A stretch of DNA of 64,000 nucleotides from Pseudomonas aeruginosa PAO1 (GTDB lineage: Bacteria > Pseudomonadota > Gammaproteobacteria > Pseudomonadales > Pseudomonadaceae): the NCBI RefSeq assembly GCF_000006765.1, contig NC_002516.2, one strand, 5' to 3'. The stretch's first letter is position 1. Every line of letters starts with the position of its first letter. The notes below the pieces were generated by a model. That model had not been told where the DNA came from. It ran no database searches and was given only the letters and a program-made list of their open reading frames with translations. This document shows, piece after piece, positions 1-64,000 of this stretch. Both the position numbers and the translations under genes were made by a program.

Positions 1-84
1 AAGGCGCTCGGCTGGGGCAGCGGCGACCTGGCGCCGGGCGCCGGCCAACTGGCCGCCGGCGAAACCGCCGGGGCCAACCGTTGA
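1..84 (+). CDS. opmD: 3' end of outer-membrane efflux factor OpmD (partial)
   Basis: Frame 1 reads KALGWGSGDLAPGAGQLAAGETAGANR-stop (TGA 82-84). The KALG-W motif is typical of OMF C-termini; convergent with phzM as in mexGHI-opmD/phzM. Confidence 0.75.
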   Translation, partial: KALGWGSGDLAPGAGQLAAGETAGANR

Positions 85-94
85 AAGTTCCGAT

Positions 95-1099
95 TCAGGC
101 CCTGGCAGCGACGATCATGCGGGTTTCCATCGGCAGGTCGACGATCCGCTCCACCGCGAAGCCGCCGCGCCCGAGCAGGTCGACCACCTCCTCGGTGGTG
201 CGGTGACGGCCAGCGCAGGCCATGAACAGGTGCACGTCCCAGAGCACCGACATCGGCGACGGCTCGCTGGCCGAGATGGTCCGCTCGATCACCACCACCC
301 GGCCGTCGCCGGCCATCGCCTCGCGGCAATTGCCGAGCAACCGCAGGCTGGCGGCTTCGTCCAGATCGCCGATGATCCGCGACAGCAGGTAGATATCGCC
401 GTTGGACGGCACCTCTTGCAGCATGTCGCCGCCCACCAGGCTGACGCGCTCCCCTGCCAACAGGCTGGAAAGGTTGTCGCGGGCCACGCCGAGGGAACCC
501 TCGCGGTCGAGCATCACGCCCCGGGCGCTGGGCTCGGCCTGCAGGATGGCCTTGGTCAATTCGCCGGAACCGCCACCGACGTCGACGAAGCTACGCCCGC
601 GGAAATCCAGGAGCCTGGGGATCTCGTGGAATGCCAGGTTGCTCGCCTTCATCGCCAGCAGGAAGCGCCGGCCGGCATCCGGGCAGCGCTTCAGGTAGCT
701 GTAGAAGTCTTCGCCGAACGCCAGCTCGAAGCCTGGGGTACCGCTGAGCAGCGCCTCGCAGGCGGGCGTCCAGGCGGCGTGGAACTCCTCGCCGTAGAAC
801 AGCACCATGTCGCGGAAGGAGCCCTCGACATCCCTCAGCAGGTGGCTGGTGGGGGTATTGGCGTAGCCGTCGCGGGTATCGCCCTGGAAGATCTCGAAGG
901 CCACCAGCAGGCGCATCAGTCGATGGATGCGCTCGGCATCGGAACCGACCGCGGCGGCCAGCGTCTCGTCGCTGTCGATCCCGCTCTCGATCAGATCGGC
1001 CAGCCCGAGGCGCGTAGCGACGTAGACGCAACGGGACTTCCATTCCCCGGTAACAACTTGTATCAAATTACGCGCAGCAGCAAGATTCGAATTATTCAT
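95..1099 (-). CDS. phzM: Phenazine-specific SAM-dependent methyltransferase
   Basis: 334 aa; SAM motif VDVGGGSG; O-methyltransferase dimerisation N-terminus; divergent from phzA1. Confidence 0.98.
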   Translation of the reverse strand: MNNSNLAAARNLIQVVTGEWKSRCVYVATRLGLADLIESGIDSDETLAAAVGSDAERIHRLMRLLVAFEIFQGDTRDGYANTPTSHLLRDVEGSFRDMVLFYGEEFHAAWTPACEALLSGTPGFELAFGEDFYSYLKRCPDAGRRFLLAMKASNLAFHEIPRLLDFRGRSFVDVGGGSGELTKAILQAEPSARGVMLDREGSLGVARDNLSSLLAGERVSLVGGDMLQEVPSNGDIYLLSRIIGDLDEAASLRLLGNCREAMAGDGRVVVIERTISASEPSPMSVLWDVHLFMACAGRHRTTEEVVDLLGRGGFAVERIVDLPMETRMIVAARA

Positions 1100-1405
1100 C
1101 TTTTATTCTCTCTCGTTACACATTTCCGTAACCCGAGAAGTACCCAAGCGCTCTATTTCGCACTTCTTGCCCGCTCGGCGAGAAATACCGCAGAACACCC
1201 CGGTTCATTCGGAACTTTGAGAAAAAATACGCTCATCCCCCGGATCAGCGCTCCCTGGATCTCGTTGCGGAAACAACCCTGGAACTTTCCAACTGCCTGT
1301 TCCAGAGCCTTTTCCTGCGTACCGAAAGAATAAAATTACAACTTGGCTACAACCTCCGGCATTGCAGGAAGCATCAGCTTAGCAATCCCGCATACCCTGT
1401 CTGGC

Positions 1406-1425
1406 ACCTACCAGATCTTGTAGTT
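1406..1425 (+). promoter_or_regulatory. las/rhl (lux) box of the phzA1 promoter
   Basis: ACCTACCAGATCTTGTAGTT; core CT-N12-AG (1408-1423) with dyad CTAC...GTAG. Confidence 0.9.
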
Positions 1426-1450
1426 GAGCCGGTACGAGCGTTCTGTGTTT

Positions 1451-1465
1451 TATGCAATCCACATC
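1451..1465 (+). promoter_or_regulatory. Possible RsaL site over the phzA1 -10/TSS region
   Basis: TATGCAATCCACATC matches 10/15 of the rsaL-lasI site as I recall it (TATGAAATTTGCATA). Confidence 0.4.
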
Positions 1466-1795
1466 AGCGACCAGGGATGCTGGCTATTTGAAACACTTCA
1501 CGGAATGACGCTGAAAGTCTTCGCGACCTCGTCTGTCGCACCTTAACGAAAGCATTGCGAATCCATTACCGACAGGTTTCCAAAAGAAACCCGGGATGAA
1601 ACTCCTATTGCCTTTCGAAAATTGGAAACGACAGGCGAACATATGTAACGCGAAATTTCACCCTACGTATAAACAATGCGCCCAGCGAATATCGCTCCCT
1701 TACCGAGCGACGAACTCCTGCGCGCCAGCGAATAACCGATGCCGCGAGGGAAAAGTTTCTCCGGCATACCTGGAGAGCCCTCTCGGAGGCGGCGC

Positions 1796-2284
1796 ATGAA
1801 CGGTCAGCGGTACAGGGAAACACCCCTCGACATCGAGCGTCTGCGGCGCCTGAATCGCGCCACGGTGGAGCGCTACATGGCAATGAAGGGGGCCGAACGG
1901 TTACAGCGGCACAGCCTGTTCGTCGAGGACGGCTGCGCCGGCAACTGGACCACGGAAAGCGGCGAACCCCTGGTTTTCCGGGGCCATGAGAGCCTCAGGC
2001 GGCTCGCCGAGTGGCTCGAGCGCTGCTTCCCCGACTGGGAGTGGCACAACGTGCGGATCTTCGAGACCGAGGATCCGAACCACTTCTGGGTCGAGTGCGA
2101 CGGGCGCGGCAAGGCGCTGGTCCCGGGGTATCCGCAGGGCTATTGCGAGAACCACTACATCCATTCCTTCGAACTCGAGAACGGCCGGATAAAACGTAAT
2201 CGCGAGTTCATGAACCCGATACAGAAACTGCGTGCATTGGGAATAGCCGTTCCGCAAATAAAACGTGACGGTATTCCCACTTGA
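1796..2284 (+). CDS. phzA1: Phenazine biosynthesis protein PhzA1 (SnoaL-like, PhzA/B family)
   Basis: 162 aa from ATG 1796 (MNGQRYRE...), with GGAGG SD at 1785-1789; the track's 1739 start lacks an SD. Confidence 0.97.
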   Translation: MNGQRYRETPLDIERLRRLNRATVERYMAMKGAERLQRHSLFVEDGCAGNWTTESGEPLVFRGHESLRRLAEWLERCFPDWEWHNVRIFETEDPNHFWVECDGRGKALVPGYPQGYCENHYIHSFELENGRIKRNREFMNPIQKLRALGIAVPQIKRDGIPT

Positions 2285-2313
2285 ATGACATCTACCGCCA
2301 AGGAGCATTGACG

Positions 2314-2802
2314 ATGCCTGATACGACAAATCCAATCGGTTTCACCGATGCCAACGAACTTCGCGAAAAGAATCGCGCCACCGTCGAGAAGTACATGAAT
2401 ACCAAAGGCCAGGATCGCCTGCGCCGCCATGAACTTTTCGTCGAGGACGGCTGTGGCGGTTTATGGACCACCGATACCGGCTCGCCCATCGTCATTCGTG
2501 GCAAAGACAAACTTGCGGAACATGCCGTCTGGTCATTGAAGTGCTTTCCCGATTGGGAGTGGTACAACATAAATATATTCGGAACCGACGACCCCAATCA
2601 TTTCTGGGTCGAATGCGACGGTCACGGCAAGATTCTTTTCCCCGGATATCCCGAAGGATATTACGAAAACCACTTCCTGCATTCCTTCGAACTTGAAGAC
2701 GGCAAGATCAAGCGCAACCGCGAATTCATGAACGTCTTCCAGCAATTGCGCGCCTTGAGCATTCCGGTCCCGCAGATCAAACGCGAAGGCATTCCCACCT
2801 GA
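2314..2802 (+). CDS. phzB1: Phenazine biosynthesis protein PhzB1
   Basis: 162 aa from ATG 2314 (AAGGAG SD upstream); paralog of PhzA1 (shared [19 protein letters not shown]). Confidence 0.97.
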
Positions 2803-2825
2803 GGCCATCCTGGAAGGGGTGAACT

Positions 2826-4043
2826 ATGGACGATCTATTGCAACGCGTACGGCGCTGCGAAGCGCTGCAGCAACCCGAATGGGGCGATCCGTCGCGCCTG
2901 CGCGACGTGCAGGCGTACCTGCGCGGCAGTCCGGCGCTGATCCGCGCCGGCGACATCCTGGCCCTGCGCGCGACCCTGGCGCGGGTCGCCCGCGGCGAGG
3001 CGCTGGTGGTGCAGTGCGGCGACTGCGCCGAGGACATGGACGACCACCATGCCGAGAACGTGGCGCGCAAGGCCGCCGTGCTGGAACTGCTGGCCGGCGC
3101 CCTGCGCCTGGCCGGCCGGCGGCCGGTGATCCGCGTCGGGCGCATCGCCGGGCAGTACGCCAAGCCGCGTTCCAAGCCGCACGAGCAGGTCGGCGAGCAG
3201 ACCCTGCCGGTCTATCGCGGCGACATGGTCAACGGCCGCGAGGCCCATGCCGAACAGCGCCGGGCCGATCCGCAGCGGATCCTCAAGGGCTATGCGGCGG
3301 CGCGCAACATCATGCGCCACCTGGGCTGGGACGCCGCGTCCGGGCAGGAGGCGAATGCCTCGCCGGTCTGGACCAGCCACGAGATGCTGCTGCTCGACTA
3401 CGAGCTGTCGATGCTGCGCGAGGACGAGCAGCGCCGGGTCTATCTCGGTTCGACCCACTGGCCGTGGATCGGCGAGCGCACCCGCCAGGTCGACGGCGCC
3501 CATGTGGCGCTGCTGGCCGAGGTGCTCAACCCGGTGGCCTGCAAGGTCGGTCCGGAGATCGGCCGCGACCAGTTGCTGGCGCTCTGCGAGCGCCTCGATC
3601 CGCGCCGCGAGCCGGGACGCCTGACGCTGATCGCGCGGATGGGCGCGCAGAAGGTCGGCGAGCGCCTGCCGCCGCTGGTGGAGGCGGTGCGCGCGGCCGG
3701 GCACCCGGTGATCTGGCTGAGCGACCCGATGCACGGCAACACCATCGTCGCGCCCTGCGGCAACAAGACCCGCCTGGTGCGCAGCATCGCCGAGGAGGTG
3801 GCGGCGTTCCGCCTGGCGGTGTCCGGCTCCGGCGGCGTGGCCGCCGGGCTGCACCTGGAAACCACCCCGGACGACGTCACCGAGTGCGTCGCCGATTCCA
3901 GCGGCCTGCACCAGGTCAGCCGGCACTACACCAGCCTCTGCGATCCGCGGCTGAACCCCTGGCAGGCGCTCAGCGCGGTGATGGCCTGGTCCGGCGCAGA
4001 AGCGATCCCGAGCGCAACCTTCCCCCTGGAGACCGTGGCATGA
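2826..4043 (+). CDS. phzC1: Class II DAHP synthase
   Basis: 405 aa; [23 protein letters not shown] and DPMHGNT motifs. Confidence 0.97.
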
Positions 4044-4663
4044 GCGGCATTCCCGAAATCACCGCCTATCCCTTGCCGACCGCCCAGCAACTGCCGGCCA
4101 ACCTGGCGCGCTGGAGCCTGGAGCCGCGGCGCGCGGTGCTGCTGGTGCACGACATGCAGCGCTACTTCCTACGCCCGCTGCCCGAGAGCCTGCGCGCCGG
4201 ACTGGTGGCCAACGCCGCGCGGCTGCGCCGCTGGTGCGTCGAGCAGGGCGTGCAGATCGCCTACACCGCCCAGCCGGGCAGCATGACCGAGGAGCAGCGC
4301 GGTCTGCTCAAGGACTTCTGGGGGCCGGGCATGCGCGCCAGTCCGGCCGACCGCGAGGTGGTCGAGGAGCTGGCGCCGGGGCCGGACGACTGGCTGCTGA
4401 CCAAGTGGCGCTACAGCGCCTTCTTCCACTCCGACCTGCTCCAGCGGATGCGCGCCGCCGGCCGCGACCAGTTGGTGCTGTGCGGCGTATACGCCCACGT
4501 CGGGGTGCTGATCTCCACGGTCGACGCCTACTCCAACGACATCCAGCCGTTCCTGGTGGCCGACGCCATCGCCGACTTCAGCGAGGCGCACCACCGCATG
4601 GCCCTGGAATACGCCGCCAGCCGCTGCGCGATGGTGGTCACCACCGACGAGGTGCTGGAATGA
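4040..4663 (+). CDS. phzD1: Isochorismatase-family ADIC hydrolase
   Basis: 207 aa from ATG 4040 (ATGA overlap with phzC1); [24 protein letters not shown] motifs. Confidence 0.96.
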
Positions 4664-6543
4664 ACGCCCTGCCCACATCGCTGTTGCAGCGCCTGCTCGA
4701 ACGGCCGGCGCCGTTCGCCTTGCTCTACCGCCCGGAAAGCAATGGCCCGGGCCTGCTCGACGTGATCCGCGGCGAGGCGCTCGAACTGCACGGCCTGGCC
4801 GACCTGCCGCTGGACGAGCCCGGCCCGGGCCTGCCGCGCCATGACCTGCTGGCGCTGATTCCCTACCGGCAGATCGCCGAGCGCGGCTTCGAGGCGCTCG
4901 ACGACGGCACGCCGCTGCTGGCGCTGAAGGTCCTGGAGCAGGAACTGCTGCCGCTGGAGCAGGCCCTGGCGCTGCTGCCGAACCAGGCGCTGGAACTGAG
5001 CGAGGAAGGTTTCGACCTCGACGACGAGGCCTACGCCGAAGTGGTCGGGCGGGTCATCGCCGACGAGATCGGTCGCGGCGAAGGCGCCAACTTCGTGATC
5101 AAGCGGCGCTTCCAGGCGCGCATCGACGGCTACGCCACGGCCAGCGCGCTGAGCTTCTTCCGCCAGTTGCTGCTGCGCGAGAAGGGCGCCTACTGGACCT
5201 TCATCGTCCACACCGGCGAACGCACCCTGGTCGGCGCCTCGCCCGAGCGACACATCAGCGTGCGCGACGGCCTGGCGGTGATGAACCCGATCAGCGGCAC
5301 CTACCGCTACCCGCCGGCCGGGCCGAACCTGGCCGAGGTCATGGAATTCCTCGACAACCGCAAGGAAGCCGACGAGCTGTACATGGTGGTGGACGAGGAG
5401 CTGAAGATGATGGCGCGGATCTGCGAGGACGGCGGCCGGGTGCTCGGTCCCTACCTCAAGGAGATGGCGCACCTGGCGCACACCGAGTACTTCATCGAGG
5501 GCCAGACCAGCCGCGACGTGCGCGAGGTGCTGCGCGAGACGCTGTTCGCCCCGACCGTCACCGGCAGCCCGCTGGAAAGCGCCTGCCGGGTGATCCGCCG
5601 CTACGAGCCGCAGGGTCGCGGCTACTACAGCGGGGTGGCGGCGCTGATCGGCGGTGATGGCCAGGGCGGGCGCACGCTGGACTCGGCGATCCTGATCCGC
5701 ACCGCCGAGATCGAGGGCGACGGCCGCCTGCGCATCGGCGTCGGCTCGACCATCGTGCGTCACTCCGATCCCCTGGGCGAGGCGGCGGAAAGCCGGGCCA
5801 AGGCTTCCGGGCTGATCGCCGCGCTGAAGAGCCAGGCGCCGCAGCGCCTGGGCTCGCACCCGCACGTGGTGGCGGCGCTGGCCAGCCGCAACGCGCCGAT
5901 CGCCGACTTCTGGCTGCGCGGCGCCAGCGAGCGCCAGCAGTTGCAGGCCGACCTGTCCGGACGCGAGGTGCTGATCGTCGATGCCGAGGACACCTTCACC
6001 TCGATGATCGCCAAGCAGCTCAAGTCGCTGGGCCTGACGGTGACCGTGCGCGGCTTCCAGGAGCCGTACTCGTTCGACGGCTACGACCTGGTGATCATGG
6101 GCCCCGGCCCAGGCAACCCCACCGAGATCGGCCAGCCGAAGATCGGCCACCTGCACCTGGCCATCCGTTCGCTGCTCAGCGAGCGCCGGCCGTTCCTCGC
6201 CGTGTGCCTGAGCCACCAGGTGCTGAGCCTGTGCCTGGGCCTGGACCTGCAACGCCGGCAAGAGCCCAACCAGGGCGTGCAGAAACAGATCGACCTGTTC
6301 GGCGCCGCCGAGCGCGTCGGCTTCTACAACACCTTCGCTGCGCGCGCCCTGCAGGACCGCATCGAGATCCCCGAGGTCGGCCCGATCGAGATCAGCCGCG
6401 ACCGCGAGACCGGCGAGGTCCATGCCCTGCGCGGGCCGCGCTTCGCCTCCATGCAATTCCACCCCGAATCGGTGCTGACCCGCGAGGGTCCGCGCATCAT
6501 CGCCGACCTGCTGCGTCACGCGCTGGTCGAGCGGCGGCCCTGA
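4660..6543 (+). CDS. phzE1: ADIC synthase (MST domain fused to glutamine amidotransferase)
   Basis: 627 aa from ATG 4660; anthranilate-synthase-like domain plus GATase motifs GPGPG, AVCLSHQ, FHPES. Confidence 0.97.
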
Positions 6544-6556
6544 GCCAGGAGAGCCC

Positions 6557-7393
6557 ATGCACAGATATGTCGTGATAGACGCCTTCGCCAGCGAACCGCT
6601 GCAAGGCAACCCGGTGGCGGTGTTCTTCGACTGCGACGACCTCAGCGGCGAGCGCATGCAGCGCATGGCGCGGGAGATGAACCTGTCGGAGAGCACCTTC
6701 GTGCTCCGCCCGCAACAGGACGGCGACGCGCGCATCCGCATCTTCACCCCGGTCAACGAACTGCCGTTCGCCGGCCACCCGCTGCTGGGCACCGCCATCG
6801 CCCTGGGCGCCGAGACCGACAAGGACAGGCTGTTCCTGGAGACCAGGATGGGCACCGTGCCCTTCGCCCTGGAACGCCAGGACGGCAAGGTGGTGGCCTG
6901 CAGCATGCAGCAGCCGATCCCCACCTGGGAGCACTTCAGCCGACCGGCCGAGCTGCTCGCCGCCCTCGGCCTGAAGGGCTCGACCTTTCCCATCGAGGTC
7001 TACCGCAACGGCCCGCGCCACGTCTTCGTCGGCCTGGAGAGCGTCGCCGCGCTGTCCGCGCTGCACCCCGACCACCGCGCGCTGTGCGACTTCCCGGACC
7101 TGGCGGTGAACTGCTTCGCCGGCGCCGGGCGGCACTGGCGCAGCCGCATGTTCTCGCCGGCCTACGGCGTGGTCGAGGACGCCGCCACCGGTTCCGCCGC
7201 CGGGCCGCTGGCGATCCACCTGGCGCGCCACCGGCAGATTCCCTACGGGCAGCAGATCGAGATCCTCCAGGGCGTCGAGATCGGCCGGCCGTCGCGCATG
7301 TACGCCCGCGCCGAGGGCGCCGGCGAGCGGGTCTCGGCGGTGGAAGTGTCGGGCAACGGCGCGGCCTTCGCCGAAGGCCGCGCCTACCTGTGA
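6557..7393 (+). CDS. phzF1: DHHA isomerase
   Basis: 278 aa; [30 protein letters not shown] motifs. Confidence 0.97.
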
Positions 7394-7418
7394 ACGGGCA
7401 GAACGGAGGAACGCCGTG

Positions 7419-8063
7419 ATGGGCGTCAACGCGAACATTTCCGAGTCCCTCACCGGGACCATCGAAGCCCCTTTCCCGGAGTTCGAGGCGCCGCCGGCGA
7501 ACCCCATGGAGGTGCTGCGCAACTGGCTGGAACGCGCCCGCCGCTACGGCGTGCGCGAGCCGCGGGCACTGGCCCTGGCCACGGTCGACGGGCAGGGCCG
7601 GCCGTCGACGCGGATCGTGGTGATCGCCGAGCTGGGCGAGCGCGGGGTGGTGTTCGCCACCCACGCCGATAGCCAGAAGGGCCGCGAACTGGCGCAGAAC
7701 CCCTGGGCCTCGGGGGTGCTGTACTGGCGCGAGAGCAGCCAGCAGATCATCCTCAACGGCCGCGCCGAACGCCTGCCCGACGAGCGCGCCGACGCCCAGT
7801 GGCTGAGCCGCCCGTACCAGACCCACCCGATGTCGATCGCCTCGCGGCAGAGCGAAACCCTCGCCGACATCCACGCCCTGCGCGCCGAAGCCCGGCGCCT
7901 GGCGGAAACCGACGGCCCGCTGCCGCGCCCGCCGGGCTACTGCCTGTTCGAACTGTGCCTGGAGTCGGTGGAGTTCTGGGGCAACGGCACCGAGCGGCTG
8001 CACGAGCGCCTGCGCTACGACCGCGACGAAGGAGGCTGGAAGCACCGCTACCTGCAACCGTGA
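7419..8063 (+). CDS. phzG1: FMN-dependent oxidase (PNPOx family)
   Basis: 214 aa from ATG 7419 (GTG 7416 is an alternative); LATVD..RIV, SQKG, VEFW, RLHER motifs. Confidence 0.96.
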
Positions 8064-8068
8064 CGACA

Positions 8069-8232
8069 CCGCTGCGCCGGCGTTTCATGGCGGATAACCG
8101 CAAGCGGTTATTCGCCCTACGCGGCCTTGGAGCCCATCTAACCGCACGCGGTCATGCGTACCGCGGCCTCGGAGCCGGTTCGTAGGGCGAATGACGCCAC
8201 CGGCGTTATCCGCCGCTGCGCCGACGTTTCAT
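8069..8232. repeat. GTAG-family REP doublet (REPIN/BIME-like) with flanking direct repeats
   Basis: REP 8089-8120 (GGCGGATAACCGCAAGCGGTTATTCGCCCTAC) and inverted REP 8182-8214 (GTAGGGCGAATGACGCCACCGGCGTTATCCGCC); 20-bp direct repeat at 8069-8088 and 8213-8232 (1 mismatch). Confidence 0.8.
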
Positions 8233-8240
8233 CGCGGTAA

Positions 8241-9509
<1,269 letters not shown>

Positions 9510-9516
9510 CAACACC

Positions 9517-9570
9517 GGGCAGGCCACCGCGCCTGCCCTCTCCCGCCTCTCCCGTCCGCGGGAGAGGCGG
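9517..9570. terminator. Two GC-rich hairpins between convergent phzS and fptX
   Basis: 8-bp stem 9517-9524/9531-9538 and 12-bp stem 9543-9554/9559-9570 (loop TCCG). No U-tract, so not a canonical intrinsic terminator. Confidence 0.45.
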
Positions 9571-9613
9571 CATCCGTGCGGGTGCCGGGCGCTGCGCGCC
9601 TATCGGCAGCGCC

Positions 9614-10858
9614 TCAGGCCTCTTCCGCCCGCCCCTTCCACTCCCCGCGCCCCTCGCCGGCCTGCAGGCGCAGGGCGAGCAGCAGGGCCAGCACCGCCAG
9701 GGCGCTGCCGGTGAGGAAACCGCCGGCATAGCCGATCTGCGCGGTGAGGCTGACCAGGAACGAAGACGCCAGCATCTCGCCGAGGTCTCGGGTGCTCTGC
9801 ACCGCGGTGACATCGGTGCCGGCCTGGCCGCCCTGGCCGGCGAAGCGCATCGCCGCGGTGAGGATCGCCACCGAGGTGATGCCGGTAGCCAGCGAGCCGA
9901 TCAGCACGCAGGTCCACGCCAATCCTTCGCTCAGTGCCAACCAGCGACCGGCCTGCAGATACCAGAGCAGCGCCGAACAACCGGCGAGCACCACGCCAAG
10001 GGCGAAACCGCGCCACAGGCCGATCCGCCTGACCAGCCAGGCGCCGCCGCCGCAGCCGAGGAATACCGTGACCAGGCCACCGCTCATGCCCAGCCGGCCG
10101 ATGTCCTGCAAGGCCCAGCCGGCATCGCTGAGGTACAGCTTGGACAGGCCGAAGCCGGATACCGCGGTCATCGCCGACAGCAGCGCCAGCGCCAGCAGCG
10201 AAGGCGCCAGCGGCCGACGCAGGAAGCGCAGCAGGCTGGCCTTGGCGGCCGGTGCCGGGGGGAGTTCGTGGGGGTCGCCGCGCCCCAGGGCGAGCACGCA
10301 GCACAGGCTTGCCAGCGGCACGCAGGCCATGACCAGGAACGCCGTGCGCTGGCCGAAATGCCCGGCGAGGATCAGGCTGCCGGCGCCGCCGCCGAAGAAG
10401 CCGATCATCACCCCGGCGATCTGTACCGCGTTGACCTTGGCCAGCAGCTCGCCGCTGAAGTGCTCCGCCGCCATGCCGTCGGTGGCGATGTCCTGGGTCG
10501 CGCTGGCCAGCGAAGCCAGCGCCAGCAGGCCGACCGCCCAACCGGCACTGGCCACGCCGAGGCCGAGCGTCGCCAGGCCGAGCAGGCAGGCGAGGACCAT
10601 GCATTGCATCGGCAGGATCCAGCTACGCCGCCGGCCGAGACGGCGCGACCAGTGATTGTCGACCCAGGGTGCCCAGAGGAACTTGACCACCCAGGGCAGC
10701 CCCACCAGGGGCAGGAAGGCCAGCGCCTGCAATGGCGCGCCATCCTGGCGCAGGAGGGTGGGCAGGGCGTCCATGGCCAGGCCGATGGGAATGCCCTGGG
10801 ACAGGTAGAGCAACGCCAGGGTGATGACCAGGCGGCGGTGGCGGTACAGCTCAAGCAT
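9614..10858 (-). CDS. fptX: RhtX/FptX-family inner-membrane ferripyochelin permease (MFS)
   Basis: 414 aa from ATG 10858; LYLSQGIP, KFLWAPWVD, SATQDIATD (AmpG/RhtX-like) motifs. Confidence 0.93.
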   Translation of the reverse strand: MLELYRHRRLVITLALLYLSQGIPIGLAMDALPTLLRQDGAPLQALAFLPLVGLPWVVKFLWAPWVDNHWSRRLGRRRSWILPMQCMVLACLLGLATLGLGVASAGWAVGLLALASLASATQDIATDGMAAEHFSGELLAKVNAVQIAGVMIGFFGGGAGSLILAGHFGQRTAFLVMACVPLASLCCVLALGRGDPHELPPAPAAKASLLRFLRRPLAPSLLALALLSAMTAVSGFGLSKLYLSDAGWALQDIGRLGMSGGLVTVFLGCGGGAWLVRRIGLWRGFALGVVLAGCSALLWYLQAGRWLALSEGLAWTCVLIGSLATGITSVAILTAAMRFAGQGGQAGTDVTAVQSTRDLGEMLASSFLVSLTAQIGYAGGFLTGSALAVLALLLALRLQAGEGRGEWKGRAEEA

Positions 10859-12356
10859 GGTGGTCTCCGGTGACACGGGGGTGGGCGGGTGGCGCGGCGG
10901 CGCGCGCCTGCATCCAGGCGTGCCGGATGAGCAGCGCGCCGCAGAGGATCAGGGTGAGGTCGGGGCCCAGGGCCGGCAGCCGGCCGCGCATGAGCCAGGG
11001 CGCCAGGTGCGCGACGGCGGCCGCCAGGCAGGCCAGCCCGGCGACGCCGAGCAATCCGCGCGCCAGCGGCCAGTCGCCCGGCAGCAGCAACGCCGCCAGG
11101 CCAGCGGCGGCCCACAGGACAAGGAACAGCCGCCCCGGCCAGGGTCCGGCGAGTAGCTCCGAGGGGGCGAGTTGCAGCCCCAGCAGGAGCAACGCGGCCG
11201 CCGCCACCAGGCCGGCACAGAAACCCTGGCTCAGGCGCTGCAAGAGCCGTACGCGGGCGTCCGGCGCCGAGGCGCGTCGTTGCAGCCACAGGTACAGGCC
11301 GCTGGCGCAGAGCAGGCAGGCGCCGAGGCCCATCGCCAGGTGCAGGCCGCGCAACGCGGCGGACCAGCCCGGCCCGAGCCACTGGTACTGGGCGAAATGC
11401 AACGGCTGCACGGCGATGAAGGCGCGCAGCCAGAAACCGCGCTGCGCCGAGCTGCGCTCGCCGAGCAGGGTGCCGTCGGCCAGCCGATAGCGGTGCCGCT
11501 CGAAGTTCGCGGTGCTCGGCAGGCCACGCCGGATACCGGCGATCTCCACGCTGCCGGCGACATCCCCGGCATGACTGAGGCTCAAACGCTGGGCGACGAA
11601 GCCGGGCGCCCGCACGGCATCGCCGGCAAGCAGGCGGTCGAGATCGATGCGGGACGCCAATGGCCGCCCCTCGGCGGCGGGCGGCGGCGGTCCCATCAAC
11701 TCGACGAACACCCGGTTCGGTTCCTGCGGGTAGGCCACCGGCGCCAGCAGCAGGGTCCCGAGAGCGCCCAGCCCGCTGAGCGCGCCGGTGAAACCGAACA
11801 ACAGCAGCCAGGGCAGTCCCCAGATGCCGATCAGGCCATGCAGGTCGAACAGCGCCAGGCGCAGCCCGCGATCCCGCCGCCAACGCCGCAGGTCGCGCCA
11901 GCGGCGGCTGTGCAGCAGCACGCCGGCCAGGCACAGCAGCAACAGCGATACGCCGAACAGGCTGACCAGCACCCGCCCGGGGAAGCCGACGAACAGGCTC
12001 TTGTGCAGGTTCAGCAGGAGGTCCAGCGCCGGCATCGGTGGCAGCACCCGGCCGCTGGCCGGGTCGAGGTCCAGCCGGCAGTCCAGGCGCGCATCGCAGA
12101 CGCTGAAGGCGGCATGGCCGGGAGCGGGCAGCAGCAGGGTCGCATCGCGGATGTCGACGCCTTCCTCGCCCGCCCGTTCGAGCAGGCGCTCCAGCGCAAG
12201 GGCTTCTCCTCCCGCCTGCGCCGGGGCCCGCAGCCACTCGCGCAGGTCGTCGTGGCCAAGACTCCAGGCGCCACTGAACAGCACCACGAACAGCAACACG
12301 CCGAACAGCGCGCCGGCGCCACCGTGCAGCGAGAGCAGGAGAGGACGCGCCGCCAC
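10851..12356 (-). CDS. fptC: PepSY-associated TM-helix inner-membrane protein (FptC, PA4219)
   Basis: Frame open from a GTG at 12356, one nt after the fptB stop (501 aa). It has His-containing TM motifs LSLHGG, LNLHKSL, DLHGLIG, QPLHF. A start at ATG 12035 (394 aa) is the alternative. Confidence 0.8.
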   Translation of the reverse strand: MAARPLLLSLHGGAGALFGVLLFVVLFSGAWSLGHDDLREWLRAPAQAGGEALALERLLERAGEEGVDIRDATLLLPAPGHAAFSVCDARLDCRLDLDPASGRVLPPMPALDLLLNLHKSLFVGFPGRVLVSLFGVSLLLLCLAGVLLHSRRWRDLRRWRRDRGLRLALFDLHGLIGIWGLPWLLLFGFTGALSGLGALGTLLLAPVAYPQEPNRVFVELMGPPPPAAEGRPLASRIDLDRLLAGDAVRAPGFVAQRLSLSHAGDVAGSVEIAGIRRGLPSTANFERHRYRLADGTLLGERSSAQRGFWLRAFIAVQPLHFAQYQWLGPGWSAALRGLHLAMGLGACLLCASGLYLWLQRRASAPDARVRLLQRLSQGFCAGLVAAAALLLLGLQLAPSELLAGPWPGRLFLVLWAAAGLAALLLPGDWPLARGLLGVAGLACLAAAVAHLAPWLMRGRLPALGPDLTLILCGALLIRHAWMQARAAAPPAHPRVTGDHHA

Positions 12357-12357
12357 T

Positions 12358-12639
12358 TCAACCGCGCCCCGCCAGCAGCCACAACGCCAAGCCCAGTACC
12401 AGCAGGCTACCGCCCAGGCGCCAGGCGAAGTTGCCCGGACCACGCGCCAGCAACCCGCCGACAAGCAGCAACAAGCCCACCCCGAGCGCGCCGAAGAGCC
12501 CGGCGTAGAGACGCTCGAGCGGGTCGTCCAGGGGCAGCCCGCGAGTCAACAGATAGCCGCTGGCGGTCGCCGCCGCCAGGCTGCCGGCGAGCGCCAGCGG
12601 AACCCGCCAGGCCCAGCCGAAGCCCGACTGGCGCGGCAT
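12358..12639 (-). CDS. fptB: Small membrane protein FptB
   Basis: 93 aa, [11 protein letters not shown]...; three hydrophobic segments; ATG overlaps the fptA stop (TGATG). Confidence 0.88.
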   Translation of the reverse strand: MPRQSGFGWAWRVPLALAGSLAAATASGYLLTRGLPLDDPLERLYAGLFGALGVGLLLLVGGLLARGPGNFAWRLGGSLLVLGLALWLLAGRG

Positions 12640-14801
12640 CAGAACGCGCCCCGCAGGCTGACGTTGAAGCTGCGCGGTTCGCCGTAGCGGTTGTTCCAGT
12701 TGGGGTTGGACAGGCTCTGGTAGTAGGTCCGGTCGAACAGGTTGTTGACGTTGACCGCCGCCGTCCAGTGCTCGTCGATCTTGTAGCCCAGGCGCATGTT
12801 GACCAGTGCGTAGCCGCCCTGGCGCATGCTCACGCCGCGGTAGTCGACGCTGTAGTCGCTCTGCGCCTGGAGTCCGCCGCCGACGCTCCAGCGCCGATCC
12901 TGCCAGGGCAGGTCGTAGTTGCTCCACAGGCGCAGCAGGTGCCTCGGGGTGAAGGTGGAGTAGCGCGTCCCCGAGTCGTTCTGGCTGTCCTTGAGGTACT
13001 CGGTGCTGGTGTAGGTGTAGCCGGCCGAGAGACTCCAGTAGGGCGTCAGGTAGCCAGTGCCTTCCAGCTCGAAGCCCTGGCTGCGCACCTTGCCGCCGCT
13101 GATGTAGAACGGATTGTTGGGCGGCCCCGGATGGTCCGGGTCTTCCTGCGGATTGTTCTCCAGGTCGATGCGGAACGCCGCCAGCGACAGGTTCAGGCGG
13201 CCGTCGGCCAGTTCGCCCTTGATCCCGGTTTCGTAGGTCTTGCCTTCCACCGGGCTCAACGGCTCGCTGTTCCAGGTCTGGCGATCCGCCTGCGGCTGGT
13301 AGACCTCGGCGTAGCTGACATACCACGACCAGTCCCTGGCGAAGTCCCAGATCAGCCCGCCGTAGGGCGTGAACTGGCGACCGGGCTTGAAGCGGGTGGC
13401 CGGGGTGTCCTGGTCCCACCAGCTTTCGCGGCCGCCGACCACCAGGGTCAGCGGCTCGGCGAGCTTGATCCGGCCCAGGGCATAGAGGCCTTTCTGGGTG
13501 GTGGTGGTGGTGCCCGGCGAAGTGTACTGGCCGATCTGCGGGCGCGGCACGCCGTGCGGGTCCCAGCGGTAGACATTGACCGGGGTGTTCGGCAGGTTGA
13601 GGAAGCGTGCGGTGTCCTGGCGGGTCTCGCCCTGGGCGTAGGTGACCCCACCGAGCAGTTCGTGGGTCAGGCCGAACAGTCGCACCGGCCCATTGAGGTT
13701 GGCGTCGAGGCTGCGCTGGATGCTCTTGAACTTGTAGGCGGCGCCCATCAGCTGGCCACCGTCGCCGGTCTGCGGGTCGATGGCGCCGAAGGAGCCGGCG
13801 TAACGCAGGCGCGAATCGGCTTCCTGGTATTCGGCGCTGACCTTGCCTTTCCAGCCGCCGCCCAGTTGCTGTTCGAGGGAGCCGAAGGCGCGGTAGGTGT
13901 CCCACTTGAAGCGGTCCCAGTCGACATCGAGGTAGGTGTCGCGGGACAGCCCGAGATTGGACCCATCCTTGGCCATCGGTACCCCGGCCATGTTGGTGAT
14001 CGAGTCGATGTGCTGGTATTGCGCACCGACGGTGAGCAGGGTGTCGGGGCTCAGGTCGAACTCGGTCACCCCGTAGAGCAGGCGGGTGCCCTGGTCGGCC
14101 ACGTCGTAGAAGTAGTCGCGGTCCTCGTAGGCGGCCACCGCTCGGCCGCGCACGTTGCCGCTGGCGCTCAGCGGGCCGCCGACGTCGACCTCGGCGCGGT
14201 AGCGGTCCCAGCGCCCGGCGCTGAGGGTAGTGCTGGCGGCGAATTCGCGCTGCGGCCGCTTGCGCACCAGGTTGACGGTGGCCGCCGGGTTGCCGGTGCC
14301 ATGCAGCAGTCCGTTGGAGCCGCGAAGGATCTCGACCCGCTCGTAGATCGCCATGTCCTGCGGCGAACTGGCAGTATTGCCAAGCAGCGCCGGCACCCCG
14401 TCCAGCTCGAAGGAGTCGACCTTGAAGCCGCGCACGTAGTAGGCGGTGGTCAGCAGCTGGAACGGCTGCACGGTGACCCCGGTGGCCTGCTGCATGGCTT
14501 CGTCGAGGCTGAACAGATTCTGCTGTTCGAGGCGCTCATGGTCGATGACGCTGGCGGATTGCGGCAGCTCGCGCGGCTTGAGCGGCACCTTGCCCAGGGT
14601 AGTCACCCCCGGCGGCTGGGTGGCAGACGTGCTTTCTCCGCTGATCACCATGTCCGGCAGTTCCGTCTCGCCGTCCTTGCGCGCGTCGGCCACGGCCGCG
14701 GCCAGCGGACTCAGCGCCAGCAGCAGGCCCAGGCACAACGGGGTGTGCCGATTGCGGGCGATGCCCTGGCGTCCCTTGATCACCTTCGTCTCCGTTTTCA
14801 T
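12639..14801 (-). CDS. fptA: TonB-dependent Fe(III)-pyochelin receptor
   Basis: 720 aa; signal peptide, plug motifs ([20 protein letters not shown]), C-terminal NNLFD...GAF. Confidence 0.98.
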
Positions 14802-14832
14802 CGTTCGAACAGCCTCGGGGGATATACGATTT

Positions 14833-14851
14833 GATAATGCTTATCATTATG
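14833..14851 (-). promoter_or_regulatory. Fur box of the fptA promoter
   Basis: GATAATGCTTATCATTATG, 16/19 to GATAATGATAATCATTATC. Confidence 0.9.
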
Positions 14852-14872
14852 AAGAAATCGTCTCCGGGGCTT

Positions 14873-14898
14873 TTTCGATTGCCGGTCTTTCTCTATCG
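14873..14898 (-). promoter_or_regulatory. PchR box (fptA)
   Basis: Minus strand CGATAGAGAAAGACCGGCAATCGAAA aligns without gaps to the pchD and pchE upstream boxes; overlaps the pchI stop codon. Confidence 0.8.
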
Positions 14899-16617
14899 AT
14901 CCACGACCGTCGCGGAACTTTCCTCGCCCGCCAGCCCGACGAAACCGGCATACCAGTCGTCCCGGACGAGCAGATCGGCGTGAAGTCCGCTGAGGCGCAG
15001 GCGCCCCTCCTCCAGCAGCAGTACCTGGTCGGCCTGACGCGCCAGCGCCGGGCGGTGGGTCACTACCAGCAGGGTGCGCCGGCCGCGCAACCCGAGCAGG
15101 CTGCGCAGCACCTGCGCCTCGCTGGCGGCGTCGAGGCTGGCGGTGGGCTCGTCGAGCAGCAGCAACGGCGCCGTCGAGAGCAGCCCGCGAGCCAGGCACA
15201 GGCGTTGCCGCTGGCCGCCGGACAGCAGCGCGCCGCCGGGACCGACGTCGCTGTCCCAGCCCTGCGGCCAGGCCTCGATCTCTTCCAGCAGGCCAACCGC
15301 CCGCGCCGCCTCGCGCAGCGCTTCGAGATCGGCGTCCGCTCGCGCCATGCGCAGGTTCCAGGCAACGCTGCCGCGGAACAGGCCGTTGTCCTGGAACACC
15401 AGGTTACGACTGGCGGCGAGGGTCGTTTCGCTCAACCGGCGGATATCCACGCCACCCAGCAGGACACGCCCGGCATCGACGTCGTAGAGCCGCCCGAGCA
15501 GCGCCAGCAGGCTGCTCTTGCCGGCCCCGGAGGGTCCGACGAGGACGTTCAGCGAACCCGGCTCCAGCCTCAGGGAAATGTCCTCGAGCAAGGCGCGGCC
15601 ATCTTCCAGGCGCAATTCCACGGCCTCGGCCGCCAGGCTGGCGTCGTGCGGCCGCTCGCCCGGCTCGGGGCTGCGCAGCGGAGCCAGGGCGAAAACCCGC
15701 AGCAGGGTATCCAGCGCCTGCCAGGCGCCGCGCAACGCCTGGTCGAGATGGGTGAGCTGGGCCAGCGGCTCGATGAAGCGCACCAGCAGCACCAGCACGG
15801 CCACCAGCCGAGCGCCGTCCAGCCATTGCCGCTCCACCGCCCAGGCGCCGCCGAGCAGGGCGAAGGCGAACGCCGCCTGCACCGCCAGGGCGAAGCCGAG
15901 GCCGCTGGGCAGGCTGCGCCGCAACAGATCCAGGGTGCTGCGGTGGAGACTGCGCAAGGCCTCTTCCAGCCCCTGGCGGGCGACGCTTTCGCGCTGCGCC
16001 GCGCGCAGCAGTGGCTGGCGTTCGGCGAACGCCTGCAACTGCCGTGCGGCGTCGCGCTCGGCGGCCAGCCGGGCATCCTCCGCCGCCAGATTGCGCCGCC
16101 CGCTCCAGCGCAACAGCGCGGCGAGGAAGGCACCAGCAAGGAGCAGGCCGAGGGCGATGGACGGGTCGATCAGGAACAGCCCGAGGATCACCCCGAGCGG
16201 CGTCACCAACGCGGCGATCAGCGGCCCCAGCAGGTGCGCCGGAATGCCCATCGCCTGCATCACCGGGCCGCGCAGCAGGCCTTCGGCCGGCGCGACCCGG
16301 CGCAGCGCCGGCGGCGCCAGGCGCGGCAAGCGCGCCACCAGGCTGCGCACCAGTCCAGCCGCCAGCGAGCCGCCGGCGGCGAAACCGCGACGCAGGGCCA
16401 GGTACTGCAACAGCGCCTGCGCCAGGCTCAAGCCGAGCAACGCGGCGACCCAGCGCCAGGGCAACGCGCCTTCGGCGAACCAGGCCTCGACCAACGGCAC
16501 CAGCAATACGCCGCAAGCGGCGTCCAGCAGCGCCGCCAGGACCGCCCAGGCGCTCGCCCGGCGCAACGCGGCACGGCAGTCTTCGGGCAGCGCACGCATT
16601 CGTTCGAACAGGGTCAT
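14893..16617 (-). CDS. pchI: ABC transporter, fused TMD-NBD
   Basis: 574 aa; GPSGAGKS, LSGGQ, LLLDEP motifs. Confidence 0.95.
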   Translation of the reverse strand: MTLFERMRALPEDCRAALRRASAWAVLAALLDAACGVLLVPLVEAWFAEGALPWRWVAALLGLSLAQALLQYLALRRGFAAGGSLAAGLVRSLVARLPRLAPPALRRVAPAEGLLRGPVMQAMGIPAHLLGPLIAALVTPLGVILGLFLIDPSIALGLLLAGAFLAALLRWSGRRNLAAEDARLAAERDAARQLQAFAERQPLLRAAQRESVARQGLEEALRSLHRSTLDLLRRSLPSGLGFALAVQAAFAFALLGGAWAVERQWLDGARLVAVLVLLVRFIEPLAQLTHLDQALRGAWQALDTLLRVFALAPLRSPEPGERPHDASLAAEAVELRLEDGRALLEDISLRLEPGSLNVLVGPSGAGKSSLLALLGRLYDVDAGRVLLGGVDIRRLSETTLAASRNLVFQDNGLFRGSVAWNLRMARADADLEALREAARAVGLLEEIEAWPQGWDSDVGPGGALLSGGQRQRLCLARGLLSTAPLLLLDEPTASLDAASEAQVLRSLLGLRGRRTLLVVTHRPALARQADQVLLLEEGRLRLSGLHADLLVRDDWYAGFVGLAGEESSATVVDR

Positions 16618-18326
16618 GCCGCCACCTCCGCGCCGTTCTGTTCACGCCACAAGCGCGCATAGGCGCCGTCCGCCGCCAACAGCGCCGCGTGCTCGCCGCG
16701 TTCGACCAGACGGCCAGCGACCAGCACCAGGATCAGGTCGGCATCGCTGACTTCGGCCAGACGATGGGCGACGATCACCCGGGTCCGGCCACCGCCGCGT
16801 TCGCGCAGGTTGCGCAGGACCTGCCGGGCGGTCTGCGGATCCAGCGCCGAGGTTGGCTCGTCGAGCAGCAACAGGCTCGCCGGCGATAGCAGCGCACGGG
16901 CCAGGGCCAGTCGTTGCAGTTCGCCGCCGGACAGTTGCAGGTCGCGTCCCGGCACGCTGTCGTAGCCACGCGGCAGGGCCATGATGCGCTCGTCGAGGCA
17001 GGCGTCACGGGCCGCCTGGCGAATCTCCTGGAGATCGGCATCGGGGCGGAACAGGGCAATGTTGTCGGCCAGGGATATCTCCAGCGCCGCCGCCTGCTGG
17101 CCGACCAGCGCGATATGCCGATGGCGCACGGCATCAGGCATGTCCTTCAGTGCCAGGCCGCCAACCTCCAGTTCGCCGCGCTGCGCGTCCATGTAGCGCG
17201 CCAGCAGGTGCAGCAGGGTGCTCTTGCCGGAGCCCGAGGGACCGACCAGGGCCACCAGGCTGCCATCCTCCAGCTCCAGATCGATATCGGCCAGGACCTC
17301 CACGCCTTCATAGGCATGGCCCAGGCCGTGCAGCGCCACCGCGCCATCGACCGGCTCGCGGGTCGAGCGGCCCTCGGCCAGCGGCGCCTGGTCGAACACC
17401 TGCTGCAGGCGCTCGGCGGCGGCGCGCGCGCCCAGCAGCGCGTCGCCGCCGTGGCCGAGCGCCTGCACCGGGGCAGCCAAGGCCCGCAGCAGGAGCAGGA
17501 AGGCACAGGCCTGGCCGAGCGCCAGCGGCACGCCGAGGGCATCCAGGGCCAGCGCGCCGAGCAGGACCCAGGCCAGCAGCCAGGGCGTCGACAACTGCAC
17601 GTAGACCAGCGCGGCGAGGTGGCCGACCCGCTTCACCCAGGCGCCGAACGCTTCGCCGAAGGCCGCCGCCGACGCCTCGGCGCCCTGTTGTATGCCGGCG
17701 CCGGGGTACTGTCGGGCCAGCAGCAGGTTGTGGGCGAATTCGCCATAGTCCGCCGAGAGCCTTTCCAGCGCGGCGTTGCGCCGCAGCACCAGGTCGCGGT
17801 AGCGCGCCGAGCGCAGCAGCAGGAAGCCGGCGGCGGCCAGCACCAGCGGCAGCAGGCAGAACAGCAGCAGCCAGGGGTGCAGCCAGGCCAGCCAGAGCAA
17901 CGCGACGAGCGGCACCACCAACAGGTTGCTGAGATCGTTGGGAGCGTGCGCGATCAGTTGGTGCAGGGCCCGCACGTCCTGCTCCACGAGGCGCGCCACG
18001 CCGTCCGGGCCCTGGCGACCGAACCAGTCCAGCGGCAGCCGTTGCAGGTGCGCCAGCAGGCGCAGGCGCAGGTCGTTGCAGAGGTCCGCGTCGACCCGGT
18101 GGGCCAGGTGCGCGGCCAGCGCCTGGCAGCCCAGCCAGGCCAGCACCGCCAGCAGCACCAGGGCCAGCAGGGCCGGCTGCGCCTGGCCGCGCGCCAGCGG
18201 CTCGGCGAGCCAGGCGAGAAGCATCCAGGGCAACAGCGAGCAGAGCCCGGCCAGGGCCTGCAACCCCATGGCCGCCGCCAGCCGCCAGCGATAGGTGCGC
18301 AGCAGGCGCCACAGCACCGGGGTCAC
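16614..18326 (-). CDS. pchH: ABC transporter, fused TMD-NBD
   Basis: 570 aa from GTG 18326 (GTGA overlap with pchG); GPSGSGKS, LSGGE, LLLDEP motifs. Confidence 0.94.
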   Translation of the reverse strand: MTPVLWRLLRTYRWRLAAAMGLQALAGLCSLLPWMLLAWLAEPLARGQAQPALLALVLLAVLAWLGCQALAAHLAHRVDADLCNDLRLRLLAHLQRLPLDWFGRQGPDGVARLVEQDVRALHQLIAHAPNDLSNLLVVPLVALLWLAWLHPWLLLFCLLPLVLAAAGFLLLRSARYRDLVLRRNAALERLSADYGEFAHNLLLARQYPGAGIQQGAEASAAAFGEAFGAWVKRVGHLAALVYVQLSTPWLLAWVLLGALALDALGVPLALGQACAFLLLLRALAAPVQALGHGGDALLGARAAAERLQQVFDQAPLAEGRSTREPVDGAVALHGLGHAYEGVEVLADIDLELEDGSLVALVGPSGSGKSTLLHLLARYMDAQRGELEVGGLALKDMPDAVRHRHIALVGQQAAALEISLADNIALFRPDADLQEIRQAARDACLDERIMALPRGYDSVPGRDLQLSGGELQRLALARALLSPASLLLLDEPTSALDPQTARQVLRNLRERGGGRTRVIVAHRLAEVSDADLILVLVAGRLVERGEHAALLAADGAYARLWREQNGAEVAA

Positions 18327-19372
18327 GAGGCTTGCTCCAGCACCTGTTCCAGGCTCGCCGGCGCCAGCGACGCCGGCGGCGCCTCGGGGAAGCCAAGGCG
18401 CTCGCCGATCCGCTGCCACAGGGCGGCGACCTCCAGGCTGCGCTGGTTGCGCCGGCGCACCTCGTCGCCGTCGGCGAGCAGCGCCAGCGCCTCGGCCGCC
18501 GCCGCCGGCCACAGGCGCTGGTGCACCTGGGCCCAGCTGCACGGTTCGGCATACCAGAGCTGGGCGCTGGGCAGCGGTTCGCCGGCTATCTCGTCGAACA
18601 GCGCGAACAGGCCGTCGTCATCCTCTGCCGGTACCGCCACCGCAGGCGTCCACAACAACGGGCCATGGGGGCTGAGCAGGCTCAGCGTGCCGCGATCGGT
18701 GGTCAGGCTGACGCGCTGCAACAAGGTCATGCGCCCGTCGTCGGCGGCCGCCAGTTCGTTGAGCACGAGCAGGCTCAATGGCACTTCCGCCAACACCAGG
18801 GACAGCCCGCGCATCGCCGACAGGTCGTTCGAGGGCGACTCCAGCGACCAGGGGCCAACGCCCTCCAGCAACGCGGCGAGGATGTCCAGGGTGGCGAAAC
18901 CGACCTGCACCCCGCAGGCCGCGTCCAGGTGGCGGATGCCGCGCCGGCGATGCAACTGGCGGCCCAGCTCGATGAAACGCGCCACCGCCGGCAACTGCGG
19001 ATAGAAGGTGTTGAGCAGGCAGCGCCGGCCCAGGCGCTCGGCGCTGCGCAGCAGGTCCTGCCATTCGCGCGGCAGCAACGGATGCTCGATCAGCACGTCG
19101 ATGCCACGCGCCATCAGCGCCTCGGCCAGCGCCGGGCCCTGCTCGCCGCGTGCCGCGCCGCCGACCGCGACGCAGGCCAGGCGGACATCGTCGGGCAACG
19201 CCTCGACCTCGCACCAGGTCTCCACCCCGAGGCGTTCGGCCAACGCCCGCGAACGCCGGCTGCCCTGGCCAAGGATGCCGCGCAGGACGAAGCGCGGATC
19301 GGCGGCGACGCCGGCGGCATAGAACTGGCCGAACCGGGAACCGGCGACCACCACGGAACGGACGTCGCTCAT
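18323..19372 (-). CDS. pchG: NADPH-dependent thiazolinyl imide reductase
   Basis: 349 aa from ATG 19372 (MSDVRSVVVAGSRFG); Gfo/Idh/MocA-like, EHP motif; Irp3/YbtU family. Confidence 0.95.
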   Translation of the reverse strand: MSDVRSVVVAGSRFGQFYAAGVAADPRFVLRGILGQGSRRSRALAERLGVETWCEVEALPDDVRLACVAVGGAARGEQGPALAEALMARGIDVLIEHPLLPREWQDLLRSAERLGRRCLLNTFYPQLPAVARFIELGRQLHRRRGIRHLDAACGVQVGFATLDILAALLEGVGPWSLESPSNDLSAMRGLSLVLAEVPLSLLVLNELAAADDGRMTLLQRVSLTTDRGTLSLLSPHGPLLWTPAVAVPAEDDDGLFALFDEIAGEPLPSAQLWYAEPCSWAQVHQRLWPAAAAEALALLADGDEVRRRNQRSLEVAALWQRIGERLGFPEAPPASLAPASLEQVLEQAS

Positions 19373-22300
19373 CGGCTCGCCTCCTCTGGCATGGGTTTCG
19401 ACAAGGATTGCGCCAGGGCTTCGCCCAGGCAGTCGAAGTGCCCGCCGGGCACCTCGTGGATGCCGCACGCGCCAAGCGCGGCGGCCCGCCATTGGGTCTC
19501 CAGAGCCTCGGCGTAGCGCGGCACCAATGGGTTGCCGGCGTCCGGCACGAACAGCCGCAGCGCGCCGACGTAGGGCTCCGGCGCCTCGGCCTGGCTGGCA
19601 CGCACCGAGTGACAGAACAGCCGGTAGAGGGTGTCGCGTTCGACGCTGACGGCGTCGGCGCTACCGCTGGCCGCCTGTAGCACGCGGCCGCGCAGGGCGA
19701 CGAGATCGGCCAGGCCCGGCAGCCCCGCCAGCGCCTCGGCGACCAGGCGCTCCGGTGTCTGCGCGAGCGCCGCCTGCACCGCCTGGCCGAGACGTTCCGG
19801 CGCGGGGAAGCCGAGCGCCGCGGTATCCAGGCCGAGGGTCGCGGCGAAGCTGAACAACAGCAGGCGCTCGTCGTCCACCCGGTAGGGAATCCGGTAGCTG
19901 GAGACGATATCCAGTTGGCGCACGCGCACCCCGCGCTGGACCAGGGACTTGGCGGTCTCCAGGGCGACCAGCCCGCCGGAGCAGTAGCCGAGCAGGTCGA
20001 CCTCGCGTAGCCCGGCGCGATGGAGCGCCTCGGCGTAGCGGCGGCCGAGGCAGGCGTTGAGATGCTCGGCGGGGATCGCCAGGTAGGCGTCGCTGTCATG
20101 CACGGCCAGCCCCAGCAACGGCCGCCCCTCACCCAGGGCGCGAAGCAGCGGGCGGTACGGCAGTAGCGTGCCGAGGCCTTCGTGGACCAGCACCCGCGGC
20201 ACGCCCTCGCCGGGCACCAGGCGCACCAGCGGGTCGAGCGCCACCGCGCCCTCGGCGAGCGGTGCGCGCGACATGCCGGCCGGCGCCGGGGCGACGCCGC
20301 GCGCCGCGGCCAGGGCTGGCCCACGGCCCTCTTCCGGCGCGCTGCGCAGGCGTTCGGCCAGGCCGCGCGGCGTCGGCTGGCTGAGCGCCCAGCGTAGCAG
20401 GCGATCGAACGGATGCCGACGGGCGCTTTCCAGTCGTTCGCGCAAACGGGCGATCAACTGGGCGATCAACAGCGAGTCGCCGCCGGCCCCGAAGAAGTCT
20501 TGCTCGACGCCCAGCGACGGGTTGTCCAGCACCTCCCGCCAGAGTGCCAGCAGCGCATTCTCCAGTTCGTCGGCCGGTGCCTGCGCGACGCCATGCCGAA
20601 GGTCCGCCTGGGGCTGGCGGGCAAAGCCGGTCAGGGCCTTGCGGTCGATCTTGCCGTTGCCGGTGACCGGCAGGCGTTCGAGCACGCGCAACTGCGCCGG
20701 GAGCATGTAGCGCGGCACCCGCGCTTCGACGAAGGCCAGCAGCTCGGCCGGCTCCAGGCGGGCGCGGTCGGTCTTGCAGCGAGCCAGCAGGACATCGTAG
20801 CCAAGCAGGTCGAGAGCGCTGCCCGGCGGCACCACCCCACAAGCCAGGTCGCCACCCTGTGCCGCCAGCCACTCCAGCCATTGCCCGGTGTGGACGAACA
20901 GTTGGCGGCGCTCGTCGCGGAGGTCGCGCGGGTTTTCCATCATCAGGCTCTGGCTGACGCTGATCTCGTTGTGCTCGCGCGTCAGTTCCTGGATCACCAG
21001 CCAGGCGTCGGCGCTCAGCAACTCGCGCAGGCCGGCCAGCAGCGCCGGGGTGTCCAGCGCGTTGTTCAAGGCCCCGGAGCTGAGCAGGATATCCACCGAG
21101 TGCGGCGCCACGCCCTGGTCGAGAAGATCGCCGTTCATGTCGAAGCGGCCGAAGCGTACCCACGGCTGGTCGGCGAAGCGCTCGCGGGCGGCGGCGAGGA
21201 AGTAGCTGGAAACGTCGGTGAACAGGTAGTCCACCTCCGCCCCTCGCTGCACCAGCGGCGCCAACCGGGCGATCACCGTGCGGCTGGCGGCGGCGGTGCC
21301 GGCGCCAAGCTCCAGCAGGCGCCAGCGCCGTTGCGGCTGGCGCTCGACGATGGCGGCGATGGCCTCGGCCATGGCCTCGTGCAGCGCCTGGGCATGCAGG
21401 CCCTGGCTGTACATGGCCTCGGCGATGCGCGCCGAGCCCTGCGGGAACATCAGCGCCGCCGGGCTGATCCGCCCGGCCAGTTGCTCGCCGAGGGATTGCG
21501 CGCTGTCACGCAGGTAGGCGACCAGCTCGGCCGGCCAGAGCGCCGCCGGCGCGCAGCCGGCGAACGCCGTCCAGGCGTCCTCCGGACTCTGCGCGGGACG
21601 CTCGGCGCAGCCCAGCCAGCCCTCGCCCTCGGCGCGCAGGTAGCCGCCCTCCTCCAGTTGGCGCAACCAGTGGCGCAGCAGGCGCTGGCGCGCCTCGGCG
21701 ATACCCAGGCGCTGGCACAGGGTGGCTAAGTCCAGCGGCGTCGCACTGGCGAACAGACCGCTGCCGGCCAGCCAGGCGGCCAACGAGGCGAGGCAGGCAC
21801 GGTCGAGTGCGGCCACCGCCGCGGCGATGCCCTCCTCGCTGCCCCAGTCGCGGCGCAAGGCCTGGGCCGCCCGCTGGCGCACCGCGTCGAGCGCCGTACG
21901 CGGATCCTCGCCAGCCTCCACCGGCGCATGCAGGGTGACGAAGCTGGCCAGGCTGCGCTCGTGGGTCTCGCCGAGCACCACGGTGGCCGCCAGGTTGACC
22001 TGCGGATGAGCGCACAGCGCGGCGTCCAGTTCGGCCAGTTCGATGCGGTGGCCGCGAATCTTCACCTGGTCGTCCTCGCGGCCGAGGAACTCGATGCTGC
22101 CGTCGGCCAGGTAGCGGCCGAGGTCGCCGGTGCGATACAGGCGACGGCCATCGGGGTGACGGACGAAGCGTTCGGCGGTGCGCTGCGGATCGCCGGCGTA
22201 GCCGAGCGCCAGGCCCACCCCGCCGATATGGATCTCGCCGCGCACGCCCGGCGGGCAGCGCCGCCCGCGGGCATCCAGGACTTCCACGCTCTGCCCGCGC

Positions 22301-24798
22301 AGGGCACGGCCATAAGGGATGCTGGCCAGCTCGGTGTGCTGCGGGCGGATCGGCTGCTCGATCGACCAGATCGCCGCCTCGGTGGCGCCGCCCAGGCTGA
22401 ACAGCGCGCTGTCCGGCCAGCGCCGCCACCAGCGGGTCGGCAGGCTGACCGGAATCCAGTCACCGGACCAGAGCACGCAGCGCGGTCCCGGCAGGTGACG
22501 TTGCGGCTCGCTCTCCAGGTAATCGATGAGCATCTGGCCTTGGGCCGGCACCGAGTTCCACAGGGTGATGGCGTGGCGTTCCAGCAGTTCCGCCCAGTGC
22601 GATGGATCGCTGCCGCGCGCCGGGTCCGGGAGGACCACCTGGGCCCCCGCCGCGGTGGCGCCGAAGAAGTCGTAGACCGAGAGGTCGAAGCTCAGCTCGG
22701 CGAGGCCGAGGACGCGGTCGTTGGCGTCGACGCCGTAGCGCTGGTTGATGTCGAGCAGCGTGTTGCTCACCGCCGCATGGCTGAGCATCACGCCCTTTGG
22801 CGTGCCGGTGGAGCCGGAGGTGTAGATCACGTAGGCGAGGTCGTCCGCCGCCACCTCCGCCGCGGGCGGTGGCGGCCAGGCGCTGTCGGCGGCCAGCCGG
22901 TCGATGGCCACGCAGGCGCAGCCGACGTCCGGGACATCGCTTTCCAGGCAGACCAGCGCGACCACTTCGGCGCTGGCGAGGATCGCCTGGCGCCGCAGCG
23001 GAGGCTGGCGGATGTCCACCGGCACATAGGCGGCGCCGGCCTGGAGGATGCCGATCACCGCGACCAATTGCGCGGCGCTTTTCGGCAGCATCACCGCGAC
23101 CCGCCGGCCACGGCCCGCGCCGTGCGCTTCCAGGACGCGGCGCAGGGCGCTGGCGTGCTGGGCGACCTGGCGGTAGCTGTAGCTGCCGGCGGCATCGTGG
23201 ATCGCCGTGGCGTCGGGGGTCAGCAGGGCACGCTCGGCGAAACCGGCGGCGATGCTCCGGGCACTACCGGGCAACGCCTGCGGCGGCGCCTCGACGGGTT
23301 CCGTGGCATCGCCGTCGGTCCAGGCGCGCGGGCTCTGCGCCAGGCGCCGGAGCAGCCCGACGAAGTCGTCGAACATGGCTTCCGCCTGGCCCTCGGGGAA
23401 CAACCCGAGGCGTACGTCCCAGCCGATCTCCAGGCCGCCGAACTGGTCGGTGACCTGGCAGTCCAGCCAGACCTGCGGGGTCTGGCTGATCATGTAGCGT
23501 GGCGCGCGCGGCGCCTCGCCATCGCCGAGCAGGCGCTGCACGCTGCCGATGCCACTGGTGAACACCACCGGCATCAGATCGGCGCCGCGACCACGCCGGC
23601 GCGCCAGTTCGCGCAGCAGGTCGACGCCGCTGAAGGTCGGGTGGTCGAGGTCGTCGAACATCTGCTCGCCGATGCGTCGGGCACGCTCGACGAAACTGTC
23701 GCCGTGGCGGCTGTCCACTGCCAGCAGGCTGAGCGCGGTGAAGTCACCGAGCACCTGCGCCAGCTGCGGATGCAGCGGCGGCCGGTTGAGTACCGTCAGG
23801 TTGAGACAGAACGCCGGTGCCTGGCTCCAGCGACCGATGGTCTCGGCGAAGGCCGCCAAGGCCACGCCGGCAGCGCTCAGGCCGTGTTCGCCGGCGCGCG
23901 CGCCGAGCGCCTGCCAGGCGGCCTCGTCGAGGCGCGCGTGGAAGTGCCGGAAGCGCGTGGACCGGGTGTCCGGCTGCACCCGCAGCGGCAGGTCGGGACG
24001 CCCCGGTAGCGCGTCGAGACGCGCCAGCCACCAGTCGCGGTCGCGCTGCCAGGCTGGCGACTGGCGTCGGCGCTGCTCGACGCCGACATAGTCGCGGAAG
24101 GTCGCCTCCAGCGGTTCCGCCGTCCATTGCGGATCGAGATAGCGGCGGCGCCATTCGCCAAGCAGCAATTGCAGGCTGGCGTAGTCGACCAGGGTGAAAT
24201 CCACCGAGCAGTGCAGTACGCAGGCATCCCGGCCGATACTCAGCTCGGGGCGCAGGACCGGCCACTGGTCGAGCGCCGCGCAGGCGTGGTCGAGGCGTTC
24301 GCGGACCCGCTCCAGGTGCGCCTGGAAAGCGGCCTCGTCGAGCCCCGCGCAGGCATGCACGGTCAGCCGCTGCCAGGGCACCTCGGGCAGCACGCGCTGC
24401 CAGGCGTTGTCCTCGATCACCGCGCGCAGCATCGGGTGGCGCTCGACCATGGCGTTCCAGGCCGCCTCCAGGCGCGCCGGATCGGTGTCGGCCGGCCAGT
24501 CGTACTCGGCGTACAGCTGGCAGGCGTTACCGCCGTAGTCGAAGGCCGCCTGGCGGCCCAGCACGTAGGCGGCCTGCACCGGGGTCAGCGGGAAGCGCTG
24601 GTGGGCCATGTCGGGTTCGGCGCGCCAGCCAGGGCCGCCTTCCAGGTGTTCCAGCAGGGCCTCGCGCTCGGCCCGCAGGCGCTCGGCGAGGCCGGCGTCG
24701 AGGGCACCCTGGGGGGCGCGATAGCGCAGGCGGCCCGCCTCGCTCCAGAGTTCGATGCGCCGGCTGCGGCAGGTTTCCAGCAGTTCGCCGAGGCTCAT
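19369..24798 (-). CDS. pchF: Pyochelin synthetase (Cy-A-MT-PCP-TE)
   Basis: 1809 aa; DFTLVD Cy motif, YTSGSTGTPKG, ELGAGT, GGDSL, GYCSGG. Confidence 0.98.
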   Translation of the reverse strand: MSLGELLETCRSRRIELWSEAGRLRYRAPQGALDAGLAERLRAEREALLEHLEGGPGWRAEPDMAHQRFPLTPVQAAYVLGRQAAFDYGGNACQLYAEYDWPADTDPARLEAAWNAMVERHPMLRAVIEDNAWQRVLPEVPWQRLTVHACAGLDEAAFQAHLERVRERLDHACAALDQWPVLRPELSIGRDACVLHCSVDFTLVDYASLQLLLGEWRRRYLDPQWTAEPLEATFRDYVGVEQRRRQSPAWQRDRDWWLARLDALPGRPDLPLRVQPDTRSTRFRHFHARLDEAAWQALGARAGEHGLSAAGVALAAFAETIGRWSQAPAFCLNLTVLNRPPLHPQLAQVLGDFTALSLLAVDSRHGDSFVERARRIGEQMFDDLDHPTFSGVDLLRELARRRGRGADLMPVVFTSGIGSVQRLLGDGEAPRAPRYMISQTPQVWLDCQVTDQFGGLEIGWDVRLGLFPEGQAEAMFDDFVGLLRRLAQSPRAWTDGDATEPVEAPPQALPGSARSIAAGFAERALLTPDATAIHDAAGSYSYRQVAQHASALRRVLEAHGAGRGRRVAVMLPKSAAQLVAVIGILQAGAAYVPVDIRQPPLRRQAILASAEVVALVCLESDVPDVGCACVAIDRLAADSAWPPPPAAEVAADDLAYVIYTSGSTGTPKGVMLSHAAVSNTLLDINQRYGVDANDRVLGLAELSFDLSVYDFFGATAAGAQVVLPDPARGSDPSHWAELLERHAITLWNSVPAQGQMLIDYLESEPQRHLPGPRCVLWSGDWIPVSLPTRWWRRWPDSALFSLGGATEAAIWSIEQPIRPQHTELASIPYGRALRGQSVEVLDARGRRCPPGVRGEIHIGGVGLALGYAGDPQRTAERFVRHPDGRRLYRTGDLGRYLADGSIEFLGREDDQVKIRGHRIELAELDAALCAHPQVNLAATVVLGETHERSLASFVTLHAPVEAGEDPRTALDAVRQRAAQALRRDWGSEEGIAAAVAALDRACLASLAAWLAGSGLFASATPLDLATLCQRLGIAEARQRLLRHWLRQLEEGGYLRAEGEGWLGCAERPAQSPEDAWTAFAGCAPAALWPAELVAYLRDSAQSLGEQLAGRISPAALMFPQGSARIAEAMYSQGLHAQALHEAMAEAIAAIVERQPQRRWRLLELGAGTAAASRTVIARLAPLVQRGAEVDYLFTDVSSYFLAAARERFADQPWVRFGRFDMNGDLLDQGVAPHSVDILLSSGALNNALDTPALLAGLRELLSADAWLVIQELTREHNEISVSQSLMMENPRDLRDERRQLFVHTGQWLEWLAAQGGDLACGVVPPGSALDLLGYDVLLARCKTDRARLEPAELLAFVEARVPRYMLPAQLRVLERLPVTGNGKIDRKALTGFARQPQADLRHGVAQAPADELENALLALWREVLDNPSLGVEQDFFGAGGDSLLIAQLIARLRERLESARRHPFDRLLRWALSQPTPRGLAERLRSAPEEGRGPALAAARGVAPAPAGMSRAPLAEGAVALDPLVRLVPGEGVPRVLVHEGLGTLLPYRPLLRALGEGRPLLGLAVHDSDAYLAIPAEHLNACLGRRYAEALHRAGLREVDLLGYCSGGLVALETAKSLVQRGVRVRQLDIVSSYRIPYRVDDERLLLFSFAATLGLDTAALGFPAPERLGQAVQAALAQTPERLVAEALAGLPGLADLVALRGRVLQAASGSADAVSVERDTLYRLFCHSVRASQAEAPEPYVGALRLFVPDAGNPLVPRYAEALETQWRAAALGACGIHEVPGGHFDCLGEALAQSLSKPMPEEASR

Positions 24799-27700
24799 AG
24801 CACGCCCTCTTCCAGTTGGGTTTCCTCGATTTCGACGGTCTGCACCTGCAAGTGGCGGGCAAGACCGGCCAGGGTCGGCTGGCGATAGAAGTCGGCCATG
24901 CCCAGGCGTACGCCGAAACGCTCACGTATGCCGGCCAGCAGGCGGGTCGCCAGCAGGCTGTCGCCGCCGAGGCTGAAGAAGCTCGCCTCGCGACGACGCA
25001 CCGGGCGTTTGAGAACCGCTTCCCAGCACTCGGCCAGCGCTTGCTCATGGGCTTCCAGCGGCTCCTCCGCCGAGGGCTCGTGACGACACTCGCCGAGTGC
25101 GCGGGTCATGCTCTCGGCCAGGCGGCGACGATCGACCTTGCCATTGCCGTTCAACGGCAGGCTTGGCAGGCACCACAGGCGTTCGGGCCGCATCGCCTGG
25201 GGCAGGCGTTGCTCCAGGCCGGCCTGGAGCGCGGCGGCGTCGAGCCCGAGTCCCGGTGCCAGCGCCTCGACCAGGGCGATCCGCTCGCTGCGCCACAGGC
25301 AACGCGGCGCCAGTCCCGCAGCGGCGAGATCGGCCAACAGGCTCGGCAGCTCCGCCAGGCGCAGCGGCCGGTCGTCGAGCAAGGCCGCACCGAGCAGCGC
25401 CAGTGGCGACTCGCATAGCAGGTCCACCAGCAACAGGCGGCCCTGCGGGCGCAGCAGCGCCGCCGCCAGCGCCAGGCCTTCGCGGCTGGCCTCGTAGGCG
25501 TGCAGCGCGGCGAAGCTGATCACCCGGTCGTAGCGACCGAGGTGCTCGGCAGGTAGCAGGCCGTCGTCCAGCGCCTGCACCACGATCCGTTCCGGCAAGC
25601 GGGTGGCGGCGGCGTCGAGGAGGACGCGGCTGCGTTCGAAGAGGGTCAGTTCCAGCCCTGGGCGCAACAGCGAGGCCATGCCCTGGTCGAGCCAGAGCCC
25701 GGCGCGGGTATCCAGCACCGCCACCCGCAGGCGTTCGCCGGCAGCCGGCGTCGGCAGCGCTTCGAGCAGGCGCGCCAGGGCCTCGCGGCCGTCCGGCAGG
25801 CGCGCGGCCACCGCCTGCGGCGCCAGCCAGGGATCGAGGAGCAGCGCGGCCGGCGCCTGTTCGCCGGCGAGCAGGCCGCGCAGAGCGTTGCCCATCGCGG
25901 TCAGCCCCGCGGCCTGCCAGCCGAGCCGGCGCAACGCCTCGTCGAGCGACGGCAGCGCGCTGGCGGCGGAGTCCGCTAGCCAGTCCAGCCAGCGCCGGCG
26001 CAAACCGTCGTCTAGCTCCAGCGGCGCCTCCAGCAGCGCGCCGAGGATTTCCCGGGTGAGTACCGCCTCGGCCTCTGCCAGGCCGGCGAAGGGCTGTGCG
26101 GCCGGTAGATCCATGGAGCCTTCGGCCCGTGGCGCCAGGCGCGGTACCAGCACCGCGCCGAGGCTCGCCACGCCACCGCCGAGCACCGCCGCGCAGGCGC
26201 TCTCCACGCCAGCCTGGGCGCACAGCGCGGCCTCCACCTCGCCCAACTCGATGCGCTGGCCGCGCACTTTCACCTGCTGGTCGACCCGACCGAGGAATTC
26301 CAGGGTACCGTCGCCCCAGTAGCGACCGCGATCGCCGGTGCGATACCAGCGGCCCTGGGCATCGTGGACGAAACGCCGGGCGCTGAGTTCGGGATCGTTG
26401 CGATAGCCGCGGGCCAGGCTGGCGCCGCCGATCCACAGCTCGCCGACCACCAGGTCCGGCACGTCGCGCCCGTGGGTGTCGACCACCCGGTAGGCCTGTC
26501 CCGGCAATGGCCGGCCGTAGGGAATCGAACGCCAGTGCGGCGGCACCGTATCGACGCTCTGCAGGTTCGACCAGATGCCCGCTTCGGTAGCGCCACCCAG
26601 CACATGCAGGCGGCAGCCTTCGGCACAACGTGGGCGCAGGCGGCCGGGCAGGTCCAGGGCCACCCAGTCGCCGGACAGCAGCACCGCCCGCAGACTGCGA
26701 TAGTCGGCCTGGCTCGCCGGCAGGCTGAGGGCCATCTCCAGCAAGGCCGGCGCCGAGTTCCACAGGCTCACCGCATGCCGCTGGATAGCCTCCGCCCAGG
26801 CAGCGGCATCGCGCGCCTGTTCCTGGGCCGGCAGGACCAGGCTGGCACCGGCGCCGAGGCCGCCGAACAGGTCGAAGACCGACAGATCGAAGTCCAGCGC
26901 GGAGACCGCCAGCAAGCGATCCGATGCGTTCACCCGCAGCAGGTCGAGCAGCGCGTCGATGGTATTGATCGCCGCCGCGTGGCTGACCTCGACGCCCTTG
27001 GGCACCCCGGTGGAGCCCGAGGTGTAGATCACATAGGCACTCGCCTGCGGCGCCAGCGGCACGGGGGCGGCCAGCGCCGGGCCGCGCAGCAGGCGCTGGA
27101 CATCCAGGCGCGGCGGCAAGGCCTGCGGATCGTCCTCCTCGGTGATCGCCAGGCATACCCCGGCGGCCTCTTCGATCAGGCGCCGCCGTGCGGGCGGCTG
27201 GTCGATGTCCAGCGGCACGTAGCAGGCGCCTGCGGCGAGCACGCCGAATACCGCCGCGACCTGCTGCGGTCCGCGCGGCAGGCTGACCTCGACCGCGTCG
27301 CCAGGGCGCACCCCGGCTTCGCGCAGGCCGCCGGCGATGCGCAGCGCACGCTCGGCCAGTTCGCCGCGGGTGACACGTTGGTCGCGATAGAGCAGCGCGT
27401 CGGCATCCGGCGCCTCGGCGGCGCGAAGGAAGAAGTCGCGATGCAGGGTGCGCGCCGTGGCGCATGCCGGCTGGCCGTTGAGCAGGGCCCGGCGCGCCTG
27501 CTGCGCCCAGGGCAACGGCAGATCGGCGGGCTGCCCCCAGGCGCTGTCGCAGAGACGCTGGAGCAGCCCCACGTAGGCTTCGAACATGGTTTCCGGCAGA
27601 CCTTCGGGGAACAGGCCGACGACGCTATCCCAGGCCAGCAGGATACCGTCGCCCACCCGGTAGAGCTGGTGGTCGAGCCAGACCTGCGGGGTCTGCGAGA

Positions 27701-29111
27701 GCATGTCGTGGAGATCGCCGAAAGCGTCGCGGAAGGCCGCCGGGACGAAGCCCTCCTCGCCCAGGTTGCTGGCGAACACCACCGGCGCCGAGCGTGGCTG
27801 GCCCTGCCGGCGCGCCTCGCGGAGCACCTCCAGGGCGGGGAATGCGGCGTGGTCGATGGCTCCGTGGAGGTTGCGCTGGAAGCTCTTCACCGCCTCGGCG
27901 AAGGACACCCCGGCCTGCATCCGGCACTCCAGCAGCAACAGGGTGGTGAAGTCGGCGATCACCTCGCCGATACGCGGGTCGTCGGCATGCCGATCGAACA
28001 ACGGCACGTTGAGGAGAAATTCCGCGCTTTCGCTCCAGCGCGCCAGGACCAGCGCGAAGGCGCAGCCGAACACGCTGGACAAGGTCACGCCATGCTGCGC
28101 GGCAAGACGCTCCAGGCGCCGGCTCTCGCCGGCGGAAAGCTGGAATGCCAGGCGCCGGGTGCGCGGCTGGCGGATGCTTTCCGGCGCGCAGGCCAACGGC
28201 AGGGCCGGCGCGTCCGGCAAGCGCGGCAGGCGTTCCAGCCAGTAGTCGCGGGCCCGCGCCGCGGCCTCGGCGCGTTGCGCCGCACGGTGCGCCAGGTAGT
28301 CGGCGAAATGCAGCGCCGGCGGCTCCGCCAGGCGCTCCGGCGCCAGGTAGGCAACGCCCAGTTCGGCCAGCAGCAGGCGCAGGCTTTCGACATCGGCGGC
28401 AAGCAGGTCGAGACTCAGCCAGAGGCGATCCTCGCCGCCCGGCATGCGCACCAGCCCGAGCAGGAACACCTGGCCGCGCTCCACCGCCAGGCATTCATGG
28501 GCGCGCCAGTCGCGCAGCGCCTGCCAGTCGCGCTCGGCCTCGTCCACCTGTAAGGTGCGCCAGTCCTGCAGGTCGAAGCAGGACAGCGGCGGCGTCGGAA
28601 GGATCTGCTGGCGACCGTCGAGGAAGCGCGCCCGCAACATCGGGTGGCGTTGACGCACGCACTCCGCCGCCGCGGCCAGGCGCTGCGGGTCGACATCCCG
28701 CGTGCGGAATTCCAGAAAGGCATGGCAGCTGACGTTGCCCAGCACCTCGCCGGCGCCACGTCCCAGCCAGTAGGCCTGCTGCACGGAAGACAGCTCGAAC
28801 GGCTGATCGCGATCCTGCGCCGTCGGCAGCGCGACCGTTGCCGGGGCGGACAGCCGGTCCGCGCAGGCCAGCAGGTCGAGCCAGGCCCCCAGGCAGGGGC
28901 GCTGCGCCAACTGGGCGAAGTCCAGCGTCGAGCCACGCGCGCGCAGGCGTTCCTGCAGGTACATCAGGCGGATCGAGTCGAGGCCGCAGCCCAGCAGGTC
29001 GTCGTCGTCCGCCAGGGCGCGCACGTCAGCAAGCGGTTCGCCGAGCAGGTCGGCGAGCTGCTCGGTCAGCCAGTCGCGCAGGGCGGTACGGGAATCGGGG
29101 GGCAGATCCAT
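24795..29111 (-). CDS. pchE: Dihydroaeruginoic acid synthetase (ArCP-Cy-A-E-PCP)
   Basis: 1438 aa; GLDSI, DLLAAD, YTSGSTGVPKG, GGDSL. Confidence 0.98.
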   Translation of the reverse strand: MDLPPDSRTALRDWLTEQLADLLGEPLADVRALADDDDLLGCGLDSIRLMYLQERLRARGSTLDFAQLAQRPCLGAWLDLLACADRLSAPATVALPTAQDRDQPFELSSVQQAYWLGRGAGEVLGNVSCHAFLEFRTRDVDPQRLAAAAECVRQRHPMLRARFLDGRQQILPTPPLSCFDLQDWRTLQVDEAERDWQALRDWRAHECLAVERGQVFLLGLVRMPGGEDRLWLSLDLLAADVESLRLLLAELGVAYLAPERLAEPPALHFADYLAHRAAQRAEAAARARDYWLERLPRLPDAPALPLACAPESIRQPRTRRLAFQLSAGESRRLERLAAQHGVTLSSVFGCAFALVLARWSESAEFLLNVPLFDRHADDPRIGEVIADFTTLLLLECRMQAGVSFAEAVKSFQRNLHGAIDHAAFPALEVLREARRQGQPRSAPVVFASNLGEEGFVPAAFRDAFGDLHDMLSQTPQVWLDHQLYRVGDGILLAWDSVVGLFPEGLPETMFEAYVGLLQRLCDSAWGQPADLPLPWAQQARRALLNGQPACATARTLHRDFFLRAAEAPDADALLYRDQRVTRGELAERALRIAGGLREAGVRPGDAVEVSLPRGPQQVAAVFGVLAAGACYVPLDIDQPPARRRLIEEAAGVCLAITEEDDPQALPPRLDVQRLLRGPALAAPVPLAPQASAYVIYTSGSTGVPKGVEVSHAAAINTIDALLDLLRVNASDRLLAVSALDFDLSVFDLFGGLGAGASLVLPAQEQARDAAAWAEAIQRHAVSLWNSAPALLEMALSLPASQADYRSLRAVLLSGDWVALDLPGRLRPRCAEGCRLHVLGGATEAGIWSNLQSVDTVPPHWRSIPYGRPLPGQAYRVVDTHGRDVPDLVVGELWIGGASLARGYRNDPELSARRFVHDAQGRWYRTGDRGRYWGDGTLEFLGRVDQQVKVRGQRIELGEVEAALCAQAGVESACAAVLGGGVASLGAVLVPRLAPRAEGSMDLPAAQPFAGLAEAEAVLTREILGALLEAPLELDDGLRRRWLDWLADSAASALPSLDEALRRLGWQAAGLTAMGNALRGLLAGEQAPAALLLDPWLAPQAVAARLPDGREALARLLEALPTPAAGERLRVAVLDTRAGLWLDQGMASLLRPGLELTLFERSRVLLDAAATRLPERIVVQALDDGLLPAEHLGRYDRVISFAALHAYEASREGLALAAALLRPQGRLLLVDLLCESPLALLGAALLDDRPLRLAELPSLLADLAAAGLAPRCLWRSERIALVEALAPGLGLDAAALQAGLEQRLPQAMRPERLWCLPSLPLNGNGKVDRRRLAESMTRALGECRHEPSAEEPLEAHEQALAECWEAVLKRPVRRREASFFSLGGDSLLATRLLAGIRERFGVRLGMADFYRQPTLAGLARHLQVQTVEIEETQLEEGVL

Positions 29112-29154
29112 GGGGGCTCCCTAGGGCAAGCATCTGAGGTCGGTTGCCAGTTCC

Positions 29155-29186
29155 TGGCAACGATTATCAAATGCGACCTTATCTCA
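29155..29186 (-). promoter_or_regulatory. Fur box region of the pchE promoter
   Basis: TGGCAACGATTATCA (29155-29169) matches 11/14 informative positions of TGATAATnATTATCA, followed by a weaker repeat. Confidence 0.6.
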
Positions 29187-29214
29187 CTTGCCTGGGAGGC
29201 CTGGCCGGCAATGC

Positions 29215-29240
29215 TTTAGACAGCCGGACTGTTTCGTTAG
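29215..29240 (-). promoter_or_regulatory. PchR box (pchE)
   Basis: Minus strand CTAACGAAACAGTCCGGCTGTCTAAA, 17/26 to the fptA box without gaps. Confidence 0.65.
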
Positions 29241-29304
29241 ATGCAGCGTCATCCCGCAGCGGCGACGCCCCTCCCGTGGCCGGGTCGGGGGTCGTCGCGG
29301 AGAC

Positions 29305-30195
29305 TCAGCGGATCTCGCTGGGGGAGATGCCGTAGCGCTTGCGGAAAGCGATGGAGAAATGCGCCGGGCTGTAGCCCACCCGGTAGGCCACCGTGGAGAC
29401 ATTCGCCTCTTCGTCGCAGAGCATCCGGTGCGCCTCGCGCAGGCGGTATTCCTGCAGGTAGCCGAATACGCTGGCGCCGAACACCTTGCGAAAGCCGGCA
29501 GTCAGCTTGCGCGGGTTCATGCCCACGCGGCTGGCCAGCGTGTCCAGCGACGGCGGCTCCTGCAAGGCGCCGACCAGCAGGTCGCGGGCGGCGTGGATGC
29601 GCTCGACCTCCGAGCAGGTGATGCGCGGCTCCTCGACGGGGCGCCCCTCGCCGGAAAGGAACTGTGCGCTGAGCGCGGCCAACTCCAGGGCCTTGCCGCC
29701 GAGGTAGAGATCGCGGGTCGGACCGAGCATCTGGCAGGTGGCGATCTGCGAGGCCAACGCCTGCATCGCCCGCGGCGCCGGGCAGCTCATGATCCGCGGA
29801 TCGCCGCCGGGGCGGCGTATCAGTTGCTCGGGCAGCCAGCCGAGGCGGCTGTCCAGGGCTTCGACGCCGAGCTGGACGATGGTGTAGCGCAACGGCTTGT
29901 CGGTGCCGTAGATCTGCGCCGAGGTGAAGTCGCCATCGTTGGCGATGGTGCACAGGCTCGGCCCCTCGATGAGGTGCTCGGGCTGGCCGGGAATCCGGCA
30001 GCGCAACTGGCCGCTCTGCACGAGGATCAGGCGCAGGCCGCGCTCCAGCGGTTCCTCGAACCAGTCCTCGCTGGCCGAACAGAAGGTTCCGGTCACCAGC
30101 TTCATGTTCGGATCGATGTGCGCGACGCCGGGCCGGTTGCCCGGTGCCGGCGCGGCGGCATCGGCCTGTGGCGGAGCAATGATGGTGATGGTCAT
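29305..30195 (-). CDS. pchR: AraC-family pyochelin-responsive regulator
   Basis: 296 aa from ATG 30195 (MTITIIAPP); C-terminal AraC HTH (VAYRVGYSPAHFSIAFRKRYG). Confidence 0.96.
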   Translation of the reverse strand: MTITIIAPPQADAAAPAPGNRPGVAHIDPNMKLVTGTFCSASEDWFEEPLERGLRLILVQSGQLRCRIPGQPEHLIEGPSLCTIANDGDFTSAQIYGTDKPLRYTIVQLGVEALDSRLGWLPEQLIRRPGGDPRIMSCPAPRAMQALASQIATCQMLGPTRDLYLGGKALELAALSAQFLSGEGRPVEEPRITCSEVERIHAARDLLVGALQEPPSLDTLASRVGMNPRKLTAGFRKVFGASVFGYLQEYRLREAHRMLCDEEANVSTVAYRVGYSPAHFSIAFRKRYGISPSEIR

Positions 30196-30308
30196 CAGGT
30201 TTTCCTGTAGCCCGGGCGCTGCCGACGCGGCGACGCCTTCCTGGATACGTGGGGGCAGGGGACTTTTTAGCGGAGATGGACAAAGCGCCCTGCACTCCGC
30301 CCCTGCAG

Positions 30309-30334
30309 CGAATGAAAAAGCCCCGCAATCGAAA
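30309..30334 (+). promoter_or_regulatory. PchR box (pchD/pchR)
   Basis: CGAATGAAAAAGCCCCGCAATCGAAA, homologous to the fptA box. Confidence 0.85.
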
Positions 30335-30366
30335 GGCGCGGGCTTGCGCGGTCCCTGCCGCCCGCC

Positions 30367-30385
30367 AATGATAATAAATCTCATT
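30367..30385 (+). promoter_or_regulatory. Fur box of the pchD promoter
   Basis: AATGATAATAAATCTCATT, Fur-like dyad. Confidence 0.85.
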
Positions 30386-30423
30386 TCCCAACAATGGCAA
30401 TCGACCGCATCCACGGAGATCGC

Positions 30424-32067
30424 ATGACTTCCTCGCCCGTCACCCCATCGGCCGTCGACGACGCCCCCGACTGGCCCGCCGCCTTCGTCCGCCGCTATCT
30501 CGACGCCGGCCACTGGCAGGACCAGAGCTTCGCCGAAGCCCTGGCCACCAGCGCCGCGCGCCATCCGCGGCGGATCGCGCTCTGCGACGACGACCAGCGG
30601 CTCAGCTATGCCGACCTGCTCCAGCGCTGCCGCCGCCTGGCAGCCGGACTGCGCCAGGCCGGCCTCGCACATGGCGACACGGTAGTGCTGCACCTGCCCA
30701 ACGGCATCGCCTTCGTCGAGACCTGCTTCGCCCTGTTCCAGCTCGGCGTACGCCCGGTGCTCGCCCTCCCCGCCCATCGCCAGCATGAGATCAGCGGTTT
30801 CTGTCGCTTCGCCGAGGCCAAGGCCTACATCGGCGCCGAACGGATCGACGGCTTCGACCCACGGCCGATGGCCCGTGAGCTGCTCGCCAGCGGCGCCTGC
30901 CGGATGGCGCTGATCCACGGCGAAGCCGAGGCGCCGCTGCAAGCGCTGGCACCGCTGTACCAGGCCGACGCGCTGGAAGACTGCGCCGCCCGCGCCGAGG
31001 ATATCGCCTGCTTCCAGTTGTCCGGCGGCACCACCGGCACGCCGAAGCTGATTCCCCGGCGTCATCGCGAGTATCTCTACAACGTCCGCGCCAGCGCCGA
31101 GGTCTGCGGCTTCGACGAGCACACGGTGTACCTCACCGGCTTGCCGATGGCGCACAACTTCACTCTCTGCTGCCCCGGAGTGATCGGCACGCTGCTGGCC
31201 AGCGGCCGCGTGGTGGTCAGCCAGCGCGCCGATCCCGAGCATTGCTTCGCCCTGATCGCCCGTGAACGGGTCACCCACACCGCCCTGGTACCGCCGCTGG
31301 CGATGCTCTGGCTGGATGCCCAGGAAAGCCGCCGCGCCGATCTATCCAGCCTGCGTCTGCTCCAGGTCGGCGGCTCCAGGCTCGGCAGCAGTGCCGCGCA
31401 ACGCGTCGAACCGGTGCTCGGCTGCCAGTTGCAACAGGTGCTGGGAATGGCCGAGGGGCTGATCTGCTACACCCGCCTGGACGATCCGCCCGAACGCGTG
31501 CTGCATACCCAGGGCCGGCCGCTGTCGCCGGACGACGAAGTGCGGGTGGTCGACGCCGAGGGCCGCGAGGTCGGCCCCGGCGAGGTGGGCGAACTGACCG
31601 TGCGCGGTCCCTACACCATCCGCGGCTACTACCGCCTGCCTGAACACAACGCCAAGGCCTTCAGCGCGGACGGCTTCTACCGCACCGGCGACCGGGTCAG
31701 CCGCGACAAGGACGGCTACCTGGTGGTGGAGGGCCGCGACAAGGACCAGATCAACCGCGGCGGCGAGAAGATCGCCGCGGAAGAGGTGGAGAACCTGCTG
31801 ATAGCCCATCCGCAGGTGCACGACGCCACCGTCGTGGCGATGCCCGACAGCCTGCTCGGCGAGCGCACCTGCGCCTTCGTCATCCCGCGCCAGCCGGCGC
31901 CCTCGGCGCTGAAGCTGAAGCAATACCTGCACGCCTGCGGGCTGGCCGCGTTCAAGGTGCCGGACCGCATCGAGCTGGTCCCGGCCTTCCCCCAAACCGG
32001 CATCGGCAAGATCAGCAAGAAGGACCTGCGCGAGCGCCTGCGCCGCGAGCTGGAGGCCCGCGCATGA
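30424..32067 (+). CDS. pchD: Salicylate-AMP ligase
   Basis: 547 aa from ATG 30424; SGGTTGTPK, AHNF, YRTGD, INRGGEKI (EntE/DhbE family). Confidence 0.97.
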   Translation: MTSSPVTPSAVDDAPDWPAAFVRRYLDAGHWQDQSFAEALATSAARHPRRIALCDDDQRLSYADLLQRCRRLAAGLRQAGLAHGDTVVLHLPNGIAFVETCFALFQLGVRPVLALPAHRQHEISGFCRFAEAKAYIGAERIDGFDPRPMARELLASGACRMALIHGEAEAPLQALAPLYQADALEDCAARAEDIACFQLSGGTTGTPKLIPRRHREYLYNVRASAEVCGFDEHTVYLTGLPMAHNFTLCCPGVIGTLLASGRVVVSQRADPEHCFALIARERVTHTALVPPLAMLWLDAQESRRADLSSLRLLQVGGSRLGSSAAQRVEPVLGCQLQQVLGMAEGLICYTRLDDPPERVLHTQGRPLSPDDEVRVVDAEGREVGPGEVGELTVRGPYTIRGYYRLPEHNAKAFSADGFYRTGDRVSRDKDGYLVVEGRDKDQINRGGEKIAAEEVENLLIAHPQVHDATVVAMPDSLLGERTCAFVIPRQPAPSALKLKQYLHACGLAAFKVPDRIELVPAFPQTGIGKISKKDLRERLRRELEARA

Positions 32068-32819
32068 GCGCCGCCTGGGTCCGGCCGTTCCGCCTGACGC
32101 CGATGCCGCGCCTGCGCCTGGCCTGCTTCCCCCATGCAGGCGGCAGCGCCAGCTTCTTCCGTAGCTGGAGCGAACGCCTGCCGCCAGACATCGACCTGCT
32201 TGCCCTGCAGTACCCGGGTCGCGAGGACCGCTTCAACGAGGCGCCGGCCACCCGCCTGGAGGACCTCGCCGACGGCGCCGCCCTCGCCCTGCGCGATTTC
32301 GCCGACGCGCCCCTGGCGCTGTTCGGCCACAGTCTCGGCGCGGCGCTGGCCTACGAAACCGCCCTGCGCCTGGAAAGCGCCGGCGCGCCGCTGCGCCACC
32401 TGTTCGTCTCCGCCCATCCGGCACCGCACCGGCAACGCGGCGGCGCGTTGCACCGCGGCGACGAGGCGGCGCTGCTGGAGGACGTCCGCCGCCAGGGTGG
32501 CGCCAGCGAGCTACTCGAGGACGCCGACCTGCGCGCGCTGTTCCTGCCGATCCTGCGCGCCGACTACCAGGCGATCGAGACCTACCGACGGGCGCAGCCC
32601 ATCGCCCTGGCCTGCGCCCTCGACGTCCTCCTCGGCGAGCACGACGAGGAAGTCAGCGCCGCCGAGGCGCAGGCCTGGAGCGACGCCAGCCGGACTCCCG
32701 CCAGGCTGCGGCGCTTTCCTGGCGGCCACTTCTACCTGAGCGAGGGGCGCGACGCGGTGATCGAGCACCTGCTGCGCCGCCTCGCACATCCCGACGCCCT
32801 TTCCCGAGAGGTTGCATGA
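32064..32819 (+). CDS. pchC: Type II thioesterase
   Basis: 251 aa; FPHAGG, GHSLG, GGHFY. Confidence 0.96.
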   Translation: MSAAWVRPFRLTPMPRLRLACFPHAGGSASFFRSWSERLPPDIDLLALQYPGREDRFNEAPATRLEDLADGAALALRDFADAPLALFGHSLGAALAYETALRLESAGAPLRHLFVSAHPAPHRQRGGALHRGDEAALLEDVRRQGGASELLEDADLRALFLPILRADYQAIETYRRAQPIALACALDVLLGEHDEEVSAAEAQAWSDASRTPARLRRFPGGHFYLSEGRDAVIEHLLRRLAHPDALSREVA

Positions 32820-33124
32820 TGAAAACTCCCGAAGACTGCACCGGCCTGGCGGACATCCGCGAGGCCATCGACCGGATCGACCTGGATATCGTCCAGGCCC
32901 TCGGCCGCCGCATGGACTACGTCAAGGCGGCGTCGCGCTTCAAGGCCAGCGAGGCGGCGATTCCGGCGCCCGAGCGGGTCGCCGCGATGCTCCCCGAGCG
33001 CGCCCGCTGGGCCGAGGAAAACGGACTCGACGCGCCCTTCGTCGAGGGACTGTTCGCGCAGATCATCCACTGGTACATCGCCGAGCAGATCAAGTACTGG
33101 CGCCAGACACGGGGTGCCGCATGA
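32819..33124 (+). CDS. pchB: Isochorismate-pyruvate lyase
   Basis: 101 aa (ATG 32816 is an alternative); chorismate-mutase fold, IREAIDRID. Confidence 0.96.
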   Translation: MKTPEDCTGLADIREAIDRIDLDIVQALGRRMDYVKAASRFKASEAAIPAPERVAAMLPERARWAEENGLDAPFVEGLFAQIIHWYIAEQIKYWRQTRGAA

Positions 33125-34551
33125 GCCGGCTGGCGCCCCTGAGCCAGTGCCTGCACGCCTTGCGCGGCACCTTCGAGCGCGCCATCGGCCAGGCGCAGGC
33201 GCTCGATCGTCCGGTGCTGGTGGCGGCATCGTTCGAGATCGACCCATTGGACCCGCTGCAGGTATTCGGTGCCTGGGACGACCGGCAAACGCCCTGCCTG
33301 TACTGGGAACAGCCCGAGCTGGCGTTCTTCGCCTGGGGCTGCGCCCTGGAGCTGCAAGGCCACGGCGAACAGCGCTTCGCCCGGATCGAGGAAAACTGGC
33401 AATTGCTCTGCGCCGACGCCGTGGTCGAGGGCCCGCTGGCGCCGCGCCTGTGCGGCGGATTCCGCTTCGATCCGCGCGGCCCGCGCGAGGAACACTGGCA
33501 AGCCTTCGCCGATGCCAGCCTGATGCTCGCCGGCATCACCGTGCTGCGCGAGGGCGAACGCTACCGGGTACTCTGCCAACACCTGGCCAAGCCCGGCGAA
33601 GATGCCCTGGCCCTGGCCGCCTACCACTGCTCGGCGCTACTGCGCCTGAGGCAGCCGGCCAGACGCCGGCCCTCGGGGCCGACCGCTGGCGCGCAGGGCG
33701 ACGCTTCGGCGCAGGAGCGCAGGCAATGGGAAGCCAAGGTGAGCGACGCGGTAAGCAGTGTCCGCCAGGGACGCTTCGGCAAGGTCGTGCTGGCCCGCAC
33801 CCAGGCCCGGCCTCTCGGCGACATCGAGCCGTGGCAGGTCATCGAACACCTGCGTCTGCAACATGCCGACGCCCAGCTGTTCGCCTGTCGCCGCGGCAAC
33901 GCCTGCTTCCTCGGCGCCTCCCCGGAACGCCTGGTCCGCATTCGCGCCGGCGAGGCACTCACCCATGCCCTGGCCGGGACCATCGCCCGCGGCGGCGATG
34001 CCCAGGAAGATGCGCGGCTCGGACAGGCCCTGCTGGACAGCGCCAAGGACAGGCACGAACACCAGTTGGTGGTGGAGGCGATCCGTACGGCCCTGGAACC
34101 CTTCAGCGAGGTGCTGGAAATCCCCGATGCGCCCGGCCTGAAACGACTGGCGCGAGTCCAGCACCTGAACACGCCGATCCGCGCCCGCCTCGCTGACGCA
34201 GGCGGCATCCTGCGGCTGCTACAAGCGCTGCATCCGACCCCCGCGGTGGGCGGCTACCCACGCAGCGCGGCGCTGGACTACATCCGCCAGCACGAAGGGA
34301 TGGACCGCGGCTGGTACGCCGCGCCGCTGGGCTGGCTCGACGGCGAAGGCAACGGCGATTTCCTGGTGGCGCTGCGCTCGGCCCTGCTCACGCCGGGCCG
34401 GGGCTACCTGTTCGCCGGCTGCGGTCTGGTAGGCGATTCGGAACCGGCCCACGAGTATCGCGAAACCTGCCTTAAGCTCAGTGCCATGCGGGAAGCTCTA
34501 TCCGCCATAGGCGGCCTGGACGAAGTGCCCTTGCAGCGCGGCGTCGCCTGA
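33121..34551 (+). CDS. pchA: Isochorismate synthase
   Basis: 476 aa from ATG 33121; KVVLAR, GASPERL, LHPTPAVGG, AGCGLV. Confidence 0.96.
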   Translation: MSRLAPLSQCLHALRGTFERAIGQAQALDRPVLVAASFEIDPLDPLQVFGAWDDRQTPCLYWEQPELAFFAWGCALELQGHGEQRFARIEENWQLLCADAVVEGPLAPRLCGGFRFDPRGPREEHWQAFADASLMLAGITVLREGERYRVLCQHLAKPGEDALALAAYHCSALLRLRQPARRRPSGPTAGAQGDASAQERRQWEAKVSDAVSSVRQGRFGKVVLARTQARPLGDIEPWQVIEHLRLQHADAQLFACRRGNACFLGASPERLVRIRAGEALTHALAGTIARGGDAQEDARLGQALLDSAKDRHEHQLVVEAIRTALEPFSEVLEIPDAPGLKRLARVQHLNTPIRARLADAGGILRLLQALHPTPAVGGYPRSAALDYIRQHEGMDRGWYAAPLGWLDGEGNGDFLVALRSALLTPGRGYLFAGCGLVGDSEPAHEYRETCLKLSAMREALSAIGGLDEVPLQRGVA

Positions 34552-34594
34552 AAACGAAGACCCCCTGCGGCCCGAGGGCGGCAGGGGGTCTTCG
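34551..34594. terminator. Intrinsic terminator between convergent pchA and ssb
   Basis: 14-bp stem CGAAGACCCCCTGC/GCAGGGGGTCTTCG; A4 at 34551-34554 gives a U-tract on the minus (ssb) strand. Confidence 0.8.
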
Positions 34595-34639
34595 AAGGTC
34601 TGCCCGTGGCGCGGACGGGCCGCGCCGCAAGGGCGTCGC

Positions 34640-35137
34640 TTAGAACGGAATGTCGTCGTCGAAGCTGTCGTAGTCCTGGGCCGGTTGCGGCGCCGGTTGC
34701 TGCTGCGGGGCCGGACGCGACTGCTGCTGCGGGGCCTGCTGCGGGCGCTGCATGGGCTCGCGCGGGGCGCGCTGCGAATCGTCGCCGGAGGGGCGGCCGC
34801 CGAGCAACTGCATGTTGCCGTTGATGTCGACCACGATCTCGGTGGTGTAGCGATCCTGACCGTCCTGGCCCTGCCACTTGCGGGTGCGCAGGCTGCCTTC
34901 GACGTAGACCTGGGAACCCTTGCGCAGGTACTCGCCGGCGATCTCCGCCAGGCGGCCGAAGAACACCACGCGGTGCCATTCGGTGCGCTCCTGTTGCTGG
35001 CCGGTCTGCTTGTCCTTCCAGCTCTCGCTGGTGGCGAGGGTGATGTTGGTCACCGCATTGCCGTTGGGCATGTAGCGGGTTTCCGGGTCACCACCGACGT
35101 TACCAACCAGAATGACTTTGTTAACCCCACGGGCCAT
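34640..35137 (-). CDS. ssb: Single-stranded DNA-binding protein
   Basis: 165 aa; OB fold, Q/P linker, C-terminal DDDIPF. Confidence 0.99.
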
Positions 35138-35153
35138 GACGTTCTCCTAAGGT

Positions 35154-36542
35154 TCAGCATCCGCCCGGCGCGGCCTGGGCCAGGCGCTCGAGGGCGGTGC
35201 GATCCACTTGTTGGGTATCCACTTTGACATAGGCGGCGGCCTCCTCGGCCACCACCACGGCGTCTGCCACACCGGGCAACGCCCTGAATCGCTGGACCAG
35301 CACCGCGTCCTGCAGCGCGGCGGGCGCGAGCGGCAGGCGAATGCTGGTCACATAAGGCGGTTCGCGCATGGTAACAGCAATCGCCAGCCAGAGGGCAGCG
35401 AGCACCGCGCATCCGATGAACACCATGCTCAGCCCGCCGTGCTGGAACATCCAGCCGCCGAGGATGCCGCCCAGCGCCGCGCCGAGGAACTGGCTGGTGG
35501 AATACACCCCCATCGCCGTGCCCTTGCCGCCGGCCGGCGAGACCTTGCTGACCAGCGACGGCAGCGAGGCTTCGAGCAGGTTGAAGGCAGTGAAGAACAC
35601 CACCGTGCCGACCACCAGCATGGCCAGGCTGTGACCGAAGACCAGGAAGAACAGTTCGCAGGCCAGCAGGGTCGCCACCGCGCCGGTCAGCACGCGCTTC
35701 ATGCGACGCTTCTTCTCGGCGTAGATGATGAACGGCACCATGCCGAAGAAACCGACCAGCAGCGCGGTCAGGTAGACCCACCAGTGCTGCTCCTTGGGCA
35801 GGCCCCCCTCGTGCACCAGTGCCAGCGGCAAGGCGACGAAGCTGGCCATGAGGATGGCGTGGAGGATCAGGATGCCGGCGTCCAGGCGCAGCAGGTCGCC
35901 GTGCTTCAGGGTCGGCAGCAGGGCCTGGCGCGCCACGCTGGATTCGCGGTGCTGGGTCATGTGGTCCGGCTGCGGGACGAAGAACAGGATCAGCAGCAGG
36001 CCGACCAGCGCCATCCCGGCGGTGAACCAGAACAGCCCATGCAGGCCGAACAGATGGGTCAGCACCGGGCCGAGCACCATGGCCACGGCGAAGGAGACGC
36101 CGATGCTCATGCCGATCATCGCCATCGCCTTGGTCCGGTGCTGCTCGCGGGTGAGGTCGGAGAGCAGCGCCATCACCGCCGCCGAGATCGCCCCGGCGCC
36201 CTGCAGGACGCGGCCGGCGATCACCCCCCAGATGGAGTCGGCATTGGCCGCGAGGGCCGCGCCGGCGGCGAAGATCAGCAGCCCGACGACGATCACCGGG
36301 CGCCGGCCGATGCGGTCGGAAATGGTCCCGAAGGGAATCTGCAGGATCGCCTGGGTCAGGCCATAGGCGCCGATGGCCAGGCCGATCAGCGCCGGGGTCG
36401 CGCCGGCCAGGTCCTGGCCGTAGGTGGCCAGCACCGGCAGGACCATGAACATGCCGAGCATGCGGAAGGCGAATACCAGTGACAGCCCGACGGCCGCTCG
36501 CGTTTCGGTACCGCTCATCCGCTCAGTATGTGAGTCGTGCAT
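35154..36542 (-). CDS. MFS transporter (YajR-like, PA4233)
   Basis: 462 aa from ATG 36542; motif A ([10 protein letters not shown]), RVLQGAGA; about 12 TMs plus a small C-terminal domain. Confidence 0.88.
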
Positions 36543-36694
36543 AACACCCTCATGGAAGAAACCGCTGCAGGGCAAGGCCTCATGCCCCTGCCGATGGCGC
36601 CGCCGCCCGCTCCTGGGCGGCCGGGGCAATGCCCGCGCCGGAAAAATGCCGCGCATTCTACCAGTCCGCCCCCTCGCGGCACAGGCGCGCCACT

Positions 36695-36724
36695 TTGCCG
36701 CGCGCTAGCGGCCAGCCGTATAAT
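36695..36724 (+). promoter_or_regulatory. Sigma70 promoter candidate for uvrA
   Basis: TTGCCG-18 bp-TATAAT. Confidence 0.65.
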
Positions 36725-36755
36725 CAGCGGTTTTCGCCCGCCATGCGAGGCCGCT

Positions 36756-39593
<2,838 letters not shown>

Positions 39594-39608
39594 TTGCCGG
39601 GCGCTCAT

Positions 39609-39647
39609 GAAAAAGCCCCTGCGACCGTGAGGCGCAGGGGCTTTTTC
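39609..39647. terminator. Bidirectional intrinsic terminator (uvrA/ftnA)
   Basis: GAAAAAGCCCCTGCG-9 nt-CGCAGGGGCTTTTTC. Confidence 0.9.
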
Positions 39648-39664
39648 GTATCCGCGGGGTAGGG

Positions 39665-40129
39665 TCAGATCTGCGATTGCAGGTAGTTCTCCAGGCCCAT
39701 CCTGGCGATCAGGCCAAGCTGTTGCTCCAACCAGTAGGCGTGGTCTTCCTCGGTGTCGGCCAACTGGGCCTTGAGGATGTCGCGGCTGACGAAGTCCTTG
39801 TGCTGCTCGCAGAGGGCGATGCCCTTGGCCAGCGCGGCGCGGACATGGCGCTCGAGCTTGAGGTCGGCCTCGAGCATCTCCGGCACCGTGGTGCCCGGGT
39901 GGATATCGTCGGGACGCATGCGCGGCGTACCTTCGAGCAGGAGGATACGGCGCAGCAGGGCGTCGGCGTGCTGGGTCTCCTCCTCCATCTCGTGGTTGAG
40001 GCGCTCGTAGAGCTTGCTGAAGCCCCAGTCCTCGTACATGCGCGAGTGGATGAAGTACTGGTCGCGCGCGGCCAGCTCGCCGGTCAACAGCGTATTGAGG
40101 TAATCGATGACTTCCGGATGGCCTTGCAT
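39665..40129 (-). CDS. ftnA: Bacterial ferritin FtnA (formerly BfrA)
   Basis: 154 aa from ATG 40129; ferroxidase residues (E18, EETQH, EEDH); lacks the heme-ligand Met52 ([10 protein letters not shown]). Confidence 0.95.
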
Positions 40130-40186
40130 CGGGGGGCTCTCCCTGGAGAAAACTAGGAATCTAGCCGCATATGCTCCCGGCTCCGC

Positions 40187-40200
40187 CTGATCCGGGTCAA
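40187..40200 (-). promoter_or_regulatory. Anr/Fnr box upstream of ftnA
   Basis: TTGAC-CCGG-ATCAG; centred about 42 bp from a TSS predicted from -10 TAGATT (40158-40163), which is class II spacing. Confidence 0.75.
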
Positions 40201-40212
40201 GCCAATGCAGAT

Positions 40213-40240
40213 AAAAAAGCCCCCTTCCTAGGAAGGGGGC
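40213..40240 (-). terminator. katA intrinsic terminator
   Basis: GCCCCCTTCC/GGAAGGGGGC stem followed by U6 on the minus strand. Confidence 0.9.
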
Positions 40241-40259
40241 CGGGGGCCTCATCAGGCCA
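40213..40259 (-). ncRNA. katA 3'-UTR RNA with a PrrF-complementary seed (consistent with the reported sponge SkatA)
   Basis: mRNA GCCUGAUGAGG (40247-40257) is complementary to the PrrF seed CCUCAUCAGGC as I recall it; boundaries are approximate. Confidence 0.6.
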
Positions 40260-41708
40260 TCAGTCCAGCTTCAGGCCGAGGGCGTCGGCGACGCCTTTGC
40301 CGTAGGCCGGGTCGACCTTGAGGAACAGGCCGATCTGGCGACGCTGGATCTGTTCCGGTACATCGCGGATGTCTTCGGCGATGTTGGCGAACAGCCGCTG
40401 CTTCTGCTCGTCGGTGAACAGATGGAACAGCGCGGCGGGCTGGCTGTAGTAGTCGTCGTCCACCCGGTGGTTCCAGTGGTCCGCCGCGCCCTCCAGGCTC
40501 AGCGGCGGCTCGGAGAAGTCAGGCTGCTCCTGCCACTGGTTGAAGCTGTTCGGCTCGTAGGTGACGCGCTGATGGGCGTTGTTGCCGTCCACCCGCATGC
40601 CGCCATCGCGGTGGTAGACCTGGTGCGGGCAACGCGCGGCGTTCACCGGGATCTGGTGGTGGTTGACGCCCAGGCGATAGCGATGGGCGTCGCCGTAGGA
40701 GAACAGACGGCCCTGGAGCATCTTGTCCGGCGAGAAACCGATACCGGGCACCACGTTGGCCGGCGTGAAAGCGGCCTGCTCGACCTCGGCGAAGTAGTTG
40801 TCCGGGTTACGGTTCAGCTCGAAGAAGCCCACTTCGATCAACGGGTAGTCACCGTGGGGCCAGACCTTGGTCAGGTCGAACGGGTTGTAGCGATAGGTAG
40901 CCGCTTCCTTCTCGGGCATGATCTGCACGTACATCTTCCAGCGCGGGAAGTCGCCTTTCTCGATGCTCTCGTACAAGTCGCGCTGCGAACTCTCGCGGTC
41001 CTGGGCGATCACTTCGGCGGCCTCGGCGTTGGTCAGGTTCTCGATGCCCTGTTGGGTCTTGAAGTGGAACTTGACCCAGAAGCGCTCGTTGTTCGCATTG
41101 ATGAAGCTGAAGGTATGGCTGCCGAAACCATGGATGTGCCGATAGCTCTTCGGCAGGCCGCGGTCGCTGAAGTCGATGGTCAACTGATGCAGCGACTCGG
41201 GGAGGTGAGAGAAAAAGTCCCACTTGAAGGTCGCATTGCGCAGGTTGGTGCGCGGGTCACGCTTCACCACGTGGTTGAGATCGGGGAACTTGAGCGGGTC
41301 GCGCAGATAGAACACCGGGGTGTTGTTGCCGACCAGGTCCCAATTGCCCTGCTCGGTGTAGAAACGCATGGAGAAGCCGCGGATGTCACGCTCGGCATCC
41401 GCCGCGCCACGCTCACCGGCGACGGTGGAGAAGCGCAGGAACATATCGGTCTTCTTGCCGACCTGGGAGAAGATCTTCGCCCGGGTGTAGGGGGTGATGT
41501 CATGGGTGACGGTGAAGGTGCCGTAGGCCGCGGAGCCTTTCGCATGCATGCGTCGCTCGGGGATCACTTCGCGATCGAAGTGGGCGAGCTTCTCGAGGAA
41601 CCACACGTCCTGCAGCAACATCGGGCCACGCGGACCGGCGGTCTGCACGTTCTGGTTATCGACCACCGGTGCGCCAGCGGCAGTGGTCAGGCGGGTCTTC
41701 TCTTCCAT
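40260..41708 (-). CDS. katA: Major monofunctional catalase
   Basis: 482 aa; [24 protein letters not shown]. Confidence 0.99.
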
Positions 41709-41714
41709 TTACTC

Positions 41715-41730
41715 TCTCCTCAACGGCTAA
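41715..41730 (-). promoter_or_regulatory. PrrF pairing site over the katA Shine-Dalgarno
   Basis: mRNA UUAGCC-GU-UGAGGAGA is complementary to PrrF UCUCCUCA...GGCUAA (recalled sequence). Confidence 0.65.
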
Positions 41731-41781
41731 CGTGCTATGAAGCGAAGCGGCTACACGGAAATCATCAGCGTGGACCAGGGA

Positions 41782-41795
41782 TTGGCGGAAGACAA
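41782..41795 (-). promoter_or_regulatory. Possible Anr box upstream of katA
   Basis: TTGTC-TTCC-GCCAA, 4/5 per half-site against TTGAC-N4-GTCAA. Confidence 0.45.
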
Positions 41796-41897
41796 CCTGT
41801 CGGCTGAACCAAGCGCCCTTTGCATTGATCTCGCTTATCCGAACGTAGCTTTTCGTAAAAGCAGGTTAAGGATGAATGACAGCCCTCCTACAATCCA

Positions 41898-41934
41898 ATT
41901 TATTAAAGAAAGCGAGCCGATAGATAAAAACTTT
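41898..41934. promoter_or_regulatory. Possible OxyR site upstream of katA
   Basis: ATTT-N7-AAAG-N7-ATAG-N7-CTTT keeps the OxyR tetrad spacing; the distal half is strong and the proximal half weak. Confidence 0.45.
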
Positions 41935-41946
41935 AAGGCAGGTAAT

Positions 41947-41972
41947 AAAAAAACCGGGCCTGGGCCCGGTTT
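41947..41972 (-). terminator. Alpha-operon (rplQ) terminator
   Basis: AAACCGGGCC/GGCCCGGTTT stem with an A7 run (U-tract on the minus strand). Confidence 0.88.
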
Positions 41973-41989
41973 CTTGTGCAGCAGATGCC

Positions 41990-42379
41990 TTATTCGGCAG
42001 CTTCTACGACTTCACCGCCGACAGGACGATCAACCAGCTCGACGTACGCCATGGGGGCGTTGTCGCCAGCGCGGAAACCGCACTTCAGGATGCGCAGGTA
42101 GCCGCCCGGACGGTTGGCGTAGCGCTTGCCCAGGTCGTTGAACAGCTTGCCAACGGCAGCTTTCGAACGGGTACGGTCGAAAGCCAGGCGACGGTTGGCG
42201 ACGCTGTCTTCCTTGGCCAGGGTGATCAGCGGCTCGGCAACGCGACGCAGTTCCTTAGCCTTGGGCAGGGTGGTTTTGATCAGTTCGTGTTCGAACAGCG
42301 ACACCGCCATGTTCTGGAACATAGCCTTGCGGTGCGCGCTGGTGCGGCTCAGGTGACGACCACTTTTACGATGGCGCAT
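41990..42379 (-). CDS. rplQ: 50S protein L17
   Basis: 129 aa, [10 protein letters not shown]... Confidence 0.99.
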
Positions 42380-42422
42380 GGTTCAATTCCTTTCCAAACT
42401 TTACGTTCGGTAGTTACGACGA

Positions 42423-43424
42423 TCAGGCAGTGGCCTTGTCGTCTTTCTTAAGACTTGCCGGCGGCCAGTTATCGAGGCGCATACCGAGGGACAGACCACG
42501 GGAAGCCAGAACGTCCTTGATTTCGGTCAGGGACTTCTTGCCCAGGTTCGGCGTTTTCAACAGTTCCACTTCGGTGCGCTGGATCAGGTCACCGATGTAG
42601 TAGATGTTTTCCGCCTTCAGGCAGTTGGCCGAACGTACGGTCAGTTCCAGGTCATCGACCGGGCGCAGGAGGATCGGATCGATCTCGTCTTCCTGCTCTT
42701 CAACGACGGGTTCGCTGTCGCCCTTGAGGTCCACGAACGCTGCCAGCTGCTGTTGCAGGATGGTAGCGGCGCGACGGATAGCCTCTTCGGGATCCAGAGT
42801 GCCGTTGGTTTCCAGGTCCAGGACCAGTTTGTCCAGGTTGGTGCGCTGCTCGACACGGGCGTTTTCCACCACGTAGGAGACACGACGGACCGGGCTGAAC
42901 GATGCGTCGAGCTGCAGACGGCCGATGCTGCGGCTTTCGTCTTCATCGCTCTGACGTGCGTCGGCAGGCTCGTAGCCACGGCCACGAGCTACCTTCAGCT
43001 TCATGTTCAGCGCGCCGTTGTCTGCCAGGTTGGCGATAACGTGGTCACCGTTGATGATCTCAACATCGTGATCCAGCTGAATATCGGCAGCAGTCACAAC
43101 ACCCGAGCCCTTCTTAGCCAGGGTCAGCGTCACTTCATCACGACCGTGCAGCTTGATGGCCAGACCTTTCAGGTTCAGCAGGATCTCGATTACATCTTCC
43201 TGCACACCTTCGATCGCCGAGTACTCGTGGAGTACGCCGTCGATCTCGGCCTCGACCACTGCGCAGCCAGGCATGGAGGACAACAGGATGCGACGCAGCG
43301 CGTTGCCCAGGGTGTGACCAAAACCACGCTCGAGAGGCTCGAGCGTGATCTTGGCGCGGGTTTGACTGACCACCTGCACATCGATGTGGCGGGGGGTCAG
43401 GAACTCATTTACCGAACTCTGCAT
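42423..43424 (-). CDS. rpoA: RNA polymerase alpha subunit
   Basis: 333 aa; [17 protein letters not shown]. Confidence 0.99.
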
Positions 43425-43446
43425 GGATGCACCTATTTTCTAGCCC

Positions 43447-44067
43447 TTACTTGGAGTAGAGCTCGACAATCAGGTTTTCGTTGATATCAGCGGACAGGTC
43501 GCTGCGAGCCGGAGCACTCTTGAAGGTACCAGCCTTCTTGTCGAGGTCGACTTCGACCCACTCGACGCGACCGCGCTGGCCACAGAGTTCCAGAGCCTGA
43601 GCGATACGCAGCTGGTTCTTCGATTTTTCGCGAACAGCTACGACGTCACCGGCCTTCACTTGGTAGGAAGGGATGTTGACGGTCTGACCGTTGACGGTGA
43701 TGGCCTTGTGGGATACCAGCTGGCGGGATTCCGAACGAGTGGAACCGAAGCCCATGCGGTATACGACGTTGTCCAGGCGGCACTCGAGCAGTTGCAGCAG
43801 GTTCTCACCGGTAGAACCCTTGCGACGGGAAGCTTCCTGGTAGTAACCGCGGAACTGACGCTCCAGCACGCCGTAGATGCGACGTACTTTCTGCTTTTCA
43901 CGCAGCTGCAGACCGTAGTCGGACAGACGGCCACGACGCTGGCCATGCTGGCCAGGAACGTTTTCAGCCTTGCACTTCGAGTCGAGGGCGCGGGCGCCGC
44001 TCTTCAGGAACAGGTCGGTGCCTTCACGGCGAGACAGTTTGCACTTGGGACCAATGTAACGAGCCAT
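43447..44067 (-). CDS. rpsD: 30S protein S4
   Basis: 206 aa, [10 protein letters not shown]... Confidence 0.99.
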
Positions 44068-44083
44068 TTCTCACTGTCTCCTA

Positions 44084-44473
44084 TTACACGCGACGCTTTT
44101 TCGGCGGACGGCAGCCGTTATGCGGGATCGGGGTTACGTCGGTGATGCTGGCGATCTTGTAGCCGCAAGCATTCAGAGCGCGAACGGCGGACTCGCGGCC
44201 CGGGCCCGGGCCCTTGACGTTGACGTCCAGGTTCTTCAGACCGTATTCCAGGGCAGCCTGGCCGGCACGCTCGGCCGCTACCTGGGCAGCGAACGGGGTG
44301 CTCTTACGCGAGCCGCGGAAACCGGAACCACCGGAGGTCGCCCAGGACAGTGCGTTGCCCTGACGGTCGGTGATGGTCACGATGGTGTTGTTGAAAGACG
44401 CGTGGATGTGGGCGATCCCATCGACCACTGTCTTTTTGACTTTCTTACGGGGACGAGCAGCAGGTTTTGCCAT
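44084..44473 (-). CDS. rpsK: 30S protein S11
   Basis: 129 aa; [15 protein letters not shown]. Confidence 0.99.
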
Positions 44474-44491
44474 GACTAGATTCCTACGCGA

Positions 44492-44848
44492 TTACTTGCG
44501 GATCGGCTTACGCGGGCCCTTGCGGGTACGCGCGTTGGTCTTGGTACGCTGACCGCGAACCGGCAGACCGCGACGATGACGCAGACCGCGGTAGCAACCG
44601 AGGTCCATCAGACGCTTGATGTTCATGTTGATTTCGCGACGCAGGTCACCTTCGGTGGTGATCTTCGCGACTTCGTTACGCAGCTGATCGATCTGCTCGT
44701 CGCTCAGGTCCTTGATCTTGGCAGCCGGGTTTACGCCGGTGGCTGCGCAGATGCTCTGAGCAGTAGTGCGACCAACACCATAGATGTAGGTCAGCGAGAT
44801 AACAGTGTGCTTGTTATCCGGAATGTTGACGCCTGCAATACGGGCCAT
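44492..44848 (-). CDS. rpsM: 30S protein S13
   Basis: 118 aa, [10 protein letters not shown]... Confidence 0.99.
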
Positions 44849-44905
44849 TCAGAAAAACTCCAATTGACAGCTACCCTGCGCCCAGGAAGCCAAGAAAGGG
44901 CGCGG

Positions 44906-44934
44906 ATATTAGCGCTGTAATAGCAAATAATCAA
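44906..44934 (-). promoter_or_regulatory. Alpha-operon sigma70 promoter
   Basis: TTGATT-17 bp-TAATAT, followed by a GC-rich discriminator (CCGCGCC). Confidence 0.7.
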
Positions 44935-44960
44935 CCCGGCAGCACACTAGCTGCCGGGTT
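44933..44960 (-). terminator. Hairpin after rpmJ (spc-operon terminator candidate)
   Basis: 11-bp stem AACCCGGCAGC/GCTGCCGGGTT with a U-rich tail (UUGAUUAUUU) on the minus strand. Confidence 0.65.
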
Positions 44961-44978
44961 ATCACGCGTGGATCACAA

Positions 44979-45095
44979 TCAGCCTTGGCGCTGCTTGTGA
45001 CGCGGTTCCGCGCTGCAGATCACCCGCACGATGCCATCGCGACGGATGATTTTGCAGTTACGGCACAGCTTCTTGACCGATGCACGAACTTTCAT
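44979..45095 (-). CDS. rpmJ: 50S protein L36, Zn-binding C+ form (absent from the ORF track)
   Basis: Translated by hand: [38 protein letters not shown] (38 aa). Confidence 0.97.
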
Positions 45096-45123
45096 CACCA
45101 ACTCCTCGAACCTTACGGGTCTA

Positions 45124-46452
45124 TCAGCGCAGCATGCCGCTGCCGTAGCCCTTCAGGTTGGCTTTCTTCATCAGGGATTCATACTGGTGAGAAACGAGGT
45201 GAGATTGCACCTGGGCCATAAAGTCCATGACAACCACGACCACGATCAACAGCGAGGTCCCGCCAAGATAGAACGGCACGTGCGCCGCAACCACCAGGAA
45301 CTGGGGCAGCAGGCAGACAGCCGTCATGTACAGAGCACCGAACATGGTCAAACGGGTCAGCACGCCATCGATGTAGCGAGCGGACTGTTCGCCCGGACGG
45401 ATGCCCGGAATAAATGCACCGGACTTCTTGAGGTTCTCCGCCACGTCCTTCGGGTTGAACATCAGCGCTGTATAGAAGAAGCAGAAGAAAACGATCCCTG
45501 CAGTGAACAGCAAGATGTTCAGCGGCTGCCCCGGAGCGATCGCTTGCGCGACGTCCTGCAACCAACCCAAGCCTTCCGACTGACCGAACCAGGAGCCCAG
45601 GGACGCCGGGAACAGCAGGATACTGCTGGCGAAAATCGCGGGAATCACACCCGCCATGTTCACCTTCAACGGCAGATGGCTGGTCTGCGCTGCAAACACC
45701 TTGCGGCCTTGCTGGCGCTTGGCGTAATGCACCGCGATGCGACGCTGGCCACGCTCGATGAACACCACGAACGCGATGATCGCCACGGCCAGCAGGCCGA
45801 CGCCGATCAGGGCGAAGATGTTGATGTCACCTTGACGGGCAGACTCGAAAGACTGACCGATGGCGCGCGGCAGGCCTGCAACGATACCAGCGAAGATCAA
45901 CATCGAGATGCCGTTGCCGACACCGCGCTCGGTGATCTGCTCGCCCAGCCACATCATGAACATGGCACCAGCCACGAAGGTGGTGACAGCCACGAAGTAG
46001 AAGCCGAAGTCGTTGGAGAAGGCTACGCCCTGGCTGCCCAGGCCAACGGACATGCCGATGGCCTGGACCAGTGCCAGGACTACAGTACCGTAGCGGGTGT
46101 ACTGGCTGATCTTGCGACGCCCAGACTCACCCTCTTTCTTCAACTGCTCCAGCTGCGGGCTGATAGCGGTCATGAGCTGCATGATGATCGATGCCGAGAT
46201 GTACGGCATGATCCCCAGTGCAAAGATACTCATGCGCTCCAGCGCGCCGCCGGAAAACATGTTGAAGAGGCTAAGAATGGTCCCCTCGTTCTGCCGGAAC
46301 AGTGCCGCCAAGCGATCGGGGTTGATGCCCGGAACTGGGATGTGCGCGCCGATCCGATAGACGATGATCGCCAGGAACAGGAAACGCAGACGTGCCCAGA
46401 GCTCGGACAGACCGCCGTTGCTTAGCGCAGAGAGAGCACCTTGCTTAGCCAT
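45124..46452 (-). CDS. secY: Preprotein translocase SecY
   Basis: 442 aa; [16 protein letters not shown]. Confidence 0.99.
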
Positions 46453-46887
46453 TTAGTCCTCGAATTTACCGCCAGCTGCTTCGATAGCCGCACGCGCACC
46501 CTTGGTGGCGGCGATACCTTTCAGGGTGACCGCACGACCAACTTCGCCGGACAGCATGACTTTGACGCGCTGTACGTGCTGGTTGATCAGGTTGGCATCC
46601 TTCAGGGTCTGCAGGCTGACGACGTCGCCTTCGACCTTGGCCAGCTCGGAGGTGCGTACTTCAGCACGATCCATAGCCTTCAGGGAAACGAAGCCGAACT
46701 TCGGCAGGCGACGGTGCAGAGGCTGTTGACCACCCTCGAAGCCCGGAGCGACCTTGCCACCGGAGCGGGAGGTCAGACCTTTGTGACCACGGCCACCGGT
46801 CTTGCCCAGACCGCTACCGATGCCACGGCCCGGACGGTGCTTTTCGCGACGGGCACCCGGCGCGGAACGCAGATCGTTCAGTTGCAT
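46453..46887 (-). CDS. rplO: 50S protein L15
   Basis: 144 aa; [18 protein letters not shown]. Confidence 0.99.
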
Positions 46888-46890
46888 GGA

Positions 46891-47067
46891 TTAACCCTCC
46901 ACACGCAGCAGGTAGTAGGCCTTGTTGATCATGCCGCGGTTCTCAGGAGTGTCCTGAACTTCGACGGTATGATTGATGCGACGCAGGCCGAGACCCTTGA
47001 CGCAAGCCTTGTGATTGGCCAGACGGCCGTTCAGGCTCTTGACCAGAGTGACTTTGACAGTTGCCAT
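46891..47067 (-). CDS. rpmD: 50S protein L30
   Basis: 58 aa from ATG 47067. Confidence 0.97.
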
Positions 47068-47069
47068 GG

Positions 47070-47570
47070 TTAGAGAATCTCCTCGACGCTCTTGCCACGC
47101 TTGGCCGCTACTGCTTCCGGAGCCTGCATGTTCTTCAGGCCCTTGAAGGTGGCGTAAACCACGTTCACCGGATTGGTGGAGCCATAGCACTTGGCCAGGA
47201 CGTTCTGCACACCAGCCACTTCCAGAACGGCACGCATGGCGCCGCCGGCGATGATGCCGGTACCTTCCGAAGCCGGCTGCATGTACACCTTGGAGGCGCC
47301 ATGGGCGGACTTGGTCGGATACTGCAGGGTGGTGCCGTTCAGATCGACTTGGATCATGTTGCGGCGAGCGGCTTCCATTGCTTTCTGGATGGCGGCCGGC
47401 ACTTCACGCGCCTTGCCACGACCGAAACCAACGCGACCCTTGCCATCACCCACCACGGTCAGTGCGGTGAAAGCGAAGATACGGCCACCTTTTACGGTTT
47501 TGGCGACGCGGTTAACCTGAACCAGCTTCTCGATGTAGCCTTCGTCGCGCTTTTGCTCGTTGTTTGCCAT
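47070..47570 (-). CDS. rpsE: 30S protein S5
   Basis: 166 aa; [12 protein letters not shown]. Confidence 0.99.
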
Positions 47571-47573
47571 AAC

Positions 47574-47924
47574 TTAGAACTCCAGTCCGCCTTCACGAGC
47601 GGCATCAGCCAGCGCTTTCACACGGCCGTGGTACTTGAAGCCAGAACGATCGAACGCCACCTGGGTGACGCCGGCCGCTTTGGCGCGCTCGGCGACCAGT
47701 TGACCAACTTTCTTGGCTGCATCGATGTTGCCGGTGGCACCTTCGCGCAGGTCTTTGTCCAGGGTCGAGGCGCTGGCCAGGACCTTGCCGCCGTCGGCCG
47801 CAATGACCTGGGCGTAAATGTGCTGGGAAGAGCGGTACACGCAGAGGCGTACGGTTTCCAGCTCGCGCATCTTCAGGCGTGCCTTGCGAGCGCGACGCAG
47901 ACGGGTTTCTTTCTTGACGCTCAT
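47574..47924 (-). CDS. rplR: 50S protein L18
   Basis: 116 aa; [12 protein letters not shown]. Confidence 0.99.
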
Positions 47925-47934
47925 TTGCTATGCC

Positions 47935-48468
47935 CTACTTCTTCTTGGCTTCTTTACGACGGACGACTTCGTCGGCGTAACGCACGCCCTTGCCTTTGTA
48001 AGGCTCCGGCGGACGGAAGTCGCGAATTTCGGCAGCAACCTGACCGACCAGCTGCTTGTCGATACCCTTGATCAGGATATCGGTCTGGCTGGGGGTCTCA
48101 GCGACGATGCCGGCCGGCAGTTCGTAATCAACCGGATGGGAGAAGCCGAGGGACAGGGACAGCACTTGGCCCTTGGCCTGCGCTTTGTAACCAACGCCGA
48201 CCAGCTGGAGCTTGCGCTCGAAGCCCTGGCTGACGCCGACTACCATGTTGTTCACCAGAGCACGGGTGGTACCAGCCATGGCGCGAGTCTGCTGGTCGCC
48301 GTTACGCGCAGCAAAACGCAGCTCACCGCTGTCCTGGATCACTTCGACCGAAGGATGGACCTTGAGCTCCAGAGCACCTTTGGCGCCCTTGATGGACAGT
48401 TGCTGACCAGCCAGTTTGATTTCAACGCCGGCAGGCAGCTTGACGGGGTTCTTAGCAACGCGAGACAT
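47935..48468 (-). CDS. rplF: 50S protein L6
   Basis: 177 aa; [10 protein letters not shown]. Confidence 0.99.
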
Positions 48469-48479
48469 GCTGATTCCCC

Positions 48480-48872
48480 TTAGAACACAGTGCAGAGCAC
48501 TTCGCCGCCAACACCAGCAGCACGGGCAGCACGATCGGTCATCACACCTTTGTTGGTGGAGACGATCGACACACCGAGGCCGCCACGAACTTTCGGCAGT
48601 TGCTCAACGGATTTGTACTGACGCAGGCCAGGACGGCTGATGCGCTTGACCTCTTCGATGACAGGCTTGCCTTCGAAGTACTTCAGTTCGATGGACAGCT
48701 GGGGTTTTACTTCCGAGCTGATCTGGAAATCCGCAATATAGCCTTCGTCCTTCAGGACTTTGGCTACCGCCGCTTTCAGTTTCGAGGACGGCATGCTTAC
48801 GACGGTCTTTTCAGCCATCTGGGCATTACGGATGCGAGTTAGCATGTCTGCTAACGGGTCCTGCATACTCAT
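48480..48872 (-). CDS. rpsH: 30S protein S8
   Basis: 130 aa from ATG 48872 ([11 protein letters not shown]), AGGAG SD. Confidence 0.99.
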
Positions 48873-48966
48873 GGGCTTAACGCTCCTGATACAAAAGAAT
48901 AAGCCTTCAACTTCAATTCGCCCATAAACGCCAGGCGAAACAAACCCAGGCTCAGGGGAGCCGGGT

Positions 48967-48995
48967 ATTCTAGAGATCACGCCAAAACGAATCAA
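48967..48995 (-). promoter_or_regulatory. Internal sigma70 promoter upstream of rpsH
   Basis: TTGATT-17 bp-TAGAAT plus a GC-rich discriminator (ACCCGGC). Confidence 0.65.
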
Positions 48996-49017
48996 GCCCC
49001 ATGAGGGGCTTGATTCG
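48984..49017 (-). terminator. Intrinsic terminator candidate after rpsN
   Basis: Perfect 13-bp stem CGAATCAAGCCCC/GGGGCTTGATTCG with a U4 tail on the minus strand. Confidence 0.7.
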
Positions 49018-49061
49018 ATGTCGCGATCAACGGTGCCGACTGGCGACACCGTTCGCTGCGA

Positions 49062-49367
49062 TTACCAGCTGGCTTTCACCAGACCCGGTACGTCGCCGCG
49101 CATGGCGGCTTCGCGCAGCTTGTTACGGCTCAGGCCGAACTTGCGGTAGAAGCCGTGCGGACGACCGGTCAGGCGGCAACGGTTACGCAGGCGGCTGGCG
49201 CTGGCGTCACGCGGTTGCTTCTGCAGGGCGACCTGGGCATTCCAACGCTCTTCCGCAGAGGAGTTCGGATTAGCGATGATCGCTTTCAGCTCGGCACGCT
49301 TCTTGGCGTACTTGGCTACCGTCAGCTGACGCTTCAGCTCGCGGTTCTTCATGCTCTCTTTAGCCAT
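49062..49367 (-). CDS. rpsN: 30S protein S14 (long, C- form)
   Basis: 101 aa from ATG 49367; only one Cys (RNRCRLTGR). Confidence 0.99.
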
Positions 49368-49380
49368 GTTCCTACTCCAA

Positions 49381-49920
49381 TCAGTTACGGAACGGGAATT
49401 TGAAAGCACGCAGCAGGGCGCGACCTTCGTCATCCGTACGAGCGGTGGTGGTCAGGGTGATGTCCAGGCCACGCAGCGCATCGATCTTGTCGTAATCGAT
49501 TTCCGGGAAGATGATCTGCTCTTTCACGCCCATGCTGTAGTTGCCGCGACCATCGAAGGACTTGGCATTCAGGCCGCGGAAGTCACGCACGCGCGGCAGG
49601 GAGATGGACAGCAGACGATCCAGGAACTCGTACATCCGGTCGCTACGCAGGGTGACCTTGACGCCGATCGGCCAGCCTTCACGGATCTTGAAGCCTGCGA
49701 TGGACTTACGAGCGTAAGTCACGACCGGCTTCTGACCAGTGATCTTTTCCAGATCGGCTACGGCGTTCTCGATGATCTTCTTGTCACCGACCGCCTCGCC
49801 AAGACCCATGTTCAGGGTGATTTTGGTAACGCGCGGAACTTCCATCACGTTCGCCAGCTGAAGCTCTTCTTTCAGCTTGGGCGCGATTTCCTTCCGATAA
49901 ATTTCTTTCAATCGTGCCAT
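49381..49920 (-). CDS. rplE: 50S protein L5
   Basis: 179 aa. Confidence 0.99.
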
Positions 49921-49939
49921 GGTGATCTACCTAGCAGCC

Positions 49940-50254
49940 TCAAGCCTGAACCGGTTTCTGGGTCGACTTGAAGACACGAATTTTCTTACCGTCTTCTACC
50001 TTGAAGCCAACGCGGTCAGCCTTGCTGGTTTCAGTATTGAAGATGGCGACGTTGGAGACGTGCAGAGGCGCCTCCTTCTCGACGATACCGCCCTGTTGGC
50101 CGAGCATCGGATTGGGCTTGGTGTGGCGCTTGATCAGGTTCACCCCGCCGACGACCAGACGGTCGTCAGCGAGAACCTTCAGCACCTTGCCACGCTTGCC
50201 CTTGTCCTTGCCGGCAATGACGATTACTTCGTCGTCACGACGAATCTTTTGCAT
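49940..50254 (-). CDS. rplX: 50S protein L24
   Basis: 104 aa; KOW motif [11 protein letters not shown]. Confidence 0.99.
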
Positions 50255-50266
50255 GACGGCTACTCC

Positions 50267-50635
50267 TTACAGCACTTCGGGGGCGAGCGAGACGATCTTC
50301 ATGAACTTCTCGGTACGGAGTTCACGAGTCACTGGCCCAAAGATACGGGTGCCGATCGGCTCCTGCTTGTTGTTCAGCAGGACGGCGGCGTTGCCGTCGA
50401 AGCGGATGATGGAACCGTCGGTACGACGCACGCCGTGCTTGGTGCGAACGACCACGGCAGTCATGACCTGGCCCTTCTTCACTTTGCCGCGCGGAATCGC
50501 TTCCTTGACGGTGACCTTGATGATGTCGCCGATGCCGGCGTAACGGCGGTGGGAACCGCCGAGCACCTTGATGCACATCACACGACGCGCGCCGCTGTTG
50601 TCAGCGACATCGAGCATGGATTGAGTCTGAATCAT
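50267..50635 (-). CDS. rplN: 50S protein L14
   Basis: 122 aa; VADNSGA. Confidence 0.99.
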
Positions 50636-50658
50636 ATAATTTCTCCGACCCCTAGTCC

Positions 50659-50925
50659 TTAGACTTCCACCGCGCGTTCAACGATATCAACCAGGGTCCA
50701 GGCCTTGGTCTTGGCCAGCGGACGGGTTTCGCGAATGGTGACCAGGTCACCAATGCGGCACTGATTGGATTCGTCGTGTGCGTGCAGTTTGGTCGAACGC
50801 TTGACGTATTTGCCGTAGATCGGGTGCTTGACGCGACGCTCGATCAGTACGGTGACGGTCTTGTCCATTTTGTCGCTGACGACGCGGCCGGTCAGCGTAC
50901 GGACGGTTTTCTGAGCTTCAGCCAT
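50659..50925 (-). CDS. rpsQ: 30S protein S17
   Basis: 88 aa from ATG 50925. Confidence 0.98.
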
Positions 50926-50927
50926 GA

Positions 50928-51119
50928 TCACTTACCTGCTTGCTGATTGAGCACAGTTTTAACGCGAGCGATGTCGCGCTTAACCTGCGAGAGCAGGTGA
51001 GACTGCCCCAACTGGCCAGTTGCTTTCTGCATGCGCAGATTGAACTGGTCGCGCAGCAGGCCGAGCAGTTGCTCGTTCAGCTGCTCAACGGATTTTTCAC
51101 GAAGTTCATTCGCTTTCAT
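50928..51119 (-). CDS. rpmC: 50S protein L29
   Basis: 63 aa from ATG 51119. Confidence 0.98.
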
Positions 51120-51532
51120 CACATCACCGTCCGCTTAACAAAGGAGGTGGCGAGGGGCAGCTTTGCAGCAGCCAGGGCGAAAGCCTCACGCGCCAGCTCT
51201 TCGGAAACACCCTCGATCTCGTACAGGACCTTGCCCGGCTGGATCTGGGCTACCCAGTACTCGACCCCACCCTTACCTTTACCCATACGAACTTCGAGGG
51301 GCTTCTTGGTGACAGGCTTGTCAGGGAATACGCGGATCCAGATCTTGCCGCCACGCTTCACGTGACGGGTCAGCGCACGACGCGCGGACTCGATCTGACG
51401 AGCAGTAAGGCGGCCACGGCTAGTGGCCTTCAGTGCGTACTCACCGAAGCTGACCTTACTACCACGATGAGCCAGACCACGGTTGTGGCCGGTCATTTGT
51501 TTGCGGAACTTCGTACGCTTGGGTTGCAGCAT
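51119..51532 (-). CDS. rplP: 50S protein L16
   Basis: 137 aa; RMGKGKG. Confidence 0.99.
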
Positions 51533-51543
51533 TTGCGTACTCC

Positions 51544-52230
51544 TTACCTAGCAGCTTTTTTACGAGGAGCGGGTGCTACCGGCTTCAGCTCTTCCTGGCG
51601 GCCACCGATGACCTCGCCCTTGAAGATCCAAACCTTGACACCGATCACACCGTAAGTGGTGTGCGCTTCGTAGGTGGCATAGTCGATATCGGCGCGCAGG
51701 GTGTGCAGGGGCACACGACCTTCGCGATACCATTCGGTACGGGCGATTTCAGCCCCACCCAGACGACCGCTGACCTGAATCTTGATGCCCTTGGCACCAA
51801 TGCGCATGGCGTTCTGTACGGCGCGCTTCATGGCGCGACGGAACATTACGCGACGCTCCAGCTGCTGGGCTACGCTCTGCGCAACCAGCATGGCATCGAG
51901 TTCCGGCTTGCGGATTTCCTCGATGTTGATGTGCACGGGCACACCCATTTGCTTGGTCAGGTCCTGGCGCAGTTTCTCAACATCTTCACCTTTCTTGCCG
52001 ATCACGATGCCGGGACGAGCGGTGTGGATGGTGATGCGTGCGGTTTGAGCCGGACGATGAATATCGATACGGCTTACGGACGCGCTTTTTAGTTTGTCTT
52101 GGAGGTACTCACGCACCTTCAGGTCGGCAAACAGGTAATCCGCATAGTTCTTGCGGTCTGCGTACCAAACGGAGGTGTGCTCCTTGACGATACCCAGGCG
52201 AATGCCATTGGGATGTACTTTCTGACCCAT
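51544..52230 (-). CDS. rpsC: 30S protein S3
   Basis: 228 aa, [13 protein letters not shown]. Confidence 0.99.
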
Positions 52231-52242
52231 CTGTCGACTCCG

Positions 52243-52575
52243 TTACTTGTCCGCAACCTTGACCGTGATATGGCAAGACCGCTTCACGATGCGATCAGCA
52301 CGGCCTTTGGCACGCGGCATGATGCGCTTGAGCGAACGACCTTCGTTGACGAAGACGGTGGAGACCTTCAGGTCATCCACATCGGCGCCTTCGTTGTGCT
52401 CAGCGTTGGCAACGGCCGACTCCAGCACTTTCTTCATGATCTCGGCGGCTTTCTTACTGCTGAAAGCCAGGAGGTTGAGCGCTTCGCCCACCTTCTTCCC
52501 GCGGATCTGGTCGGCGACCAAGCGGGCTTTCTGGGCGGAGATACGAGCGCCCGACAGCTTAGCGGCTACTTCCAT
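52243..52575 (-). CDS. rplV: 50S protein L22
   Basis: 110 aa; PRAKGRA. Confidence 0.99.
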
Positions 52576-52587
52576 CTTCCTTACCCC

Positions 52588-52863
52588 TTAACGCTTGGCT
52601 TTCTTGTCCGCAGCATGCCCGCGGTAGGTGCGGGTAGCGGCGAACTCGCCCAGTTTGTGGCCGACCATGTCCTCGTTGACGAGAACCGGTACGTGTTGAC
52701 GGCCGTTGTGCACGGCGATGGTCAGACCAACCATATGCGGCAGAATCATCGAACGACGCGACCAGGTCTTGATCGGCTTGCGGTCGTTCTTTTCCACCGC
52801 GACTTCGACCTTCTTCAACAGGTGAAGATCGATAAACGGACCTTTTTTCAGTGAACGTGGCAC
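52588..52863 (-). CDS. rpsS: 30S protein S19
   Basis: 91 aa, [10 protein letters not shown]. Confidence 0.99.
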
Positions 52864-52879
52864 TGTGGTATCCCTCTAT

Positions 52880-53701
52880 TTACTTGCGGCGGCGGACGAT
52901 CATGTTATCGGTACGCTTGTTCGAGCGAGTCTTCTTACCCTTGGTCTGAAGACCCCACGGCGATACCGGATGACGACCAGCAGAGGTACGGCCTTCACCA
53001 CCACCATGCGGGTGGTCGACCGGGTTCATCGCCACGCCGCGAACGGTCGGGCGAACACCACGCCAGCGCGTAGCACCGGCTTTACCCAGCGAACGCAGGC
53101 TGTGCTCGGAGTTCGAGACTTCGCCCAGGGTCGCACGGCACTCAGCCAGGACTTTACGCATTTCACCGGAGCGCAGACGCAGGGTTACGTACGCACCTTC
53201 ACGCGCGACCAGCTGGGCGGAAGCGCCAGCGGAGCGAGCGATCTGAGCGCCTTTACCCGGCTTCAGCTCGATACCATGAACAGTGCTACCCACCGGGATG
53301 TTGCGCAGAGGCATGCTGTTGCCTGCCTTGATCGGCGCACCGATACCGGAGATCAGCTGGTCACCTGCAGCAACGCCCTTGGGGGCGATGATGTAGCGAC
53401 GCTCGCCGTCTGCATACTTCAGCAGAGCGATGTGTGCAGTGCGGTTCGGATCGTATTCGACGCGCTCAACGATGGCAGGGATGCCATCCTTGTTGCGACG
53501 GAAGTCGACCAGACGGTAGTGCTGCTTGTGACCACCACCGATATGACGGGTGGTGATACGACCGTTGTTGTTACGGCCGCCAGACTTGGATTTCTTTTCC
53601 AGCAGCGGTGCGTAGGGAGCGCCTTTGTGCAGCTCCTGATTCACCACCTTGACGACAAAGCGACGACCAGCGGAAGTCGGTTTGCACTTAACGATTGCCA
53701 T
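52880..53701 (-). CDS. rplB: 50S protein L2
   Basis: 273 aa; [13 protein letters not shown]. Confidence 0.99.
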
Positions 53702-53712
53702 GATGCACCCCT

Positions 53713-54012
53713 TTACTCAGCGCTGGTGGCGAAATCGAGATCTTGGCCCGGCTGGAGAGCGATGTACGCTTTTTTCCAGTCGTTACGCTTGCCCAGACCG
53801 CGAGCGGTGCGCTTGGTCTTACCCTTGACGTTCAGGGTAGTGACGCGCTGTACCTTCACGCTGAACAGGCTTTCTACGGCCTTCTTGATTTCCAGCTTGG
53901 TTGCATCGGTGGCAACCTTGAAAACGAATTGGCTCTTGCCGTCCGCGAGACCCGTGGCTTTCTCGGAGATGTGCGGACCAAGCAGCACTTTGAATACGCG
54001 TTCCTGGTTCAT
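53713..54012 (-). CDS. rplW: 50S protein L23
   Basis: 99 aa. Confidence 0.99.
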
Positions 54013-54611
54013 CCCAGCAGCTCCTCGAACTTCTTCACGGCGGACACGGTGACCAGCACCTTGTCGTAGGCGATCAGGCTGACGGGGTCGGAACCTTGGA
54101 CATCACGTACATCGACGTGCGCCAGGTTGCGCGCAGCGAGGTACAGGTTCTCGTCGACACCATCGGTCACGATCAGCACGTCTTTCAGACCCAGGGTGTC
54201 CAGCTTGGCAACCAGGCCCTTGGTTTTCGGTGCATCGACAGCGAAGTCGGCAACGACGACCAGACGGTCCAGACGAACGAGCTCGGCAAGGATGGAGCGC
54301 AGTGCTGCGCGGTACATCTTCTTGTTCAGCTTCTGTTCGTGACTACGCGGTTTAGCGGCGAAAGTGGTGCCGCCCCCACGCCAGATGGGGCTACGGATGG
54401 TGCCAGCGCGAGCACGACCGGTGCCCTTCTGACGCCACGGCTTCTTGCCACCACCAGAGACTTCGGAGCGAGTCTTCTGCGCCTTGCTGCCCTGACGGCC
54501 GCCAGCCATGTAGGCCACGACTGCCTGGTGCACCAGGGTCTCGTTGAATTCGCCACCAAAGGTACGCTCGGAGACTTCGATAGCCTGAGCGCCGTTCACA
54601 TTCAATTGCAT
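54009..54611 (-). CDS. rplD: 50S protein L4
   Basis: 200 aa; QKGTGRAR. Confidence 0.99.
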
Positions 54612-54624
54612 CTCAGCTTCCCCC

Positions 54625-55260
54625 TTAACCGCGAGCCTTGGCTGCCGGACGCACGATCACATCACCGCCGGTAGCGCCGGGAACGGCACCCTTGACCAGC
54701 AGCAGATTGCGTTCAGCATCGACGCGCACGATCTCCAGGGATTGAACGGTTACCCGCTCCGCACCCAGATGACCGGACATTTTCTTGCCCTTGAACACTC
54801 GACCAGGAGTCTGGCACTGGCCGATGGAACCCGGGACGCGGTGGGAAACGGAGTTACCGTGGGTGTTATCCTGACCACGGAAGTTCCAGCGCTTGATGGT
54901 GCCCGCGAAGCCCTTACCCTTGGACTCGCCGGTAACGTCTACCATCTGGCCTGCCTGGAACAGATCGACAGTGATCTGGTCACCAGCGGCATACTGCTCT
55001 TCGCCCAGACGGAATTCCCACACGCCGCGACCGGCGGCGACATTCGCCTTGGCAAAGTGACCAGCTTGCGCTTTGGTAACGCGAGAAGCACGACGCTCGC
55101 CGGCGGTGACTTGCACTGCACGGTAGCCATCGGTTTCTTCAGTCTTGAACTGGGTGACGCGATTCGGCTCGACCTCGATGACCGTAACCGGAATAGAGAC
55201 ACCTTCCTCGGTGAAAATGCGGGTCATGCCGCATTTACGACCGACAACACCAATTGTCAT
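54625..55260 (-). CDS. rplC: 50S protein L3
   Basis: 211 aa from ATG 55260 (MTIGVVGRK), AAGAGG SD. Confidence 0.99.
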
Positions 55261-55276
55261 GTTGTAAACCTCTTGA

Positions 55277-55325
55277 GTGTACGGGGCTTTCACCCGCTAT
55301 GGCCGCCCATTTCAGAGCGTTACAC
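55277..55325 (-). promoter_or_regulatory. Candidate cis-regulatory mRNA element mimicking 23S rRNA H18-H20
   Basis: GUGUAACGCUCUGAAAUGGGCGGCCAUAGCGGGUGAAAGCCCCGUACAC folds as a three-way junction; see findings. Confidence 0.7.
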
Positions 55326-55342
55326 GACCAATGCCGAAGGCA

Positions 55343-55660
<318 letters not shown>

Positions 55661-55717
55661 TCAGACTCCAATTTACCATTCCCAACGGACGGACTACGCC
55701 CGTTAAAAGGAGGCGCA

Positions 55718-55746
55718 ATTGTACGGATGCCCCCACAGGGTGTCAA
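55718..55746 (-). promoter_or_regulatory. S10-operon sigma70 promoter
   Basis: TTGACA-17 bp-TACAAT plus discriminator TGCGCC. Confidence 0.88.
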
Positions 55747-55763
55747 TATTTAACCAACGAACG

Positions 55764-55791
55764 AAAAAAGGGGCCCCGGAGGGCCCCTTTT
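55764..55791 (-). terminator. str-operon (tufA) terminator
   Basis: AAAAGGGGCCC-CGGA-GGGCCCCTTTT, with U6 on the minus strand. Confidence 0.9.
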
Positions 55792-55810
55792 CTGATGGCA
55801 GGATCAGCGA

Positions 55811-57004
55811 TTACTCGATGATCTTGGCAACCACGCCGGCGCCAACGGTACGGCCGCCTTCGCGGATCGCGAAGCGCAGGCCATCTTCCATGGCGATCGG
55901 AGCGATCAGGGTGACAACCATCTTGATGTTGTCGCCCGGCATTACCATCTCTACGCCTTCCGGCAGTTCGCAGTTACCGGTCACATCGGTGGTACGGAAG
56001 TAGAACTGCGGACGGTAGCCCTTGAAGAACGGGGTGTGACGACCACCTTCTTCCTTGGACAGCACGTACACTTCGCACTCGAACTTGGTGTGCGGCTTGA
56101 TGGTGCCCGGCTTGGCCAGTACCTGGCCACGCTCTACGTCTTCACGCTTGGTGCCACGCAGCAGGATACCAACGTTCTCACCAGCACGACCTTCGTCGAG
56201 CAGCTTGCGGAACATTTCAACGCCGGTGCAGGTAGTCTTGGTGGTCGCCTTGATGCCGACGATTTCCACTTCTTCCTGGACCTTGATGATGCCGCGCTCT
56301 ACACGACCGGTTACCACGGTACCGCGGCCGGAGATCGAGAACACGTCTTCGATCGGCATCAGGAACGGCTGGTCGATGGCACGAACCGGCTCCGGAATGT
56401 AGGAGTCCAGGGTCTCTACCAGCTTCTGCACGGCGCTTACGCCGATGCCGTTGTCATCCTTGCCTTCCAGCGCCATCAGCGCGGAACCGATGATGATCGG
56501 AGTGTCGTCGCCCGGGAAGTCGTAGGTGTTCAGCAGATCGCGAACTTCCATCTCGACCAGTTCCAGCAGCTCGGCGTCGTCGACCATGTCGGCCTTGTTC
56601 AGGAACACGACGATGTAGGGAACGCCTACCTGGCGGGACAGCAGGATGTGCTCGCGGGTCTGCGGCATGGGGCCGTCGGCAGCCGAGCAAACCAGGATCG
56701 CGCCGTCCATCTGGGCAGCACCGGTGATCATGTTCTTCACGTAGTCGGCGTGACCGGGGCAGTCAACGTGGGCGTAGTGACGAACAGCGGAATCGTATTC
56801 AACGTGCGAGGTGTTGATGGTGATACCGCGGGCCTTTTCTTCCGGCGCGTTGTCGATCTGATCGAAAGCACGAGCGGAACCACCCCAGGTATCGGAGCAG
56901 ACCTTGGTCAGTGCAGCGGTCAGAGTGGTCTTGCCATGGTCAACGTGACCGATGGTGCCGACGTTGACGTGCGGTTTGTTACGTTCGAATTTTTCCTTAG
57001 CCAC
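55811..57004 (-). CDS. tufA: Elongation factor Tu
   Basis: 397 aa, GTG start; [17 protein letters not shown]. Confidence 0.99.
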
Positions 57005-57034
57005 GACAGTAAACCTCTTACTTAAAGGGCTGAA

Positions 57035-59155
57035 TCAACCTTGTTTTTTAACCAGCGCTTCGACGATGTTCGACGGAGCTTCGGCGTATTTGGAGAATTC
57101 CATGGAGTAGCTCGCGCGACCCTGGGACATGGAACGCACGTCGGTCGCATAACCGAACATCTCACCCAGCGGAACCTCGGCACGAATAACCTTACCGGAA
57201 ACCGTGTCCTCCATCCCCTGAATCAGACCACGACGACGGTTCAGGTCGCCCATCACGTCACCCATGTAGTCCTCAGGAGTCACTACCTCTACCTTCATGA
57301 TCGGCTCGAGCACCTTGCCGCCGCCCTTCTGGGCCAACTGCTTGGTCGCCATGGAAGCAGCGATCTTGAACGCCATCTCGTTGGAGTCGACGTCATGGTA
57401 GGAACCATCGAAAACGGTAGCCTTCAGGCCGATGAGCGGATAGCCGGCAACGACGCCGTTCTTCATCTGCTCTTCGATACCCTTCTGGATCGCCGGGATG
57501 TATTCCTTCGGAACCACACCGCCCACGACTTCGTTCTCGAACACCAGGCCTTCGGTGATATTGCCCTTCTCGTCCACGTCCGCGGCCGAGAAACGGATCC
57601 AGCAATGACCGAACTGACCGCGACCACCGGACTGGCGAACGAACTTGCCTTCGATCTCCACGTTGTCCTTGGTGATGGTCTCACGGTAGGCAACCTGCGG
57701 CTTGCCGATGTTGGCCTCGACGCCGAACTCGCGCTTCATGCGGTCGACGATGATGTCCAGGTGCAGCTCGCCCATGCCGGAGATGATGGTCTGACCGGAC
57801 TCTTCGTCGGTCTTGACACGGAACGACGGGTCTTCCTGGGCCAGCTTGCCGAGGGCGATACCCATCTTCTCCTGGTCAGCCTTGGTCTTCGGCTCTACAG
57901 CGACCGAGATTACCGGCTCGGGGAAGTCCATGCGCTCGAGGATGATCGGCTTCTCGATCGAGCACAGGGTGTCACCGGTGGTGACGTCCTTCATGCCGAT
58001 CAGGGCAGCGATGTCGCCTGCGCGCACTTCCTTGATCTCTTCACGCTGGTTGGCGTGCATCTGCACCATCCGACCGACGCGCTCTTTCTTGCCTTTCACC
58101 GAGTTCAGGACGGAGTCGCCGGAACTCAGGACGCCGGAGTAAACGCGGGCGAAGGTCAGGGTACCGACGAACGGGTCGGTAGCGATCTTGAACGCCAGGG
58201 ACGAGAACGGTTCGTTGTCGTCGGCATGACGCTCGTCTTCGACGGTCTCGTCGTCCGGGCTGACGCCCTTGATCGCAGGGATCTCGGTCGGAGCCGGGAG
58301 GTAGTCGATGACGGCATCGAGAACCAGCGGAACGCCCTTGTTCTTGAACGAGGAACCGCAGACGGCCGGAACGATCTCGCAGGCCAGGGTGCGCAGACGC
58401 AGGCCTTCCTTGATCTCGGCTTCGGAGAGCTCGCCCTCTTCGAGGTACTTGTTCATCAGCTCTTCGTTGGCTTCGGCCGCAGCCTCGACCATGCTGGAAC
58501 GCCACTCTTCGGCCAGGTCCTTGAGCTCCGCAGGAATTTCTTCCTCGCGGTAGGTCATGCCCTTGTCGTCATCGTTCCAGTAGATGGCCTTCATCTTGAT
58601 CAGGTCGACCTGACCGACGAAGTTCTCTTCAGCGCCGATGGCGAGCTGGACCGGAACCGGGGTATGACCCAGGCGCTTCTTGATCTGCTCGACGACGCGT
58701 AGGAAGTTCGCGCCCTGGCGGTCCATCTTGTTGACGTAGACGATGCGCGGTACGCCGTACTTGTTGGCCTGACGCCATACGGTTTCCGACTGCGGCTCTA
58801 CGCCGGAGGTGCCACAGAACACCACGACAGCGCCGTCCAGTACACGCAGGGAACGCTCCACCTCGATGGTGAAGTCTACGTGGCCGGGAGTGTCGATGAC
58901 GTTTACGCGATAGTTGTCGTACTGACCGCGCGAACCCTTCCAGAAGGTGGTAACGGCAGCGGAGGTAATGGTGATACCGCGCTCCTGCTCCTGCACCATC
59001 CAGTCGGTGGTCGCAGCGCCGTCATGCACTTCGCCCAGCTTGTGGTTGACGCCGGTATAGAACAGAACCCGCTCCGTGGTGGTGGTCTTGCCCGCGTCAA
59101 CGTGGGCACAGATACCGATATTACGGTAGCGGTTGATGGGTGTAGTACGGGCCAC
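57035..59155 (-). CDS. fusA1: Elongation factor G
   Basis: 706 aa, GTG start; [17 protein letters not shown]. Confidence 0.99.
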
Positions 59156-59185
59156 AATAAGGTCCTCGGGGGTTGGGCAGCGCGA

Positions 59186-59677
<492 letters not shown>

Positions 59678-59755
59678 TCAGGTTAGCCCGGGACCATAAC
59701 AGTCAAGTTACGCCCGACCTTACTCTTATCGACTCAGATAAATATAAAAACGCTA

Positions 59756-60127
59756 TTACTTCGGACGCTTGGCGCCGTACTTCGAACGACCCTGCTTACG
59801 GTCTTTGACACCCGAGGTGTCCAGCGAACCGCGCACGGTGTGGTAACGCACGCCCGGAAGGTCCTTTACACGACCGCCACGGATCAGCACTACGCTGTGC
59901 TCTTGCAGGTTGTGACCTTCACCACCGATGTACGAGGAAACCTCGAAACCGTTGGTCAGACGTACACGGCATACCTTACGCAGTGCCGAGTTCGGCTTTT
60001 TCGGCGTGGTGGTGTATACGCGGGTGCATACGCCACGACGTTGCGGGCAGTTTTGCAGCGCAGGCACGTCGCTCTTGTCGACCATGCGCTTGCGCGGCTT
60101 ACGCACCAGCTGGTTGATAGTTGCCAT
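59756..60127 (-). CDS. rpsL: 30S protein S12
   Basis: 123 aa; TPKKPNSA and RVKDLPG, both wild-type at the classic streptomycin-resistance lysines. Confidence 0.99.
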
Positions 60128-60157
60128 CTATAGCTCCACTGATTGTCTTACGACACA

Positions 60158-60188
60158 CAAACGAAATGACAGAGCGTGCGCCCTGCCA
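60158..60188 (-). terminator. Premature-terminator hairpin in the rpsL leader (resembles the described Pseudomonas rpsL leader)
   Basis: UGGCAGGG-CGCACG-CUCUGUCA (8 bp with 2 G-U pairs) followed by UUUCGUUUG, between the promoter and rpsL. Confidence 0.6.
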
Positions 60189-60204
60189 ATTTTCGGGGTA
60201 CAAA

Positions 60205-60233
60205 ATAGTAAAGAGGTTCTTGTACACCGTCAA
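60205..60233 (-). promoter_or_regulatory. str-operon sigma70 promoter
   Basis: TTGACG-17 bp-TACTAT. Confidence 0.85.
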
Positions 60234-60237
60234 GACA

Positions 60238-60267
60238 AAGCCCCGGCTATCGGGATAGCCGGGGCTT
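60238..60267 (-). terminator. rpoBC terminator
   Basis: 14-bp stem AAGCCCCGGCTATC/GATAGCCGGGGCTT with a U-rich tail. Confidence 0.85.
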
Positions 60268-60278
60268 GTCGTTGATGC

Positions 60279-63200
60279 TTAGTTACCGCTCGAGTTCAGC
60301 GCTTCGGTCAGTGCGGCTTCCGCCTCGCTGGCACTCACACGCTGCGGCTTGCCGAGGTCGCGCTGACGCTTGCGTTCGCTGTGGTAAGCCAGACCGGTAC
60401 CGGCCGGGATCAGGCGACCCACGACCACGTTCTCTTTCAGACCACGCAGGAAGTCGCGCTTGCCGGTGACCGCCGCCTCGGTGAGGACGCGGGTGGTCTC
60501 CTGGAACGACGCCGCGGAAATGAACGACTCGGTCGACAGGGAGGCCTTGGTGATACCCAGCAGAACCCGCTCGTACTTGGCCGGGAACTTGTCCTCGGTA
60601 CCGAGCTGTTCGTTCTCTTCCAGCACCTGGGTGAGTTCCACCTGGTCGCCTTTGATGAAGCTGGAGTCGCCGGACTCGCTGACTTCGACCTTGCGCAGCA
60701 TCTGACGCAGGATGGTCTCGATGTGCTTGTCGTTGATCTTCACGCCCTGCAGACGGTAGACGTCCTGAATCTCGTTGACGATGTACTTCGCCAGCGAGCT
60801 CACGCCCAGGAGGCGCAGGATGTCGTGCGGGTTGCTCGGACCGTCGGAGATGACTTCGCCGCGGTTCACCTGTTCGCCTTCGAACACGTTCAGGTGACGC
60901 CACTTCGGAATCAGCTCCTCGTACGGATCGCTGCCATCGTTCGGCGTGATGACCAGGCGGCGCTTGCCCTTGGTCTCCTTGCCGAAGGAGATGGTGCCGC
61001 TGATTTCCGCCAGGATCGAAGGCTCTTTCGGACGACGAGCCTCGAACAGGTCGGCAACGCGCGGCAGACCACCGGTGATGTCACGGGTCTTCGAGGTTTC
61101 CTGCGGGATACGCGCGACAACGTCACCGATGCTCACCTTGGCGCCGTCGGTCAGGTTGACCAGGGCGTTGGCCGGCAGGAAGTACTGCGCCGGTACGTCG
61201 GTACCCGGCAGCAGCAGGTCCTTGCCCGCGGCATCAATCAGCTTCACGGCCGGACGGATGTCCTTGCCGGCAGCCGGACGGTCCTTCGGATCCATCACTT
61301 CGATGTTGGTCAGGCCGGTCAGTTCGTCGGTCTGACGCTTGACGGTGATGCCCTCTTCCATGCCCACGAAGGCCACGGTACCGTCCACCTCGGTGACGAT
61401 CGGGTGGGTGTGCGGGTCCCACTTGGCGACGATAGCGCCCGGGTCGACCTTGTCACCTTCCTTGACCGAGATCACCGCACCGTACGGCAGCTTGTAGCGC
61501 TCGCGCTCGCGACCGAAGTCGTCGGCAACCGCCAGTTCGCCGGAACGGGAAACCGCGACCAGCGCGCCGTCGGCACGAACCACATGCTTCAGGTTGTGCA
61601 GGCGGATGGTGCCGCCGTTCTTCACCTGGACGTTGTCGGCCGCGGAGGTCCGGCTGGCCGCACCACCGATGTGGAAGGTACGCATGGTCAGCTGGGTGCC
61701 CGGCTCACCGATGGACTGGGCAGCGATGACACCGACCGCCTCGCCGATGTTGACGCGATGGCCACGGGCCAGGTCGCGGCCGTAGCACATGGCGCAGATG
61801 CCATGACGGGTTTCGCAGGTGATCGGGGAACGCACCACCACTTCGTCGACGCTCATCACTTCGAGGAAGTCCACCCACTTCTCGTCGATCAGGGTGCCGG
61901 CCGGCACGATGACCTCGTCGCTGCCCGGCTTGAACACGTCGCGCGCGATCACACGGCCGAGCACGCGCTCGCCGAGCGGTTCGACCACGTCGCCGCCTTC
62001 GATGTGCGGCGACATCAGCAGGCCGTGCTCGGTACCGCAATCGATCTCGGTCACTACCAGATCCTGGGCCACGTCGACCAGACGACGGGTCAGGTAACCG
62101 GAGTTCGCGGTCTTCAGCGCGGTATCCGCCAGACCCTTACGAGCACCGTGGGTGGAGATGAAGTACTGGAGTACGTTCAGGCCTTCACGGAAGTTCGCGG
62201 TGATCGGGGTCTCGATGATCGAGCCGTCCGGCTTGGCCATCAGGCCACGCATACCTGCCAGCTGACGGATCTGGGCCGCGGAGCCCCGCGCACCCGAGTC
62301 AGCCATCATGTACATGGAGTTGAAGGACTCCTGGTCGACTTCCTTGCCCTCGCGATCGACGACCTTCTCTTTCGAGAGGTTGGCCATCATCGCCTTGGAC
62401 ACTTCGTCGTTGGCCTTCGACCACAGGTCGATCACCTTGTTGTACTTCTCGCCCTGGGTTACCAGGCCGGAGGCGTACTGGCTCTCGATCTCCTTCACTT
62501 CGTCGGTGGCGGCGTTGATGATCCGCGCCTTCTCGTCCGGGATGACGAAGTCGTTGACGCCGATGGACACGCCGGAAATGGTCGAGTAGGCGAAACCGGT
62601 GTACATCAGCTGGTCGGCGAAGATGACGGTGTCCTTCAGACCCACCACGCGATAGCAGTGGTTGATCAGCTTGGAGATCGCCTTCTTCTTCATCGACTGG
62701 TTGACCACGTCGAACGGCAGGCCGGCCGGAACGACCTGGAACAGCAGCGCGCGGCCGACGGTGGTGTCGACGATACGGGTATTGGCGGTCAGTTGGCCGT
62801 CTTCACCCTTGATCTTTTCGTTGATGCGCACTTTTACGCGAGCGTGCAGGGACGCCTGGCCGCTGCGGTAGGCGCGGTCGACTTCCTGCAGGTCGGCGAA
62901 GGCCATGCCCTCGCCCTTCGCGTTGATCGCTTCACGGGTCATGTAGTACAGACCCATTACCACGTCCTGCGACGGAACGATGATCGGCTCGCCGTTGGCG
63001 GGCGACAGGATGTTGTTGGTGGACATCATCAGCGCGCGCGCTTCCAGCTGGGCCTCGAGGGTCAGCGGAACGTGGACGGCCATCTGGTCACCGTCGAAGT
63101 CGGCGTTGTACGCGGCGCAGACCAGCGGGTGCAGCTGGATCGCCTTGCCTTCGATGAGGACCGGCTCGAACGCCTGGATGCCCAGACGGTGCAGGGTCGG

Positions 63201-64000
63201 CGCACGGTTCAGGAGAACCGGATGCTCGCGGATGACTTCGGCGAGAACGTCCCAGACCTCGGGCAGCTCGCGCTCGACCATTTTCTTGGCGGCCTTGATG
63301 GTGGTGGCCATACCACGACCTTCCAGCTTGCCGAAAATGAACGGCTTGAACAGCTCCAGGGCCATCTTCTTCGGCAGACCGCACTGGTGCAGGCGCAGGG
63401 TCGGGCCCACGGTGATCACGGAACGACCGGAGTAGTCCACGCGCTTGCCGAGCAGGTTCTGACGGAAGCGACCTTGCTTGCCCTTGATCATGTCGGCCAG
63501 CGACTTCAGCGGACGCTTGTTCGAGCCGGTGATGGCGCGACCGCGACGGCCGTTGTCGAGCAGGGCGTCGACGGCTTCCTGCAGCATGCGCTTTTCGTTG
63601 CGCACGATGATGTCCGGAGCAGCCAGGTCGAGCAGGCGCTTCAGACGGTTGTTACGGTTGATCACCCGACGATACAGGTCGTTCAGGTCGGAAGTCGCGA
63701 AGCGACCGCCATCCAGCGGAACCAGCGGACGCAGGTCCGGCGGCAGCACCGGCAGGACGGTCAGGACCATCCACTCAGGCTTGTTGCCGGAGCCCTGGAA
63801 GGCTTCCATCAGCTTCAGGCGCTTGGACAGCTTCTTGATCTTGGTTTCCGAGTTGGTCTGCGGAATCTCTTCGCGCAGGCGGCCGATCTCGTGCTCCAGG
63901 TCGATGGCGTTGAGCAGTTCGTGAACAGCTTCGGCGCCCATGCGAGCATCGAAATCGTCACCGAACTCTTCGAGGGCCTCGAAGTATTGCTCGTCGTTCA
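60279..64000 (-). CDS. rpoC: RNA polymerase beta' subunit (5'-truncated by the window edge)
   Basis: NADFDGD catalytic motif; the frame stays open to 64000 ([21 protein letters not shown]...). Confidence 0.99.

Follow-up and report, generated by a model that had tools for sequence, protein, structure and literature searches.

The 82-nt spacer between rpsJ and rplC of Pseudomonas aeruginosa PAO1 holds a near copy of helices 18–20 (H18–H20) of 23S rRNA, which is seen directly in the sequence. We propose that this spacer is a cis-acting translational operator, through which free uL4, possibly with uL24, would repress rplC and the genes downstream; we place the probability of this reading at roughly 70%. 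Comparative data support a feedback switch that would act on rplC and the downstream genes and spare rpsJ. Binding to the candidate operator, the identity of the ligand, repression and its downstream spread are what we infer.

A near copy of 23S rRNA H18–H20 in the rpsJ–rplC spacer

We analysed a 64-kb stretch of NC_002516.2 (P. aeruginosa PAO1; hereafter the window), the minus strand of which carries fusA, tufA, rpsJ, the spacer, rplC, rplD and then the remaining S10 and spc clusters. The spacer reads UGCCUUCGGCAUUGGUC-GUGUAACGCUCUGAAAUGGGCGGCCAUAGCGGGUGAAAGCCCCGUACAC-UCAAGAGGUUUACAAC on the minus strand, and its letters agree with those quoted in the original prediction. The features of the locus are as follows.

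55718–55746, minus strand: sigma-70-like promoter of the S10 operon, TTGACA-17-TACAAT, upstream of rpsJ (from a scan)
55343–55654, minus strand: rpsJ (uS10/NusE), the upstream gene, outside the proposed control
55345–55343, minus strand: rpsJ stop codon UAA (read from the sequence)
55326–55348, minus strand: P0 hairpin GGCUAAUGCC-UUC-GGCAUUGGUC, 23 nt, −12.5 kcal/mol, z = −5.6
55277–55325, minus strand: mimic of the 23S H18/H19/H20 three-way junction, the 49-mer GUGUAACGCUCUGAAAUGGGCGGCCAUAGCGGGUGAAAGCCCCGUACAC (Rfam LSU model match and own-species 23S alignment)
55325–55322 with 55280–55277, minus strand: closing helix of the mimic, 4 bp
55321–55320, minus strand: unpaired AA of the mimic
55319–55304, minus strand: H19-like hairpin of the mimic
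55303–55296, minus strand: junction strand of the mimic, GCCAUAGC
55295–55283, minus strand: H20-like hairpin of the mimic
55268–55274, minus strand: rplC Shine–Dalgarno (SD) region AAGAGGU (read from the sequence)
55258–55260, minus strand: start codon AUG of rplC (uL3), 16 nt past the element; gene call of 211 aa
54009–54611, minus strand: rplD (uL4), the second gene past the element, Pfam Ribosomal_L4; first candidate ligand
49940–50254, minus strand: rplX (uL24), in the same uninterrupted cluster; second candidate ligand

In P. aeruginosa, P0 includes the final rpsJ codon and the UAA stop, and no nucleotide separates it from the mimic. On the other side, the GAGG core of the rplC SD begins 4 nt past the closing helix, so the element does end a few nucleotides before the SD, as had been claimed. 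Neither promoter-like nor terminator-like sites were detected by scans of the spacer, and none of the latter kind anywhere in 55150–55850. Since the promoter precedes rpsJ and the spacer holds no such sites, the element lies inside a polycistronic mRNA. The rpsJ–rplC spacer is the sole long intercistronic gap of the cluster; the remaining gaps from rplC through rplE are at most 23 nt or the genes overlap, which fits with translational coupling downstream of rplC. The gap between rpsQ and rplN (window 50636–50658) is just 23 nt, which suggests that the S10 and spc clusters are fused as one transcription unit, unlike in E. coli, and that the uL24 gene rplX may therefore share an mRNA with the element. 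Rfam also matched the Pseudomonas rpsL leader (rpsL_pseudo; window 60127–60248, minus strand, 103.8 bits) and the S4 binding site of the alpha operon (Alpha_RBS; window 44816–44911, minus strand, 50.8 bits), and the other r-protein operators of the cluster are therefore known ones.

The significant alignment to 23S domain I on which the original prediction depended was found: model positions 332–380 of the bacterial LSU rRNA family (RF02541) match 55325–55277 exactly (26.9 bits, E = 9.1e-7), with all three model helices of the three-way junction kept. No other significant match came from the 221 nt surrounding the site when Rfam was searched permissively, and neither at gathering nor at permissive thresholds did Rfam hold another family for the element. 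The match covers 49 of 2925 model positions, scores 26.9 bits against a gathering score of 50 and is flanked by rpsJ and rplC. The spacer element is thus not a bacterial 23S rRNA gene, its match to RF02541 being partial and below gathering. It aligns without gaps to nt 295–343 of E. coli K-12 23S rRNA (rrlH), with 36/49 positions identical; we take this stretch of 23S rRNA to be the minimal L4/L24 fragment. The 23S rRNA of the same species was located by a contig walk from RpsL via RplJ to the rrn operon beside birA, on a locus that is 99.6% identical to the window over the overlap. It reads GCGGAACGCUCUGGAAAGUGCGGCCAUAGUGGGUGAUAGCCCCGUACGC, letter for letter the sequence given in the original prediction, and is 41/49 identical to the element without gaps. 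The closing helix differs from it by a compensatory double change (C-G to U-A), and both this change and the ungapped 41/49 identity had been foreseen. Conversely, a covariance model made from the spacers alone recovered genuine 23S rRNA, from P. aeruginosa at 61.7 bits and from E. coli at 50.1 bits. Together, the Rfam match and the two gap-free alignments bear out the claim that 55325–55277 copies 23S H18–H20. Gap-free identity across the whole 49-nt domain points to an origin in a copied rDNA segment and not to convergence.

The minimum free energy (MFE) structure of P0 plus the 49-mer is a hairpin followed by a three-way junction (z = −3.0; 0/200 shuffles as good). The 49-mer alone also folds into the junction, with an unexceptional energy (z = −1.2). 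The isolated 49-mers of two real 23S rRNAs (P. aeruginosa and E. coli) do not form the junction; where own-species 23S rRNA has G·A and U·U, the fourth closing pair of the mimic is U-A and its H19 is paired throughout. The proposed fold therefore stands as a three-way junction, except that the predicted GAAA loop is a six-nucleotide loop, UGAAAU, on the H19-like hairpin. A different pairing in the MFE structure of the whole spacer, GUCGUGU with ACAUGAC, would sequester the rplC AUG. We rejected it, because it could form only with P0 and the closing helix both opened and because the complementarity is found in some Pseudomonas only.

Distribution, conservation and architecture of the element

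A search with the S10 protein, taking one genome per species, gave 80 gammaproteobacterial loci, a sample without Moraxellaceae. The element was present in the rpsJ–rplC spacer of 49/80. Carriers belong to the NCBI orders Pseudomonadales, Cellvibrionales and Oceanospirillales: all 22 Pseudomonadaceae, Cellvibrionaceae, Spongiibacteraceae, Halieaceae, Porticoccus, Oleiphilaceae, Marinomonas, Marinobacterium, Amphritea, Vreelandella, Saccharospirillum, Thalassolituus, Bacterioplanoides, Njordibacter and one Endozoicomonas. By inspection of the spacers (11–54 nt) and by the covariance model, the other 31 loci have no element; they come from Enterobacteriaceae, Yersinia, Arsenophonus, Vibrionaceae, Pasteurellaceae, Shewanella, Alteromonadaceae, Colwellia, Pseudoalteromonas, Idiomarina and a second Endozoicomonas. 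The two Endozoicomonas loci differ, one (L061) having the element in a 111-nt spacer and the other (L034) a 15-nt spacer without it, which suggests either a recent loss in this genus-level group or a misassigned metagenome-assembled genome (MAG). In Njordibacter (L079), the genes upstream of rpsJ are ordered differently.

The covariance model, built from 30 distinct spacers, gave one match per element-bearing locus, always in the rpsJ–rplC spacer, and zero matches in the 31 element-less loci. It gave a single match across the whole 64-kb window and found no copy of the element near rplN or rplX there. As the genome loci had all been chosen beside rpsJ and their context was thus biased, we scanned metagenome contigs with a context-free DNA pattern. 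All 80 loci returned have L3 (rplC) directly downstream, and S10 (rpsJ) is upstream in 77/80, the other 3 contigs ending too early on that side.

The conservation and covariation that the original prediction called for were found in the rpsJ–rplC spacers of both sets. In Pseudomonadaceae, 20/23 species have an identical 49-mer and mean pairwise identity is 97.9%, compared with 67–70% at the four-fold degenerate sites of rpsJ and rplC. Among the 30 distinct genome sequences, 95% of cells are standard pairs and 6/13 pairs have changed on both sides. None of 500 shuffles reached the observed pairing and double changes, and register-shifted controls fell to 22–64% paired. Covariation occurs in H19 and the closing helix (C-G/U-A, G-C/A-U, U-A/C-G/U-G and G-C/A-U), and the lone C-G pair of the junction is invariant in these sequences, as is GGG/CCC in H20. 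RNAalifold independently gave the same junction. In the metagenome set, H19 is 97.9% paired, with 28 double-change cells against 6.1 expected; the outer parts of the element were fixed by the search pattern, so this set confirms H19 only. The H19 hairpin ranges from 3 to 14 bp and is always formed.

Invariant or nearly invariant positions of the mimic are A5, A6, C24, A28, G32-G33-U34, A38, G39, C41, C42 and U45, and these are the universally conserved bacterial 23S nucleotides of the junction and H20. The H19 loop (UGGAA), conserved in 23S rRNA, varies freely in the mimic. An invariant junction and H20 with a free H19 loop fit with selection for recognition at the junction and H20, and this is the pattern expected if selection does not act on the tertiary contacts that H19 makes inside the ribosome. 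The closing pairs G-C, U-A and G-C (55325–55322 with 55280–55277) are almost invariant across the three orders, and those of real 23S rRNA differ between species (GCG/CGC in P. aeruginosa, GUG/CAC in E. coli). The stronger conservation of GUG/CAC in the mimic, compared with 23S rRNA, hints at an extra constraint, which might be a tuned, weak stability beside the SD or a second interaction.

Candidatus Pseudomonas adelgestsugas, a 1.8-Mb endosymbiont, keeps the element, with pairing preserved via G-U pairs. Its own 23S rRNA, reached by a walk from TufA via RpoC and CoaX to rrn, reads GCGAAACACUCUGGAAAGUGUGGUCAUAGUAGGUGAUAGCCCUGUACGC and is 31/49 identical to its mimic; each of the two is 43/49 identical to its P. 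aeruginosa counterpart. In this one lineage, the mimic and the resident 23S rRNA have changed at different positions, so that neither gene conversion nor homogenisation with rDNA is at work, and no informative co-variation between mimic and 23S rRNA was seen in the comparison. H20 of the endosymbiont 23S rRNA carries a compensatory G-C to A-U change (AGG...CCU) that is not in the mimic. The endosymbiont loci (L219/L218) retain rrn-birA-coaX-secE-nusG synteny, have lost tufB and have an S10 called at 119 aa.

The surroundings of the mimic were counted in 113 distinct spacers. A hairpin of unrelated sequence (6–14 bp) ends 0–3 nt ahead of the element in 103/113, the SD core begins 0–4 nt past the element in 105/113, and the AUG lies 12–16 nt past it in 104/113. 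The distance from the rpsJ stop to the element ranges from 14 to 110 nt (38–110 nt in Cellvibrionales and others). Since this distance is variable and that to the rplC AUG is fixed, the conserved relation is to rplC.

Some lineages depart from this layout. Marinobacterium (L027), Amphritea (L028), Marinomonas (L036) and Njordibacter (L079) have a conserved AACUGGCAA inserted after the closing helix and ahead of the SD, which thereby lies 9–12 nt from the element. UGGC could pair with the junction strand (GCCA/GCCG), to which it is complementary, and a pseudoknot or alternative fold is possible. A more 23S-like GUGGAAU stands at the 5′ end in L027, L028 and L036, and also in L078 and L055, both of which are without the insert. 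In deep-branching MAGs labelled 'Pseudomonadales bacterium', a terminator-like hairpin with a U-run stands right after rpsJ (L070, 2837–2868), and the element follows ~100 nt beyond it, behind a large P0. Similar sequence is present in L073 and L038; the terminator scan supports the site in L070 and not that in L038. The L070-type hairpin might act as a partial terminator and thereby set the S10:L3 ratio. Given this support in L070 but not in L038, and with no promoter found by the scan between the hairpin and the element, a separate transcript headed by the element is not something we claim for these MAGs.

Proposed regulation of rplC and rival explanations

Only uL4 and uL24 specifically bind the H18/H19/H20 junction (PMC6426284). 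Binding is cooperative, about six-fold, and the two act as 'molecular clamps' that stabilise the junction in its folded form (Geffroy et al. 2019, PMC6426284). The element combines likeness to an rRNA site, a place beside a ribosome binding site in the gene cluster that encodes the candidate ligands, and conservation with covariation, which are three features of the rRNA-mimic autogenous operators of r-protein operons. In the proposed mechanism, surplus free uL4, encoded two genes downstream, would arise when uL4 and uL24, which join the ribosome early in its assembly, outrun 23S rRNA synthesis. Free uL4, possibly together with uL24 from the same gene cluster, would bind the mimic and clamp the junction, and the P0 hairpin that abuts the mimic would stand in for the rest of (distal) H18. 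Since the 3′ strand of the closing helix ends 0–4 nt before the rplC SD, this P0-extended ribonucleoprotein would be expected to block or trap the 30S subunit at the rplC start. Repression would then pass to rplD and onward through translational coupling, as all downstream intercistronic gaps are at most 23 nt, and rpsJ (S10/NusE), upstream of the element, would escape control.

A more specific version is that the operator senses both proteins together, which would bind it cooperatively as they do 23S rRNA, as a readout of the first 50S intermediate, and that it arose by rDNA duplication at the base of Pseudomonadales, Cellvibrionales and Oceanospirillales; we offer this combination tentatively, as a possibility that we somewhat doubt. 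If the two-protein part were true, the operon would read the free pool of the first 50S assembly intermediate and not a single protein. If the duplication part were true, the operator would descend directly from rRNA, and not by the convergent mimicry assumed for other r-protein operators.

Several other explanations would account for part of these data. That uL24 alone is the physiological ligand, repressing rplC and all genes beyond it, its own gene rplX among them, within a fused S10–spc unit, is unlikely in our judgement but a live alternative. Compared with uL4, the assembly initiator uL24 makes more close contacts with the fragment and stabilises it mechanically more strongly; it also touches both strands of H18 beside the junction (PMC6426284), and in the mimic the SD emerges on that side. 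In addition, the 23-nt rpsQ–rplN gap means that rplX may sit on the mRNA of the element, and both strands of the closing helix are nearly invariant in the mimic. Weighing against uL24 as the sole ligand, we know of no organism in which it is an autogenous repressor; rplX is ~5 kb downstream and rplD is the second gene; and neither rplN nor rplX has a copy of the element nearby. Moreover, the established regulator of the homologous E. coli operon is uL4 (PMC10931766). A structured RNA with a non-regulatory role, as an mRNA stabiliser or processing site (S10:L3 ratio), an insulator that separates terminating from initiating ribosomes or an in-cis landing pad that captures nascent uL4/uL24 with no control of translation, seems to us less probable again. 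Such a role could draw on the overlap of P0 with the rpsJ stop codon in Pseudomonadaceae, on the terminator-like hairpin and U-run after rpsJ in L070 and on the fact that S10 doubles as NusE, so that uncoupling it from L3 could be useful. However, it explains neither why a junction contacted by proteins, with H20, should be copied nucleotide for nucleotide nor why the distance to the SD is fixed at 0–4 nt, and a generic stabiliser or insulator would have no need for near-invariant single-stranded junction bases.

The overlap of P0 with the rpsJ stop codon in Pseudomonadaceae would equally suit an element that acts mainly on rpsJ, protecting or destabilising its 3′ end without blocking rplC initiation, and retroregulation of an upstream gene is known in the S8/spc operon. 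Yet in Cellvibrionales and others the element lies 38–110 nt from the rpsJ stop and still 12–16 nt from the rplC AUG, and we regard an action on rpsJ as very improbable. Gap-free identity of 41/49 to own-species 23S rRNA is also what a functionless rDNA-fragment relic or an assembly artefact, there by chance, would show. To this we attach almost no weight: 49 named species from three NCBI orders, and 80 metagenome contigs, have the element at one and the same site, with conservation well beyond that of neutral sites and with compensatory changes, and its evolution is independent of the resident 23S rRNA. A relic rDNA insertion is excluded by conservation and covariation. Repression of rplC and the downstream genes by free uL4, with or without uL24, is the reading we prefer.

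Novelty and comparison with known systems

Autoregulation of r-protein operons through rRNA mimics is classical, and internal operators are known. None of the cis-regulatory families of Rfam 15 reached its gathering score at the site, the window yielding only rpsL_pseudo and Alpha_RBS, elsewhere, and Rfam found nothing in the spacers of 20 further loci. Searches of full-text literature outside subscription-only sources, including searches with sequence strings, returned no description of the element, and in surveys of r-protein leaders only an archaeal L4 leader and an unrelated rpsJ motif of Peptostreptococcaceae were relevant. The RNA itself, its position in the operon and the literal copying of a whole rRNA junction therefore appear not to have been described before. 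To our knowledge, with 49 contiguous nucleotides and no indels, it is the most literal rRNA mimic among r-protein operators.

The element offers a concrete candidate answer to how the S10 operon is regulated in the group that contains P. aeruginosa, P. putida, Halomonas and many marine heterotrophs: compared with E. coli, the RNA and its place in the operon both differ, and the ligand is probably the same. Such literal mimicry makes it a clean system for the origins of operators and for RNA recognition by uL4 and uL24, and as a small autonomous RNA (72 nt with P0) it lends itself to structural studies of how 50S assembly begins. It merits annotation as a new RNA family, since the covariance model separates all instances cleanly.

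Compared with H18/H19/H20 of 23S rRNA (E. coli nt 281–359, core 295–343), to which uL4 and uL24 primarily bind, the element has the same length, the same junction and the same conserved junction and H20 nucleotides. It differs in being part of an mRNA, in having H18 cut to 4 bp with the 5′ side replaced by the unrelated P0, and in its H19 loop, which is not conserved. Unlike the isolated 23S 49-mers, it folds alone, owing to the U-A fourth pair and the repaired H19.

The E. coli S10 leader, the L4-interacting RNA of Zengel and Lindahl, belongs to the same operon, and the element presumably shares its ligand and its purpose, a feedback exerted by free uL4. In E. coli, uL4 represses its own operon, S10, through an mRNA site that competes with the 23S site (PMC10931766). 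The leader is a 5′ UTR before rpsJ with hairpins HA–HG and a NusA-dependent attenuator, and it also controls rpsJ (PMC3616713). It has no sequence similarity to 23S rRNA, whereas the element is a literal copy of 23S sequence that stands after rpsJ without a terminator. Neither the position of an E. coli-type leader nor its HD/HE hairpins with an intrinsic attenuator is found in the element. Such leaders are kept in enterobacteria, Haemophilus and Vibrio and not in Pseudomonas (PMC10931766; PMC3616713), and Moraxellaceae have been reported to have one (PMC3616713). Allen et al. 1999, as cited in PMC10931766, found Pseudomonas to be without E. coli-type L4 control of the S10 operon.

With a profile of the enterobacterial S10 leader, nhmmer gave long matches in element-less loci and no match in most element-bearing loci, including nearly all Pseudomonadaceae. 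A few element-bearing loci (e.g. L048 and L024) gave short matches at the rpsJ start, to the last ~30–45 leader positions, and one, Amphritea (L028), gave a longer but weak match (E = 0.003). The short matches agree with the similarity in 'HG alone' described for Pseudomonadaceae (Fu et al. 2013, PMC3616713), and probably reflect the conserved SD and first rpsJ codons. The complementary distribution of element and leader coincides with a phylogenetic split into two clades, and therefore carries little weight as a sign that one functionally replaced the other.

Another RNA upstream of rplC-rplD is the L4-Archaeoglobi r-leader, for which L4 is the proposed ligand (Eckert and Weinberg 2020, PMC7247131). 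It precedes the same genes as the element but is archaeal and of unrelated structure, and Rfam gave no match to it at the site. The 'rpsJ motif' (Narunsky et al. 2024), a 5′ UTR motif of Peptostreptococcaceae, is unrelated to the element. In its layout, the element is like the S8 and S7 operators, in lying inside a polycistronic mRNA as a mimic of an rRNA site ahead of the regulated genes. These internal rRNA-mimic operators of E. coli, at rplE (spc) for S8 and in the rpsL–rpsG spacer (str) for S7, act on the next gene and the coupled genes downstream, and leave promoter-proximal genes outside direct control. They use different proteins and folds and have a small core in common with rRNA, whereas the element copies a whole 49-nt domain.
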